Origin: Macrostomum lignano
Taxonomy: Eukaryota
Direction of reading: 5' to 3'
NCBI GenBank assembly: GCA_002269645.1
Contig: NIVC01000759.1
Coordinates: forward strand, 1 to 64,000
DNA length: 64,000 nucleotides
Shown here: in pieces, positions 1 through 64,000 of the stretch
Layout of the letters: each line of letters opens with the position of its first letter
Numbering within the stretch: position 1 is the stretch's first letter
Notes under the pieces: generated by a model
Told to the model about the DNA's origin: nothing
Seen by the model: only the letters and a program-made list of their open reading frames with translations
Database searches by the model: none
Position numbers and translations under genes: made by a program

Positions 1-1
1 T

Positions 2-396
2 TTAAAATCAGATCAAAATAAAAAAGTTGTACTTAAAATGAAAGATGAATTAAATAGCAAAATCATAACCGAGTTTATAGCAATAAGATCAAAATGCTAT
101 GCATTTAAGGTTTTAGGACAGGAGGGAGAGGTAAAAAAAATAAAAGGGGTATCAAGAGCAGCAGTAAAAAAGATAACATTTGATGATTATAAAAACGTAC
201 TTTTAGATTACCTTAATACAATTGAAAATTATCATGCTCCACAATATCGATTAAATTCAGATAAGCATCAGATGTTTGTCATCGAGACAGATAAAAAACA
301 TTAAGTCCATTTGATGATAAAAGATATTTAGATGATAAAATTAAAACATATCCATATTGGTTTAAAAGAAGAGATAAAAAATATGATAAAAGATAA
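2..396 (+). CDS. Protein-primed family B DNA polymerase, C-terminal part (5-prime truncated by window; 1-nt frameshift near 299)
   Basis: NKKVVLKMKDE...RSKCY...KIKGV...DDYK, then in the shifted frame LSPFDDKRY...TYPY, the typical Polinton pPolB C-terminus. Confidence 0.9.
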
Positions 397-1366
397 AAAA
401 CAAAAAGAAGATATAATAAGTAATATAATGAATACAAAGCGGCAATAAATAATTATTATTACGATTGTGATTGTGAATCGAATGTGATTGTGAATATAAT
501 ACATTTCTAGAATATGAAAAAGATATAGATAATTATTATTCAACATTTCCAAAAGAACTTAAAAAATTAAATAAGGAAAAAGTCTTGAATAACTGGAAGA
601 GATTAACAGAAAAATTACTTATCGGATAAAATCCGCGACCCTTCGGGCGGAAAAAAACTAAAGCATGTAATTGTTTAAGCATAATATCCATTCGATTTCA
701 TATAATATTGAAGGCCAATTTTCCTCGCAGTCGTCAGGGTAACTTAAACAATCTTTATTTTTTTCCTAAGTTTTTTTATTTTTCTAACCAATCTATCTAT
801 TTCAATTTCAATTACTATTTCAGCATAAACAATATCTTGTCTTAAAAACGTTTTCTTTTATCTATCTCATATCGGATGGGAAACATATCGTCCCCATACT
901 CATGATATTTCTGAGATATAATTATATTTATTTTTTTATTAATATCATTAAGTTCACGCTCTTTAGTGATAAGGATTTTTATCGTATCCATTTTCTTATA
1001 AAAAATTTAGTCTTCGTCGTCATCCTCCCAAACAGCCGCCAATTTTACAGTCCTATCACTCTTTTTTATTATTTGTTTGTTTTAGTTTAAATTGCAATCC
1101 ACCCTCGTTGCAGTATTTCATAACAAACGCTTTAGGTTTATTAATAACTAAAACAGGAAAATTTTTAACATCATCTCCGCTTAGACATAAAATTTTTTGC
1201 CCATCTAATTGTAAAATATTGATTGAAGCCCAATAAATTTAACCTGTCTCAAACATACAATATTATATTCTTTATTCTCCAACATATTGGGTGTGAGATA
1301 ATTAATCACATTTAGAATCGGTTTTGAACCAGCTCTCCATTTTTAATCTAAAAAAATAACAAAAAA

Positions 1367-1531
1367 ATGAAAGACATTTATGTTTGTAATAAATGTAATG
1401 TGACTATGCACAGAGGGCAAACAGCAAACGGAGATATATATCATATGTGTTATTCATGTTCTAAAATATATCAATTTGAAAAAACAAAAAAGATTGAAAA
1501 CTCATATTACTATTTTAAAAAACAATTTTAA
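1367..1531 (+). CDS. Small 54-aa zinc-ribbon protein (below ORF-track cutoff)
   Basis: AAAAAA-ATG start; MKDIYVCNKCNVTMHRGQTANGDIYHMCYSCSKIYQF with two CxxC pairs. Confidence 0.5.
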   Translation: MKDIYVCNKCNVTMHRGQTANGDIYHMCYSCSKIYQFEKTKKIENSYYYFKKQF

Positions 1532-1933
1532 GAAATCTTACAAGAGACATTTCTGATCCAATTTTAATTCCCGGAAATAATGTTTATTTATATAATAACT
1601 TTTTCCATTTAAATAAAGGAAAGGGATTAAGTTCGAAAGACTCCGAAAGGATTTTAATTTTAGTTGGATATTATTTCAATTTTCTTATTCGAGAGAATAC
1701 AAAGTTTATAAGGATAGGTAACATACCTAACGAAATGTTATTGAAAAAGTCATTGGAATTTTTATGTATTGATAAAAAATTTAAACTAGGATCAGAAGAG
1801 AGTTACCACTTTGGGAAGAATATATAACATATGCATTAAATAAATTAAACAACATTAAGTTCTACAGCACTTCCTGACCGCGGGCTTTGTGCCCCAGTAG
1901 CAATAGTTTCAGGTTCGTAAATGCCTAATGTTT

Positions 1934-2500
1934 CTATCGTGGAGCTTTGGGTTTATCGAGTCTCAACTCTTTTAATTCCATATCGGTAAAAGTTTCAACA
2001 TCTAAAATTCTATTTCTATCTTTTAAATATTTTTCATATAATTCAACCGCGGTTGATAATTCATGAATCGTTATCTCTCCGTCATCCAATATTTTTTGCA
2101 CATATAAATATAATTGATTTTTATATTGTTTTGCAACATCTCTTAAAGATTTATATTTTTCCTTTCTTTTTTTAAGATATAATTTAATTGCTAAAAGTAT
2201 TGATAAGTTCCTGATCAATTCAAAACCTGATATTGAGCCAATTGAAATACCTAAAAATAATTGAGATAAATTAAGAGTTGGAATAGATTGTAAAATACCT
2301 AAAACGATTACACATAACATTGATAAGCTTCCAAATCCAATATTGAAAAAGTCCATATTTCTTATATGGTTTGAAACTCTTCTTACTTTTTTAGCATATA
2401 AATCATAATCATAGTTAATACGATCAACATTACTTAACATCTGACCTTTACGTTGGTTGAACCGGTCGCGTTCCCATTTATCTGCTTCAGATACCGACAT
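1934..2500 (-). CDS. Polinton membrane protein (two hydrophobic helices plus KILDDGEIT motif)
   Basis: 188-aa ORF, central hydrophobic pair FFNIGFGSLSMLCVIVLGIL / LFLGISIGSISGFELI followed by a helical charged region; resembles a recurrent Polinton accessory family (from memory, not searched). Confidence 0.6.
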   Translation of the reverse strand: MSVSEADKWERDRFNQRKGQMLSNVDRINYDYDLYAKKVRRVSNHIRNMDFFNIGFGSLSMLCVIVLGILQSIPTLNLSQLFLGISIGSISGFELIRNLSILLAIKLYLKKRKEKYKSLRDVAKQYKNQLYLYVQKILDDGEITIHELSTAVELYEKYLKDRNRILDVETFTDMELKELRLDKPKAPR

Positions 2501-2877
2501 TCTCGTCTATTTTTAATAGCACCAAAATGAATTCCCCACGCTCTTTGGGTATTTGCCCGAGCTTAATAGGTATTGTATTGGAGTTATTCTTTCTTTTTTC
2601 TCCCATTTAAATCCTATTTTCCAAAACTCTTGAAGTATAATATGATTTTTTAATAACTTAATTAATTCTTGAAGCTTCTTATTATCCTGAACATTTACAG
2701 TACTAAATAAAAATTTGGTATGAGATTTGAATGTTTTTATATTTGATTCTTGTTTAGGAATAGGAATATAGACATTATTTTGCCGAATCGATGGAGTTCT
2801 ACTAAAAGCCATTTTATATAGAAATATTTTATATTTGAGTAGGAGGTTTTTCCAAATAACAGTAGAGGAAAAACATA

Positions 2878-4856
2878 ACCAAAAGATGTACTACCACAAA
2901 CTGCGCCACGAATAAAATGTGCAGCATCCGATCCTCCAGTTCGAGCACCAAAACCCATAAGGTTCCACTTTATCAAAGTTCCCCAAGTTCCACTATCATA
3001 TGTGAAAACGTTCTGCCCAATGAGGGTAAAGAATCACCAGCAACATTGTATGTATGAATCTATACCAAACCCTTTGATTTAAAATATTAATTTCAAAACA
3101 GATGCCAATCACCGTTATCAATATTGCATAGGCTACAGTTTGATCCGCGTCAGTATTAACATCCGCGCGGCTTGATCCGTCTGATTTTTTGAACTCCAAA
3201 GTACCAAATTTATCATGCCACTCACTAGCAAAAACTATCAATCCGGCGTCGGTTGATAATCCAGATCCAAATTCCGATGTTGGACGTTGGTGACAGTATG
3301 CATAAAACCAAACCGCATCTGCACCATCTCCTGTAGCATTAGCAACTCGGAAAAAGAAAGACGCAGATATATTTTGAAAATGTGTGAAATTGAATTGTAA
3401 AGCACCACTTACTCCAGAAGTTTCACGAGTAATTCTAGCGCCGTTTTGATAATCGATATAAGAAGCGTCACCAATTAAAGAACCGACTGGATATATATCT
3501 CCGGCGGTTGTTGGATTTTGATATCCAGACCAATTGCAAATTACTGGTTCGAACAAGGCCGCATCAATAGCAGGTATTCCATCCAATTTATTTTTATCGC
3601 TTCCAGACATTCTACCATTTGATGTTGGAGTAGCTAGCTGATCTACGTACGCTCGCGGAACTGCAGAAAGTATTTGAGTTGGCCAATTAAGATCTTGAAT
3701 TTCAACACGGTGTTCAAATAATTGTATTTGACGAACCTCGATAGGTTGTGTACCGGTACCACCAGTTGGGAAGAATACGCTATAATATTTCCAAAAATTA
3801 GTCGTTAAATTAGATAGAGCAAATGATGTTGCTTGAACTGGTGATCCCGACGTAGTTAATGTCGTCCATGAATCGGTAGCAACATTTTTTGCGCGAACCG
3901 ACCACCCCGAGGGTATCTCAATTGTTTCACTGCCTGTAATTCTTAATTCAAATATTCTTCTATTATAACCTAAAAATTCAAATTGAATTTCCATATTGGT
4001 TGTGGTTCCGGTATTTGGTGACCATTGTGTCGCAAGGCTTCCATCTCCAACTCGAAAAGCTGTGTTGCCATTTTCAGATGCTGTAAGAACAACATCAGGA
4101 TTTGAAGTATTTGATGTAAGCGGCGTGGTAAAAATATCGGCGTCGGTTGCATTAGCTCGCTCGTTTACTTGGCCTAGAGTTATCGAGTCTGCGTTATCTG
4201 TTCCAAATAATAAATTTGTTAATTTAAAATTATTCATATTAATATTACCACTACGAGTGGCAACTTGATTATCGACATAGTTCTTATCAACCACTGAATC
4301 ACTAGTTGTAATTGAAACATTTATAATTCGGTTGTTGCTCATATCTAGGTTTCCGGTTGCGGTGGTTTGAACATAACGTGAATCAGAATCAGTTCGAGAA
4401 TAAGAATCAGTTACATCTCTTTTTAAATTTAATCCATTATCAACTTCGGTTTTGGTATAAGAATCGGCTACGTTCCGTTTCAAATTTAATGAATTATCAA
4501 CTTCGGTTTTGTATAAGAATCGTTATTCTCTTTAAATTTAATGAATTATCAACCTCTGTTTTGGTATAAGAATCGGCTGTATTGCGTTTTAAATTTAATG
4601 AATTATCAACTTCGGTTTTGGTATAGGAATCGGCTACGTTCCGTTTCAGATTTAGTGAATCATCTATTTGAGTTTTGGTATAGGAATCTGCAACATTTCT
4701 TTTTAAATTTAATTTATTATCAATTTCAGTTTTTTTATAACCTTCATCCTCATTAATATATCGATTATCTCCAAATGTAACACTTATTCCACCAGATGTG
4801 CCACCACCACCACTACTTGTTGTTCCGTTCCATGAGGGTGTTCCAGAAAATAACAT
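2878..4856 (-). CDS. Fibre/spike-like adhesin: 19-aa shaft repeats, F5/8-type-C (discoidin)-like domain, C-terminal L-type lectin-like domain; split by frameshifts near 4520 and 3000
   Basis: Six YTKTEVDNSLNLKRNVADS-type repeats; NNRIINV...KNYVD and RAYVD stalk motifs; GDGSLATQW...WTTL...WKYY...IQLF discoidin pattern; GADAVWF...GFGARTGGSDAAHFI lectin pattern; 3-prime end approximate. Confidence 0.65.
4401..4742 (-). repeat. 57-bp coding tandem repeat (6 units) in the fibre gene
   Basis: Direct repeats of taagaatcggct...aaatttaatgaattatcaacttcggttttgg. Confidence 0.9.
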
Positions 4857-4866
4857 TTTTTACTGT

Positions 4867-5337
4867 CTATTTTATAGAGTCTAAAATCGTGCCATCGGCA
4901 CGCATGCTTTGCATGATCGCCCTAAAGTCTTCGGGGTTTACACGAGCTTCATTCGAAAGTCGATATAAAAAATACAACGCCGCTTGCCCGCAATAACTTT
5001 TATCAAAGGTTTGAAATTGTTCGTGATGATCTCCACATAAACGATTTTTAGTATGATTAAATTTATCTTTTATTTCCTGTAACGGAGGAAGCGCGTATGA
5101 ATCAAAAAAATAAACAAGTTTAGGTTTGGAATAAACTGCCGACCAATGAACACCATTTTCTTTTGTTGTTTCAATATTAACAATGAAAGATCCATATTGT
5201 GGTAAGTCTTTGATCTCATCTCGCATAACACATCTGAATGGTTTTATTTTTAACTGCCTCGCCCAATTTGTTAATTCGATATTGCTTGTTGTGTCTGTTC
5301 CATATCGTTGTTTAAAATCATCCCACGTCATGGTCAT
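4867..5337 (-). CDS. Adenain-like cysteine protease (virion maturation protease)
   Basis: Catalytic H-D-Q-C pattern: GVHW, FFDSY, Q....YCG. Confidence 0.9.
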   Translation of the reverse strand: MTMTWDDFKQRYGTDTTSNIELTNWARQLKIKPFRCVMRDEIKDLPQYGSFIVNIETTKENGVHWSAVYSKPKLVYFFDSYALPPLQEIKDKFNHTKNRLCGDHHEQFQTFDKSYCGQAALYFLYRLSNEARVNPEDFRAIMQSMRADGTILDSIK

Positions 5338-5338
5338 T

Positions 5339-5521
5339 TTATGTTCCTGAAAAACTCTTGGTTTTAGTTAGTTTCGTAGGTGTGGGTTTTAACAATTCCT
5401 TTCTTATTTTATCAGCTTGTAACTGCCTTAATTTTGCTAGTTCTAGTTCGTAATTATCTTCAGCTTTTTTAACTTTTTCTGATTGTTTTTTTATTAAATT
5501 ATTATTATTATTATTACCCAT
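5339..5521 (-). CDS. Small basic hypothetical protein (N-terminal MG, possible myristoylation)
   Basis: 60-aa ORF with AAAAA-ATG start packed between penton and protease. Confidence 0.5.
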   Translation of the reverse strand: MGNNNNNNLIKKQSEKVKKAEDNYELELAKLRQLQADKIRKELLKPTPTKLTKTKSFSGT

Positions 5522-5534
5522 TTTTACTATAGGA

Positions 5535-6317
5535 TTAAACCTGTTTTATACGTAAAATTATTGTTATTGACTGCCCACCAAAACTTATTAATCTATCGCT
5601 TTCATCTACAATCCTAATATAAATTGATTGAACATTATATTGATTTAATGGGTAATATATTGGGGTTTGAGGTGATACAATCATTTTCTCTCCAATTGGA
5701 ACAGCAAGAAATGGGATTGAATAAATAATTCCACGTTGAACCAAAACTCCATTATTATCTGTTATATAACCGCCGTTTGATATGTCGGTTGTTATATTAA
5801 TTGTATTGACTCCGCCCTCAATGTTTCCACGTATCACCGGTGCTTGATGTGGTAACTATTCGGGAATTAAATCCAAGTATGGTTCTGAGTGAATTTGCAA
5901 TTGTGAAATCAACCTGATATCCGGATCCTAGTGATAGTGTGAATCTGCCAGACGGTAAATCAACACCTATAACAATTGCTCCTGCTACCCAATCACCATT
6001 AGTTGTTAATTCTCCTTCTATATAAGCATTCAAATCAGTATAGCTATACGCTCCTGGGTTAACGCTAAATGTTGTCCAATTGGCTCCGGAATCTTTAGAA
6101 TATCTAAATTGATTATTTGTTGCATTAATTAATTGAGGCATGTTGAAAACCGAAAATAGAATTAAACCTATTTGATAACTTAGGCTTTGATCAAGTTGTA
6201 ACGGGTCGCGCAATTGAATCGTTGTTCGCTGGTTGTCATTATAAACTGTAATGTTGTACTAAATTTTGAATTAGTTCGATCTACCAATTGTTTTATAGTA
6301 TCTAAATTTGTAGTCAT
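5535..6317 (-). CDS. Minor capsid protein (penton, single jelly-roll); frameshifts near 6215 and 5830
   Basis: PGAYSYTDLN...LRTILGF...GVNTINITTDI...PIYYPLN...IRIVDESDRLISF...ITIILRIK, typical Polinton penton; two ORF-track pieces join with single-base shifts. Confidence 0.85.
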
Positions 6318-6384
6318 TTTTATAGTGGGAAATTAATCGTACCGAAGTACGCGTTCCGAAGGAACGATCGAACGAAGTCGCGTG

Positions 6385-7179
6385 CTATGTCTCTTCTTCC
6401 TCATTATCTTCTTTTATCAAATTTGTTAAAATTCTATGTTTCCTTTCTAACCTCGGATTGATATAAATATGTTTGTATTGGCTATCATCCCAAATTTTTT
6501 TACACATACTTTTAAATGGTTTTGCATCCAATCCGGGATTAAATCTAGCGTGAATATTTTGTAGATCATAGTTATCTAAATCAAACATTACACAACAGCT
6601 AGCATTCTTTTTTATAATCGATTCTAATTCTCTAAAGGATTGAGTAAGATAAAAAGCTCCAATTCCATCTCCTCTACCACTAACAAAAATTTCCTTTTGC
6701 AATTCTTGATCACCGTCATTAATACAATCATCAAAAATAATTAGTGTTTTATCATGTTTTGGAATTTGATCATAGGCTAATCGGGTTGATACTCTAACAG
6801 TTGGGGCGCGATCGGACGAAGTCCGCGACCCTTCGGGGCGATCGGTGATGTTTTCTGGCTGTTGTGCCATTGTTTTACATAAATCCTCAATGTCTGCTAG
6901 ATTAAATCGCGGTTCGTCATCATCCTCATATTGCTCATATGCTCTTAACATTCTAAACAAGACATCTTTTTTTAATTTGTTTTTTAATCCATGTTTAAGA
7001 AATTCATAATATTTTATTCTAGGTTTATTAGTATAAATTATTAAATTATTATAGTCTAACATTCCATCTGTTGTTAATAAATCGTAAACAAAGTGTGTTT
7101 TTCCTTTACCTGATCCTCCGATTACTAAACAAAGAAAAGGATCATTTGGAAATATTTTATTGTGTTTTGCCTTTACCAT
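6385..7179 (-). CDS. A32/FtsK-like genome packaging ATPase
   Basis: Walker A GGSGKGKT, Walker B LIIFDD, SGRG...LTQS motif. Confidence 0.93.
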   Translation of the reverse strand: MVKAKHNKIFPNDPFLCLVIGGSGKGKTHFVYDLLTTDGMLDYNNLIIYTNKPRIKYYEFLKHGLKNKLKKDVLFRMLRAYEQYEDDDEPRFNLADIEDLCKTMAQQPENITDRPEGSRTSSDRAPTVRVSTRLAYDQIPKHDKTLIIFDDCINDGDQELQKEIFVSGRGDGIGAFYLTQSFRELESIIKKNASCCVMFDLDNYDLQNIHARFNPGLDAKPFKSMCKKIWDDSQYKHIYINPRLERKHRILTNLIKEDNEEEET

Positions 7180-7181
7180 TT

Positions 7182-8736
7182 TTAAAGAAATAATTTAAAT
7201 AGGCGCGACGGTCGGAGACCTGCACTCATTTTACAGCGGCGCGACGTGCTTTGCACTGCACTCATTTTACAATGGTGCGTCCGAACAATCGTGCCATCAG
7301 CTTTAGCAATTGACATATATTCCTCTAGAAACAATACGTGGGCGTCAAGTGCCTGATTACCGGTTTTATTAATCTCTAACATATAATTAAGTCCAATATT
7401 GGCTACGTTTTCTTTCTGTGCCGTTAGATCATAAACAACCACTGGATGAATGTTTAGAAACTCTGTGGGTGTGTACTGAGGGACGGCATACGCTTCATTT
7501 TTGGCATAATCTTGATAATATTTTATAAAATCATTAACATTATTATTTGCAATATTTAGATTAAGAGGATCTTTAACCGGATAATATTGATCATCAACCT
7601 GCAGGCGGATATTCTGAACATTAAACTCGTTAATTGCAGCAACTGCGTTGTCTGTTGCGGTGGCTGCTTGTTCTGCTATGGCACCGGATTGAAGCCAATA
7701 TAAATCCCCATTTGCTCTTTTACTCCTTCTATTTGTTATCTTAAACCAAACAAAAATATATCTCACCCGACGTTTTGATGTCAGTATTTGCCACTGGAAT
7801 GAATCCTGATTGTTATTAATGGTTCGCATAAAGTGTCTACGATTCAAATAAAATATTTCCTGATCATGCGTTAATGATTATCGATGTGTTTTAAAAGCGG
7901 AGCTGTTACCTCAATAGTTGGTACGACTAATTGAATTGAATCTATACGAACTGCTATATCGGTTGAAATTGAGGTTCCATAAAGTATCCTAGGCTGATAT
8001 CCACCAGATATTTGCAACTGTATCCCAAATTTTAATCCTTTCCATACCCGATTTGGTGAGAAGAACCCAAATAGCGGAAGATTGAAAAGTCCTGCTCATA
8101 TGCTGTTGCTGTGGTTAAAACCGCGACTGGGAATTTATTCTGACGAGCTATAAAACCTGTATTAATATCTTTTGTATTAGTCATGGTGGTTACAACTGGA
8201 ACTATGTTTGTATTAAGGTAAACAATTAGCGCTGCAGTATCTGCACCGGCTGCGTTTTGTACATTAGGGAAAACTACTGCTTGCCCGTTACCTTTATCCG
8301 GCATCCACCCAACATTATCACCAACTTGTTTTGATAAATAAGTATAATTTAAATGTTTCAAAACTCCATTAATCTCTGCGGGGTTTGATGATGTCTCAAC
8401 CTCAGCACCATTAACAGTTAGTTGAGCTTGGGAAAAACATTTATAAAACCAATCATTTTCAATTATTATTCCGGATCGATCTGCGATATCTCCGCCTGCA
8501 AGAGCAGTTCCATCATTTCTAGTATACAACCATCTAACGCGGAAAAACGCATTTTTCATATCCAATATAGTGTTGGTTGCGCCGATGTCAAAAGTTACCG
8601 TTCCAGTAGTAAAGTTATTTGAATTATCACTTGTTGGTAGGGTATAATTTAAATCGTTTGCTCTGACCTCATTAATATACTGTCGGTGCTTTTTGAAATG
8701 AAATTTATCACTCCACATAGTTTTTGTTTCAGCCAT
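7182..8736 (-). CDS. Major capsid protein (double jelly-roll); two frameshifts near 8075 and 7870
   Basis: FSQAQLTVNGAEVE...; the intervening frame reads PLFGFFSPNRVWKG...IQLVVPTI; C-terminal RYIFVWF...IRLQVDDQYYP...PVVVYDLTAQ. Confidence 0.88.
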
Positions 8737-8770
8737 TTTTTTAAGTTAAAAAAGTTTTTTATGTTAAAAA

Positions 8771-9441
8771 ATGAGTCAATTTATGGACGTTGATGGAGAG
8801 TTAGCGATTTATAAAGAGAAGCAAAGATATTCTGATTTTGTTAGAAATTTACAAAAAAGAAAGTTAGGAATACAATTAGCGGGTGAAAGATTTGCTGCTC
8901 CTTTTGTTAATCCTATTACTGGGAAAATTAGTGAACTAGAAAAAACAGATAAAGATCTTCTGGAAAAAATTGCTAAAAATACTGAGCCAAAAGAGGATGA
9001 AATTTTGGATGAGCCGCCTGCTTATGATGTTGATCAAGCTCAATTGAGAGTTGCAGAGATTAGGGCTGCAGAAAGGGGTGGAGTTGATGAATATCCGAGA
9101 GCTGCACCAACTAGTATTGCTGTGACAGATTTAGGTAATAATAATTATCGAATTGGTGGAGTTGATAAAAATCGAAATGAACTATATAGAGAATTGGGCG
9201 GAGCATATAATATTGTTATGAACCCTAGGGTAAAATTTAACCCTGAATTATATACTAGGGATGAATTAGTAAGTGCAAAAATTTTTTATGATGAGTTGGG
9301 AGTAAGAGCTGCTAAAAATACCAGCTTGTATAAAAGATTGTTAATTCTATAAATAACAAACCAGCTGTTGGAGAAGGATTTAAAACTCCTAGAAAACTTG
9401 TTTTAGCTGCCGCGAAAGCTGCTGGACATACTGGTGTTTAA
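8771..9441 (+). CDS. Conserved Polinton hypothetical (probable core) protein; frameshift near 9345
   Basis: N-terminal ERFAAPFVNPIT motif; continuation in another frame VGEGF...LVLAAAKAAGHTGV matches the Polinton A.KAG.TG motif (from memory). Confidence 0.6.
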
Positions 9442-9468
9442 TTAATTGTTAAATTTATTTTTTATAAA

Positions 9469-10080
9469 ATGGAAACTAATAAGATTTGTACTAAGTGTAA
9501 ACAAGAAAAACCGATGACGAAAGAATTTTATTTTTGGAGAAATGATTCAAAAAAATTTAGAAATGATTGTCGATCTTGTCATAATACCTCATCTGCTATT
9601 TGGATAAAAAACAATAAAGATAAATGGAATGAATATAGAAAAAATAAGTATCACACTGATGATAATTACAAACATATTGTTTTAATTAGAAATAGAATAA
9701 ATTGGGCGTTGAAAAATTTTAATGACAAGGACTATATCTCATATCTTGGTTGCACAAAAGAATTCTTTTTTGATTGGTTAAATTTCACAAGAAATTATTA
9801 TGTATCAAAAGATTATACTGGAAAGTTAGATATTGATCATTTCATTCCCGCTTCTTCGTTTAGTTACAAAGATGAAGATCAGATGAAAAAGTCTGAACAT
9901 TGGACAAATAAAAGATACTTAACTAGCGTAGATAATAACTATAAAAAAGTTAAACAACCAACCATTGAAGAGTTTGCAAAACAATTGGTGCTTTCATGTA
10001 TTTTTAAGGCTATTAAAAATGAGCAACCGAACGAAGTTCGCGTTCCTTCGGAACGATCGGGCGGAGCCCGCGTGCCTTAG
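9469..10080 (+). CDS. HNH-family endonuclease with N-terminal CxxC zinc finger (giant-virus-like, putative homing endonuclease)
   Basis: CTKC...CRSC, YLGC...DW, DIDHFIP...HWTN...DN..KK. Confidence 0.8.
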   Translation: METNKICTKCKQEKPMTKEFYFWRNDSKKFRNDCRSCHNTSSAIWIKNNKDKWNEYRKNKYHTDDNYKHIVLIRNRINWALKNFNDKDYISYLGCTKEFFFDWLNFTRNYYVSKDYTGKLDIDHFIPASSFSYKDEDQMKKSEHWTNKRYLTSVDNNYKKVKQPTIEEFAKQLVLSCIFKAIKNEQPNEVRVPSERSGGARVP

Positions 10081-11659
10081 GCACGATCAAATAGTGTTTG
10101 AAGGAGGATTGTTAGATGTTCAAAAAGGATTAACAAGCTTACCACCAATCTTTACTACTGGAAGGTATACTGGGGAACTACATTTACCATCAATGAACTT
10201 CACAGGTTAACCCGTGGCCTGAGTGAGGAAGGCAATGTCCTTGCTAGTCACTATTTGTGGCGACATCTCCAAATTGCGTGAGACCCGTCATACTGCTTCA
10301 AGTACCACTTCAATTGAGAAATCTTTTGAAGGAACAGAGGTAACTCCTCTTCCCAAAGGTGGCAAGCTTGAGGACACGGTGGCAGTGCGCAGCCAAGCTC
10401 CTAAGTATTTTAAATATAAGGAGAAGGTTCAGAGAGCAGACGGAGATGGGCGGTAATTATCGCCGCTTAAGGTGTGCTCCAGCCTCTTTCGAAAGATTGA
10501 GGGTAAACTACCCGGCACTCGCTTAGATTTGAGATTAAATCCTGATGACACCCCAAAAGCCGATTCAATTCCCATAAATGGAATTGATTGGTTAGCATAC
10601 TATCATGACTTAGCATACAGAGATGCTGATAAGAACACACCCGAGGAAGCATTAAGATTAAAACATGAAGCCGATCAAAAAATGATTCAAGGATTAGATA
10701 ACTTGCAGGGATTATCGGTAGGTCAAAAATTAACTAGGTGGATGGTTAAAAAGATTCTACAATCTAAAGTTAAATTTGGTTTGGGAATTAATTATAATCA
10801 ACATGGAAATAATTGTGTTGAGTGTTTGTTGTTAAGTGGCGGTGGGTTAAGTTCTGATGAGGCAAAGATTCTTCATAAAGAATATCGAAAACCTAAATTT
10901 TATAGAAAAATCATGAACTTCAAAAAGAACGAAATTTGGTATGCTGATTTAATGTCTATGCCGATCGATAAAGGATATAAATATATTTTAACCATATTAG
11001 ATGGTTTTACTCGATACGCGTGGGCTGTTCCTTTGAAATCCAAAAAAGGAGAGGATGTTGCTGCTGCTTTTAGAAGTCTTGGAGAAAAAAGCGAAAGATT
11101 GTGTGTTGACGAAGGAAAAGAATTTTACAATCCTCATATGTATAAATTGTATCATTTTGAAAAAGGAAAAGAAAGGATGAAGGGCGCGAATGGGGAGTAT
11201 ATTAATAAAATTTATTCTATTTATGGAGAGAGTAAAAACGCATTAATAGAAAGATTTAATCGAACTTTAGGTAAGAAATTGTGGTTTCAGTTTAGTCTTA
11301 ATGGAAACCAAAAATGGGTAAAAATATTACCAGACGTTGTAAAAGATTATAACAATTCATATCATTCGGCCATAAAGATGGCTCCTCAACAAGCTTATAA
11401 CAAACCTGAAAATGTTAAGGTTACTTTTGGAAAATTTGAAAAAAATAAAAAGAAATCTTTTAAGGTTGGTGATTCTGTTTATATCTATAAATGGAAAGAT
11501 AAGTTTGAAAAAGGAAGAAAAGGATATTGGAAGATAAGTGAGAAATTTACTATCAGTAAAGTTTTAAATACCAATCCTACAACCTATATAATTGCTGATA
11601 AGGACGGTGAAGAAATATTGGGTTCGTTTTATGAGAACCAACTAATATCAGCGAACTAA
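10019..11659 (+). CDS. PLA2-integrase fusion, join(10019..10207,10511..11659), about 445 aa after intron removal
   Basis: Splicing restores ELHLPSMNFTG-PGTRLDLRL...PINGID...YYHDLAY (parvovirus-type PLA2: GPG loop and HD dyad), in frame with an rve integrase having ADL / VDEG / IERFN (DDE). Confidence 0.85.
10208..10510 (+). ncRNA. Group I intron, IC1-like, 303 nt
   Basis: P1 CAGGU/GCCUG with U.G at the 5-prime splice site; P3 CAUCUCC(10264-70)/GGAGAUG(10442-48); AAAUUGCG and GCGCAGCCAAGCUCCUAA...GGAGAAGGUUCAGA core; P5b and P9 GAAA loops; P7 G-A-GAGCA(10432-38)/UGCUCC(10475-80); P8 hairpin; J8/7 UAAGGUG. Confidence 0.9.
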
Positions 11660-11669
11660 GTTCGAACAA

Positions 11670-11894
11670 TTACTTGAGACAACATGGTAGTAAATTTTTT
11701 ATAACAAACAAAAACAATATTATTACAATAATTGTTACTAATATTATTATTGACATTTGTTCAACTGTTATCAAACTTAAATTTTCATTAAGTTCATTAA
11801 TTGGAACATTTCCGATGTAGGAATAGTTTACCTTCATTTTTTTATATATATTTTTCACAATAAATGTCGTTTCTGTTATAGAATAATAGTTCAT
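11670..11894 (-). CDS. Small membrane protein (single TM helix)
   Basis: 74 aa, IIILVTIIVIIILFLFVI; AAAAA-ATG start. Confidence 0.5.
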   Translation of the reverse strand: MNYYSITETTFIVKNIYKKMKVNYSYIGNVPINELNENLSLITVEQMSIIILVTIIVIILFLFVIKNLLPCCLK

Positions 11895-11910
11895 TTTTTA
11901 AATATTTTTT

Positions 11911-12225
11911 TCACATAAAAATTTCACTTTCATTCTCTGAATCGCTGGTTTCATATGAACTATTTGTTGATTCGGAATCTGTTGATCTAACCTCCCAATC
12001 ATCCGAATTTAAATAATCTCCAAGTTGAAATATTAACTCACCCTCTTGTTCTAAATCAAACATCTCATCTAGCTCTAATGGATAAAGTTTTAGGTCGTGC
12101 TTGTCGTCATATTTTAAATAAACTTCATCAATTATTCCATTCAAAATATGTTGTTTTATTATCTCTGCATTTTTAGCAACAGTCTCAAAAGTATCACTAA
12201 CAGAAAAGGTGTAAACTCGGGTCAT
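11911..12225 (-). CDS. Hypothetical acidic protein
   Basis: 104-aa ORF with AAAA-ATG start and acidic Ser-rich tail. Confidence 0.5.
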   Translation of the reverse strand: MTRVYTFSVSDTFETVAKNAEIIKQHILNGIIDEVYLKYDDKHDLKLYPLELDEMFDLEQEGELIFQLGDYLNSDDWEVRSTDSESTNSSYETSDSENESEIFM

Positions 12226-12282
12226 TTTTAGTAACAGAAAAAGACCCTTCGCGCCTGCGGCGCGGGCAAGGGGTTATAGAGT

Positions 12283-12550
12283 AGTAGTATAGAAAAAGAC
12301 GCTTCTAGATCAGACCTTATTTTAATGGCCGTTTGTAAGGTCTTAAGAGGGGGGACGCGAGGGGGGTGTTGGGGAGTGTTTGGAAGTGTTTGGAAGTGAT
12401 TTTTATTGTTAGGGGTGATTATGGGTGATTAGATGTATTAATGGTGTTTAGATGTGTTTTTTTATTTACCCCCCGTGTCCCCCCTCTAGACCCTTAAAAC
12501 GGTCATTAAAAAAGTGCTCTGGGTCTAGAAGCGTCTTTTTCTATACTACT
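12283..12550. repeat. Self-complementary Polinton terminus: about 85-bp imperfect inverted repeat with a perfect outer 27 bp
   Basis: 12283-12309 agtagtatagaaaaagacgcttctaga is the exact reverse complement of 12524-12550. Confidence 0.9.
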
Positions 12551-13691
12551 AACACTTATTTCTTCGTCAGGTCTGTAGATGTTCACGCAGGTGTCACGCA
12601 AATTGTTCAAAAATGGACGAATCTTGTACAACGGATCACCAGGTGTGGGATCCTCAAGGCAATCATAAAAGCGAAGAAAGCCGAGCAATTGCTTGAAGCG
12701 GTCTCTAGAGAGCGCCTCAGGTGCTTGAAAGTATGGTGTCGAGTGGTAGCTGCCAGTACTCCAGTAGTCATTCATCTCAGTCTTCTTGTTGCTTCCCATG
12801 TACAGGTACATGCCAATCAACTTCTTGACTTCGTTTGCGCTACATTCGTTCCACTGTAACAAACTCACAGGCAGGTCATCAGCATCCAATGAATGAATTG
12901 CTGCCCAAGCTCTACGGTTAGTCCACATAGCTAGATCTTCAAACAACGAATCAGACAGGAATAAACCTAAGAAGAAGGAAGTTGAGTTCTCAACATCGGC
13001 AGGCACTATTATTCCAGGATTCAGGCCAGGTGTTCCGAAAAACTCGATATCTCTCGTCGATGCGTCGTTCCCAACGATAGCAGGCCGCCACGACAACTCA
13101 TCAGCAACCTGTACGTCCTCATCAACACTGTCCAGAACATCTGACTCACCAGAAGAATCATCTGATAAGAGGTAGTCCTCGTCGTCCGATGTCATGAGTT
13201 CAGACATTTCGTCCACTTGGGCCATTTCAAAGCTCTTTGAGAACTGATTTTATAGTATTCGGCTCAAACCATACTGAGACAGATAAAGTATAGGAAACGA
13301 AAACTTAAGGAGTCAAAGAACCACTGTAGTATAAAGCACGACTGAATAAGCTGTCAAAAAGCTAGACGAGTAAGGAGATGGATCAGCTTCTCTGTTTGAA
13401 CTGACTGGGGCTAGGAAAAGAACGTTTCTTATACTGTTCGTGTTGCCCATTCCTCTTGTACAGGGACCAGTGTGCTTTCAGTCTAGAAACAGGCTACTTA
13501 AATGTACATTTTTGCTTATTTTTCTACCCCAGCCGACTGAATGTCTATTGATAAGCATTGCTTACCATGCCGACCGGAACGGAGAGAAAAAATATCTATG
13601 GCTCAGTCAGAAGCCAAATAGTCTATGGTAAGCACTGCTTACCATCCGACTGGAACGGAGATGAAAAATTTTGGGCCCAGTCTTGAAGAGG
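12551..13691 (-). mobile_element. piggyBac transposon 5-prime half, interrupted by the Polinton
   Basis: TTAA (13692-95) followed by CCTCTTCAAGACTGGGCC terminus; 33-bp subterminal direct repeats (13553, 13630); transposase ORF from 13225 with acidic N-terminus, MSRDRF-like LSRDRF, DPLYKIRP, ending at PDEEISV just before the catalytic D. Confidence 0.88.
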
Positions 13692-14960
13692 TTAAGGCAA
13701 CTCAACAGGTCAAATAGTTGACCAAAGAGTACCAAGGAACCAAAGCATTTATCAAGTAAAAGCGTTCCACTTTTTCAACTAGCAGCTGCTTGGTAGGTTG
13801 GCAATCCAGTAAAGTTCAGACGAAATTGCAGCTGTTCCTATATCTATCTTAATTGCAATGCCGAAATCTGGGAGGTGAGGTATTGGGAATTTAGTGCCAA
13901 ACAGTGGCTGTGGTGACCAGGTCCCGAACTTTTCGAGTCGAGTTTGTATAGCTCGTACCACGCCGAAAGTTAAGCGTCGGAAAGTGGCTGGAAGCGTATT
14001 ATCCAAAAGCGGCTACCAGTGACCGAAATTTGGAAACTTGTATGAAATTTGTATGAAATGATTTTACCAAACCACACCTGGCCTTATCTGACCAAACAGT
14101 CGCTACATGTTGTAAGCTTTTAATTGTGGAAGTCCTTAACAGTTCTGGAGAATCCAGCTGGCACAGAGGCCGCAACCGGCTGGACCAGTTCCCGCAAACT
14201 GGCCTTCTAAACTAGAATAACATTGCAGCAATCAACCCACACAACGCCATCCAATTCTGTAAAAAATTCTTGAAACAGAAACAAGACAAAGGAAAGCGAG
14301 TCAATTTGTTTAAACAAAATACAGCTGCTGACTTGAAAGTGTCAGAGCCGCTTCAGACAGGTGCAGTGCTGGCACGTATTATTTTGGCTGAAGGCATAGC
14401 AAAATATGAGAAAATATTGAAGAAGGACTAAATTTTGCGACTATTCAAATGCAGTACACCATTTTACCTTCAATTTTTTAATTTGTTGAATTCAATTCAA
14501 ACTACAAGAACTTCAAGTAAGACAATCCAGTGAAATGCGGCTGTTGCCACAATGCAACGAGCGATATTTGCGATGTATTTTAAAAGCCAGACGATTAGGG
14601 CAGGGTTTGGGTGTTGCCGCACGTTGCGAGCCCCGAAAAACACAAACACGTACAAGAGGGCGAGTTTTAAATTGAAAGCTGAACTTCAAACCAGCAGCGC
14701 GCCGGTCAGGGACTGTGGGAACAAAGATTCCAATACAGACTGAACTGAATTCCAGCAACAACCGCACTTCACTGGATTGTCTTGACTGGAGTTATTGCAG
14801 TTTGAATTGAATTCGGCTTGGTTAAAAATTGAAGTTGAACAGGAGCACCGGAGAGCACAGACAGGAAATGCACAGACAAAAATGCAAACAGTTGACAACA
14901 ACAGCACCAGTAACTGTTTGAATTGCAAAGCTGCAAGCAGGCGAATGCTTTGGAACGAGT

Positions 14961-16258
14961 TTAGGGCCGCTGCTGTTGTAGCTGCTGCACCTGCTGCTGG
15001 AGCTGCTGCACCTGCTGCTGCAGCTGCTCGACGCTCCTCGTCCGCTCGTCCAGTCCGCTCAGCAGAGTCCGCAGCTGCGAGACGCCTCCGAACCTGTCAG
15101 CCAGCTGCTCGAGCTCCATAGTGCTGTGAGCCCAGTTCGCCACGTTGACCTGCAGCTTCTTGAACTGCTCGAAGACGCTGCCGACTCGCCGCTTCACGTC
15201 GGCCACCTCGCGACCGTCAGCGGCAGTGGCGGAGGGGGCTGCGGCACCGGCGGAGGACTGCGGGACCGCGGCTGCTGGAAACGAAAAATTACAGATGAAT
15301 ATTCTTCCAATAGCGACCTACAAAACATTCACATCCAACCACCTTAATAGCAGTGGCGCACATTGATCTTTGCTATTAATCAACAGAAAAGCTTACCAGA
15401 ATTCGATGGAACAACAGCTGCCTGCTTGAGCTTCGAGTCCATGAGCTCAAGGTGAGAGTCCACGCTTTCCCTGTAGTGCCTCTCCAGATCGGACCTGCGC
15501 ACCATCGCCCTGCAGCCCAGGTGAGAGTACTTGCACTCTACCGGTCTCTCGGGACACTCCGACAGGTGAGCAACATATCCCCGCCTGTCCATCGGTGTGC
15601 TCCGCTCCGAGCAGTGAGGACAGCGAGCTGAGAATCTCGGACAGCACACATCGGACTGCAGATTCCTGTGACTGGTCTCCATCTCGCTGTGTGTGACCAG
15701 CTGAGAGCACAGGTCGCAGGTCTCCTTCCTGTGGCGACACTCGCTGCTGGTGTGTCGCTGCATGTCCTTCTTCAGGATGAGCTCTTTGCACTGCTCACAG
15801 CGGAGTGAGTGCCAGTCGCAGCTCTGTTGCACATGCTGGTCCATGCGAGCCCATTCGAGTTGGACAGAGCAGCCGGCGTCGCAGTTCGGACAGCGGACTC
15901 GCAGCTTGGCGACCTCGCGTCTCGTCGCCATGTCGGGAAAGCAGGTAGCCTGGCTCACCTCGACCTCGCCGCCGCTGCCACCGCCGCCAGCGTCCTCCTC
16001 CGAGTGGTGGTCTCTGAGTGTGCAGGCCTCGGTGTGTCCGGGACAGGGCCGCTTCTCCACCTCGTGCAGCAGGCCGGTGACGCAGGCGTGGCACAGGCGG
16101 CACCCGTGCGGAGTCTGTCGGGCGTTGAAGAGCGGCTTTGAGCAGCTGCTGCACTGCAGGTGAGCCGGCAGATCGGAGACCGGCGTCGCTGTCGACACAC
16201 TCGAAGGCAGCTCGGACATGTGCAGGCTGGAGCGACGGGTAAAGTGAATTCTTTGCAT
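14961..16258 (-). CDS. TRAF-like RING/zinc-finger protein lacking a MATH domain, join(16258..15397,15274..14961)
   Basis: RING-like CSSC...HGCRLCHAC, FPD...RREV..L.V.CPN...GC and tandem TRAF-type Zn fingers, GT-AG phase-1 intron, coiled-coil then stop. Confidence 0.8.
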
Positions 16259-17103
16259 GGGTTGGAACAGTGTCAGTGAAATTAACTAGCCTGCTTACAC
16301 GTTACACAGTTTGCAGTAAAAGTGGCGCTACTTTTTTTACTTATAGACATTCGCTGTTTGAATTGTGTCCAATTTCTATTGGCTAACGGCTGCACATCAA
16401 GGACTTGAAGTACACGCAGGTATAGTATCCTGAAGCCAGGAAATATTCTGTGTACAGTGCAATGCACACAAGCTGCACTCAAATTAGACCCAAAATGCAG
16501 GAAAAGATAGCTCGTAATAGCACTAGTTTAGTTCGTATAGCAAGAAAAAAGCCTAAAAGCAGCAACCAAGATATTGGCAATTTATTTTTGCTAAATAGAA
16601 TTTCTCATAATTGAAAGTTCTGCTAAAATAAATTTGATCAAGCAGTTTGGCTTTTAAATAACAATAAAAAGTAAAAGTTGAATCGCCTGACTTAGAGAGA
16701 GCAATGCAACTGGCCAGCGCAGAGGCCCAGCTGCCGGGCCGCATGCGGAAACCAGGTGAAGCGCACTGGACTGCAAGTCGGTCTCTGCATGCGGCCCGCG
16801 GAAACGCAAAGTAGAGAGGAAGACACCGTCAAGACCATAAATAAGCAGGCTGTATAAAATAGGAATAAATTGGTAGGCGGGGCTCTCTGCATTCAAGTCG
16901 GAATCTCTGTTGCACAATAAGAGGTGACGAAATGACAGTTAAAAAAAAACAACACCTGGAAACACCGAAAAAGTGGAAGTGACTTTTTGGCTAGAAAGGA
17001 AAATTAAAATCGCGCGAGTCCTGATTAATAATAAGTCTTGAGAAGTCCTGATTGAAAAGCATGCTTCGGTCCACTGTGGGGGCCTGAGACGGCTGCCAGC
17101 GGC

Positions 17104-20100
17104 TCAGTTAGTGCCCGGACTCAGCAGGTTCTCGTGGACGAACTTCTTCGTGCCGTCGGCGAAGTCGCTGACCGTGTCGCCGCTGCCGTGCAGCAGCCAC
17201 TTGGTGGTCAGGAGGCCCTCAACGCCCACCGGGCCGCGGGCGTGGATGCGGCTGGTGCTGATGCCCACCTCAGCGCCTGCGGGACGGTTAAGGCGGCTTG
17301 AGATGATGGGGAGGTTGAGCAGGGATAAGGGCTGAGATGATGGGGAGGTTGAGCAGGGATAAGGGCTGAGATGATGGGGAGGTTGAGCAGGGATAAGAGC
17401 TGAGATGATGGGGAGGTTGAGCAGGGATAAGGGCTGAGATGATGGGGAGGCTGAGTAGGGATAAGGGCTGAGATGATGGGGAGGCTGAGTAGGGATAAGG
17501 GTTGAGATGATGGGGAGGCTGAGTAGGGATAAGGGTTGAGATGATGGAGAATGGACAATAGTGCGGAATAGATTTGATGAAGAATAGTTCGACAGACAGG
17601 TGAAGACCTGGGAGAACAAAAGAGCTGAGCTGTGGCAAGCAGCTGGGAGAACAATAGAGACTGAAGTTCGGTCTCCCCTCAGCTCTCAGAAGGGTAGAAA
17701 AAGCAGAAGTTTTTGGCAACATTTTGAAAACAAAAAACGAAGTTAGTCATGTGTTTTTAGGCTAAACAAATAATTACGAACACACAAAGACAGGAGTAGA
17801 GGCCGTAAGCTAGGCAGTATCAAATAGAATTTGCCTATTATTTAACGCACTGCAACAGGTATGCTGACGCACGCAATATATAGGTATGCATAACTAACAC
17901 CTGGTCTGTTACGTGACCACTCTCCAGACGCGCCCAAAACTCACCCAGTCCAAAGCGGTAGCCGTCGGAGAAGCGGGTGCTGCAGTTGTGGAAGGCGCAG
18001 GCGCTGTCCACGTTGGCCAGGAAGGTGTTGAAGCTGGTTTCTGGAAAGGGGGCGCGGGTAATCACGGCTTGGATTACTGTGGTGAGCGCGGAATCAACAA
18101 TGTTCACACATTTCACCATCGTGCACAGATTCGGCACTCGTCCAAATTTTATTAAATGTTCTCAGGAAAATTTACACACCCACAGAATTCACACATTTCC
18201 TGAAAAACTCGATTTCAAACAAAAGAGATTCACAAAAGTATTCACGCATTAAGCACACTATTCACACATTAATCAAATTTTTCACACATTAACCACACAA
18301 TTCACACATTTACCACACCATTCACACAATACGAAACTATTCACACATTAACCACACTATTCACACGTTAACTACACTATTCACGCATTAACTACACTAT
18401 TCACACGTTAACTACACTATTCACACAATACCACAGTATTCACACATTAACTACACAGTTCACACATTTACCACACCATTCACACAATACGAAACTATTC
18501 ACACATTAACCACACTATTCACACGTTAACTACACTATTCACACAATACCACAGTATTCACACATTAACTACACAGTTCACACATTTACCACACCATTCA
18601 CACAATACGAAACTATTCACACATTAACCACACTATTCACACGTTAACTACACTATTCACGCATTAACTACACTATTCACACGTTAACTACACTATTCAC
18701 GCATTAACTACACTATTCACACGTTAACTACACTATTCACACAATACAACAGTATTCACACATTAACTACACAGTTCACACATTAACCACACTATTCACA
18801 CAGTCCCTCACCGTTCTCAGACACGATGGAGTCGGTGTGGTGGCTGCCGTAGGTGTTGATGTGGTCCACAGCCTCCGCCACGCCGGACACGATCTCGATG
18901 CAGCACTCCAGGCTGCTGTACTCCGTGCGCAGCGAGACGGCCGGCGACGGGCCGAAGCGAATCTTCTTGGCCAGCCTGGGCCCGGTGTTCACCTTCACCT
19001 GTGACAGGTGGGGGCGGGGGGTGAAACAGGTGTCTGAGCGATCCGCCAATACGCCAACTGAATCAGAGATGTTGAGCCAGGATAAGCACGGATCCCTGTT
19101 CTGTATTCAGGTGTTACATCACTGATCCTTGTAAGCGGTGAGTGGCTAAAACCATGATAAGAAACAGATAAACATCTGGTCTGTTGGCTGCCCGAAAGCG
19201 CTTGATAATTTACATCCTGAATGCAGACGGTTTTATAACTTAGAGTTTGCCAAGACTTCAGCATCAAGGATGCACTATAGTCAGCAATAAACTAACCCTC
19301 CATTAACTAAGTATTTCAATTTGCTCGCCTGGGAGCATTAATGTTACTTTTTGATGGTAAATAAACTATAGGATAGAATGTGGGGAATGCGGATTGGAGG
19401 GTGGGGAATGTGGGGTGGAGGGTGGGGAATGTGAGGTGGAGGGTGGGGAATGTGGGGTGGAGGGTGGGGAATGTGAGGTGGAGGGTGGGGAATGTGGGGA
19501 ATGTGAGGTGGAGGGTGGGGAATGTGGGGTGGAGGGTGGGGAATGTGGGGTAGAGGGTGGGGAATGTGGGGTGGAGGGTGGGGAATGTGGGGTGGAGGGT
19601 GGGGAATGTGGGGTGGAGGGTGGGGAATGTGGGGTGGAGGGTGGGGAATGTGGGGTGGAGGGTGGGGAATGTGGGTGGAGGGTGGGGAATGTGGGGTGGA
19701 GGGTGGGGAATGTGGGGTGGAGGGTGGGGGATGTGGGGCGAAGGGTGGGGGATGTGGGGCGAAGGGTGGGGGATGTGGGGCGAAGGGTGGGGGATGTGGG
19801 GCGAAGGGTGGGGAATGTGGGGTCGAGGGTGGGAAATGTAGGACGAAGGGTTGGGAATGTGGAATTGAGGGAGGGGAATATGAGACGCAGCAGGTAGGAC
19901 AGCAATAAATCTGAGGCTATAGCGACCAGAGTTCGGGCAACTCTCACATCACGAGACCTGAGCGCGTCGAACAGCTCATCAAAGAAGCCGCTCTTCAGGT
20001 GGCTCTCGTGCAGCAGCACGGTCTCCATGGCGTTGCAGGCGGCCGGGTAGTCGCACTTGGAGTCCAGCACTGCGGGAATGGCCAATGACGCCAAGTAATG

Positions 20101-23100
20101 TTGCGAATCTCATAAATTCTAGAGGGCTAAGTACCCAGGTTTAATTCCTCTCGGCCACTGTACACCTGCATGAGCTGGGCTCAACTATCCAATTAGATGC
20201 GTGGGCGTGAGTGCCAAAGGGTTCTCGCTGAGTGCGAGTGCACCAACTATTATCTAAACCGAATGCCAAACAGCCGCGTGGGCTGGAAAATTGGTGCATT
20301 TTTGGTACAAACAAAACATTTGTGTGGGCCGGGGTGCTGTAAGGACTAAAAAAAACCCGAGTCACATTCCACAGGAATTTCCGCAGCGGTGAAAAACTCA
20401 CCAACTCGGAGCGCCTTCTCCTTGTCCGCCAGCTCGTCGATGTAGACGTGACAGACTCCGTCGCTGTGGCCCAGCACGGGGATGCCGACGCTCTGCCGCT
20501 GGATGTCGCGGATCATCTGGGCGGAGCCGCGCGGAATCACCAGGTCAACGTGCTCGCCCATGGCCAGCAGGTCGGACACCTGCTCCCGGCCGCCCACCAG
20601 CCCGACCAGGCGGGGGCTCAGGCCGTGGGCGCGGACAGCCTCCTCCACCAGGCGGTGAAGAGCGCCGTTCGTCTGGTGGGCCTCGCTGCCGCCCTTGAGC
20701 AGCAGGCCGTTGCCGCTGGCGATGCTGAGGGCGGCCACCTGGCGGATTGGGGGACGGGGAGCGCACAAGCTGGAGTACCTAGTCTCCTGCCTCTTGTCTC
20801 TTGTACACCTTGTTCTCTATCTTGTACACCTTGTTCTCTATCTTGTACACCTTGTTCTCTATCTGGTACACCTAGTCAACGCGGTAAACACGGCCAGTCG
20901 AAGACGGTTTTAAACGCACAGTTACTAATTAATTTTTTTTCGTAAATACTTGAAGACCTACGTGACAAAGCGAGGCTTTTAAAAAAGTCTTGACGAAATG
21001 GCTAAAAATTCATGACGTGACTCAAGCGGTGCATTATAGGGCGAAGATAAAAAAAAGGTGAAACAAGCTGAGCTATAATGAAACAAAAATTATACTGAAA
21101 TCAGTCGGATGTACTACTGACAGTAGGCAGAATTGATTGCGAGCAAATGGTTGCTATGAAGCTTAGCTCAGCTACCCGCTAAACCCCCAAGCCCCCAGCT
21201 CAGCTACCCGCTGAACCCCCCAGCCCCCAGCTCAGCTACCCGCTGAACCCCCAGCCCCCAGCTCAGCTACCCGCTGAACCCCCCAGCCCCCAGCTCAGCT
21301 ACTCGCTAAACCCCCAAGCCCCCAGCTCAGCTACCCGCTGAACCCCCCAGCCCCCAGCTCAGCTACCCGCTAAACTCCCAAGCCCCCAGCTCAGCTACCC
21401 GCTGAACCCCCAGCCCCCAGCTCAGCTACCCGCTAAACTCCCAAGCCCCCAGCTCAGCTACCCGCTGAACCCCCCAGCCCCAGCTCAGCTACCCGCTAAA
21501 CCCCCAAGCCCCCAGCTCAGCTACCCGCTGAACCCCCAGCCCCCAGCTCAGCTACCCGCTAAACCCCCAAGCCCCCAGCTCAGCTACCCGCTGAACCCCA
21601 GCTCAGCTACCCGCTGAACCCCAGCTCAGCTACCCGCTGAACCCCAGCTCAGCTACCCGCTGAACCCCAGCTCAGCTACCCGCTGAACCCCAGCTCAGCT
21701 ACCCGCTGAACCCCAGCTCAGCTACCCGCAGAATCCCAGCTCAGCTACCTGCGGCAGGCAGTCGGGCCTGGACTCGAAGATGACCAGCAGCACTCCGATC
21801 GGCACGGTCACCTGCTCCAGCTTGAGGCCCTCGGCCAGTTTGGTGCGGCGCAGCACGCGGCCCAGCAGGCCGGGGCAGGAGTCGGCGATCTGCCGCAGCC
21901 CGTCGGCCAGCACCTGCAGCTTCTCAGGCGTGAGCTTCAGCCTGGCCAGCAGGTGCGGGCTGAGGCCGGCAGCGCTGCTCAGATCCTGATTGTTGGCCAG
22001 CAGGATGTCCGCCTGCTGCTCGATCTGCAAAGTGGCATGGGGGGGGGGGTTTCTAGCTGAAAGGCCAGCAGCTGAAGGGAATGCTTACCAACTTACCAGC
22101 AGGTCGGCCAGCTTCCTGATGACGCTGGCCCGGACATCGGCTGGCATGGCCTGCAGCTGATGACTGGCGCACCGCGCCTCCCACGCCTGCTGCTCCACGC
22201 CGACGCCCTCGGGTGGCGCCAGAGTGAAGAAGGTGCCGACCTTCTTGCCTTCCAGCACGCTGGGGATGACGTTTTCTTCCGTGCCCTCGCAGATGACCAC
22301 GGAGGTGCCCTTGCGGACGGCCCACTGGGCGGCCTTGACTTTGGACTCCATGCCACCCGTGCCCACCCGGGACTTGCTGCCGAACTGCAGCCTGGCGCCG
22401 TCGAAGTCCGGATTGAAGGTGTGCAGCAGGCGGGAGTCCTCGCGGTCTGGCGGCGAGGTGTACAGGCCCTGCGGGAATGGGAGTCGGATAGGGGTAGCTA
22501 ATAGGGGTAGCTGAGTAGCTAATAGGGGTAGCTGAGTAGCTAATAGGGGTAGCTGAGCAGCTAAGGGCGGATGGCAGAGCAGAGCTCAATCAAAGCAGTA
22601 TTCTCAGGTATATCTGAGGTGCTTGAGAATAGGCACTGATTGGGATTGTTAAATTGGGTGAAATCACTAACTAAAACACTCACATTTCTACTTAGAGTAC
22701 GCAGATGCGCAAATGCTACGCAAGACTTTACCAACAGTGAGATTCATGACTCACCTTGACGTCGCTCATGATGATCAGCAGGTCGGCGTTGACTTCCACA
22801 GCCAGCCGGGCTGCCAGCGAGTCGTTGTCTTGGATGCTCAGCACGCCCTGCAGGTCCGAGTCCTGGCTTGGCGGCGGCGCCACCGCGTCGTTGGTGTTGA
22901 CGATGGGGACAATGTTCAACCGAAGCAGCTCAGCCAGGGTGCTCCGCAGGTTGGCCCGCGAGTTGGCGTCCTCGAAGTCGGGCTTGGTGAGCAGGATCTC
23001 GGCGGTCTGGATGCCGTACTGCATGAACAGCGCTTCGTACAGCGCCATGAGGCCGGACATGCCGGTGGCGGCGCAGGCCCTGGGGTCGATCTGGCTTTGA

Positions 23101-23961
23101 AAGGCCTTCCGGCGCGAGTTCACGTCGGCTGAAAGCGTCTCGCCGATGCTCATGCTCATCATCTGCTGCTGGCGGAGCTTCTGCTTGCCGAAGGCCACGG
23201 CGCCGCTGGTGACCAGCACGCAGTGACGGCCCTGTTGAAAAATTTCATGGCAGTGTAGACAGACAGACGGTGACTGATTGAAAAGGTCGGAGAAATTGGG
23301 CGTACAAGAGAGAGGACCAAGTGTACAAGATATAGGAATAGGTGTACAAGATAAAATACTAGGTGTACAAGATAGAATACTTGTGTAAAAGATCGAGTAC
23401 TAGGTGTACAAGATAGAGGACCAGGTGTACAAGATAAATATTTAGTGTACAATATAGAGGACTAGGTGTACAAGATAGAGGACTGGTGTACAAGATAGAG
23501 GACCAGGTGTACAAGATAAATATTTAGTGTACAATATAGAGGACTAGGTGTACAAGATAGAGGACTGGTGTACAAGATAGAGGACCAGGTGTACAAGATA
23601 GGGGACTGGTTTACAAGATAGAAGACTAGGTGAAAAGGGTGGGATGAATTGTGCAAGCACCAACACCGGTGCTCACCTGCAGACACAGGTCGGAGATCTG
23701 CTCTACAATGGAGGCGAGGCGGCCCAGCGCCAGTCCGCACTCATCGGCTCGGGTGATGACGGCGCTGCCCAGCTTCACCACCACGTGCTCGGCGTACTTC
23801 AAGTCCTGCCGAGACTTGTGCGGCTGCGTGGCGACGGTCGGGGCAGCCGGCAAAGCGGAGAACGGAGCAATGGTGGAGCGGTCCGACAGCGAGCGCTGAA
23901 CAGAGGCCAGACAGCAGGCGGCCTGGCGCGGCAGGGCGGACATCCGCAGGCGGGCCAGCAT
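17104..23961 (-). CDS. ALDH18A1: Delta-1-pyrroline-5-carboxylate synthase copy A; exons 23961-23677, 23231-22755, 22468-22097, 22024-21749, 20738-20402, 20069-19948, 18998-18812, 18040-17945, 17276-17104
   Basis: [26 protein letters not shown] (glutamate kinase); [38 protein letters not shown] (GPR); all introns GT-AG and in frame. Confidence 0.95.
17298..17545. repeat. About 29-bp minisatellite in P5CS-A intron 8 (related array in copy B at 25297-25670)
   Basis: gagatgatggggagg(c/t)tgag(c/t)agggataagg units. Confidence 0.9.
18240..18800. repeat. CAC-rich minisatellite in P5CS-A intron 7 (related array in copy B at 26075-26875)
   Basis: ttcacac..taaccacacta units. Confidence 0.9.
19375..19860. 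repeat. 21-bp G-rich minisatellite in P5CS-A intron 6
   Basis: gggtggggaatgtggggtgga units. Confidence 0.9.
21165..21748. repeat. About 23-bp minisatellite in P5CS-A intron 4
   Basis: cccagctcagctacccgctgaac units. Confidence 0.9.
23310..23630. repeat. Minisatellite in P5CS-A intron 1
   Basis: ggtgtacaagatagaggac units. Confidence 0.85.
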
Positions 23962-24139
23962 CCCCGAGCGATGAAGCTGAATGCGGTTATGTATTCTAAC
24001 GCATGAATTTAGCCCGGGAAACAATATTGCATAAGTGACTCTGTGATTTCAAAGATAAACAGAGCCTATTTGATTAAGTGTATTTGTACTTTTATTGCAC
24101 GCTTTTCGGACAAAGTCAAAAAGAAGGGCTGGCCTAAGC

Positions 24140-24320
24140 CGAGTAGCTAAGGGCGGATTGGTGAGTGGCTAAGGGCGGATTGGGGAGTAGCTAAGGGTAG
24201 ATTGCTGAGTAGCTAAGGGCGGATTGCTGATTAGCTAAGAGCGGATTTATGAGTAGCTAAGGGCGGATTTCTGAGTAGCTAAGGGCGGGTTGCCGAGCAG
24301 CTAAGGGCGGATTGTCGAGT
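24140..24320. repeat. 22-bp minisatellite between the P5CS copies
   Basis: gagtagctaagggcggatt units. Confidence 0.8.
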
Positions 24321-25100
24321 AGCTAACGACGGATTGGGGTGCAGCTAAAGGTGGGTTGAAGAGTAGATAACAGCGGATGGTAGAGCAGGCAAGAGCAGAT
24401 GGCGGAGGGTAGATCAGTTGAGGCCAAATGGCAGATCAGGTGAGAGCAGATGGCGGAGCAAATAAAAGCAGATGGCAGAGCAGGTGAGGGCAACAACACC
24501 TGTCCCCAAGAGCCCCTAATTCCTACGGTACCGGCGCAATGAAGCAAAAGCAAAAGCCAGCACACAGGCAGATTCTACATATAAAAGCAGAAATTCAATC
24601 CAAAGGTAAAAGCAAAGATATTGGCTGTTTTATTTTGTTAAAATCAGAATCTAAGTCATCGAATTATTTGTTCAAAATTGCGGATTAAAATATATACTAT
24701 TATGCGGAAAAAAATATTGCTTAAATATTGCCTTTACCAATATATACTATAATGCGGAAAATATTGCTCAAATATTGCCTTTACCAAATTGATGTAAAAA
24801 TTGTCATAATAATGTAAAACAGCAACCATTGCAGGTGGGAGGAATGCCCAGAATTATCACATTGTAAACGCTAAGCAGACAGTCTTGGCTGGGAGCTCTG
24901 GGATTAATAAAACCTGTGCGGTATTGTAAGATAAACTGGAAGTCATAGTGAAGGATTGGCATCGCTGATTGGCCCGATGGATTCGCCGTCCGGCATGTAC
25001 ACAGTTGGACAGGCCGAAATGCTAGTATAGAACACCTGGACACTAATTATGGCTGTGCTAATATAAAGGTAATCTAAAGGTGGTTCATTGGCCCAGCGGC

Positions 25101-28100
25101 TCAGGCGGAGTCCGCACTCAGCAGGTTCTCGTGGACGAACTTCTTCGTGCCCTCGGCGAAGTCGCTGACCGTGTCGCCGCTGCCGTGCAGCAGCCACTTG
25201 GTGGTCAGGAGGCCCTCAACGCCCACCGGGCCGCGGGCGTGGATGCGGCTGGTGCTGATGCCCACCTCGGCGCCTGCGGGACGGGGAAATGCGGCTTGAG
25301 ATGATGGGAGGCTGAGTAGGGATATGGCTGAGATGATGGGAGGCTGAGTAGGGATATGGCTGAGATGATGGGGAGGCTGAGTAGGGATAAGGGCTGACAT
25401 GATGGGAGGCTGAGTAGGGATAAGGGCTGACATGATGGGAGGCTGAGTAGGGATAAGGGTTGAGATGATGGGAGGCTGAGTAGGGATATGGCTGAGATGA
25501 TGGGGAGGCTGAGTAGGGATAAGGGCTGACATGATGGGAGGCTGAGTAGGGATAAGGGTTGAGATGATGGGAGGCTGAGTAGGGATAAGGGCTGACATGA
25601 TGGGAGGCTGAGTAGGGATAAGGGTTGAGATGATGGGAGGCTGAGTAGGGATAAGTGCTGAGATGATGAAGAAGGAAAGGGTAAGAGGATTAACTCATAG
25701 CAACTCACCCAGTCCGAAGCGGTAGCCGTCAGAGAAGCGGGTGCTGCAGTTGTGGAAGACACAGGCGCTGTCCACGTTGGTCAGGAAGGTGTTGACGCTG
25801 GTTTCTGGGGGTGGGGTCAGGGAGACAAAATCAATCGAATTCTAATGTGTGACAATGGCCATCAATTTGCATTATGCCGGTGAGGCGGGAAGGAAACTCC
25901 AATCAAATTTGTTATTGCAATGTACACATCCTAAAAACGCTGACACTCCTTAATACATGTGCTTGCTTATTTAATAGGACATTCATACATTTTTGGATAT
26001 TGAAACATTCACATATTGTCCAGGAATCTACGATAATCACATTACATACAATGAAATTCAGAAAACTTTCAACTATTCACAGATTATTAACCACACTATT
26101 CACACATTAACAACATTATTCACATATGATTCCCCTTGTACTATATATCCCATTGCACTATTCACACAATGCCACACTATTCACACAATACCACATTATT
26201 CACACAATACCACATTATTCACACATTAACCACGCTATTCACACAATACCACACAATTCACACAATACCACACTTTTCACACAATACCACACTATTCACA
26301 CAATACTACACGATTCACACATTACCACACAATTCACACAATACCACACTATTCACACAATGCCACACAATTCACACAATACCACAATATTCACACATTA
26401 ACCACGCTATTCACACAATACCACACAATACCACACTATTCACACAATGCCACACAATTCACACAATACCACAATATTCACACATTAACCACGCTATTCA
26501 CACAATACCACACAATTCACACAACACCACACTATTCACACAATGCTACACAATTCACACAATATCACACTATTCACACATTAACAACACTTTTCACACA
26601 CCACACTATTCACACACTTACCACACTATTCACACACTTACCACACTATTCACACAATGTCACACAATTCACACAATCACACAATATCACACTATTCACA
26701 AAATACCACACTTCACACATTTACCACACTATTCACACAATACTACATTATTCACACAATACCACAAAATTCACACATTAACCACACTATTCACACATTA
26801 ACCACGCTATTCACACAATACCACGCTATTCACACAATACCACGCTATTCACACAATACCACACTATTCACACAGTCCCTCACCGTTCTCAGACACGATG
26901 GAGTCGGTGTGGTGGCTGCCGTAGGTGTTGATGTGGTCCACAGCCTCCGCCACGCCGGACACGATCTCGATGCAGCACTCCAGACTGCTGTACTCCGTGC
27001 GCAGCGAGGTGGCCGGCGACGGGCCGAAGCGAATCTTCTTGGCAAGCCTGGGCCCGGTGTTCACCTTCACCTGTGACAGGTGGGGGCGGGGGTGAAACAG
27101 GTGTAAGTCACAAATTCTTATCTATGTGCATGTACATGGTCTACAAAAGAAGATCAGCCAGAACCAGTTAATTAGACTCACATCACGAGACCTGAGCGCG
27201 TCGAACAGCTCATCAAAGAAGCCGCTCTTCAGGTGGCTCTCGTGCAGCAGCACGGTCTCCATGGCGTTGCACGCGGCCGGGTAGTCGCACTTGGAGTCCA
27301 GCACTGCGGGAATGGCATTGGGGATCCGTGCGTTGGGATCAACTACTTTCAGTAGCATACTGCGAAGAACAAGAAGGGATATAAGATGGACACTGAATGC
27401 TGGTTCAGTGGCATCATGCGGGTTAAAAGAGTGGGTTCACCTGGGAGAGGGGAGGCTTCCGCCATTGCAACACGGCAAAGCCAATCACAGACCCCATAGA
27501 CTTGAAGCAGGGACTCACCGATTCGAATGGCCCGGTCCCTGTCCGCCAGCTCGTCAATGTAGACGTGGCAGACTCCGTCGCTGTGGCCCAGCACGGGGAT
27601 GCCGACGCTCTGCCGCTGGATGTCGCGAATCATCTGGGCGGAGCCGCGCGGAATCACCAGGTCAACGTGCTCGCCCATGGCCAGCAGGTCGGACACCTGC
27701 TCCCGGCCGCCCACCAGCCCGACCAGGCGGGGGCTCAGGCCGTGGGCGCGGACAGCCTCTTCTACCAGGCGGTGCAGGGCGCCGTTCGTCTGGTGGGCCT
27801 CGCTGCCGCCCTTGAGCAGCAGGCCGTTGCCGCTGGCGATACTGAGGGCGGCCACCTAGGGGGGGGGGGCGGTGATTGCAGGTGAAAACAGGTGATTATA
27901 GATGGTTACAGATGATTACAGACGATTACAGACGATTACAGGTGATTACAGATGATTACAGGTGATTACAGGTTATTACAGATGATTACAGGTGATTACA
28001 GATGATTGCAGGTATTTACAGGTGATTACAGGTTATTACAGATGATTACAGGTGATTACAGATTATTAAAGATTATTACAGGTGATTACAGATTATTACA

Positions 28101-30584
28101 GATGATTACAGGTGATTACAGATGATTACAGGTGATTACAGATGGTTACAGATGATTACAGGTTATTACAGATGATTACAGGTTATTACAGATGATTACA
28201 GGTGATTACAGATGATTACAGGTGATTACAGATGATTACAGGTGATTACAGATTATTACAGATTATTACAAGTGATTACAGATTATTACCGATTATTACA
28301 GGTGATTACAGTGCTGACAGATGATTTCCGGCTAATACAGTGCTTGTAGGTAATTACAGGTGATTACAGTGATTCAGGTGATATTGTGGCCGCAGAGACA
28401 CGGAATACTTAAACTTAAAACAGATCAAAGTAGTTAAGCTGTAAAAATGGCTACCTGCGGCAGGCAGTCGGGCCTGGACTCGAAGATGACCAGCAGCACT
28501 CCGATCGGCACAGTCACCTGCTCCAGCTTGAGGCCCTCGGCCAGTTTGGTGCGGCGCAGCACGCGGCCCAGCAGGCCGGGGCAGGAGTCGGCGATCTGCC
28601 GCAGCCCGTCGGCCAGCACCTGCAGCTTCTCAGGCGTGAGCTTCAGCCTGGCCAGCAGGTGCGGGCTGAGGCCAGTGGCGTTGCCAAGGTCCAGGCTGTT
28701 GGCCAGCAGGATGTCCGCCTGGCGCTCGATCTGCGTGATGAGAGCGGGGCGTCTGGTCAGCCAGTCTGTATGCAGGGCTCTGAGAGGTTCTTTAATTTCA
28801 CGTGTCGCCAAAAGCATTCACTTTCACAAGGAGAATATTCAAGGCTCACCAGCAGGTCGGCCAGCTTCCTGATGACGCTGGCGCGGTCGTTGGCTGGCAT
28901 GGCCTGCAGCTGCTGGCTGGCAGACCGCGCCTCCCACGCCTGCTGCTCCACGCCGACGCCCTCGGGTGGCGCCAGAGTGAAGAAGGTTCCGACCTTCTTG
29001 CCATTCAGCACGCTGGGGATGACGTTGGCGGCCGTGCCCTCGCAGATGACCACGGAGGTGCCCTTGCGGACGGCCCACTGGGCGGCCTTGACCTTGGACT
29101 CCATGCCGCCCGTGCCTACGCTGGATTTGCTGCCGAACTGCAGCATGGCGCTGTCAAAGTCCGGATTGAAGGTGTGCAGCAGACGGGAGTCCTCGCGGTC
29201 TGGCGGCGAAGTGTACAGGCCCTGCCGGATCGGCGGATAACGGCAAGGTGAAAATGAAAGCGAAAAAAACAAAATCTGAATCTGAGACCAGCCATGTTCG
29301 GCCTGGACACCGAGACTCACCTTGACGTCGCTCATGATGATCAGCAATTCTGCGTTGACTTCAACAGCCAGCCGGGCTGCCAGCGAGTCGTTGTCCTGGA
29401 TCCTCAGCACGCCCTGCATATCGGAGTCGTGTCTGGGCGGCGGCGCCACCGCGTCGTTGGTGTTGACGATGGGGACAATGTTCAGCTGCAGCAGCTCAGC
29501 CAGGGTGCTCCGCAGGTTGGCCCGCGAGTTGGCGTCCTCGAAGTCGGGCTTGGTGAGCAGGATCTCGGCGGTCTGGATGCCGTACTGCATGAACAGCGCT
29601 TCGTACAGCGCCATGAGGCCGGACATGCCGGTGGCGGCGCAGGCCCTGGGGTCGATCTGGCTTTGAAAGGCCTTCCGGCGCGAGTTCACGTCGGCTGAAA
29701 GCGTCTCGCCGATGCTCATGCTCATCATCTGCTGCTGGCGGAGCTTCTGCTTGCCGAAGGCCACCGCGCCGCTGGTGACCAGCACGCAGTGCTTTCCCTG
29801 CATGTTAATAAACTCAGTTTTATGAATAATGAAAGCGCACTCTTTATTGAGAGGGTGTACACAGCTGATTGCTGGGAGGGTGTACACAGCTGATGACTAG
29901 ATGTACACAGTTGATGACTGAGAGGATGTACACACCCGATGGCTGGGAGGGTGTACACAGCTGATGGCTGGGAGGGTGTACACACCCGATGGCTGGGAGG
30001 GTGTACACAGCTGATGGCTGGGAGGGTGTGCACAGCTGATGGCTGGGAGGGTGTACACACCCGATGGCTGGGAGGGTGTACACAGCTGTGGCTGGGAGGG
30101 TGTACACAGCTGATGGCTGGGAGGGTGTACACAGCTGATGGCTGGGAGGGTGTACACAGCTGATGACTAGATGTACACACTTGATGACTGAGAGGATGTT
30201 CACAGCTGATGGCTGGGAGGGTGTGCACTGCAGCTGATGGCTGGGAGGGTGTACACCGCCTGGGAGTCACAGCTAGCAGCAAGCACTAACACCGGTGCTC
30301 ACCTGCAGGCACATGTCGGAGATCTGCTCCACAATGGAGGCGAGGCGGCCCAGCGCCAGTCCGCACTCATCGGCGCGGGTGATGACGGCGCTGCCCAGCT
30401 TCACCACCACGTTCTCCGCGTATTTTAAGTCCTGCCGAGTCTTGGGGTCGGCGGCAGGCGAGCCCGGCACGGCTGAGTAGGCGGCGATGGGCGAGCGGCC
30501 GGATAGCGAGTGGCGCAAGCGGCACTGCTTGGCCAGGCCGGCGGCCTGACGGGTCAGGGCGGGCATCCGCAGTTGGGCCAGCAT
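25101..30584 (-). CDS. ALDH18A1: Delta-1-pyrroline-5-carboxylate synthase copy B; exons 30584-30303, 29797-29321, 29221-28850, 28730-28455, 27855-27519, 27303-27182, 27070-26884, 25804-25709, 25273-25101
   Basis: Same motifs and identical intron positions as copy A. Confidence 0.95.
27890..28370. repeat. 9-bp GATTACA satellite in P5CS-B intron 4
   Basis: gatgattaca/ggtgattaca units. Confidence 0.9.
29850..30255. repeat. 25-bp minisatellite in P5CS-B intron 1
   Basis: gtgtacacagctgatggctgggagg units. Confidence 0.9.
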
Positions 30585-30677
30585 CTTGGCTTGGGAATAA
30601 GGCTGAGGGCAGGCGGGTGACGTCATTAATTTGGCTTAAAACTAATATCCTATAAATCTACAGCGATTGACTGTCTC

Positions 30678-31090
30678 TAGATCTACTGGATTTGCGTCCT
30701 TAGATCTACTGGATTTGTGTCCTTAGATCTACTGGATTGGGTGTTCCTAGATCTACTGGACGATTGGGTGTCCCTAGATTTACTGGATTGGGTGTCCCTA
30801 GATCTACTGGATTGGGTGTTCCTAGATCTACTGGATTGGGTGTCCCTAGATCTACTGGATTGGGTGTTCCTAGATCTACTGGATTGGGTGTCCCTAGATC
30901 TACTGGATTGGGTGTTCCTAGATCTACTGGATTGGGTGTCCCTAGATCTACTGGATTGGGTGTCTCTAGATCTACTGGATTGGGTGTCCCTAGATATACT
31001 GGATTGGGTGTCCCTAGATTTACTGGATTGGGTGTCCCTAGATCTACTGGATTGGGTGTCCCTAGATATACTGGATTGGGTGTCCCTAGA
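30678..31090. repeat. 24-bp minisatellite upstream of P5CS-B
   Basis: ctagatctactggattgggtgtcc units. Confidence 0.9.
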
Positions 31091-31539
31091 TTTAAAACCC
31101 TCGATATAAAAAAATAGACACAACAAGCCAAAGTTTTACAATCTGAAGCAATATTAAAAACAGTGATCACATGGTGACAAAGATCCAAATATTAAAATGG
31201 AGAGCAAAGCAACTCTTTGTTAGCAATTGAAAATTTTGTTAATAAAAAAACAAAAAAAAGAGAATTAGAGCACAGTTGAGTCGCCATCTGACAGCAGAGG
31301 CCAAGAGTGATTGTTCTGTGTGCTCAGGCAGGCAGCCGAGCACCCGGGGGCTCGTGTACAACTGGGCAAAGCAGCTGGCCACCGCACGGCGGGCAGGTCT
31401 GTCGCAGAGACAAAATAACGGAACAAAACCCGCACATGAGAGCGAAAAATTCTTGCTTGGCAACGAGTTGAGGTTGAGGGGTTGGAGAAATTCTCTCGCT
31501 GTATCAAGCTATTTATAGTGTGTAGAGTGGGGAGAGCAG

Positions 31540-31908
31540 GCGGACAGACAGACAGACAGACACACAGGCAGACAGACAGAAAGACAGACACAGGCAGACA
31601 GACCTAGGCAGACAGAGGCAGACAGACACAGGCAGACAGAGGCAGACAGACAGACAGGCAGACACAGGCAGACAGACACAGGCAGACAGACAGACAGACA
31701 CAGGCAGACAGACAGACAGGCACAGGCAGACAGAGGCAGACAGACACAGGCAGACAGAGGCAGACAGACAGACAGGCAGACACAGGCAGACAGAGGCAGA
31801 CAGACACAGGCAGACAGACAGACAGGCACAGGCAGACAGAGGCAGACAGGCACAGGCAGACAGACAGACAGACAGACAGGCAGACAGGGGCAGACAGACA
31901 GACAGATT
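31540..31908. repeat. (AGAC/AGGC)n microsatellite; another at 47755-48020
   Basis: Simple tetranucleotide-derived repeat. Confidence 0.9.
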
Positions 31909-32275
31909 AGTGACGGCAGCAATAACAATTCCCAATGCCCGATTAAAACCGCTGATTATAAAAGACAATTCAGAAGAGAACGAGCAATTGTAAGCACAAG
32001 AGATGTGTTTGAAAAACAATAAGCGCCCAGTAGAGGCCGGGATGTGTACAGCAGGTGGACTCCCTCCGAACAGCCAGGGCTGTGAATCACCCAGAGAACG
32101 CTGCTATTAGAAGCAAATCTTGCTAAGACAAGCGAATGTTCTGTGCAAAAAGAACGCACAGAGAAACGCAGCGCGAATTCAAATAACTCGGATAAATCCT
32201 GAGCACTCCGGCGTAATTTACAATTGTCGCAGCTTATCTGAGACCGTGGAGTTGTGGAGTAAAGGAGATTATCGA

Positions 32276-35200
32276 TCAGTCCCGGTCCGCCACCGAGCCA
32301 GCGGCCGCGGCAGCACCTCCGCCAGGCCCGGCGGCTCCCTGCGGCCCCGGGCGCTGCAGGTGCGCCATGCGCTGGCGCTGCAGGAAGGTCTGGCCGGGGC
32401 TGCCGCCGCCGCCGCCGGGCAGGTCGTACTCGCCGGCCACGCCCTGGTTGAGTTGCATGCCCAGGCTGTACCAGGCAGACACCATCAGGCGGTCCTCCAT
32501 CTCGCGGCATTTCTGCGACTTTTCCTGGGCCCGCTCCAGCTGCTCGATGACGCGGTCCTTCTCCACCAGCTGCTGTTTCAGGGCGCCGAGTTCCTCAGTC
32601 TCGTTCAAGCCGTGGCTGGTGGCGCGCGTGTCCAGCGCCCTGATCACGGATTTGGCGCGCTCCAGGTAGCGCTTGTAGCGCTCCTCGGCCCCGCGCGCCT
32701 CCTCCTCCCGCCTGGCCAGCTGCTCCGACAGCTCTTTCACTCGGGCCGCGCCCGACTTTGCCCGGTCCTCCAGCTCCAACATGCGCTGCCGCTGCCGCTG
32801 CAGCTCCGCCTCCAGCTGCCCGCGGGCCGTTAGCTGATCCGAAACCTGCCGGTGGGAGAGCGGCGCGACCGTTGGACAATCAGCCACTCAGTCACGCAAT
32901 CACCCACTCAGTCACACAATCACACTCTCAGTCACACAATCACACACTCAGTCACACAATCAGCCACTCAGTCACACAATCACAATCTCAGTCGTACAAT
33001 CACTCACTCAGTCACGCAATCAGCCACTTAGTCACACAATCACCCACTCAGTCACACAATCACCCACTCAGTCACATAGTCACCCACTCAGTCACACAAT
33101 CACCCACTCAGTCACACAATCACCCACTCAGTCACACAATCACCCACTCAGTCACACAATCACCCACTCAGGCACACAATCACCCACTCAGTCACGCAAT
33201 CACCCACTCAGTCACACAATCACCCACTCAGTCACATAATCACCCACTCAGTCACACAATTACACTCTCAGTCACACAATCACACTCTCAGTCACACAAT
33301 CACCCACTCAGTTACAATATCCTATCACACACCCCTGCAGCATTCCCGGATACGAACCTGTCTGCGCAGGTCCTGCACGACGTTGCCGCCAGCCTCGCTG
33401 CTCTCCTGGCTCTCCTTCAACCGCCGGTTGTCCCGCTCCAACCGCAGCAGTTTCTCCTTGACGCGCAACGGCAGGCCGAGGAACTCCGGCTCATCGTCCT
33501 CCAGGGCCAGCGACTTGCCGCTGGGGTCCGCCTGCAGCTTCACCTGCGGGGGTTTGGATAACGAATGTACTTTTAGCTGGATTGAGTTGTTAGGATCTAT
33601 GGACTTGGTGAGGGTGTTCGAATCTATACATGTAGATCCTGAGCTGATGTAAGCTGATGGTGGAATATATTGATCTGGATTGGCGGTGTATTAATTTATA
33701 GATCGAGTCTATAGATCTGGGAAGGCAGGTGTTGGAGTCTATAGATCGGGGAAGGCAGGTGTTGGAGTCTATAGATCTGGGAAGGCAGGTGTTGGAGTCT
33801 ATAGATCGGGGAAGGCAGGTGTTGGAGTCTATAGATCTGGGAAGGCAGGTGTTGGAGTCTATAGATCGGGGAAGGCAGGTGTTGGAGTCTATAGATCTGG
33901 GAAGGCAGGTGTTGGAGTCTATAGATCTGAGAAGGCAGGTGTTGGAGTCTATAGATCTGAGAAGGCAGGTGTTGGAGTCTATAGATCTGAGAAGGCAGGT
34001 GTTGGAGTCTATAGATCTGAGAAGGCAGGTGTTGGAGTCTATAGATCTGAGAAGGCAGGTGTTGGAGTCTATAGATCTGAGAAGGCAGGTGTTGGAGTCT
34101 ATAGATCTGAGAAGGCAGGTGTTGGAGTCTATAGATCTGAGAAGGCAGGTGTTGGGAGTCTATAGATCTGAGAAGGCAGGTGTTGGGAGTCTATAGATCT
34201 GAGAAGGCAGGTCTTAGAGTCAAGAAACTCAACGTAGATTCGCAAACCACACCGCTAACCTGCATCTCCAAGTCTTCGTTGGCCTCGCGCAGGCTGTCGC
34301 GCTCGATGCGCAGCTTCTCCAGCTCCGGCTCCAGGGTCTCCGCTCTGCTCACGTGATGCGCCAGATCCAGTGCGGCCCGCTCGGCTCGCTTCCGCTCCTC
34401 GCTGAGCTCGGCCTGGCAGGCGGCCAGCTGCTCGCGCAGCGACTCGGCCAATCGCCGGCTGTCCAGCAGGCGCTCATTCTCCTCCTCCAGCTCGAGCCGG
34501 CGGCGGAGGCTCTCCTCGCCTTGCTGTTGAAGCAGCTTCAGCTGGCTGCGCAACTCGCTGGCGTCCTCGGCCTAAGGGAGTTCCAGATTAAGTTAATAAA
34601 ATGCATATTTGTTTTATGCTCTACTAACAGTAGCTTGAACGGGCTTGCAAGTAGGAAAAGAACTCTCTCTCTCACTCTGAATTTTTTGCTGAGTAATAAA
34701 ACAGACAAGCGTTCAGCCCCCTAACCCAAATCTCTTTCATATCAAGAACCTTCTCTCTTCACCTCAGCCCCCCTCTACGCCGGAGCCAGTTGCATAAATA
34801 ATGCAGGCAGAGACGAGACATCCGACCCCGCCCCGGCCTGAGTGAGTCATCACCTTGCGCCGCATCTGCTCCAAGGCGGCCTCAGTCTTGGCTAAGGTGG
34901 CCTGGCGCTCTCTTAGCACGTCGAGCTCGTCGCGAAGCGCCGCGAGATTGCCGCTCTGCCGCAGGAGGTCCTCCTTCTCCCGCTCCAGCTGGTCGGCCCG
35001 GGCCTTGGCCTCCTGCCGCTGCGCCTCCAGGCGGCACAGCTCCTCCTGCATCAGCTCCACCTGCTCCTCCAGCGCCCGCGTCCTGTAGGCGGCGCCGCTC
35101 TCCGCTTTCTGCGCCGACTCCAGCGACTCCACTCGGCGGGTGAGGCGCTCCACCTCGGCCTGCAGGGATGTCCGCTCCTCCTGCAGGGCGGACACCTGGT

Positions 35201-38200
35201 AGTCCAGCTCGTGACAGCGCTGGGACATCTCCTCCTTGGCCTGCACGGCGCTGTAGCAGTCCTCCAGGGCCTTCTTCAGCTGCAGTTGGGGGTTGGGAAT
35301 GCCTGGTATTGGGCCTGTGCGGCTCAGGATAAGACACACCATGTGTCCACTGCGACCCCATAATACGCAGTGTGTCCACTGCGACACCCAATAAGACACA
35401 AAGTGTGTCCACAGCGACCCCAATAAGACACAAAGTGTGTCCACTGTGACCCTCCTAAGGCACAAAGTGTGTCCACTGAGACCCCACTAAGACAAAATTT
35501 GTCCACTGCGACCCTCCTAAGACACAAAGTGACCCCTGAGACTGTGTCCACTGCAACCCCATAGGACACATATTGAATTGAAATAAGCTGAGGTATCTGT
35601 ACTGCCGTTCCCGCAATCGATCCAGACAACACAAGCGGCTCACCTTTTCATCAACATCGCTCTCCGCCCTGGGCCGGTCCATGAGCTGAAAATTGGATAA
35701 ATGGAGGCCATTAGTCTCCGGACTGTCAGATATAACTGAAGATACAGCTGATAAACAAAGAGCAATGTAGCCAAGTCATCAAGCCAGCTCAGCTTATATA
35801 GATAGGCAAAAGCTGAATAGCCAGCAGGTGGAATTCGCACCTCAGGACTCAGGCAGAGATAACCATTGCTAACAATAGTTATCCATTCACTATAATCTGG
35901 CACGCTGTCTGGTCCGGGCCGGTCACGTGACGCACCAGTTAATTGTGGCGCCAGACTGGTCGGAAATTCGGGTCGTGCCAAAGATAACACGGGTGATTTA
36001 ATAAGCTATGACTACCACCGGCTTGGTTTATTCAAACAGTACAATAAAGGTCACTGTAGCCGCCTCGGGGACGCCAAGAGGCACCCGCAATAGAGCGACT
36101 TCATTTCATCCTATAACAAAGGAAAGAGTGAGTCGCCGAGGCGGCAGCGCTTAGCCAGTCTGGCACGCTGTCTGGTCCGGGTCGGTCACGTGACGCTCCC
36201 AAAAGGAGGCGGCAGACCGCCGGAAATTCGGGTCGTGCGGTCGCCACAAAAACAGATAAAACTCGCTAGGAAAAACTCGCTAAGTAAAACTCGCTACCGA
36301 AACTCGCTAACAAAACCTCGCTAAGTAAAACTCGCTAAGTAAAACTCGCTACCAAAACCTCGCTAAGTAATACTCGCTACCAAAAACCCGCTAAGTAAAA
36401 CTCGCTATCAAAAACCCGCTAACAAACTTACAGCGGCATAGCAACGGAGAATAGAGTGGTCATTAATAGTTAAAACAATGCGGACACTCATTATTAAAGC
36501 GACACGAGTTCTCTCAAGGTGGCCGCTGGTTGAGCAGCTTCAGCAGCTCCACGGAGCCCCGAGCAGCAGAGCTGGCAGTCATGAGAGCGGGACAGAGCGG
36601 AGGCCAGCAGAAACCAGCAGAGATCGGCAGATTGAAGAACAGAGTTGGGCCCACAGTGAGGCCTATTTATCAGCTCACAGCGCCGTAATGGCAAAGTCTA
36701 AAGGCTAAATACGCCGGTTGGCAGCGCAGATAAGCGCTTGACCCAGCTAGAATTTGTCAGCCGGTTTTTCGGTGCGCCACTCGCTTGGAAACTGCCGCAG
36801 CGCCCCCCCCCCCAGCCCTAATCTCTGAGCGTCCTGTGGCAGGTGAGCCAGATTCAGTAATGGAAATTTTCACTTATAAAAGAAAAAGAAGGTCACAATA
36901 AACTTTGCCGAATCAATAAGTTAGCAGAGATACTCAGTCTTTGTCACACAGCAGTTGGGACAAAGACGCAGTCAAAATTTAACTGAAAAAATAAATCTTA
37001 GATGACAATAAAATAATTAAGCTCCATGCCAGCTCAAACAGTGCATTGCGCGTGTAAAAAAAACACCAAAAACAAGATAAGCAGCGGGCCTTTGAAAAAA
37101 CCGGCTTTGCACCGCAGCTTAGAGATTGGCATGCAGTGCCTGGGCCCGCTAGCTAGGAATCTCGGCCAGTTTACTGAGCACACTGCGCACTACAGATAAA
37201 CTGGCACTGCCACAGCAACTCACATCTTTGATAGCCAGCATGATGCTCTGCTGGAACTGCTCCTCCATGCCCATGATCAGCTGAATGTACTTCTCCTTGT
37301 CCGCGCAGGACACCGCGCAGCCGAGCACCAGCTGCAGCAGGGCGCCCAGCTCGTCAGGCGAGGCGCTCTCCCCGATGCTGTTGATGTCCGGCGTCTCGAA
37401 GTCGTTGATGTGCATGTCCAAGCAGTCCGAGTAGAAGTCTCGGACAGCCTTCACAATCTTCTTCAGGTTGCTCACCTGGGAGACGGGCCGGGTGAATTTC
37501 GGAGCACTGATCTCTGCGAGCCATGAATATATAAATCTAACAATACCGCCAGGTGCTAACAGATGCTAGGAAAATTCCGATGCAGAAAATTTGTGATTAA
37601 CAAAGAAGAATGGCTTTGACTCATTAATTAGCACCTCTCAGCCAGCTGGCCAGACCGGCTCCAGGTGCTGACGACACCTTGGGGGGGGGGCATGCAGGAC
37701 GCTTGCAGCAGCAGCGTGCCCCCCCCCCCCCAATCCAATTTACTGCCCGTCAGGGGGCTGCAGGGCGGATCTGGCAGTTGAAGGCAGGCTGCTGACGGCA
37801 GCAGCTGCGCCAGCGCCGACTCGAACCCCCGACTGTCTCAAACAGGCAGCCCGCCTGTAGCTGATAAATAGCCGAACTCACTGGGATCCCCAGCCGCTCA
37901 TCAGCAAGAACTGAAGCTACCCTGCTCCATCAGCAGCAGGAGTCTCGATCTCTCCATCTCACAGAGTCTCTAACCATCCCCGCAGTTCGGTGTCCAATGC
38001 AGTCAGCAGTGGTGGCGCTCCTCCTGGCGGTAGCCGTCCTGACGGCGAGCGGCCAGCTCGGCTCTGCCAGCCCGCAGCGGCAGGCGCTGCAGCATCAGCA
38101 GCCGGATATGGATGACCTGCTGCCGCCGCTATTCGACGATCCCGAAGTACTCAGGCAGTACCTGCGCAGTCTCAATGGTCACTACGCTACACTGGCCAGG

Positions 38201-39865
38201 CCCAGGTGAGACTGCGGCCGTACCAAGACACTTTGTAGCAACAAAATCACTGAATGCCATTGCCGCATCAAATTCTCTATATTCAGATACGGCAAGCGCT
38301 CCCTCGGCAACAGCAAGGAGGAAGACATCGGATGCGACTGAGCCGAGCTCCGTTCACTGAATTCCACTCGAATCGTTTCAGACTGCTGGGAGTTTCCCAG
38401 CCTAAGATAAATGCCATGGACTGAAATAAAACTGCACTTTAAACAAAAGCCTTCATCATAGCATAATGTCTTCATTTTTCCGGATTTGCATCTCCGATAT
38501 TAGAGTGGAAAAGTCTTAGGTAAATATTGAATCTTGCAGAGCATTCACAGTCAGCTTTAAAGCTGCACGCAGTGCCCGGCTTTTGAGTCAACAATGGGCA
38601 CCTGATGCCATCTGTTGGCAGCAAGACCACAATTGTACTAACGAAGCGCCCGCCCGCATCAATACCAATTCCTAACTCAACAAAACATTCTAAAAAAGTA
38701 AGAGTTGAGAGCAGATAAATGTCAAATCCCCAAATCTTGCTACTTCCTTTGGCAATGCAAAAGTCCATCTTATGAGTGAAAAACCAAGCCTTATGAGTGA
38801 AAATACAAGCTCATGAGTGAAAATCCAAGTTTATGAGTGACAATACAAGCTTATAAGTGACAATACAAGCTTATGAGTGACAATACAAGCTTATGAGTGA
38901 CAATACAAGCTTATGAGTGACAATACAAGCTTATGAGTGACAATACAAGCTTATGAGTGACAATACAAGCTTATGAGTGACAATACAAGCTTATGAGTGA
39001 CAATACAAGCTTATGAGTGACAATACAAGCTTATGAGTGACAATACAAGCTTATGAGTGACAATACAAGCTTATGAGTGGCAATACAAGCTTATGAGTGA
39101 CAATACAAGCTTATGAGTGACAATACAAGCTTATGAGTGACAATACAAGCTTATGAGTGACAATACAAGCTTATGAGTGACAATACAAGCTTATGAGTGA
39201 CAATACAAGCTTATGAGTGAAAATTCAAGCTTACGATGAGTGAAAATGCAGGCTTATGAGTGAAAACACAAGCTTATGAGTCAAAATTCAAGCTTATGAG
39301 TAAAAATCCAAGTTTATGAGTATAAAAACCGAAGCTTATGAGTGGCAATACAAGCTTATGAATGAAAATACAAGCTTATGAGTGAAAATGCAAGCTTTAT
39401 GGGTGAAAACGCAAGTCTATGAGTGAAAATGCAAGCTTTATGAGTGAAAATGCAAGTCTATGAGTGAGAATCATAGCTTTATGAGTGAAAATTCAAGCTT
39501 TATGAGTGAAAATTCAAGCTTATGAGTAAAAAATGCAAGTTTATGAGTGAGAATTATAGCTCTATGAGTGAAAATGCAAGCTTGCAAAAGGACAACTCTC
39601 TAGTGGCAACTCACCTTCAATCGCCAATTGCTGCCAGACTCTGGTTTAATTTTTGACAGCCAGTCTTCACTGAAGCAGTCTGAAGAGCTGCAGAGGGAGT
39701 TCAGCATTGTAAATTGTCAAGACATGTGGCAAAGCTGAGACAAAGCTATAATATAGGATTCAATGCAAGCACTACTCACATGGTGTGGAGAGTCTTGGCA
39801 ATAATGACTCCATCAGACAGTTCAAGGGCTGAGCTCACTCCTGATGCACACTCAAATGTTTGCAA
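32276..39865 (-). CDS. hook: Hook microtubule-tethering protein; exons 39865-39780, 39687-39615, 37475-37224, 35685-35644, 35279-34854, 34571-34260, 33543-33358, 32845-32276 (first coding exon not located)
   Basis: LQTF...LSDGV, NWRLKVSNLKKI, LLQLVLGCAVSC (Hook domain), long coiled coil, ERYKRYLERAK..I..LD, EDRLMVSAWY, QTFLQRQR; GT-AG junctions in frame. Confidence 0.9.
32878..33315. repeat. 20-bp minisatellite in a Hook intron; other intronic arrays at 33710-34212 (30 bp), 35330-35570 (about 39 bp), 36265-36420 (14 bp)
   Basis: cactcagtcacacaatcacc; atagatctgagaaggcaggtgttggagtct; cacaaagtgtgtccactg; aaaactcgctaagt units. Confidence 0.9.
37997..38341 (+). CDS. npf: Neuropeptide Y/F precursor, join(37997..38205,38287..38341), nested antisense in a Hook intron
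   Basis: Signal peptide, P.LF..PE.LRQYL..LN..Y....RPRY-GKR, phase-2 intron inside the last Arg codon (hallmark of NPY/NPF genes), AATAAA near 38426. Confidence 0.93.
38770..39590. repeat. 20-bp minisatellite
   Basis: caagcttatgagtgacaata, a near-perfect central run that degenerates at both ends. Confidence 0.95.
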
Positions 39866-41150
39866 CTACAATTTTATTATTGCATGGTGAATTTATTACT
39901 ATTATTGTCTTATGGGTACTATTTTAATAGTATGTATGACACATCAATGTAATGAGTCAGTTGGTACTTGGCCATTTTAAATGTTACCCATGATGTAGCA
40001 TTGTCAATCACAAATGAATCACAAGTTACTCACGAGGACACAAATAATTGTCTACTTCAATAACAACAATGTGAAGGTATAGTTTTCATTTAGAAACCAA
40101 TCAAATGTGATTGATAACCCAAATCACAATTGCACCAAAAATCTATAATTGCCTTAAAAGAACACCATTAAATATAATATATTAAATGCAATTTTAATAT
40201 AGCTGTTTTTCTATTTCTTTTATTTCTTGATTTTTAACATAAACCAAATCTAAAACCAAAGTGTATTGGCCTAATTTTCTTAATAAAATATTATTATATA
40301 ATGGAAATGTCTTAGTTGTTGGTCTAAAAGGTTAGGACATTAAAACAGCATATAGATAATACATAGATAGGCCAATAGCATATTGTATATAAGTGATACA
40401 TAGATTGTCTCAAACAAATTGTTTTGGCACATACTTTGCTATTGTCTCACTTAATGACAATAAATATCTAATATATACATGGGCCAATAACACATAAATA
40501 ATATATAAATGATGCCTAGGTTATCTTTGAAAAATGATTTACTATTTGGATCTCATATTTATAACTAATATCATGATGAAATGATTAGCTATAAGACTCC
40601 TTTTCTATCTTCCCTTGTGATGGCCTTGTAATAAACCTTTGTAAACTTTTTGACTATGCAATAAATGCTTTATTCTAGAAATTTCTACAATAAATCTAAA
40701 CATACTAAATCTTTAATATATAATAAATATAATCACTCAAATTCCTACACTAACTCTTTTTAGAACATTCTTTTTTTGGAATGTTCTATCAAAAAGCTAT
40801 AAATATAAAGGTGTAAAGCACTCATTATCAAATGGTTGCAAGCTTTTGTTTTGGCCCATTATTATCTTGTTATCAAAAATATAATTAACTAAGAACTACC
40901 ACCTTCTATCTCATTTATTTAAACCATTACAACTAGTCTAATAAGACAAAATTGACATAATGACTAGGCCTTAAGGTCTTTTTCTAAGCATCTTATAAAA
41001 AGACTAGATTATCTTTATTCACTATAAAAAGATATACTATAACTATGTATCATGATATAATAAATCTATTTTATCATTCTTTCCATATATACTATTGTTA
41101 GTATTAATATATAAATGTGATATATGTTACCACACATTAGATCATATAAT

Positions 41151-41732
41151 ACATAGTCCGGATGGTGTAATGTGGTACGCCGGAAGGAAAAAGGAGGATT
41201 CCCAAGTGGTACGCCAGTGGTACGCCAAAAGAAAGACGTGGGGGTCCCTCAGTGTATAATAATAAACTTTTTGACTTTGAAAACGGTAAAAATATGGCGG
41301 ACAAACTTTAACAATTATTAAAAAATAACAGATATAATCAGCGCTCAGAAATTTATTTACCAATAATACTAGGCTAAATTATTTTATTAATATATTTATA
41401 AAATGATTAATCAAGTTATACAATGCAGGAAAAAATATATGCAATTTTTTACATAAAATACATTGTCGTGTGATATAGTTGTATCTTGTATGTCGTAATT
41501 TATGCAAAATTACAAAAAGTTTTTACTCTGGCAATGATTTTTTTGCCTGGTGGTGCCAATGGTACGCTAAAAGTGGTACGCCAATTCAACTTCAGCTTGG
41601 TGGTACGCCAAAGGTGGTATGCCAAATGCTTTTTCGAATCGGTGGTACGCCAATGGTGGTACGCCAATTTTTCGGAAAACTCATTTGGTACGCCGGAAAT
41701 CTCCGGCATACCAGTCACCTTCCGGAGTATGG
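41151..41732. mobile_element. Non-autonomous DNA transposon (MITE) with 8-bp TSD
   Basis: catataat at 41143-50 and 41733-40; terminal IR catagtccggatggtg / caccttccggagtatg; many internal GGTACGCC subterminal repeats. Confidence 0.75.
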
Positions 41733-42238
41733 CATATAATATATGCCCAAAAATTTACTTTGCATGCCAAAAGTAAGCATGCACAATTGGCATACATCAC
41801 TCCTAAGAAAATAGTGTACATATACACCTGGTATACACTTTGTAGAATTGTGCAAGAGTTATTATAAAGATGAAAAAATGAAAAAAAATCATTTTAAACA
41901 TAAATTTTAAGCTTTCTGGGTTTTTAAAGCTTGTAATGAAGCATTTAAACAATTTTTTGTATGTATCATTTTTTACTAAACAGAGTACTACCAAAAAAGC
42001 AGAAAAATTAACCAAATGATCTACTAAAAAGGATTGATTATGCAATTCAAAAAGGGTCATTTATTGTCACAATGCAAAAAGGTCATTTACTGTCACAATA
42101 CTAATATAGTTTTGAGAATGAGCATGCACTTAGTTTATTTTGGCATGCATTTGTAATTATTGGATTTTTGTTTGTGTGCACCTAGCATGATCTGGACTAT
42201 GGATATGTTATGCTATATACTATTATACATTATTATAC

Positions 42239-42274
<36 letters not shown>

Positions 42275-43202
42275 CTTCTAATATATGAAAACAAAAAATT
42301 GACCAATGACAATGGCTAGCAAAAATATACAGAGCAAAAATACTATTGCATTGATATAGGCTAATATTCAATAAAGTCAAAATTATCTTAGGCCTAGTTA
42401 TAGTTATTCACTAAACAAAACCCTTAGAAGTCTTTATACTAGGGAGGGGGCCTAAAATTGAAATCGAGGAATGTTGCTTAATACAAAATACAAATAAATA
42501 TTATAAATAATAAAAGTTATACCAATTCTTACCCATTTGAGAAGGTTTTCAAATAAGTCAGCTTTATTCATTTTCCAATTTTACACAATAAATAGGTCCT
42601 CTAATTTTTATGTTAAGATCTATTAACACAAGTAGGGATTAGACTAATAGGTGTGGCCTAGAAATATATCAAGATACCAACACCAACACAAATACAATAG
42701 TCCAAATAGTTTACTATCTATAAACAAACATTTACATTATCTTGGCAGATTCTTATAACGAACACAATAGTCAAAACACGGTCACAAGAATGCAAATATA
42801 GATTTTGTACAAAATACCACGTTTCGCTTCTGTTTAGATTTTAGTGATACTAATTAATTAACTAACTTTAACTCATTGACATTAGTGCAGCACAGTTTTT
42901 CACTCAGGAATTAACGAAATCAAATTGTTCAATAGCTAAAACAAAATTTTAACTTTGTGAAATGCATAGTAAATTAAGATAAGCCAAAAACATATTGTCT
43001 GTTTAGTTGGTATTAAATTTATATATTATTGTTTTATTGAAAAAGTACTGAAAAGACTGTAAGGTTTACACTAAAGAGCTACTAATTGGGCTAATGTAAA
43101 GTTTAGATACGGAATTTGTTTTTTAAGACTTGATAGCTCTATGAAAATTATTATAAATTAATATCGCTAAAATTATCGTTTTGTACAAATATTTTGTGAT
43201 CA

Positions 43203-44012
43203 AAATATACAGTTCGTATTTACCAAAAAGCTCTTTGAATATTGCCTGAGGCACTTAGAATGCGTCGGCTCGCGTACTTCGTTCTAAGCCAACGACTACT
43301 AATAATGTTTAGGAGTATAAACTTAGGGGTATGAAGTGCCGGCCTAGTTGTTAACACGCTGAAGACAATTACGTGTTGACCATCTCGGCCGATAGCCCAG
43401 CGGAGATGAGATGCCGGGCAGACGACCAAGCCCGCGCGCTGCCAGCGGTTCACCTACCGAACGTTGGTGCGAACGCTTGGGACGACATCTGGTGGCGCAG
43501 AGGACTCGCTTGGGTGGCCTACCAGTCGATCCGCGTCGTCCTTCAGTCCAAAGCGCTACCGATCACCAGAGGGCTCGGCTGTAGCAAAAAGCGCGGTGAT
43601 CGAAACCGTCTTGCTCTACAACGCCGAGACGTGGATGCTACGGCCATGCTTGACTTTGCGCACTCGGGACTGCGTCGGGTCCGAGGCTGTACGAGAGAGC
43701 CAACGCCCCATCTACCATCCTGCGCCGGCGGCGACTCCAACTCGCAGGCCACGTGATCCTGGCTGAGAGCTACTGCCCCTCAGCCTGTCCAGGACGTCCT
43801 GCTGCTCACTTTGCTGGGACCGTTCAGGCGGGGTCAAGCGAGGACTCGGAGATACGTAGGCTGCATCCTGAGCGACGCTGGGGCGCCCGAAACCGTCAAT
43901 TGGCCGGAGTTTCTTCGCTCGCCGGCGCTTCGGTGTGCCATCTAGACTGGTGCACCTTCTCCACTGACTTACTGGGGGACTAGCTGCGTATACGAGCGTA
44001 TTGTTGTTGTTT
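43203..44012 (+). mobile_element. RTE-type LINE, degenerate 3-prime fragment
   Basis: GLVVNT.KT, VIETVLLYNAETW, VI.AESYCP remnants; ends in a (TTG)n/T tail. Confidence 0.7.
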
Positions 44013-45049
44013 TTGTTATAAACTACGAGTATATTTTACGGATTTTTCGGGTTAGGATCGAAAACCTGAGTTTTAAACTTTTTACTTAGAATTTTTGTAA
44101 CTGTATTAACTACGCAACCTAGAAAAGACAAAAATGAAGGCAATACGCTCGTAAGCTGACCCGAGTCAATTCATTCCTGGTACGTGTCATTGGTTTGGTT
44201 TTAGTGTAAAAAAGAAATGGCCTTGCAATAAAATCTAGCAATCTAGTTGCAAAAGTTAAATGAGTATGGAATGGCAACTTTTTGCACATCAATTGCGTGT
44301 ACTTCTTGCCAATGCCCGTGCATGTTGCAACATTAGTGCATTTATTACTAGTACATTAATTGCTTTTGAGCGCGTCGTTTCAATCACTGATGCCGTGAAA
44401 TAAAAATCTGTAAAAATGATTGTTTTAATGATGACAAACTGAAAAGTAGAAAAGCGAGGAGTTCTTAACGACTGAAATTTTTAAAAATACAATGGAAATA
44501 CCGTGGAAAATTTTGTGAAGAAAAACAGCACCTGGAAGAGGTTGAAAGAGACTATGCGCTACTTAGGTACATTATATGCATTCTACTCATCCTTGGGAAG
44601 AGAGATGTTGATATTAACCCAAGGACATAGAACATTATTCGTATAGAACATTTCACAGGCAACTGATTCAAATTGGAGAAAAACAATGAGGCCGACACAA
44701 GAACGGAGCAGAAATCAGGAGAGAGTGTACCTAAAAAATACCCGAGATGACAGAAAAACAATATTTTCTCGTCAACAGGGTCCACAAAAGAAAATACACG
44801 CCTAGAAGTAGAACAGAAAATCAATTTTCACTGATTAAAGAAGCTCATTGGCGGCTGTTGGAAGCTTAAAAGCCGGAAGTGCCGACCCGATCAGACAACC
44901 TGCACAAAGGTACACAGATATTGTCCTTGACTTAATAAAACTAATGGCTTCCAATAAGTATAATTTCCTTAAAGCCAACGCATAAAAGCCTGAATTGCAG
45001 CTCGAACCGCGGGCCCACAATCATTACATATTGAATTCATGCAGCAGGA

Positions 45050-46987
45050 ATGACAAAGGCCCGGTCAGTCCAGTACACAATGTCAGTCGCTGGGCGTGAT
45101 GGAATCCCCTGCTACTCAACCTTCCTGACCGGAGCCAGTCACGCCAAGTTTCTTTGGGCTTTGCTGAAGGACAGAGTAGACTGGATTGAATCCCTACGGC
45201 AGCACCTTGGCAGGAAGAAGTGGAAGCAGTTTATCAGGTGCACAGACCACCGGGATCAGACACTTGTCTGCCGAGCCGACCAGGCCCTCGACTCTTTCCG
45301 AACGAACCTGGACGGGGTGTCGTATCATCTGCAGCCTACCAACCCCTTCTTCTTGGCTATCAACTACGGAGCGAAGAAGATCAGCTTGCTCCTGAGAGAG
45401 TCGCTGGCCGCCGATTCTTGCTCCATCAGCGAGAGGGGTCTGAACGCCTATCATTACCTGCTACTGGGAATGCACTTTCAGACAATCAAGGCTGGTTTCG
45501 ATGACATCGCAGAAGACAACGGCTTCTACAGCTTTTTTCTCACTGAACTGTTCAACAGTGAGGAGATTAGAAAGCTCAAGATGTACCCGGAACAAGGCCT
45601 GTCTGCATATGAACTGATGGTCTTTCTAGACCGGCCCGACTCTGTTGACGAGGTGACGAACCATAAATTTGCTGCCGATTTTGCCGCGTCGCAGCTGGTG
45701 CGCAGCTACCAACAGCGCACATTTGACTTGACAGTTTATCACACAAACTGCTGGGAGAAAGAATCTCGATTCTTTGTGTCGCCACTGCTCATTCTGTTTG
45801 ATAAATTCAATACCGAGCGTGAGGACCTGCTGAGACTGCGGCAGCTGGGTGTGTTCCGACGTAGATCCTTTCTGGACACCTGGCTTCAGCTGGTGTGGAA
45901 CAAAACCTTTTGGTTCTGCTACGCAGGTCTGCTTATTAGGCTGCTGCTGGCTCTGCTGCTGCTGGCCTTTGACACCAACGGACCCATACACAGTCTCAGG
46001 CTAATTTGCCAGTTGATGCGTGATGGAGAAGTGAAAATTGAACAGGTGCCATATGACACAGGAACATTCACACCTGCCATCATCTGTCTGGTGTTAAACG
46101 AGCTCTACGATTGCTTTGATATGAGCATATCTCTCACCTTTATCCGTGCGCGCGAGACCTTTTTAAACAAAATCGGCTACCCAAAGGATCCCAGAAAAGG
46201 ATATAGAGAGATGCTGCGAGCCAGCGCCGCCATCGGGTTGTGCCTGGCCTTCCAAGGTGCGCTGATTGCAATTTACAGCTTGCCTGAGTTCTTAGCCAGA
46301 ATATTTCCAAGCTACCTGTCAATCATTACCGCAATGCTCACCGGCTTGCTGCTCCTCGTCAAGTTCTACTTGATTGTCGCGCACCTGCGCGTTGTTGGCC
46401 CGTTCCAAACATTCATGATCGGCATGACAGTCTGCTTCAACAACTTCATAGTCTTCGTGTCCGTGTACCTCGCTCTGATTGGCTTGTTCAGCCAGATCCT
46501 GTCCTCTGGCGTGCAGTCGGCGATGTCAGGCAATGACACGAGTCTAGCGCGCTCCGACCTGGGCCTGACCGGCAGAATCAGCCAGTACCTGCTGCCCGCC
46601 AGCTACTTCACATTCCTGCTGACGCTGAATATTGTCCCGGACATTGAATCCTTCGTGCCGCAGGCGGAGACTCTCCCGCTTGTCTTCTTTCACTTTGTGC
46701 TGATCCTGATGGTGCCGATTTTCTTTATTAATTTCATCATCGGCCTCCTGTCGATGCATCTGTCCAGCGTCAAGGAATTCTTCGATGAGCACCGCGCTAT
46801 GCTTCTCATCGAGTTCGGCTGCCAGGTGGAGTTCGTGAAGTTTGCGCTGGGCAGGATCGCGCCCTGCTGCAAGAGCAAGACGAAGCCTTTCTACTTGTTG
46901 TCTTGCGGCTCCGTGAATGAGAGGAGCCCAGTATTCTCCATCGCTGGCATCCAAGACCTGAGCGAGCCGCAATGGGACACCGACTAG
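45050..46987 (+). CDS. Divergent TRP-family (TRPV-like) cation channel, single long exon
   Basis: 645-aa open frame with GC3-rich codons, two ankyrin-like G..AY.L motifs, about six hydrophobic segments, S6-like ILMVPIFFINFIIGLLS; splice acceptor just upstream. Confidence 0.55.
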   Translation: MTKARSVQYTMSVAGRDGIPCYSTFLTGASHAKFLWALLKDRVDWIESLRQHLGRKKWKQFIRCTDHRDQTLVCRADQALDSFRTNLDGVSYHLQPTNPFFLAINYGAKKISLLLRESLAADSCSISERGLNAYHYLLLGMHFQTIKAGFDDIAEDNGFYSFFLTELFNSEEIRKLKMYPEQGLSAYELMVFLDRPDSVDEVTNHKFAADFAASQLVRSYQQRTFDLTVYHTNCWEKESRFFVSPLLILFDKFNTEREDLLRLRQLGVFRRRSFLDTWLQLVWNKTFWFCYAGLLIRLLLALLLLAFDTNGPIHSLRLICQLMRDGEVKIEQVPYDTGTFTPAIICLVLNELYDCFDMSISLTFIRARETFLNKIGYPKDPRKGYREMLRASAAIGLCLAFQGALIAIYSLPEFLARIFPSYLSIITAMLTGLLLLVKFYLIVAHLRVVGPFQTFMIGMTVCFNNFIVFVSVYLALIGLFSQILSSGVQSAMSGNDTSLARSDLGLTGRISQYLLPASYFTFLLTLNIVPDIESFVPQAETLPLVFFHFVLILMVPIFFINFIIGLLSMHLSSVKEFFDEHRAMLLIEFGCQVEFVKFALGRIAPCCKSKTKPFYLLSCGSVNERSPVFSIAGIQDLSEPQWDTD

Positions 46988-47806
46988 GACTCCGGGCGGC
47001 TTTCCGGACCACAAGACCGCTTTCAACGAGTGCAGAACATTCGTCGTGTGGGCACCAACCGCAAATATGAATGCACTTTGACCTTTTTGCATCCTTTGGA
47101 TTGGATTTTTTTCTACTTTATTAAATGCTTATAGATAGATAGACAGAGGTTCTCAGCACTTGAACTCAACATCCTGCACCTTTTTGTTCGCCGTAGTTGC
47201 GAGATGCGTTGCCAGGGAGGTACGCAGGCCATGCCAACCCCCCGCCCCGTGAGAGAAGTTCATGCAAGCATAAAATGTTTGTACCACTTCACATCTAGCA
47301 TTAGATTGCGCACCTATTATACGCGTAAAGCATAGAGTAGAGTTTTATTTTCCCGGATAATTTATTGCTGTGACTGCTTTTTCTGTTCTTGTCCGGCCAT
47401 TCAGTATCCTGCCACTAATTTGTCAGCACCATGAGCGCCACGCCCAGAAATATTGGGACAGAAATTTCTGTAATATCTTACTGTTTCACTCATCGCTAGA
47501 ACCACTCATTAGCAGGATTGCGCCTTGAGTCTTTTTGGCTACTTAGACGAATGAGTGCTGATTTTCCAAAGCTTCAAGCATGCGGGCACAGCCCGGCACC
47601 CATTGCGAATCCCGAAGGACAAATAAACACTCTGGCACCTCTCTAATGAAAGTCTTTGAGCTCAAAGACGCGTCTCAGCTTCAATTTCCAAATTGAAGCA
47701 GACAAAGAGCGAAACAGAAATGAGCAAGGCTCAAAATTCAATTAACCTGAGTGAGCTTGCAGACAGACACTGGGACACACAGACAGACAGAGGCAGACAG
47801 ACAGGC

Positions 47807-47859
<53 letters not shown>

Positions 47860-47883
47860 GGCAGACAGACAGACAGACACAGG

Positions 47884-47917
<34 letters not shown>

Positions 47918-47931
47918 CAGGTAGACACAGG

Positions 47932-47981
<50 letters not shown>

Positions 47982-49203
47982 CAGGTAGACACAGGTAGAC
48001 AGACAGACAGACATACAGACACTTGGGGGGCAGACTTAGTTAGCAGTTTGGGCCATCATCTTGTGTCTTATTGTAAAAACTCAGTATTCAAAATGTAGAC
48101 AGTATTTCAGCCTCACTGGCGAGCTCATAGTCTATGGCATGTTGAAAAAAAGCCTCTAAGGCTGAGGAGGTTTGTGCCATAAACTAAAATCGATGGCCCA
48201 GCCTTCTTCAGATTAGGCGTACAGGCCTAGCGCTGCCAAGAGTCACCCTAGGGAGAAATTTCAACCCTCCACTGCAAAAAATCGGCTACTGTGTCAAAGA
48301 GCGGCTAGTGGGCCAGCAACAACTTTTGCGAAAGAACTGCTGCTGCTGACGGTGAGTTTCTTGCTTTCATTCTTGAAATTGGTTTTGTGTTATACAAGTT
48401 GTGGTGGTTCTATGAAGTTTGCTACCGAGAAACTAGCTAGCCGAACTTTGCTAGCGAAGATTTTGCTAGCTGTTGCATGCCGCTTTCGTTACCAAGTCGA
48501 AGATCAGATCGTTTAATGTCAGTAGCCGGCCCTCACACACTGCCTCTCTTTTTTCTTTCCTTTATATTTCTTTTGTATAGCTTTTTGCAGTCAGTTTGAG
48601 CTTAGGAGCAGCTGACTTAATCCAGAGTGGAAGAACGCTACACTCGAGACAAATGCTGCTGCCCCTAGTCAATGACCCAAAAGTTTGACTGGTGAGCAAA
48701 GGCTTAATCTTTGGAGCATAAACTTAGTCCTCTAATGACTGCTGAAGGCTTAGCATCGCTCTCTAACCTACAAGTCAGCAATAATGTGAGCTTGGAATAT
48801 GAAAATAGCGACACTACGCTCGTAACTAAGAAACGACCCCAGACGAGCAGGGCGACGGCCTGCAACCAAGAGCATGGACAAAAATCAGTGATGAGATGCA
48901 CAATCTTAGTCATCAAAGCCTTGGACAGAGGTGAGCGACCGGCCAATACAGTGCACCACAATTTCCTTTTCGAGACGACGACGACTGCCAGATTTCAGGA
49001 GATGAAACCACGCCATCAGGCGACAAAAGGTTTGATGATGATGATTATGATGATGCCGAGGAGCTGATTCAGGCAGAATAAAATCCAGATGCAAAAACGG
49101 AAAATGGACCAAGTTTATGCTCCAATGAAAAAGTCTTTGCTCACCAGTCAAACTCCAGGGCCATAAGCTAGTTGTCTCAAGTGTTAGCGTTCTGTCACTG
49201 TGG

Positions 49204-52200
49204 CAAGGACAACTTGATAACTCAGGACCGGAAACGAGCCAATTCATGGCGAAAAAAGTATGAGGCTCGTTTAAAAGCATTGTTCTATGGCCCATCCGTA
49301 TGCGCATGCTTTCAGTTGCCAATGTATGCGCGTATCATATTTGACTTTTTGATAGGCAGTCAGAAGGCGGGTGCAGGGTCGGTTTTCTTAAATGTTGAAT
49401 AGTTTTATTACATAAAGTAACCTTCGTGAAAATACACAATGGGAAAGCTGTAAATGCAGAACATGTATAAGGAAACTCGAGAAAAATTTACGATTCTTTC
49501 TTCATCTGAACTACAAACAGAGAGGAAAATAACAGTCACAGAACGGGACAAGAGCTGACCATGATAAATAGTGAAGTGTTTGCTCCAGGTTCGCTCACTG
49601 TCCACTCAGCTTCAGTATTTTTCTATCGTGCACTTTATCCGGTGAAGGAGCGCTCTTTGCTCCTCGTTGAACATAACCCTTGAAGAAACAGTTGGTGAGG
49701 CGCACGCAGCATCCCAGAACATCTGCTTCAGGGAAGTAAAACTCGCCAACGGCAGCAAACAATTTGCGCACTCGCAAAGCACATGACGGTGATTGCAGCG
49801 AAATGAAGCATCCGAAACAAAGGCAAGCAAAATTGAACAGCCACTTTGGCGGGTGCTTCAACTTTCCCCGGGAAATCATTTCAGTGAATTCACCGAGCGG
49901 GCGGGGTGTTTAAATTTTCGGCAGGATCATCACCGGCAATTTTCTCCTTAAACGTTATGTAGCCTGAAATGTTATTATTATGCCTCAGTTGTCCTTCGCC
50001 TCAGCAATCGTTATTTCCATCCAAGTTCAAGTAACACAAATGCATGCCTTACCTGCAATATAATAAACAGATGCCTTTTCGGCCATTGATAGGCTCTCAG
50101 CTTTGACGTAGCAGTCATCGAGCGTCGAAAGTTCTTCGTCTGAAAGGGGCGTGTCGCAGCAAAGTCCTTTGTTGTGCACGAATCCATCCAGCTCTAACAC
50201 TGTGTAGAGTTTCATTCGTCGGAGTCGAGCGCTGAGAAGAACTTGCTCTACTGAGATAAAGTAATTGCCTCCGCTCATTTGGCGATAAACACCAAATTCT
50301 GCTTCCAGAGGATCACTTTGCAACTCCGCTATGAGAATGTAAGTTGCACCAGATTCGCAGAGCAGTCGTTCGCATAGTTCTATGATTGCATGAATAGTGT
50401 AAGCTAATGACCTCTTCGTCTCTGACGTCAGAGATTGGTGTCTTGTTCTTCCCTTTCCACTGCGCATCTCCTCAATCGATTCGCAAAGCGCGCGCAGGAA
50501 CTTGATGTTTGGATCTTGAACTGAATAGACAGCCCGTCTGTCTGGGTCATTAAGTCTAACATGAAGATGCGGGTTCTTGCAGTTCACAATTTTCCAGAAT
50601 TTTGAAATAACGTCAATGAATGCAGCTGTTCCATTCTTCCCGTCGCATTTTAGGGCGGCAGCAACATTGTCGCAGAAAACTTGAAGAGCTAAATTGACTT
50701 TAGTCTTTTGGACATTTGTTGGGAAACACGCTTCGTATGTAATGCCTGTACGCTTAACAATGTGATTTGCTTCAGATTTATACAGTTCTACAATGTCTGA
50801 CCACTTAGCCGTGACGACTGTTGTATACTTGGGCAAACGAATGGTTAGCATTCCATCAGACTCAGACTGCCAATAGTTCCGAATTGACTTTAAAAGGTGT
50901 ACAACATCATGGAGCAAAAAGAAAGTAGACTCCTGTGATTCAGATTTGCCGATCCAAGGTTTTGTCTGTTGAGCAGCAAACATCGAGAAGCACTTTCTTT
51001 TTGTGGGATGGTTGTCACACACAAGCGCTACAACGAGGCCTCCATGTTGATTGACGAGTTGAATGCACTTTCGAAGCTGATGGTACAAAAAGTCGGCGGA
51101 AAGAAGAAAAATCGGTATCAGCCTTAGAACAAATGGCTTACCGCCTAACAATGGCTTCAACATTATTGCGAGCACTGTTCGAGCAGTTTTGTTATGATTG
51201 TCTGACGCTTGGCCGAGCAGATGTTGGCACCGATAGCGAATCGATGGCTGGACATACATTTCATCGAAAATCAACACACAAGACTTCTGCTGCGGTTTCA
51301 GTTTGGCAAATGTGACCTTTACGATTCGTGTGCATCATTTTCAGTGCCAATCTCTCCTAGACCAGCCAACTGAGTGCGTAATGTGCGTTGGTGGGGCAAA
51401 GGAAGGAGCGTCTGTGCATGCGCGTATGCAGAACTGCTAATCAGGTAAAGCAAAGCAGATTGGCGCATAGTGGCAATGTCGTATCGTCGATTGTTTGGGT
51501 GGGTTGTGGCGAACTCGAGTAGCTTCAGGATGAATGTAACTGATGTGTCCGGTACAACTCCATCGTGGTTAAAGGCAATAGAAAGGTTCTTAGATAATGC
51601 CCTCACCTCACTTTCGACGTCCACTGTAGAGTTTTTACAACGATTTATGATAGCTTCAAGTTGCGACCAATACTTTAATGTAGGTTGAAATCCAAGCAGA
51701 TCTCGAACCGCAACTGGTGAGTGTAACCGAAAGCATCGCATGGAATGGTTTGGTGAAACGAAAACTCGCAGAACCATTTCGGCATTGGCGCTTAACGAGA
51801 AGATAAACACCTCCTCTTGAACAATTGTAACAATAAGCTGATGTGCTTTGATGACGTCTGAACAGTGAATGGATGCTCGGAATTCAGTCCACGATGGCAG
51901 CGTGTCCCGCTCTCGAAATTCTACTAGTTCATCTTGGAAAAGGCATCGTTCGGACAGCAGCACGCCCCTTTCCTCAGCCTGTCGACTAGCACGCACTGCA
52001 ATATCCAAGCACGCACCTTAGTGTTTCGTTTCGACCCTATTTGATGGAGTGCAAATATTTGAGCAGTAGAACTTCACAAAGCTTGTGTTTGAACGAGGCA
52101 GGACTGCGGGACTCCGTCGAAAACTGATGGTGGATGTAGCGGCCTTTCATTTCTTCCCTTTTTTATCATTGGTGCATCTTGAGGCCAGTGCTTAGCACAC

Positions 52201-52635
52201 ACGCCCATGTAGTCTGTCACGGTCTAAACAACAACAAAATTGCTAATGAATTCATGTGGCCAGGCTAAATCTGATTCACAAAGCACATTTGAAGAAATTC
52301 TTACCGTCAGTTGATTAGGCAGAGACAGTCGCCAAGCCTCTCGTTCAGTTTCATCTTTAGGAAACGAAAATACTGCAACATTCCGATCACGGTTACTATT
52401 GTAGTTTGCACAACAAAAAATGACGCTGCATTTTCTCGGCATGATATTTAGTTTCAGCAAGAATAAAAGTTCTCTCTCTCAATTGCAAGTGCATGCGAAG
52501 AACTCAATTTTAAGCTCAGATTTCTTCGCTTTCGTAGCTTTGGATGGGCCATAGAACAATGCTTTTAAACGAGCCTCATACTTTTTTCGCCATGAATTGG
52601 CTCGTTTCCGGTCCTGAGTTATCAAGTTGTCCTTG
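49204..52635 (-). mobile_element. P-element/THAP9-type DNA transposon, full length, transposase disrupted
   Basis: 94-bp perfect TIRs starting CAAGG (49204-49297, 52542-52635), 8-bp TSD cactgtgg on both sides; THAP domain (CSV..C...FPKD...W, intron, CAKHW) and LIFDEM, HDVVHLLKSIRN, QSDPLEAEFG..RQ..G motifs. Confidence 0.93.
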
Positions 52636-52983
52636 CACTGTGGATTAATTCAACTGCCCCTAAGCTCAAGCTAAGAGAAGAAAGCTATATTATCTTGAGC
52701 GCAAGGGGTATAGCAGTGTCGATGGCAACTGAAAGTAAACCTATTATAGAGATAGCTCGTATACATATTCTACACCAGCCCAGTTTGCAAAACATTTTGT
52801 ACCCTAGACTAGACAGTATACCAAAGTTAACAATTTAACATTGACACTGTTTTGCGCTACTTCTCATGAAACACTCGAAAAATCGCTCCGTTCCTGGAAA
52901 AAGAACCGATGGGTGAAACGTCTTGCGTGAACGCAGCTGTCTATGGTATGATCCACGAGCTAAATTTAGCCTAGCCACCACTA

Positions 52984-55034
52984 CACCATTTTACCCTCGA
53001 TTTTGAACAAGGAGAACTTCGAAACTGACAAACTCCTCTTCAATATTGACACTCTATGGTCGGGCACTCAAAATCTACAATCAATATTGACAGATCAAGC
53101 TTCAATTTTGACAAACTCTGGTTCAATTTTGACAATGCACGTTTAGTCAACTTCTCCTGGGAGAATTCGGTAACAAAGTAATCCAATGAAAGCCTGAACG
53201 GGGCTGAAGTGAGCTGTGCAAAATCAGCTTATTCTGACTTTGCTTTTTGGATCTACAAGTATTGATAAAATTTATTTTTCTCCATCCTTTAGACACACAG
53301 ACTAAAATAGCCTGACTGGTTGGGCTGCAAAGTCTGATTCTATTTTGACAGAGTTGCTTCAAAACTGACACTCCATGGTTTGTGTACCCAAAAAGTCCGC
53401 TTCATTTTTGACAACTCCGAATCAATATTGAACAGTTAACAATCAATTTTGACTAAGAATTTTTTGAAATAGATTTTGACAATTTTACTAAGATTTCTCT
53501 CTTGAGGGGGGGTACTTGCTATTTGGGAGAAGGGGTACTGGCTGCATGTATCTACGAGTACATGTATGGGAATATTTTTATCCAGGGATGCTTGCTATCT
53601 GGGTGGATGTTTGCTACCTGGATGATGCTTGCTATCTGCAAGATGCTTGCTATCTGGGGGATGCTTGCTATCTGGGGAATGCTTGCTATCTGGGTGGATG
53701 TTTGCTACCTGGATGATGCTTGCTATCTGGGGGATGCTTGCTATCTGGGTGGATGTTTGCTACCTGGATGATGCTTGCTATCTGGGTGGATGTTTGCTAT
53801 CTGGGTGGATGCTTGCTATCTGGGTGGATGCTTGCTATCTGGGTGGATGTTTGCTATCTGGGTGGATGTTTGCTATCTGGGGGATGCTTGCTATCTGGGT
53901 GGATGTTTGCTATCTGGGTGGATGTTTGCTATCTGGGTGGATGCTTGCTATCTGGGTGGATGTTTGCTACCTGGATGATGCTTGCTATCTGGGGGATGCT
54001 TGCTATCTGGGTGGATGTTTGCTACCTGGATGATGCTTGCTATCTGGGTGGATGTTTGCTATCTGGGTGGATGCTTGCTATCTGGGTGGATGTTTGCTAT
54101 CTGGGTGGATGTTTGCTATCTGGGGGATGCTTGCTATCTGGGTGGATGCTTGCTATCTGGGTGGATGTTTGCTATCTGGGTGGATGTTTGCTATCTGGGT
54201 GGATGCTTGCTATCTGGGTGGATGTTTGCTATCTGGGTGGATGCTTGCTATCTGGGTGGATGTTTGCTATCTGGGTGGATGTTTGCTATCTGGGTGGATG
54301 CTTGCTATCTGGGTGGATGCTTCTATCTGAGGGATGCTTGCTATCTGGGTGGATGCTTGCTGTCTTGGGATGTTAAATGACCGGCATTTTGCTAGAGTCT
54401 CTGAGAGAGCAGGGACTCTAGCAAGCATCCCTAAATAGAAATATTCCCATACATGTACTCGTAGATACATGCAGCCAGTACCCCTTCTCCCAAATAGCAA
54501 GTACCCCCCCTCAAGAGAGAAATCTTAGTAAAAATTGTCAAAATCTATTTCAAAAAATTTCTTAGTCAAAATTGATTGTTAACTGTTCAATATTGATTCG
54601 GAGTTGTCAAAAATGAAGCGGACTTTTTGGGTACACAAACCATGGAGTGTCAGTTTTGAAGCAACTCTGTCAAAATAGAATCAGACTTTGCAGCCCAACC
54701 AGTCAGGCTATTTTAGTCTGTGTGTCTAAAGGATGGAGAAAAATAAATTTTATCAATACTTGTAGATCCAAAAAGCAAAGTCAGAATAAGCTGATTTTGC
54801 ACAGCTCACTTCAGCCCCGTTCAGGCTTTCATTGGATTACTTTGTTACCGAATTCTCCCAGGAGAAGTTGACTAAACGTGCATTGTCAAAATTGAACCAG
54901 AGTTTGTCAAAATTGAAGCTTGATCTGTCAATATTGATTGTAGATTTTGAGTGCCCGACCATAGAGTGTCAATATTGAAGAGGAGTTTGTCAGTTTCGAA
55001 GTTCTCCTTGTTCAAAATCGAGGGTAAAATGGTG
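52984..55034. mobile_element. Foldback non-autonomous element: about 610-bp inverted arms around an 18-bp satellite; TA target duplication
   Basis: TA-CACCATTTTACCCTCG...CGAGGGTAAAATGGTG-TA; arms about 52984-53597 and 54419-55034 are reverse complements; core tgctatctgggtggatg(c/t)t array 53585-54362. Confidence 0.9.
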
Positions 55035-55429
55035 TAAGAAAGCAATGCCAATAGTGGAAGAAATTTTTGCAGTTTAGACGAATTCAGTTGCAAAAAGTTT
55101 ATATTTTTAACGTAGCGCTGCGTATTCCCGAAATTCATTGAATAGATAATAGTCAGCTCAGTGTCTAGGCAAAATCTTTTTTAGTTGCTAGTCACTTGAG
55201 AACATGGAAAGAGCTTATGATACGGAACTTTACAGAACATTTACCACGTAAATTTACTTTCGTTTTGATTGCCACAGATAAATGAGACAAAGCCAGTGTT
55301 CAGCTGTGGGTGACGGTCACAGCTGCAGTAGCCTAGACTTGTATTGTATACTTATATATTTGTACACAAAGGCTAAACTTGATTTCATACGAATGAGCGC
55401 CTAGAAACATCGCCCATCGTTGCAAACTA

Positions 55430-58130
55430 CTTGCTGCCACAAGCTCAATGGTCTCGGAATCGAAAATTGCTAGAAGCGGTTTGTGGTCCGCGACCAGGAT
55501 TAACTTTCGACCAAATAGGTACTAAAGAAACTTCTCAAGTCCAAGTATAATTGCCAATGCCTCTTTTTCAATTCGGGCATAGATCTTTTCAGCAGCTGAC
55601 AGTGTTCTAGAAGCGTAGGCGATTGGCCTGTCTCCGGTCTTCGTTTCATGGGAAATGACCGAACCAAAACCGTAAGGTCAAGCGTCATATTCTAGCTTCA
55701 GCTTCTAGGAGGATCATAGTGAGTCAGCACCTTGCTTGAGGTAAGTTGACCTTTGACGTGCTTGAACGCGGATTCGCACTCGGCTGGCCAGTCGAAATCC
55801 TTTTCTTTTCGAAGTCGCAAGTAAAAGGGGTGCATCAAAGGAACCAGATTCTTTGTAAACAAAGTAACCAAATTAACCAGTCCAATCCAAGCTCTCAGCT
55901 CGGACACATTTCGTGGGCGTGGAGCCTCATGGATAGCTCTGATATTGTCCTCAGTTCGGTGGATTCTCTTTTCATCTATCCTGTATCCAAGGAAAGTGAC
56001 AGACGTCTGCCCGAATTTGCACTTCGACTTCTTTAGTCTGACACCTCGCTCTCGAAAGCGTTGCAAAACCTTCTTCAGATTTTGCAAATGTTCCTCGGAA
56101 TTCTTCCTAACAACTAAAACATCGTCAATGGAGCAGATGACTCCGCTCAGTCCTTGCAGCATCTTGCAGCCCAATCCTTGCAGCATCTTGCAGCTCAGTC
56201 CTTGCAGCATCTTGCAGCTCAGTCCTTGCAGCTCGCGTTCTTTACTACGCTTTGCGTTTCGAGGATCTGATTCCACTCAGTTTCAAGCCACCCTGTCGCA
56301 TCCAGTCTCTTTCAAGTACGAGCTAAATTGGACCCGATGCCTGACACTGCAAGTATCGAAAGTTTGGCAATCTGACCTAGGTACGCTCGTACTCTGCGAA
56401 AACACTGCATTTACCCTTGACAGTAATTTCTCCACCAAGGTACATGTAATGATGGAGCTTGGTATCCTTCGGCTGCTACTCTGCTGTCTCTTTATTCAGG
56501 ATGGTCCTTTCAGCCCCTGCGTCGACTTCGAAGCAAACAGGCTTTTCGTTAATCAAAATTTCTACGAAGTAAGCAGGATTGCCTCTGTCGTATACCCGAT
56601 TGATGTTTAGTGGTGATACTCTGGCTTCTTGGTTACACGGTTCGTTCGCGAATTACTATGTACCCTGCTTGTTGGGACATCCTTTCAGAGCCACGGTATA
56701 CTTACGAGCTACATACAACTCCCAGATGTCCTTCCTTTCCACACTTCTTGCACTTTTTACGAGCTATTACGATGTGGGCAAGTATTTGCCAAGTGATCTG
56801 GGGCAGAGCAACGGTAGCGCCTGCGAGAAGATGTAAGCTTCTCCTTGTTTCCTTCCCTGATTTCGCGTGTCACAGTCATGGATGAATAATACGTCGTATA
56901 ACTGGATCGTTCGTCAAAAGCTCGATTTTTTGGTCATAGCCATAGAAAAGCACCAGCATCACAAAAAGAGGATCGCAACTCGTACGTGACACGTATTGTA
57001 TGTTACAAGTACTCCTACGTGTAAGTACGGCATTCTGTAGCTATAACCTTTCGCAAGTAGAAAGTTGAGTTCTTCAATTAATCTCTCCACCTGACCATTT
57101 GACTGATGATGTCCTGGAGGAGTAAGGGTATGGTCACTTTTCTCACAGGAATGCTTTGAACTCTAGCAAAAAAGTGCTACTGCTGTCTTAAACGAGATTC
57201 TTCGGTATTCCTTTGTGTTTGCATGTCCTGCGAAGGGCATTAATAAGGGGGTGCCTTCATCGACGGTATGGACTGGATTCTCACCCACTTTAAAATGTGT
57301 CAACTAGTACCAGAAAATCTTGGCTTTTAAAAGTAGCTGTCTACATAAATTCTTTGTAAGAAACTTTTTGCCTCTGCCCATGTTGACAGATTTGCATTTT
57401 GTACTTTTTCTGGCATGGAGCTGAAATCGCACGCAACGCTGGACGAAGGCGTTAATCTGAGCGTCTATGATAGGCCACCAAAAGTATTGTCTCGACAGAT
57501 GTAACATCCACGAGATGCTCGAGTGGCCCTGATGAAGTAATTGAAGAATTTATTTTCTTATACTGGTAATGGAATGATGCGCAATTCCTTGAAAACTCTG
57601 CTTCGTTTTGCATTGTGTACTCGCTTGTTTCGGGAATGCAGCAGCACCTTGAATATATTTTATTATTTCAATTGAGTATGTCCAGTTTACAATCCTTGGT
57701 GCGTACAATCGTTTGCGGTAAATGTTCAGAATTCTTCAAGCCGTCTAGCGCATTGATTTCTAACAGATTGATCTTCTGCCATGAACTACTCAAGAAACAT
57801 ATATATAGGACGCAACACTCGAAATCTATGGTAAATGTTTTGAAGGCAACTTTTCGCCGAAAAATACACTACAGAGATAGGTTTTAATTTTCTCCCTGAG
57901 CGCCTTGACCTGATCGTCGTAAGGTGTTTCCTTGGGCTTCTTCGGCGACAGCAGGTTGCGAAGAAGCTGATAGCAGTCGTTTCCTATCACTGTTATCAGC
58001 GTCGCTCTCTTCTGCCTCTCTTTGGTTACCTTGGTCACAACGAGGAACTGCTCGAGTCGCTCTTCGTAGTCTTCCCATTGATCCGGTTTAGCTATGTCGA
58101 ACTCGGATATTTTAGAACTCGTCGCCATTG
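55430..58130 (-). mobile_element. Decayed, rearranged Gypsy LTR retrotransposon
   Basis: PBS TGGCGACGAG overlapping the gag ATG (58128); gag, CCHC knuckles (about 56700-56850), protease FEVDAGA (about 56520), RT CSIDDVLV, RNase H; integrase zinc finger/core at 57000-57500. Confidence 0.8.
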
Positions 58131-58699
58131 TTGTCTTCTACTTCAACAATGATTACAGCCTCAAGGCTATCATCGGACATAAAAGTCTAAGAAGCTTTGT
58201 TTAGAGTACCGCGGTTCACGGCTTATATTTTTGCCTCTAGCGAGTACACGCAGAGCCTTGCTCTTTGCGCTACTGTATTATTCGGCTCTAAAGGAAATAA
58301 AAGTTTCTACCTTAGACAATAGACATGCAGAGAGAAATTAAAGTCCGTTTAGTCTTTTGTCTATACACAACATAAGCTGAGGACGATTGCAGGTTTGAAA
58401 CGTACGAATGAGTCACAATGTCGCTTGAGAGACATATTTCTATTGGGTCTCTCTAATCAAGACGCACTCAAAAAGTTGCTCGTACTCACGGAGAAACTGC
58501 AAGGATAGACTCTAAAAAGGCGATTGAAGTCGCACAAGCCTTTGAAACTGTTTGCTCAACTGTTCGTCAAATTTGCGACAGCCAGTCGCGACCAAGCAGG
58601 TTTGCCTTGTCTCCTTCGACCACTAAAACAGGAAGTTTGCACGCCTGATTTTCATAGGTAACTTCAACCTAGTTTCAGGTGTAACAATCTCTCGTTGAT

Positions 58700-59600
58700 G
58701 TTCTGACTATGAATTGATCTCTCTGCTCCCGTGTCCACTTCGAAAGTTACCGGGACGTTGTTGAGAACCAGAACAACTGACGGCACAGTCTTCTTCTGAC
58801 CTTGAGGGGCCCATGGTCACGAGCACTATTTGTGCAATAGTCCTTGCTTTCACTATCTGATTGCTGGGAGCGAGTAGGACTTGATCTCTGCTGCGGTATA
58901 ACTTGGATATTACTAGCAGCCCTGCCAAATGAAGCAGACTTTATTGATCTGAATGCTTCTCGATGTTTCGGCACTGAAGCCGCAAGTGTGAATTCTCAGT
59001 TAATTACTCGAACTTTATCTTTCACTCTTTGAGCGCGCGCGCCCTCTGCGGCTGTGGGACATGGGTTTATTTTTTCTGCCTTAGGCCGATATTATACACT
59101 CGTAATACAAGAAAGAAAATAACGTAATTCTGTACCCGGGAGGGGGTTTGTGTCATAGACACTTCGCTCAACCAAAAAAGTGCATAAGAATTAAAAAAAC
59201 AAAAAAGTCTTCTAAACACTCGACAGGGACCTTTTTCCGCACTAAAGCAGGTTTTATTGAGAAAAGGACGGCTCTTGGCCAAATTATTAAAAGGGGAAAC
59301 ATCGCTTCTCTCCAGGGCCACGTGCAGTGCCAGTGCGACTGCCTGATTTGAATTTTTCAGTCCGAGCTGCTCCTTATCTTCGTGTTCACCTTATTAACAC
59401 CAGCAGCATTGGTTCTGAACTGTCGTGTATGCTTGATGGCTTCTTCTAGAGTTTGAGCTTCTTTGACAGAATCCTTGAACGAAGTTTTGTCCTTCAACGT
59501 GCTCAACAGACGGTTAAATATGGTTTCATCTCCAAGACCGAATACGAAAGCATCGCGTAGAGCTTGGTCAAGATACAAGGGTCACTCAAAAAGTTCTTAG
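58700..59600 (-). pseudogene. Gypsy gag and integrase C-terminal remnants
   Basis: LRDAFVFGL gag motif, degenerate CCHC, integrase-tail-like segment. Confidence 0.55.
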
Positions 59601-60659
59601 CCTGAAGGAGAAAACAGCAACAAGTTCAGCGAACAAGTCTTTGAAGGTTGCGTCTGAAGGACATAGATGGGTGAAAATGTTCGGTAAAGTTTAAAACGAA
59701 TCGGCCGGTGATTTGCCTTGCTTGAAGTGCAAGTACATCAGTGCTCTGAAGTCGCGATTTTTCAGCTTCATTGTTGAATTAAAAGACGCAAGGGGTGAAC
59801 TGACTTTGACTCGCTGCAGTGGACTCAAAAGTGGCTTCTGTTAGAAAACTTTTCTGCGATGCTTTTAAAAGTTGGTCTCTACTAACACAAATTTCATGCT
59901 TCTACGTCTCTTTGGGCCTTTTCATATTGCTTGTTCTGGTTCCAGAACCAGAACCAATTTGTGAAGTATAACTTTTTGTCTCCATAACTAGAGGGAGATA
60001 CGTGCTATAAAGTTTTTATTATTGAATGACAATCGCCAAGAAGAAAGTGAAAAATTGTGCTAAGTTAGGTTGTTAAGGCAGTCAAATATTAACAGAGTTT
60101 AATAGTTATACTGCTGTTTTTCTTGGAATTCCGAACCGATTCTGGTTCTGGAATTGGTAATATGAAAAGGCCCATAGATTCAACTCAGGCTAAAGACTTT
60201 CTGAGTGACCCTCGTAGTTGCCGTAGGTGCAATTCATGCTCAGGCGTCGCAGCGCAGAAACGAAATCGGTTATGCTCTCGCAATCATGTTGCTTTCGATT
60301 GGAGAATTGGAAAAATTGGAAAAGTTAACCGAACTTCTTGTGTGAGCACTTTTGTGGCGCAATCAAATTCTCGAGGATAGAATAGGCTAATCACAGTGTT
60401 AGATGTCAGTGTCAGTGCTAATTTTTGTGATTCGATGTGCCTTCTTGTCGGCGTCTTCATTAATGCCTTGGACGACCAGATACCGTTCGAACCTCTCTCA
60501 GTATTCTTCCCAACCTCTTGGTTGCTGCATTTGAATGCGCCCAGGTTCGGACTCGTCACCATTATTTTGTTCCCCCACGCTCTTAAGAATCTGAATTAGG
60601 GCGATCAGTTGAGAATCGGAGATCAAACTTGAAGCTCATTCACGTCAACTGTATTTAAG

Positions 60660-62900
60660 CGCCTGTTCGTTCTCGGCCTTGGGCCTCTCACTTGAGCCGG
60701 TTGCGCGTCGCCAGCGCTCTGCAGTAGGTGTCGCCGTGTGCCGCTTGCAGCAGCTGAGGTCGCAGCACGGCTGGCGGCACCACCAGGTCACCCAGGCAGA
60801 TGACGCCGTCCTCGACGGACAGCTGCTGGCGCACGCTCTTAAAGGGACGCTCGGCTGCAGAGCAGTTGCTCCAGACGTTGTCGCGGATCCAGCGTTTGAT
60901 GCCCAGCAGCACTGAGTCGGTCGCAGTTGCCTGCTTAACATCCTCGAGTTTCAGCACGTCAGTCTCGGTCCAGTGGATGACCCTCTCGACCACCTCTGGT
61001 TGCTCGGGCTTCTCCTCGAACTCGAGCCTCGACATCGCGTCGACATGTGGGATGCTTCTTCCGCGGACGTACGCGATATCGTAGTCGAAAGCAGCCAGTT
61101 GGATGGCCCACCGCGTGATTCTCGCAGACGTGACCTTCGGGATCTCCTTGGCTGGGCTGAAGATGAACTCCAGCGGCTGATGGTAGCAGTTCAGTGTGAA
61201 CTTGGCCCCGAGCAGAAAGTGTCGTGCTCGCTGAGTCGCTCACACTATGGTGAGGGCCTCTCGCTCAATGTTGGAGTAGTTCTGCTTCCCCACTGTGAGC
61301 CGTCGAGACAGGTAGATCACTGGGTGCTCGTCTTGAGTCAGGATGGCTAAGATCGCTTTCTCGCTGGCGTCTGTTGGCAGTGTCGTGCGCTTCGAAGCAT
61401 CGAAGATGCGAACTACTGGATACACTTTCAGAGCCTTCTTGAGGTCGTCGAATGCCTTCTGCTGGTCCTGGCCCCACTTGAATGGTGTCTGCTTGCTTCT
61501 CAGGTTTGTGAGTGGCTCGACCCGCTCAGCATTGGCCTGAACATACCGCGCGTAGTAGTTCGTGAGCCCCAGGAAGGATTCGAGCTCTTTGCGGTTCGTC
61601 GGGGCACGGGTCTGCTGAACTTTTCCCACCAGCTTCGAGTCGGGCCGAACACCATCAGTGGAGATCTTGTAACCGAGGAATGAGATTGCAGTGCTCCTAA
61701 AGACACATCGTTGATCTGCATTCCGGCCGCTTTGAGCTTGCGCAACAGTTTCTCTACCTTCTCGTCCAGCTCGGCCTCGGACCTGGCTCCGACACAGACA
61801 TCATCCTGGTAGATGACCAGGTTCGACACCAGACCACCGATCGTTGCTTCCATGGCCGCCAGGAACTGTGCGCTCGCCGTCTTCACGCCGTAGGGCATCC
61901 TTGTCCAGCGTAGCAGTCCAATTGGGGTATTGATGGTGAAAATTTCCTTTGAAGCCTCGTCCAGCTCGAGCTGATTGTACGCGTCCGCCAGGTCGATGGT
62001 GCCGAAGTGAGACATTCCCGCAAGCTCGCAGAACGCTGTTTCGATGTTGGGTAGCGGATAGGAATCAGCACAGATTTTGGGGTTCACCCCGATCTTGTAG
62101 TCGGCACATATCCTGATGTCGCCGTTGGGCTTCCTCACGACCACGATCGGAGACGCCCACTGACTGCCTCCAGGCGCCACTGACTCCAGAACACCGCTGT
62201 CGGTGAGCTTCCGGAGCTTTGTGATGACCAGCGGCTTCAGGTGAATGGGCACTGGTCGCGCCTCAAAATAACTCGGCCGGACATTGTCCCTCAGAAGGAT
62301 GCGCGCCTTGATTCCATTCAGCTTCCCGAGAGGCGTCTCTGTGAAGCTGCCGAGAGTCTTGACGATCGAGCCATCGAACTTGCGAAGCTGGCGCCTGCAC
62401 TGCTGGAGCCGAGGCTCGCCGAGCTGCTTCCAGAAGTTCTGTGGGATGATGCTACTGTCCGATCCCGAGTCCCGAGCATCGTCTGCATGAGCTCGTCCTC
62501 GGCAGTCTGGTGCCTGTCTTTTTTCATTCAACTGGTCGAACTCGCAGAAGCGGGCGGCATCCCGGAGTCTCTGTGCGAAGGCCTGCACTGACTCAGTCGG
62601 CTCCTGGCGCATCGGCATGAATTTCGATGGTTCAGCGATGACGAGCTTCTTTTTCGGGAGAGTCTTCTCGATGATCAATTTTCTGATATCTGCAAAGTCC
62701 ATCTCCTCCAGCTCCTTAGACTTTGCCATGACACTGACGATCCGCACTGCATTCACGCCGGCTTTCGCTAGAAATAGGTCAGTGACCTGCCGATTTTCTG
62801 CGGTGTCCGTGAGATTTTTGCTGCGGCTGACAGCAGCGAAACTTCGTAGCCAAGCTTCTGCCATTGTCGTGTCGTAGCAATGAAGTGGACTCTCCTGTTT
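60660..62900 (-). mobile_element. Gypsy (K02A2.6-like) retrotransposon fragment with internal deletions
   Basis: gag (FAQRLRDAARFCEF), DSGS protease, RT (WASPIVVVRK, ICADYK, YQDD), RNase H (TDAS, NYSNIEREAL), start of integrase zinc finger. Confidence 0.9.
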
Positions 62901-63039
62901 ACGAGAGCTCTTAGCTGAGCAAAGAAAACGAGCCTTTCGCCGATAGCCCAAGCAGTCTTTTTATTTACTAGAAAAAATGACCGAGGGCCATATGCCGCCA
63001 ATAATACCAGCGCAGCCGTTTCAAGCTTTAGCACATAGA

Positions 63040-63800
63040 TAGTTAATGAGCACCGCCAACCGGCGCCACACCACAGATTCGCCACTTTCGACATGGTGGC
63101 GACCAACGGCTTGTGCTCGGTGTAGGCCGTAAAAATGCGTTCCTACAGAAATAAGCGAAATGCCGGACCGCCAGCGGCCGATTTCATTAAAAATCTACAA
63201 GTGACAAGTCGACAAATATGCTGACATCAGCTCCAGTGTATACCAGGAAACGCAGGCCTGTCAGCAAATCCGCGATGAGGAACAGGCTGCTGCTGCCAGA
63301 CGCCGAGCTGTTCACCGATGGCCGGACTGCCCGTTTCCCCGAAATTTACAAAGCGCTTAAAAAATATGGCCTTTGCGCTGAACTCTTATGAAAGAAGCAC
63401 AGATCGGTGGTTTCCTCGCAGTGACGTGATGGCCGGGCGCAGGCAAACCGGCTTGTTCTGCCCTGGCGGGCGGCCGCGACCACTGGCTCGTCAGGCTGCT
63501 GAATTTCGCTCACAACCGGCTGGGCTAGATTGGATCCAAAGCATGTTGGCAAAGCATGATAGCGGATCCGCAAATTCTGAAGATCGGATACCAGTCGGAT
63601 GTCTGGTGAGAGCTGCTGTCGGAAAAGTTCCTCCAATGATATGCATAGCCGATGGTCGCTTAACAACGCCAACATATCGTTCATGGCGCCGATCTCCGAG
63701 GCCTGTCATACTATGAGCTGCATAAAACTGGGCCGAACTGATCTCGCGGACTGGTATATGTGGTATATGATCCTACGTGTGTCTCTCTTTTCGGCCATAG
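63040..63800 (-). pseudogene. Heavily deleted Gypsy of a different family (gag-PR joined to RNase H end)
   Basis: GLGDRR, LFRQQLSPDIR, C.FH gag; LFLIAD...FLVYTGADVS protease; HFTAYTEHKPL RNase H end. Confidence 0.65.
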
Positions 63801-63859
63801 ACTTATTTTGTTATGATTCTGCTCTGACACTTTCTTTTAAGTACTAAGCTGCGAGCTGC

Positions 63860-64000
63860 CTTGAAGAAAAAGGGAAAAAGGAAAAAGGAAGAAATATACT
63901 CTCGCGCAAACTCTAAAGAGCATTCCTAGAATAAATTACTGAAACCGGATGCTACATTGGCGACGAGGATATGACTGCCGTACCCAACACCGCTTCAAGA
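63860..64000 (+). mobile_element. LTR end, primer-binding site and gag start of a further Gypsy element running out of the window
   Basis: AATAAA, ...CTACA, then TGGCGACGAG (63958-67) and ATG at 63971. Confidence 0.6.

Follow-up and report, generated by a model that had tools for sequence, protein, structure and literature searches.

The nuclear DNA of an animal, the flatworm Macrostomum lignano, carries a family of group I introns borne by Polinton-type elements, and a strong, if indirect, link joins this family to a restriction-derived nuclease predicted to recognise GGNCC. Group I introns of animals have been described as mitochondrial. The copy from which we started lies in a window of 64,000 nucleotides, the whole stretch of DNA analysed here, which is the start of its contig (NIVC01000759.1) in the 764-Mb assembly that we searched for further copies. 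The reading that we favour, with a probability of about 0.65, is that the intron is mobile and does away with the one remaining target of the nuclease that the element could not avoid keeping, which would provide self-immunity together with homing or interference.

A group I intron in the PLA2-integrase gene of a Polinton-type element

The part of the element contained in the window has the following features:

2-304: 3' end of a long polymerase-like ORF (last 100 codons within the window)
5818-6141: minor-capsid-like ORF
6385-7179: A32-type packaging ATPase (Pox_A32 E 1e-6, over the cut-off)
9469-10080 (+): free-standing HNH/endonuclease-VII-like ORF (phrog_1035 E 3.6e-8)
10019-10207 (+): exon 1 of the PLA2-integrase gene; its last codon is Gly
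10511-11659 (+): exon 2, encoding the remainder of the PLA2-like domain and, fused to it, a retroviral-type integrase, with an internal Met at 10682
12282-12551: right end of the element, a perfect 28-nt inverted repeat
12506-13225: piggyBac-like transposase ORF with the element junction inside it, the element ending at 12551

Exon 2 matched the Pfam families Phospholip_A2_4 (E 8e-4) and rve (E 1e-7, 32.4 bits for a cut-off of 32.6), the latter match identifying the integrase, and was 74% identical to an uninterrupted protein (P0001). Judging from this integrase and the packaging ATPase, the element is of Polinton type (Polinton/Maverick, adintovirus), and the preliminary description of this DNA is borne out where it placed an intron in a Polinton PLA2-integrase gene. 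For the polymerase and the minor capsid, the labels are assumed from motifs and gene order, with no family match. These two ORFs and the ATPase had counterparts in two PLA2-bearing loci on viral contigs, L232 and L233 (tblastn E 6e-17, 1e-17 and 6e-18); the first was 52% identical to the end of a 1294-aa ORF of L233, itself without a polymerase family match. Candidate capsid or protease ORFs at 7182-8736 and 4867-5337 matched no family. The window includes the right terminus of the element, its left part lying outside. Exon 1 contains a 65-bp hairpin cassette (10023-10087) that is missing from several copies.

The gene is interrupted by an ORF-less insert of 303 nt (10208-10510, forward strand) that opens with an in-frame TAA and whose exact ends are not GT-AG, its position, opening stop and ends being as originally claimed; its GC content is 48%, that of its flanks 38% and 35%. 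It splits the Gly and Pro codons of a Gly-Pro-Gly-Thr motif that is invariant in 8/8 aligned proteins and uninterrupted in P0001 and in three intron-less homologues from the same genome (L086, which also belongs to the same family as the window copy, L087 and L089). Since these natural intron-less homologues keep the motif contiguous, the junction is fixed at 10207/10511 and the final base of the intron is consequently A10510. We rejected a 3' splice site at the G's of 10501-10503: it would add three residues missing in all 8 aligned homologues, and the P9.0 pairing points instead to 10510.

The Rfam group I model RF00028, proposed from the outset as a check, matched 10198-10501 over all its 253 positions (E 3.4e-11, 48.7 bits). 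This score falls below the gathering score of 50, and with default settings Rfam accordingly gave no match at all in the window. Nine sister copies scanned with the model all exceeded that score (61-91 bits): the near-identical L002 reached 62.1 bits, four further copies of the same ORF-less type (type A) 61-71 bits, and copies of a second type (type B, see below) 73-91 bits. The folding energy of the whole insert was unremarkable (z -1.59), and the case for a group I fold rests on the covariance model and on covariation, not on folding energy. With these results, 10208-10510 is confirmed as a group I intron. Its elements, all on the forward strand, are:

10203-10207 with 10217-10221: P1, pairing of the exon with the guide, U.G at the 5' splice site (10207.10217)
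10222-10245 and 10247-10261: P2 and P2.1, the region that holds the nuclease ORF in type-B copies
10264-70/10442-48: P3, perfect 7 bp
10275-80/10386-91: P4
10285-89/10378-82: P5
10296-10373: P5abc, with the GAAA loop of P5b at 10318-10321
10392-10428: P6/P6a
10432, 10434-38/10475-80: P7
10450-10466: P8
10481-82/10508-09: P9.0, two pairs directly before the terminal A10510
10483-10502: P9 hairpin with a GAAA loop

The helices P1 (with its U.G), P3, P4, P5abc with the GAAA loop, P6a, P7, P8 and P9 all pair as the preliminary description had them. Its P10 stood in so far as four of the five pairs form, the helix being weak and variable between copies. The P1 helix also occurs in L054, L150 and L230. 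Pairing shows the elements expected of IC1 introns (P2/P2.1, P5abc, GAAA loop), the A-rich bulge being altered in the window copy; the subgroup name is one that we presume from the architecture. The G-C guanosine-binding pair of P7 (10434-10479) is kept in 25/26 aligned sequences, and the double compensatory change claimed for P7 is real, being compensated relative to type-B copies, whose P7 is canonical. The flip at the 266-309 equivalent goes together with a G at the equivalent of A306 (10474 in the window), where type B has A; in the available text on the Tetrahymena structure, position 306 is the third member of the 266-309 base triple (PMC10020454).

Across 26 aligned cores, 96.6% of the cells were paired, against 37-50% in slid controls. 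Two-sided changes affected 10 of 67 pairs (three in P7 and, among the others, one each in P3, P4, P5a and P5b), most of them tracing to the single split between the A and B lineages and thus not being independent events. Among 32 distinct type-A introns, shared variants avoided paired sites (10/134 paired versus 36/164 unpaired, p 6e-4) and singletons did not (20 paired, 27 unpaired, p 0.75), counts and p values that overstate independence because the copies are related and perhaps include haplotype duplicates. The claim of selection on the fold thus holds up. The 57 codons of exon 2 that precede its first Met, a frame with no upstream ATG, had a ratio of nonsynonymous to synonymous shared variants per site of 0.13 in A-ending copies (18 distinct colinear sequences from 38 loci). 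Such variation indicates that paired intron positions and PLA2 codons are under purifying selection; the codon constraint fits a spliced product in the A-ending copies and lends it indirect support, although recombination with G-ending or intron-less copies could import this signal.

The host spliceosome might instead remove the 321 nt from GT 10206 to AG 10526, an existing in-frame pair whose use would keep the integrase frame and delete the PLA2 motif. We regard this as highly improbable, as it leaves unexplained both the conserved ribozyme fold and the invariant Pro-Gly-Thr codons after the intron. A further claim, that splicing gates production of the integrase, is weakened: Met 10682 opens a 325-aa frame with the entire integrase core, so that splicing need not control it.

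Intron copies, intron-less alleles and their animal host

A search of the genome for the 3'-end pattern found at least 132 places, which may include haplotype duplicates, with two intron types, and a control pattern found 0. In a DNA search, all of the 40 candidates that were scored out of 199 covered the whole intron at 92-100%. Both splice sites could be located in 68 of 70 examined loci (the first 30 chosen by likeness to the window, the others by pattern or for diversity), giving 46 type-A and 22 type-B introns. Type A measures 299-339 nt and has no ORF. Type B mostly measures 836-895 nt and has a canonical P7, a terminal G and an ORF inserted after P2, which is a long open nuclease frame in 13/22 loci. 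Rfam matches in type-B copies that looked like a second intron proved to be the core of a single intron of 836-895 nt, the 5' part of which precedes the ORF. A third intron, type C, sits behind the same Gly codon in L230/L088; it had 25 matches, 15 of them identical across 181 bases.

Uninterrupted PLA2 genes numbered 22 among the 150 matches scored of 536 candidates, and we read three of them (L086, L087 and L089), which settles the question raised earlier of whether intron-less alleles exist. A DNA junction pattern with 0-1 mismatches had found none, looser settings giving chance-level matches, and the reading that there is no empty allele was overturned by the protein search, which recovered diverged ones, their exons differing by 12-21%. 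Outside this genome, L150, an independent metagenomic contig, carries a PLA2-integrase gene interrupted at the same site, with the nuclease within the intron (RF00028 80.6 bits, terminal G); it was the one locus with an intron match among 17 metagenome nuclease loci scanned from 80 fetched. In viral contigs, one of two intron patterns matched nowhere and the other at 3 places, none of which had an Rfam match. Exon 2 as query gave no relative; the PLA2 alignment gave 5 loci, two of which (L232 and L233) we used as controls (see below).

The origin from an animal nuclear genome, as first proposed, is confirmed by the genomic setting. The window itself shows the junction of the element with host-type DNA, a flanking TRAF-type ORF encodes a protein 93-96% identical to Macrostomum lignano proteins, and four contigs carrying the interrupted gene (C67, C393, C506 and C952) also bear Wnt exons, in one case 24 kb away. 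Runs of 7 studies under one organism label contain the stretch, one of which may be its source. The elements might all the same have a host other than an animal (a protist or a food alga), in which they replicate and splice, and only fall into the worm genome, or the contig might be a contamination. Group I introns are indeed known from protist polinton-like viruses, and L150 is of metagenomic origin; against this, the junction, the flanking protein and the Wnt exons, the 15 identical type-C copies and the recurrence of the stretch in 7 studies make such an origin very unlikely.

None of the sequencing runs containing the stretch is recorded as RNA, and 14 are guessed to be RNA. Contigs assembled over 9300-11800 from 4 runs (three guessed RNA, one unrecorded) had 10 joints, none across the intron; these joints are uninformative either way, as rare forms are dropped from assembled contigs, and the meaning of any contig joining the exons would be blurred by intron-less alleles in the DNA. 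In X10, a contig of 600 nt spans the intron in place.

A terminal G is nearly universal in group I introns. In the window copy, base 10510 is A, a point that had escaped the preliminary description. Among the 100 of the 132 intron ends that were listed and counted by hand, type A ended in A in 61/80 and in G in 19/80, and type B in G in 20/20; the G-C binding pair is unchanged in A-ending copies. Given the published exception of ND5-717 (see below), the terminal A weakens the case for the window copy and leaves that for the lineage standing. Six intron positions separate the window copy from L002, five of them being A-to-G changes, and the window copy has private G's at the equivalents of A114 and A207 and at two positions of the A-rich bulge, where 29/30 loci have A. 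These private changes had likewise passed unremarked. In the Tetrahymena structure, the U.G pair at the splice site is recognised by A114 and A207, according to the available text of PMC10020454. The window copy itself thus appears impaired through changes at conserved tertiary adenines, and its splicing may fail.

A more general possibility is that all A-ending type-A introns are dead for splicing and persist only as shields of the DNA or as passengers. PLA2 would then come in trans from copies that end in G or lack the intron, and the integrase would be made from the internal Met. The terminal A, the private changes of the window copy, Met 10682 and the stop before codon 370 of exon 2 in 17/38 A-ending loci all speak for it. 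It has to contend with the selection on paired sites and on pre-Met codons among A-ending copies, and with the ND5-717 intron of mushroom corals, which without terminal G gives ligated exons in vivo (PMC6545197, in its available part). We hold it to be rather unlikely for the A-ending copies as a class and likely for the window copy alone. It would be compatible both with the mechanism preferred for the family and with the long-site homing endonuclease considered below.

A restriction-type nuclease and the loss of GGNCC

Neither the nuclease encoded by sister copies nor the loss of its predicted site figured in the preliminary description, and both change the likely meaning of the intron. The type-B ORF of L054 matched Pfam RE_Eco47II (PF09553; 30.1 bits for a cut-off of 25.9, E 4.6e-7), and the free-standing nuclease of L230 matched it below the cut-off (23.8 bits); NCBIfam and PHROGs gave the nuclease no name. 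The structural model of the type-B protein (pLDDT 91.6), a compact restriction-type domain of about 160 aa, found EcoO109I as best match in both fold searches (Foldseek E 1.7e-4; Z 9.5, rmsd 3.7, 160 aligned), with AvaII among the next. AvaII was also its sole, weak, PDB sequence match (E 0.42), with the segment after the (D/E)xK motif in common, and identity to the solved enzymes was 13-15%. Sister copies encode a PD-(D/E)xK nuclease of the Eco47II/EcoO109I/AvaII group, a family with GGNCC-core sites: AvaII cuts GGWCC and EcoO109I RGGNCCY (available part of PMC7337904), and an Eco47II homolog has been assigned GGNCC 'without certainty' (PMC10305163, likewise in its available part). GGNCC as the target of the flatworm nuclease is a prediction drawn from remote homology and from the site loss described below.

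A free-standing version, 67% identical to the type-B ORF, lies directly upstream of the PLA2 gene in 6/46 type-A loci and in L230, in the slot taken by the HNH-like ORF (9469-10080) in the window. Genome-wide there were 114 nuclease matches on 78 contigs, and the nuclease shared a contig with 38/116 interrupted and 0/22 uninterrupted PLA2 places. Its viral relatives are 26-41% identical, many of them labelled as giant-virus genomes, and a C5 methylase lies within 1.5 kb of the nuclease in 60/60 viral loci. No C5 methylase was found in the window or in the element loci examined, which are partial elements, and the 12 methylase matches genome-wide were all on other contigs.

Gly-Pro codons (GGN CCN) always spell GGNCC, and the empty sites of the three intron-less copies that we read were GGTCC, GGCCC and GGCCC, that is, GGNCC in 3/3. 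The position of the intron at the predicted nuclease site suggests that it shields the element from its own weapon. The absence of GGNCC from the element was predicted from the nuclease family name before counting. In the 12.3 kb of the element within the window, the extent of these element-wide counts from one copy, we found 0 sites for 10.1 expected, versus 146 for 160 expected in the rest of the window (host part). GGNCC was the second most depleted of 256 gapped words, TTNCG ranking above it, and CCNGG was also low (4 for 15 expected). The loss extends to the protein level, with 0 Gly-Pro dipeptides for 4.7 expected in 11 element ORFs, and synonymous shuffles of these ORFs had a mean of 3.9 GGNCC sites and none in 1.6% of cases. 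Across 70 related loci, the 179,104 bases that align with the element contain 0 sites and the remaining 66,072 bases contain 33. The control elements L232 and L233 (PLA2 on viral contigs, without nuclease) were undepleted, with 11 sites for 9.3 expected and 16 for 17.0. The 3-kb flank of the intron-less L231 had 0 sites for 3.2 expected, so that the purge extends to the whole clade and is perhaps older than the intron. In giant-virus loci, GGNCC reached 0.65 of its expected count and was not depleted beyond CTNAG or GTNAC; these loci are therefore uninformative on specificity.

In the mechanism that we propose, the nuclease would derive from a giant-virus restriction-modification pair and cut GGNCC, and the elements would have escaped it by losing every GGNCC, Gly-Pro dipeptides included, except for the indispensable one of PLA2. 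The intron would break this remaining site in the DNA, and two guanosine-dependent transesterifications would restore the reading frame in the RNA. Intron-bearing copies would therefore be immune, and intron-less ones would be cut and then converted (homing) or outcompeted. The window copy would be an ORF-less immune passenger of the system, probably impaired. A fuller version, to which we give somewhat less than even odds, is that the ribozyme takes the place of modification: a GGNCC cutter without methylase would have driven a purge down to the protein level, the intron would hide the last PLA2 site and splice in animal cells even with a terminal A, and at least three introns would have competed for this site.

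A free cutter of 5-bp sites should be toxic in a nucleus, because GGNCC is as frequent in the host DNA as expected; as a guess, expression confined to the productive cycle or to a compartment could spare it. This difficulty would vanish if the nuclease were a long-site homing endonuclease (like I-Ssp6803I) and the intron an ordinary mobile one that landed at a conserved motif, the purge being driven from outside, for example by restriction from a helper giant virus. PD-(D/E)xK homing endonucleases with 17-bp sites do exist (PMC3424549, in its available part), the constant methylase neighbour of the viral relatives fits this alternative, as does the purged flank of an intron-less copy, and a long site would spare the host. 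We nevertheless consider it unlikely: the restriction-type domain has only ~160 aa, the nearest folds recognise GGNCC-core sites of 5-7 bp, and the nuclease is found only with interrupted alleles.

Relation to known introns, nucleases and viruses

The flatworm intron resembles the Tetrahymena-type IC1 introns (RF00028) in its P1 with U.G, P3-P9 core, P5abc with GAAA, G-C pair and P9.0 before the last base, and it differs from them in its location in a protein-coding gene of an animal nuclear element, its terminal A and its flipped P7 pairs. According to the available part of a review, nuclear group I introns occur exclusively in rRNA genes of eukaryotic microorganisms (PMC3679873). A few protist groups have polinton-like viruses in which RF00028 introns have been reported (PMC12220804). 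These introns are similar in their model, in their length (300-380 nt) and in being carried by small integrating DNA viruses; in the available text their hosts are rhizarians, chlorophytes and cryptophytes, the interrupted gene is a short one that lies upstream of the gene for the capsid, and no nuclease is assigned to them, whereas the flatworm introns have an animal host, split the PLA2 motif and go with a nuclease of a restriction family. Because of these protist introns, only the animal setting is new as far as polinton viruses are concerned. The alpha adintoviruses/Polintons with PLA2X share the PLA2-like gene, integrase, packaging ATPase and terminal repeat (PMC8502044); the flatworm PLA2 is instead fused to the integrase, and a term search of the available text of that paper found no mention of an intron there.

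Pairs of an intron and a homing endonuclease have been proposed or shown to act in viral competition in Bodo saltans virus (PMC5871332) and in phage PhiPA3 (gp210; PMC11620839), and collaborative homing has been described (PMC11296320). As far as the available parts of these papers tell, such systems likewise comprise an intron and a nuclease, internal or free-standing, that is directed against the allele without intron in a related virus. The enzymes of the first two are HNH or GIY-YIG nucleases with specific targets, whereas the flatworm enzyme is a member of a type II restriction family, its predicted site has 5 bp, and this site has been lost across the element. Conversely, it shares with Eco47II (PF09553), EcoO109I, AvaII and the giant-virus relatives the family match, the fold and the segment after (D/E)xK, but it lies in or beside an intron with no methylase found, its protection apparently consisting of site loss and the intron. 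The ND5-717 intron of hexacoral mitochondria is also an animal group I intron without terminal G that splices in vivo; in the available text (PMC6545197) it is mitochondrial, obligatory and vertically inherited, while the flatworm intron is nuclear-integrated, optional and polymorphic for A or G. In the literature searched, mostly without subscription papers, we found no animal Polinton described as carrying a group I intron, and no such nuclease-intron pair.

This multi-copy, polymorphic and chromosomal set of introns makes ribozyme splicing from protein-coding transcripts directly testable in the cells of a laboratory animal, and because its natural alleles end in A or in G on one core, they can readily be compared to learn what the terminal G does. 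If true, the link between nuclease, purge and intron would represent a new route from a restriction enzyme to a homing or competition enzyme, and would give a reason why the intron benefits its carrier.

One glycine codon, a third type of intron

Besides type A introns, which lack an ORF and include the window copy, and type B introns, which carry an Eco47II-like nuclease ORF, we found a third type at the identical Gly codon in loci L230 and L088 (G000:C1307), with 25 matches, 15 of them identical to one another. This third type appears to be chimeric, since its P3, P4, P6 and P7 words, which we take to be IE-like, differ from those of types A and B but its P5abc and P8 are the same as theirs. 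At its 3' junction, the placement of which is tentative, the Pro-Gly-Thr codons are seemingly not restored.

Substitutions in the window intron

Comparison of the window copy with its nearest sister, the near-identical locus L002, revealed six substitutions over 3.5 kb, five of them A-to-G:

10282, 10361, 10362, 10372, 10385: A-to-G substitutions, window versus L002

All five are clustered inside 104 nt of the intron, most of them at conserved unpaired adenines. When contigs of 4 runs were aligned to 9300-11800, the letter of the window at 10361-10362 was absent from all overlapping contigs. The cluster may reflect an error in the assembly, mutation private to this copy or a process akin to editing.

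Hairpin cassettes and the right end

The element contains repeated hairpin cassettes, short and GC-rich with loops of 3 nt; its right end is listed after them:

621-647; 6343-6377; 6811-6837; 10023-10087: hairpin cassettes
12282-12551: right-end unit of 270 bp, with a perfect inverted repeat of 28 nt as its boundaries

The cassettes lie in frame in the ATPase ORF and in exon 1, and are optionally inserted in loops P5, P5c and P6a of the introns (alignment A1); they resemble a small mobile element of the hairpin type. In the right-end unit, a terminal AGTAGT-type motif closes both arms of the inverted repeat. A candidate capsid-like gene (7182-8736) is split into two frames in the window copy, and ORF 4497-4856 contains a 57-bp tandem repeat (region 4400-4740).

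The nuclease slot and nuclease-bearing introns elsewhere

A single slot is occupied among copies by either the Eco47II-like gene or the following ORF, the most variable gene across the copies compared (27.6% informative sites versus 9-13%):

9469-10080: HNH/endonuclease-VII-like ORF

Contig G000:C954 holds several partial copies of the type B intron and nuclease within 13 kb. Among public proteins, P0029, in which a methylase is fused to the nuclease, belongs to the same family as P0009, P0010 and P0016. In these last three, the C-terminal tail is translated from a group I core by read-through, which indicates that the nuclease-in-intron arrangement is present in other samples.

What the first reader, a model, noticed from the sequence alone, without database searches (positions are those of the whole stretch)
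10475..10515. Intron appears to end in omega-A, not the near-universal omega-G
Only a 3-prime splice site after A10510 restores G-P-G-T in frame. P9.0 geometry agrees: AG at 10481-82 pairs with CU at 10508-09, placing A10510 in the omega position, while the P7 G-C binding pair is canonical. Omega-A is a rare exception (from memory, reported for a hexacoral mitochondrial ND5 intron). This is either a natural variant with altered second-step chemistry or protein help, an inactivating G-to-A mutation in this copy, or a consensus error.
Basis: partly seen in the sequence, partly recalled or inferred. Interest (0 to 1): 0.7.

Follow-up and report, generated by a model that had tools for sequence, protein, structure and literature searches.

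The report
Group I intron copy ending in A
A self-splicing intron in the integrase gene of a virus-like element embedded in a eukaryotic genome really does end in A instead of the required G, but all seven related introns end in G and this copy sits in a broken element, so it is most likely a dead copy's mutation, not a new kind of ribozyme.

Summary
Window 10208-10510 is a 303-nt group I intron (Rfam RF00028, 48.7 bits, E=3e-11). It splits a phospholipase-A2-like/rve-integrase gene of an AT-rich polinton-like viral element. About 150 homologous proteins read ...NFTG|PGTRLD... with no insertion. Only joining U10207 to C10511 with a canonical 5' exon U restores that motif, so the last intron base is A10510. 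P9.0 (10481-82 with 10508-09), P10 and an unchanged G-C guanosine-binding pair in P7 all agree, and family covariation supports them.

Seven homologous introns at the same GGU|CCN site in metagenomic relatives all end in G. This includes the closest lineage (...GAGAACUG|CCA against the window's ...GUAAACUA|CCC).

The window copy has no homing-endonuclease ORF and no compensating change in the G-binding pocket. Its host element has frame breaks in at least three genes and probably four (major capsid, the gene upstream of the integrase, fibre, probably penton). The ancestral start codon of the intron-bearing gene is also missing.

Best reading: a copy-specific G-to-A substitution in a decaying endogenous element, expected to block exon ligation. 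A consensus error or a tolerated omega-A variant cannot be excluded without reads or RNA data.

The parts
10112..10207 (+). Exon 1 of the PLA2-like/rve-integrase gene (homologous part, ...LDVQKGLTSLPPIFTTGRYTGELHLPSMNFTG). The frame is open upstream to 9965. The nearest in-frame ATG is 10019. The position matching the ATG of the closest relative (L009/P0081) reads TTA at 10112-10114.
10208..10510 (+). Group I intron, 303 nt, with no internal ORF.
   Evidence: Rfam RF00028 48.7 bits, E=3e-11. Homologous introns score 65-100 bits. Family structure: 95.1% of cells paired against about 40% in slid controls, with 16 pairs showing compensatory change.
10203..10221 (+). P1. 5' exon CAGGU (10203-10207) pairs with the internal guide GCCUG (10217-10221). 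U10207.G10217 is the wobble pair at the 5' splice site.
   Evidence: Rfam alignment. The same layout is seen in L005, L008 and L039.
10212..10216 (+). P10 part of the internal guide (CCGUG). It pairs with the first bases of exon 2, CCCGG (10511-10515), with one C.U mismatch.
   Evidence: Read from the sequence. Covaries with L005 (exon CCAGGU with guide AACCUUG) and L039 (exon CAGGAA with guide UUCCUG).
10432..10438 (+). P7 5' strand. G10432 pairs with C10480, A10433 is bulged, G10434 pairs with C10479 (the guanosine-binding pair), and 10435-10438 pair with 10475-10478.
   Evidence: the G-C binding pair is present in 5 of 5 sequences, and two P7 pairs show compensatory change (GC/CG and CG/UA).
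10475..10480 (+). P7 3' strand (UGCUCC).
10481..10482 (+). P9.0 5' half (AG). It pairs with C10508 and U10509.
   Evidence: the first pair is A-U in 7 of 7 sequences. The second pair is GC in 4, CG in 1, UA in 1, and unpaired in L001, where a one-column shift would pair it.
10483..10502 (+). P9 hairpin (CCUCUUUC GAAA GAUUGAGG). Its sequence is identical in L005 and L006.
10508..10509 (+). P9.0 3' half (CU).
10510..10510 (+). Omega position. It is A here and G in all seven homologous introns.
   Evidence: Alignment column 310 of A3, and L039.
10511..11659 (+). Exon 2. It holds the rest of the PLA2-like domain (HD dyad in YYHDLAY) plus the rve integrase. The frame is intact through to the stop codon.
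   Evidence: Homologues reach E=3.5e-149.
9469..10080 (+). Free-standing HNH / endonuclease-VII-like ORF, followed by three GC-rich hairpins (about 10030-10090). It is inserted between the upstream gene and exon 1, and is absent from the closest relative L009.
   Evidence: phrog_1035 E=3.6e-8. L009 has only 3 nt between the two genes.

Best explanation
Window 10208-10510 is a member of a mobile group I intron family. The family sits between the Gly (GGU) and Pro (CCN) codons of the calcium-loop motif F-T-G-P-G, in the phospholipase-A2-like/rve-integrase gene of polinton-like viruses.

In a working copy, exogenous guanosine attacks after U10207, which is held in P1 by the U.G10217 wobble. The terminal intron guanosine then docks into the P7 pocket (G10434-C10479), positioned by P9.0 and P10, and the exons are ligated to give ...NFTG-PGT....

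In this copy the terminal base is A10510 and the pocket is still the guanosine-specific G-C pair. The second step (exon ligation) is therefore predicted to be severely impaired. The pre-mRNA would then stall after 5' cleavage or use a cryptic site.

The A is most likely a copy-specific G-to-A transition. It probably arose after the element became an endogenous, decaying insertion. The copy has no homing endonuclease, its capsid-module genes are frameshifted, and the ancestral start codon of the gene is gone.

Shown: intron identity, splice junction, P7/P9.0/P10 geometry, G in all relatives, and frame breaks in the element. Inferred: that the A abolishes ligation, that it arose after inactivation, and that it is not an assembly error.
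For: 1. All seven related introns at the same site end in G:
- L001 ...UUAAUG|CCA
- L002 ...CUAAGUG|CCA
- L005 and L006 ...GAGAACUG|CCA
- L007 ...UUCCUG|CCA
- L008 ...GACGAAUG|CCC
- L039 ...CUAAGUG|CCA
L005 and L006 share the window's P7-P9 tail, 41 of 45 nt. Three further ORFs start M|PGT.

2. The G-binding pair is unchanged in the window (GC in 5 of 5), so nothing compensates for an A.

3. The element is damaged:
- The L005 capsid protein matches the window in frames -2 and -3.
- The L009 upstream protein matches in frame +2 and then +1, switching between 9340 and 9370.
- The fibre repeat unit continues in another frame after a 5-nt length difference between repeat units.
- Two overlapping penton ORFs lie in different frames.
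- The ATG of the closest relative is TTA here.

4. Relatives L005 and L008 carry a 199-233 aa endonuclease-like ORF in the intron. The window intron has none. This fits the late, degenerating stage of the homing cycle.

5. Its Rfam score (48.7 bits) is the lowest among the full-length copies (65.3, 69.4 and 100).
Against: The ribozyme core of the window copy looks otherwise intact. All 42 scored pairs form. Several window-specific changes are compensated: P3 10266/10446, P4 10279/10387, and a rebuilt P8. P9.0 and P10 are preserved, and P10 has co-varied with the window's own CCC codon. Exon 2 is open for 382 codons with its catalytic motifs present.

The lineage was therefore under selection until recently, and a single neutral hit landing exactly on omega is unlikely in advance.

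The nearest available intron is only about 82% identical, so the change cannot be dated. No reads or same-genome paralogues could be examined.

Omega-A does splice in vivo in one natural lineage (PMC6545197).
Confidence: 0.65

Rival explanations
1. Consensus or assembly error. The real base at 10510 is G, and the frame breaks in the element are also sequencing artefacts.
For: The element resembles the protease- and rve-bearing PLV cluster described from cryptophyte genomes. Those genomes were assembled from R9.4.1 nanopore reads and hold hundreds of paralogous PLV copies (PMC12220804). That setting is prone to consensus errors. At least one frame break lies at an A-run (TATAAAAGATTG, about 9335-9345). 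All breaks seen are frameshifts, and I noticed no nonsense codon in an otherwise continuous frame.
Against: The source of the window is not established. Long-read errors are mainly indels, not G-to-A substitutions. The fibre break involves a 5-nt length difference between repeat units, more than a homopolymer slip. The missing start codon and the HNH cassette insertion are structural differences, not base-calling noise.
Confidence: 0.12
2. A natural, tolerated omega-A variant. The intron still splices at 10207|10511, slowly or with protein help. P9.0 and P10 select the site, and A is accepted in the second step, as in the hexacoral ND5-717 intron.
For: The core, P9.0 and P10 are intact and show window-specific compensatory changes. 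Exon 2 is intact. A precedent exists for accurate exon ligation in vivo without omega-G (PMC6545197).
Against: Omega is G in 7 of 7 relatives, and A is private to this copy. The G-binding pair is unchanged. From memory, Tetrahymena work (Michel et al. 1989; Been and Perrotta 1991) found that adenosine-like substrates need an A-U pocket. The host element carries frame breaks in at least three genes, so nothing suggests selection on this copy.
Confidence: 0.1
3. Splicing normally uses a different 3' site that does end in G. One candidate is after G10501, which is in frame and gives NFTG-GKL-PGT. The others are after G10502 or G10514 combined with a 5' site at U10208. Under this reading A10510 is not omega at all.
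For: The Rfam model's terminal G aligns to G10501. Joins 10207|10502, 10208|10503 and 10208|10515 are in frame and free of stop codons.
Against: None of about 150 homologues has an insertion or deletion at this point. The PF08398 score falls from 32.4 to 23.3 or 21.6 bits, below the cut-off. These sites have no P9.0 or P10 pairing. In L005 the same Rfam end-point (1519) lies 9 nt before the true end fixed by the exon (1528).
Confidence: 0.05

Closest known systems
Hexacoral/corallimorph mitochondrial ND5-717 group I intron (natural omega-A)
   Same: Its terminal intron nucleotide is not G, while the intron keeps a conventional core. Exons are reported to be accurately ligated in vivo (PMC6545197).
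   Different: ND5-717 is obligatory and vertically inherited, and the loss of omega-G is shared across the lineage. Here the A is private to one copy among eight homologous introns. The intron family is mobile, with endonuclease ORFs in relatives, and the copy lies in a degraded nuclear insertion.
Tetrahymena LSU intron G414 and G264-C311 mutants (Michel et al. 1989; Price and Cech 1988; Been and Perrotta 1991; cited from memory, not re-read here)
   Same: They give the mechanistic expectation. Omega-G docks in the P7 G-C pocket for exon ligation. Changing omega to A with an unchanged pocket cripples the second step or activates cryptic sites.
   Different: Those are engineered mutants assayed in vitro. 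No activity data exist for the window intron.
Group I introns catalogued in endogenous polinton-like viruses of protists (PMC12220804)
   Same: RF00028 hits of 309-376 nt occur in PLVs that carry a cysteine protease and an rve integrase, in protist genomes. This is the same kind of element and about the same intron size as here.
   Different: [quoted passage not shown] Here the short ORF is shown to be exon 1 of the PLA2-like/integrase gene. Whether those introns belong to the same family was not tested.
Homing-cycle degeneration of mobile group I introns (Goddard and Burt 1999; from memory)
   Same: Relatives carry an intron-encoded endonuclease-like ORF. The window copy has lost it, or never had it, and shows a splicing-site defect. 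Intron-less alleles coexist (L004, L009).
   Different: The cycle is normally described for organelle and phage genes. Here the host gene belongs to a virus-like element that is itself endogenised.

Membership tests
Group I intron (Rfam RF00028) | Score at or above the family's curated gathering threshold | tested here: not met
   48.7 bits against a threshold of 50, E=3e-11. Homologous copies pass: L007 100, L039 69.4 and L005 65.3 bits.
Group I intron (Rfam RF00028) | Conserved core helices P3-P8, including the P3/P7 pseudoknot, supported by covariation | tested here: met
   95.1% of cells paired, against 39-45% when partners are slid. 16 pairs show changes on both sides. P7 has 2 compensatory pairs.
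Group I intron (Rfam RF00028) | 5' exon ends in U, paired as a U.G wobble in P1 with the internal guide sequence | tested here: met
   U10207.G10217. All intron-bearing alleles use GGU, while the intron-less alleles use GGC or GGG.
Group I intron (Rfam RF00028) | Guanosine-binding G-C pair in P7 next to a bulged nucleotide | tested here: met
   G10434-C10479 with A10433 bulged. The pair is GC in 5 of 5 sequences.
Group I intron (Rfam RF00028) | Terminal intron nucleotide is G (omega-G) | tested here: not met
   A10510 in the window, G in 7 of 7 homologues.
Group I intron (Rfam RF00028) | P9.0 and P10 pairings that define the 3' splice site | tested here: met
   P9.0 is AG with CU, and covaries to AC/GU and AU/AU in relatives. 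P10 is CCCGG with CCGUG, and covaries with L005 and L039.
Group I intron (Rfam RF00028) | Self-splicing activity | not testable with these tools
   No RNA or biochemical data.
Naturally omega-A group I introns (ND5-717 type) | Non-G omega conserved across the intron's lineage | tested here: not met
   The A is private to the window copy. The closest relatives, L005 and L006, have G.
Naturally omega-A group I introns (ND5-717 type) | Accurately ligated exons observed in vivo | not testable with these tools
   No transcript data for this locus.
PLA2-like (PF08398) / rve-integrase fusion protein of polinton-like viruses | The spliced product matches PF08398 across the junction, and homologues share the fusion architecture | tested here: met
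   PF08398 32.4 bits against a cut-off of 23.9. rve 32.4 bits against 32.6, borderline. Homologues annotated with both domains reach E=3.5e-149.

The most novel reading that the evidence does not exclude
The window carries a functional group I ribozyme that carries out exon ligation with a terminal adenosine while keeping a guanosine-type G-C pocket. It would rely on P9.0 and P10, and perhaps a host or viral protein. This would be only the second natural omega-A lineage, and the first outside cnidarian mitochondria.
Probability: 0.09. Interest if true: 0.65.

Novelty: new member of a known kind. Interest (0 to 1): 0.25.

Why it matters
If the A were functional, it would offer a small (303 nt), ORF-free natural ribozyme for studying how the second splicing step can dispense with omega-G. 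The evidence points instead to a one-off defect in a decaying copy, so the omega-A is of little consequence in its own right.

The by-products have modest value:
- A mobile group I intron family is defined at one exact site, the calcium-loop Gly|Pro junction, of the PLA2-like/integrase gene of polinton-like viruses.
- Intron-less alleles, endonuclease-bearing alleles and endonuclease-less alleles all coexist.
- There is covariation support for P7, P9.0 and P10.
- There is a hint that 'short protein' genes reported next to PLV introns are really exon 1 of the integrase gene.

Tried and rejected
- The Rfam default scan of the whole window found nothing. A 13-kb permissive scan also lost the intron to the filters. 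Only the 800-nt scan recovered it.
- A PDB sequence search with the spliced N-terminal domain gave only noise.
- A protein-guided scan of IMG/VR with exon 2 found no relatives.
- The single JGI metagenome scan returned one locus, L004, which is intron-less.
- A DNA motif scan of IMG/VR with the J6/7-P7-P3 core found 29 loci with related introns. None lies at the PLA2 site, and none has the window's GAGCA/UGCUC P7 variant.
- An exact-sequence look-up of the window's packaging ATPase, meant to reach same-genome paralogues, found nothing on record. P0076 was also not on record.
- A search with the intron-tail read-through peptide gave one new locus, L039, which has omega-G.
- There is no second copy of the element in the window.
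- A minimum-free-energy fold of the intron does not reproduce the group I core and is only weakly better than shuffles (z = -1.88), so it was not used.
- I considered and rejected 3' sites ending in G (10501, 10502, 10514) on protein conservation, Pfam score and lack of P9.0/P10 pairing.
- I considered a second intron carrying the HNH ORF upstream of exon 1. No RNA family match supports it. Comparison with L009 shows instead a cassette inserted in an intergenic gap.

Full report
WHAT IS THERE

Window 1 to about 12200 is AT-rich (GC about 0.33). The flank has GC about 0.5.

The AT-rich part encodes the module of a polinton-like virus (PLV):
- a double-jelly-roll-type capsid gene split over 8736-7182
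- an A32-like packaging ATPase (6385-7179, PF04665)
- a small protease-like ORF
- a penton-like gene
- a repetitive fibre gene
- on the plus strand, a gene whose exon 2 (10511-11659) carries an rve integrase

The flank holds piggyBac, P-element-like and reverse-transcriptase fragments and a TRAF-type zinc-finger gene. The element is therefore an insertion in a eukaryotic nuclear genome. The organism was not identified.

The gene set (cysteine protease plus rve integrase plus group I intron) resembles a PLV cluster described from cryptophyte genomes (PMC12220804). That is a resemblance, not an identification.

THE INTRON AND ITS ENDS

An 800-nt Rfam scan finds RF00028 at 10198-10501 with 48.7 bits and E=3e-11, just under the gathering score of 50. 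This explains the empty default scan.

The model places the U.G wobble of P1 at U10207.G10217, so the 5' exon ends ...AAC UUC ACA GGU.

Two protein searches returned about 200 relatives of the PLA2-like (PF08398)/integrase protein. In these the motif reads ...HLPGHNFTG-PGTRLDLRLNPD... with no gap at the junction.

I enumerated every stop-free, in-frame join around the two boundaries. GPGT is restored only by 10207|10511 (last intron base A10510) or 10206|10510 (last intron base U10509). No join that ends in G restores it.

Pfam PF08398 scores for the candidate joins (cut-off 23.9):

| Join | Bits |
|---|---|
| In-frame alternative after G10501 | 23.3 |
| 10208|10515 | 21.6 |
| Exon 2 alone | 20.1 |

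The Rfam model's final G falls on G10501 because the model ends two bases after its P9 hairpin. In L005 the same thing happens 9 nt before the true end.

STRUCTURE AROUND THE 3' SPLICE SITE

I derived helices from the Rfam alignment and tested them on an alignment of the window with six homologous introns (A3).

Whole-structure results:
- 95.1% of cells form standard pairs, against 39-45% when the 3' partners are slid by 1-3 columns.
- 16 of 42 pairs show changes on both sides.
- 0 of 500 shuffles reach the observed values.

P7 is G10432-C10480, bulged A10433, G10434-C10479, then 10435-10438 with 10475-10478. The G-C pair at the guanosine-binding position is present in all five sequences that cover it. 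Two neighbouring pairs covary (GAGCA/UGCUC in the window, L005 and L006; GACUA/UAGUC in L007 and L008).

P9.0 is A10481-U10509 and G10482-C10508. The first pair is A-U in 7 of 7 sequences. The second is G-C in four, C-G in L002 and U-A in L008. L001 needs a one-column shift.

P10 pairs exon-2 bases CCCGG (10511-10515) with guide bases 10212-10216, with one C.U mismatch. It covaries. L005 has exon CCAGGU with guide AACCUUG, and L039 has exon CAGGAA with guide UUCCUG. This part was read from the sequences and not scored by a tool.

All three determinants put position 10510 in the omega slot.

WHAT THE RELATIVES SHOW

ORFs that start at or just before PGT flagged the intron-bearing alleles. Fetching their contigs gave seven homologous introns at exactly the same GGU|CCN site:

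| Locus | 3' end of intron and start of exon 2 |
|---|---|
| L001 | ...GGUAGUUAAUG|CCAGGU |
| L002 | ...CCACUAAGUG|CCAGGA |
| L005 | ...GAUUGAGGGAGAACUG|CCAGGU |
| L006 | same tail as L005 |
| L007 | ...CAAGAAUUCCUG|CCAGGA |
| L008 | ...AAAGACGAAUG|CCCGGU |
| L039 | ...CCACUAAGUG|CCAGGA |
| Window | ...GAUUGAGGGUAAACUA|CCCGGC |

Every relative ends in G.

L005 and L006 are the same sub-lineage as the window. They share the P7 variant and an identical P9 hairpin, and 41 of the last 45 nt match.

Three more proteins (P0091, P0106, P0116) begin M|PGT. This implies a start-type codon ending in G immediately before the Pro codon. That is an inference, and their DNA was not fetched.

Intron-less alleles also exist. 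These include the closest protein relative, P0081/L009 (71% identity, ACU GGC CCA), and L004 (ACU GGG CCA).

STATE OF THE WINDOW COPY

Two features argue that the lineage was a working ribozyme until recently.
- All scored pairs form.
- Of 26 changes private to the window, several are compensated: C-G to U-A in P3 at 10266/10446, G-C to U.G in P4 at 10279/10387, and a rebuilt short P8.

Against current function:
- There is no change in the G-binding pair that could accommodate adenosine.
- The intron lacks the 199-233 aa ORF that L005 and L008 carry in the P2.1 loop. That ORF has a weak Eco47II-like PD-(D/E)XK signal, E about 6e-4, below the Pfam cut-off.
- The capsid protein of L005 matches the window in two different frames, and the L009 upstream protein switches frame between 9340 and 9370. 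The capsid ORFs suggest two breaks.
- The fibre repeat unit continues in another frame after a 5-nt length difference between repeat units.
- Two penton ORFs overlap in different frames.
- Where L009 has ...UAAAAA AUG GAU AUU CAA AAA GG, the window has an HNH-endonuclease cassette of about 660 nt (9442 to about 10105; phrog_1035 E=3.6e-8). After it the window reads UUA GAU GUU CAA AAA GG, so the ancestral start codon is gone. An in-frame ATG remains at 10019.

WEIGHING THE READINGS

A copy-specific G-to-A transition in an endogenised, decaying element explains three things together: the private A, the unchanged pocket, and the damaged surroundings. I give it about 0.65.

Its weakness is that a single neutral hit on exactly this base is improbable in advance. 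Also, the nearest available intron is only about 82% identical, so the change cannot be dated.

An assembly error (about 0.12) is a live option if the window comes from a noisy long-read assembly with many paralogous PLV copies, like those described in PMC12220804. However, the defects include multi-base and structural differences, and long-read errors are mostly indels.

A tolerated omega-A (about 0.1) is kept alive by the intact core, P9.0 and P10, and by the ND5-717 precedent, where ligated exons are observed despite the missing omega-G (PMC6545197).

Regular use of another 3' site ending in G (about 0.05) conflicts with protein conservation and with P9.0/P10.

The expectation that omega-A with a G-C pocket blocks exon ligation rests on classical Tetrahymena mutagenesis, recalled from memory (Michel et al. 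1989; Price and Cech 1988; Been and Perrotta 1991). PMC6545197 also states that omega-G is essential for the second step.

COMPARISON AND NOVELTY

The intron passes every structural test for group I membership except omega-G and the Rfam threshold, which it misses by 1.3 bits.

It does not belong with the natural omega-A introns, because the A is not conserved in its lineage.

Group I introns in PLVs have already been catalogued (PMC12220804). What is added here:
- the exact insertion site in the PLA2-like/integrase gene
- the allelic series of intron-less, endonuclease-bearing and endonuclease-less forms
- covariation support for the helices that define the 3' splice site

The omega-A itself is best filed as a defective new member of a known kind. 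Interest is low, about 0.25.

Noticed in passing
window 9442-10105 (ORF 9469-10080, hairpins about 10030-10090): A free-standing HNH / endonuclease-VII-like gene (phrog_1035 E=3.6e-8) followed by three consecutive GC-rich hairpins. It is inserted in what is a 3-nt intergenic gap in the closest relative, L009. It lies directly upstream of the intron-bearing gene and replaces that gene's ATG. This is reminiscent of phage free-standing endonucleases next to ORF-less introns ('collaborative homing'), but that was not tested.
   Followed up: partly
L005 776-1477 and L008 1745-2344: The homologous introns carry a 199-233 aa ORF in the P2.1 loop, and its 3' end overlaps the ribozyme core. It has a weak Eco47II-like restriction-endonuclease (PD-(D/E)XK) signal (PF09553, E about 6e-4, below cut-off) and no PHROG match. 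It may be an undescribed homing-endonuclease family.
   Followed up: partly
window 9335-9441: The gene upstream of the integrase (8771-9352) changes frame near an A-run (TATAAAAGATTG). Its conserved C-terminus (...GEGFKTPRKLVLAAAKAAGHTGV*) continues in another frame, as shown by comparison with L009.
   Followed up: yes
window 7182-8736 (-), 5535-6213 (-), 2996-4856 (-): The major capsid gene has apparently two frame breaks. The penton-like gene has one overlap-type break. The fibre gene has a break inside its NLKR..ADSYTKTEVDN repeats. It was not determined whether these are true decay or assembly indels.
   Followed up: partly
window 12282-12364 and 12469-12551: An inverted repeat of about 85 nt (83.5% identity) right at the GC-content step at the right edge of the AT-rich element. 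It overlaps a weak microRNA-precursor-like Rfam hit (RF04210, 26 bits, far below threshold) and the 3' end of a piggyBac-like fragment (12506-13225, minus strand). It may be a MITE or transposon terminus.
   Followed up: no
literature versus L008 1505-1696, L039 513-650 and window exon 1: [quoted passage not shown] In the loci studied here, the short ORF before the intron is exon 1 of the PLA2-like/rve-integrase gene. The published 'short protein' may be the same mis-called exon. I did not check this against their sequences.
   Followed up: no
L010-L038 (IMG/VR): Twenty-nine viral contigs, including giant-virus bins, contain group I introns with the same J6/7-P7-P3 core motif (GTTCAGAGA..ARACGGA..TGGG) in other genes. 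This intron type is widespread among protist-virus metagenome contigs.
   Followed up: partly
intron-bearing versus intron-less alleles (L005, L008, L039, window versus L004, L009): All intron-bearing alleles use GGU for the Gly codon before the intron, which supplies the U of the U.G wobble. The two intron-less alleles examined use GGC or GGG.
   Followed up: yes
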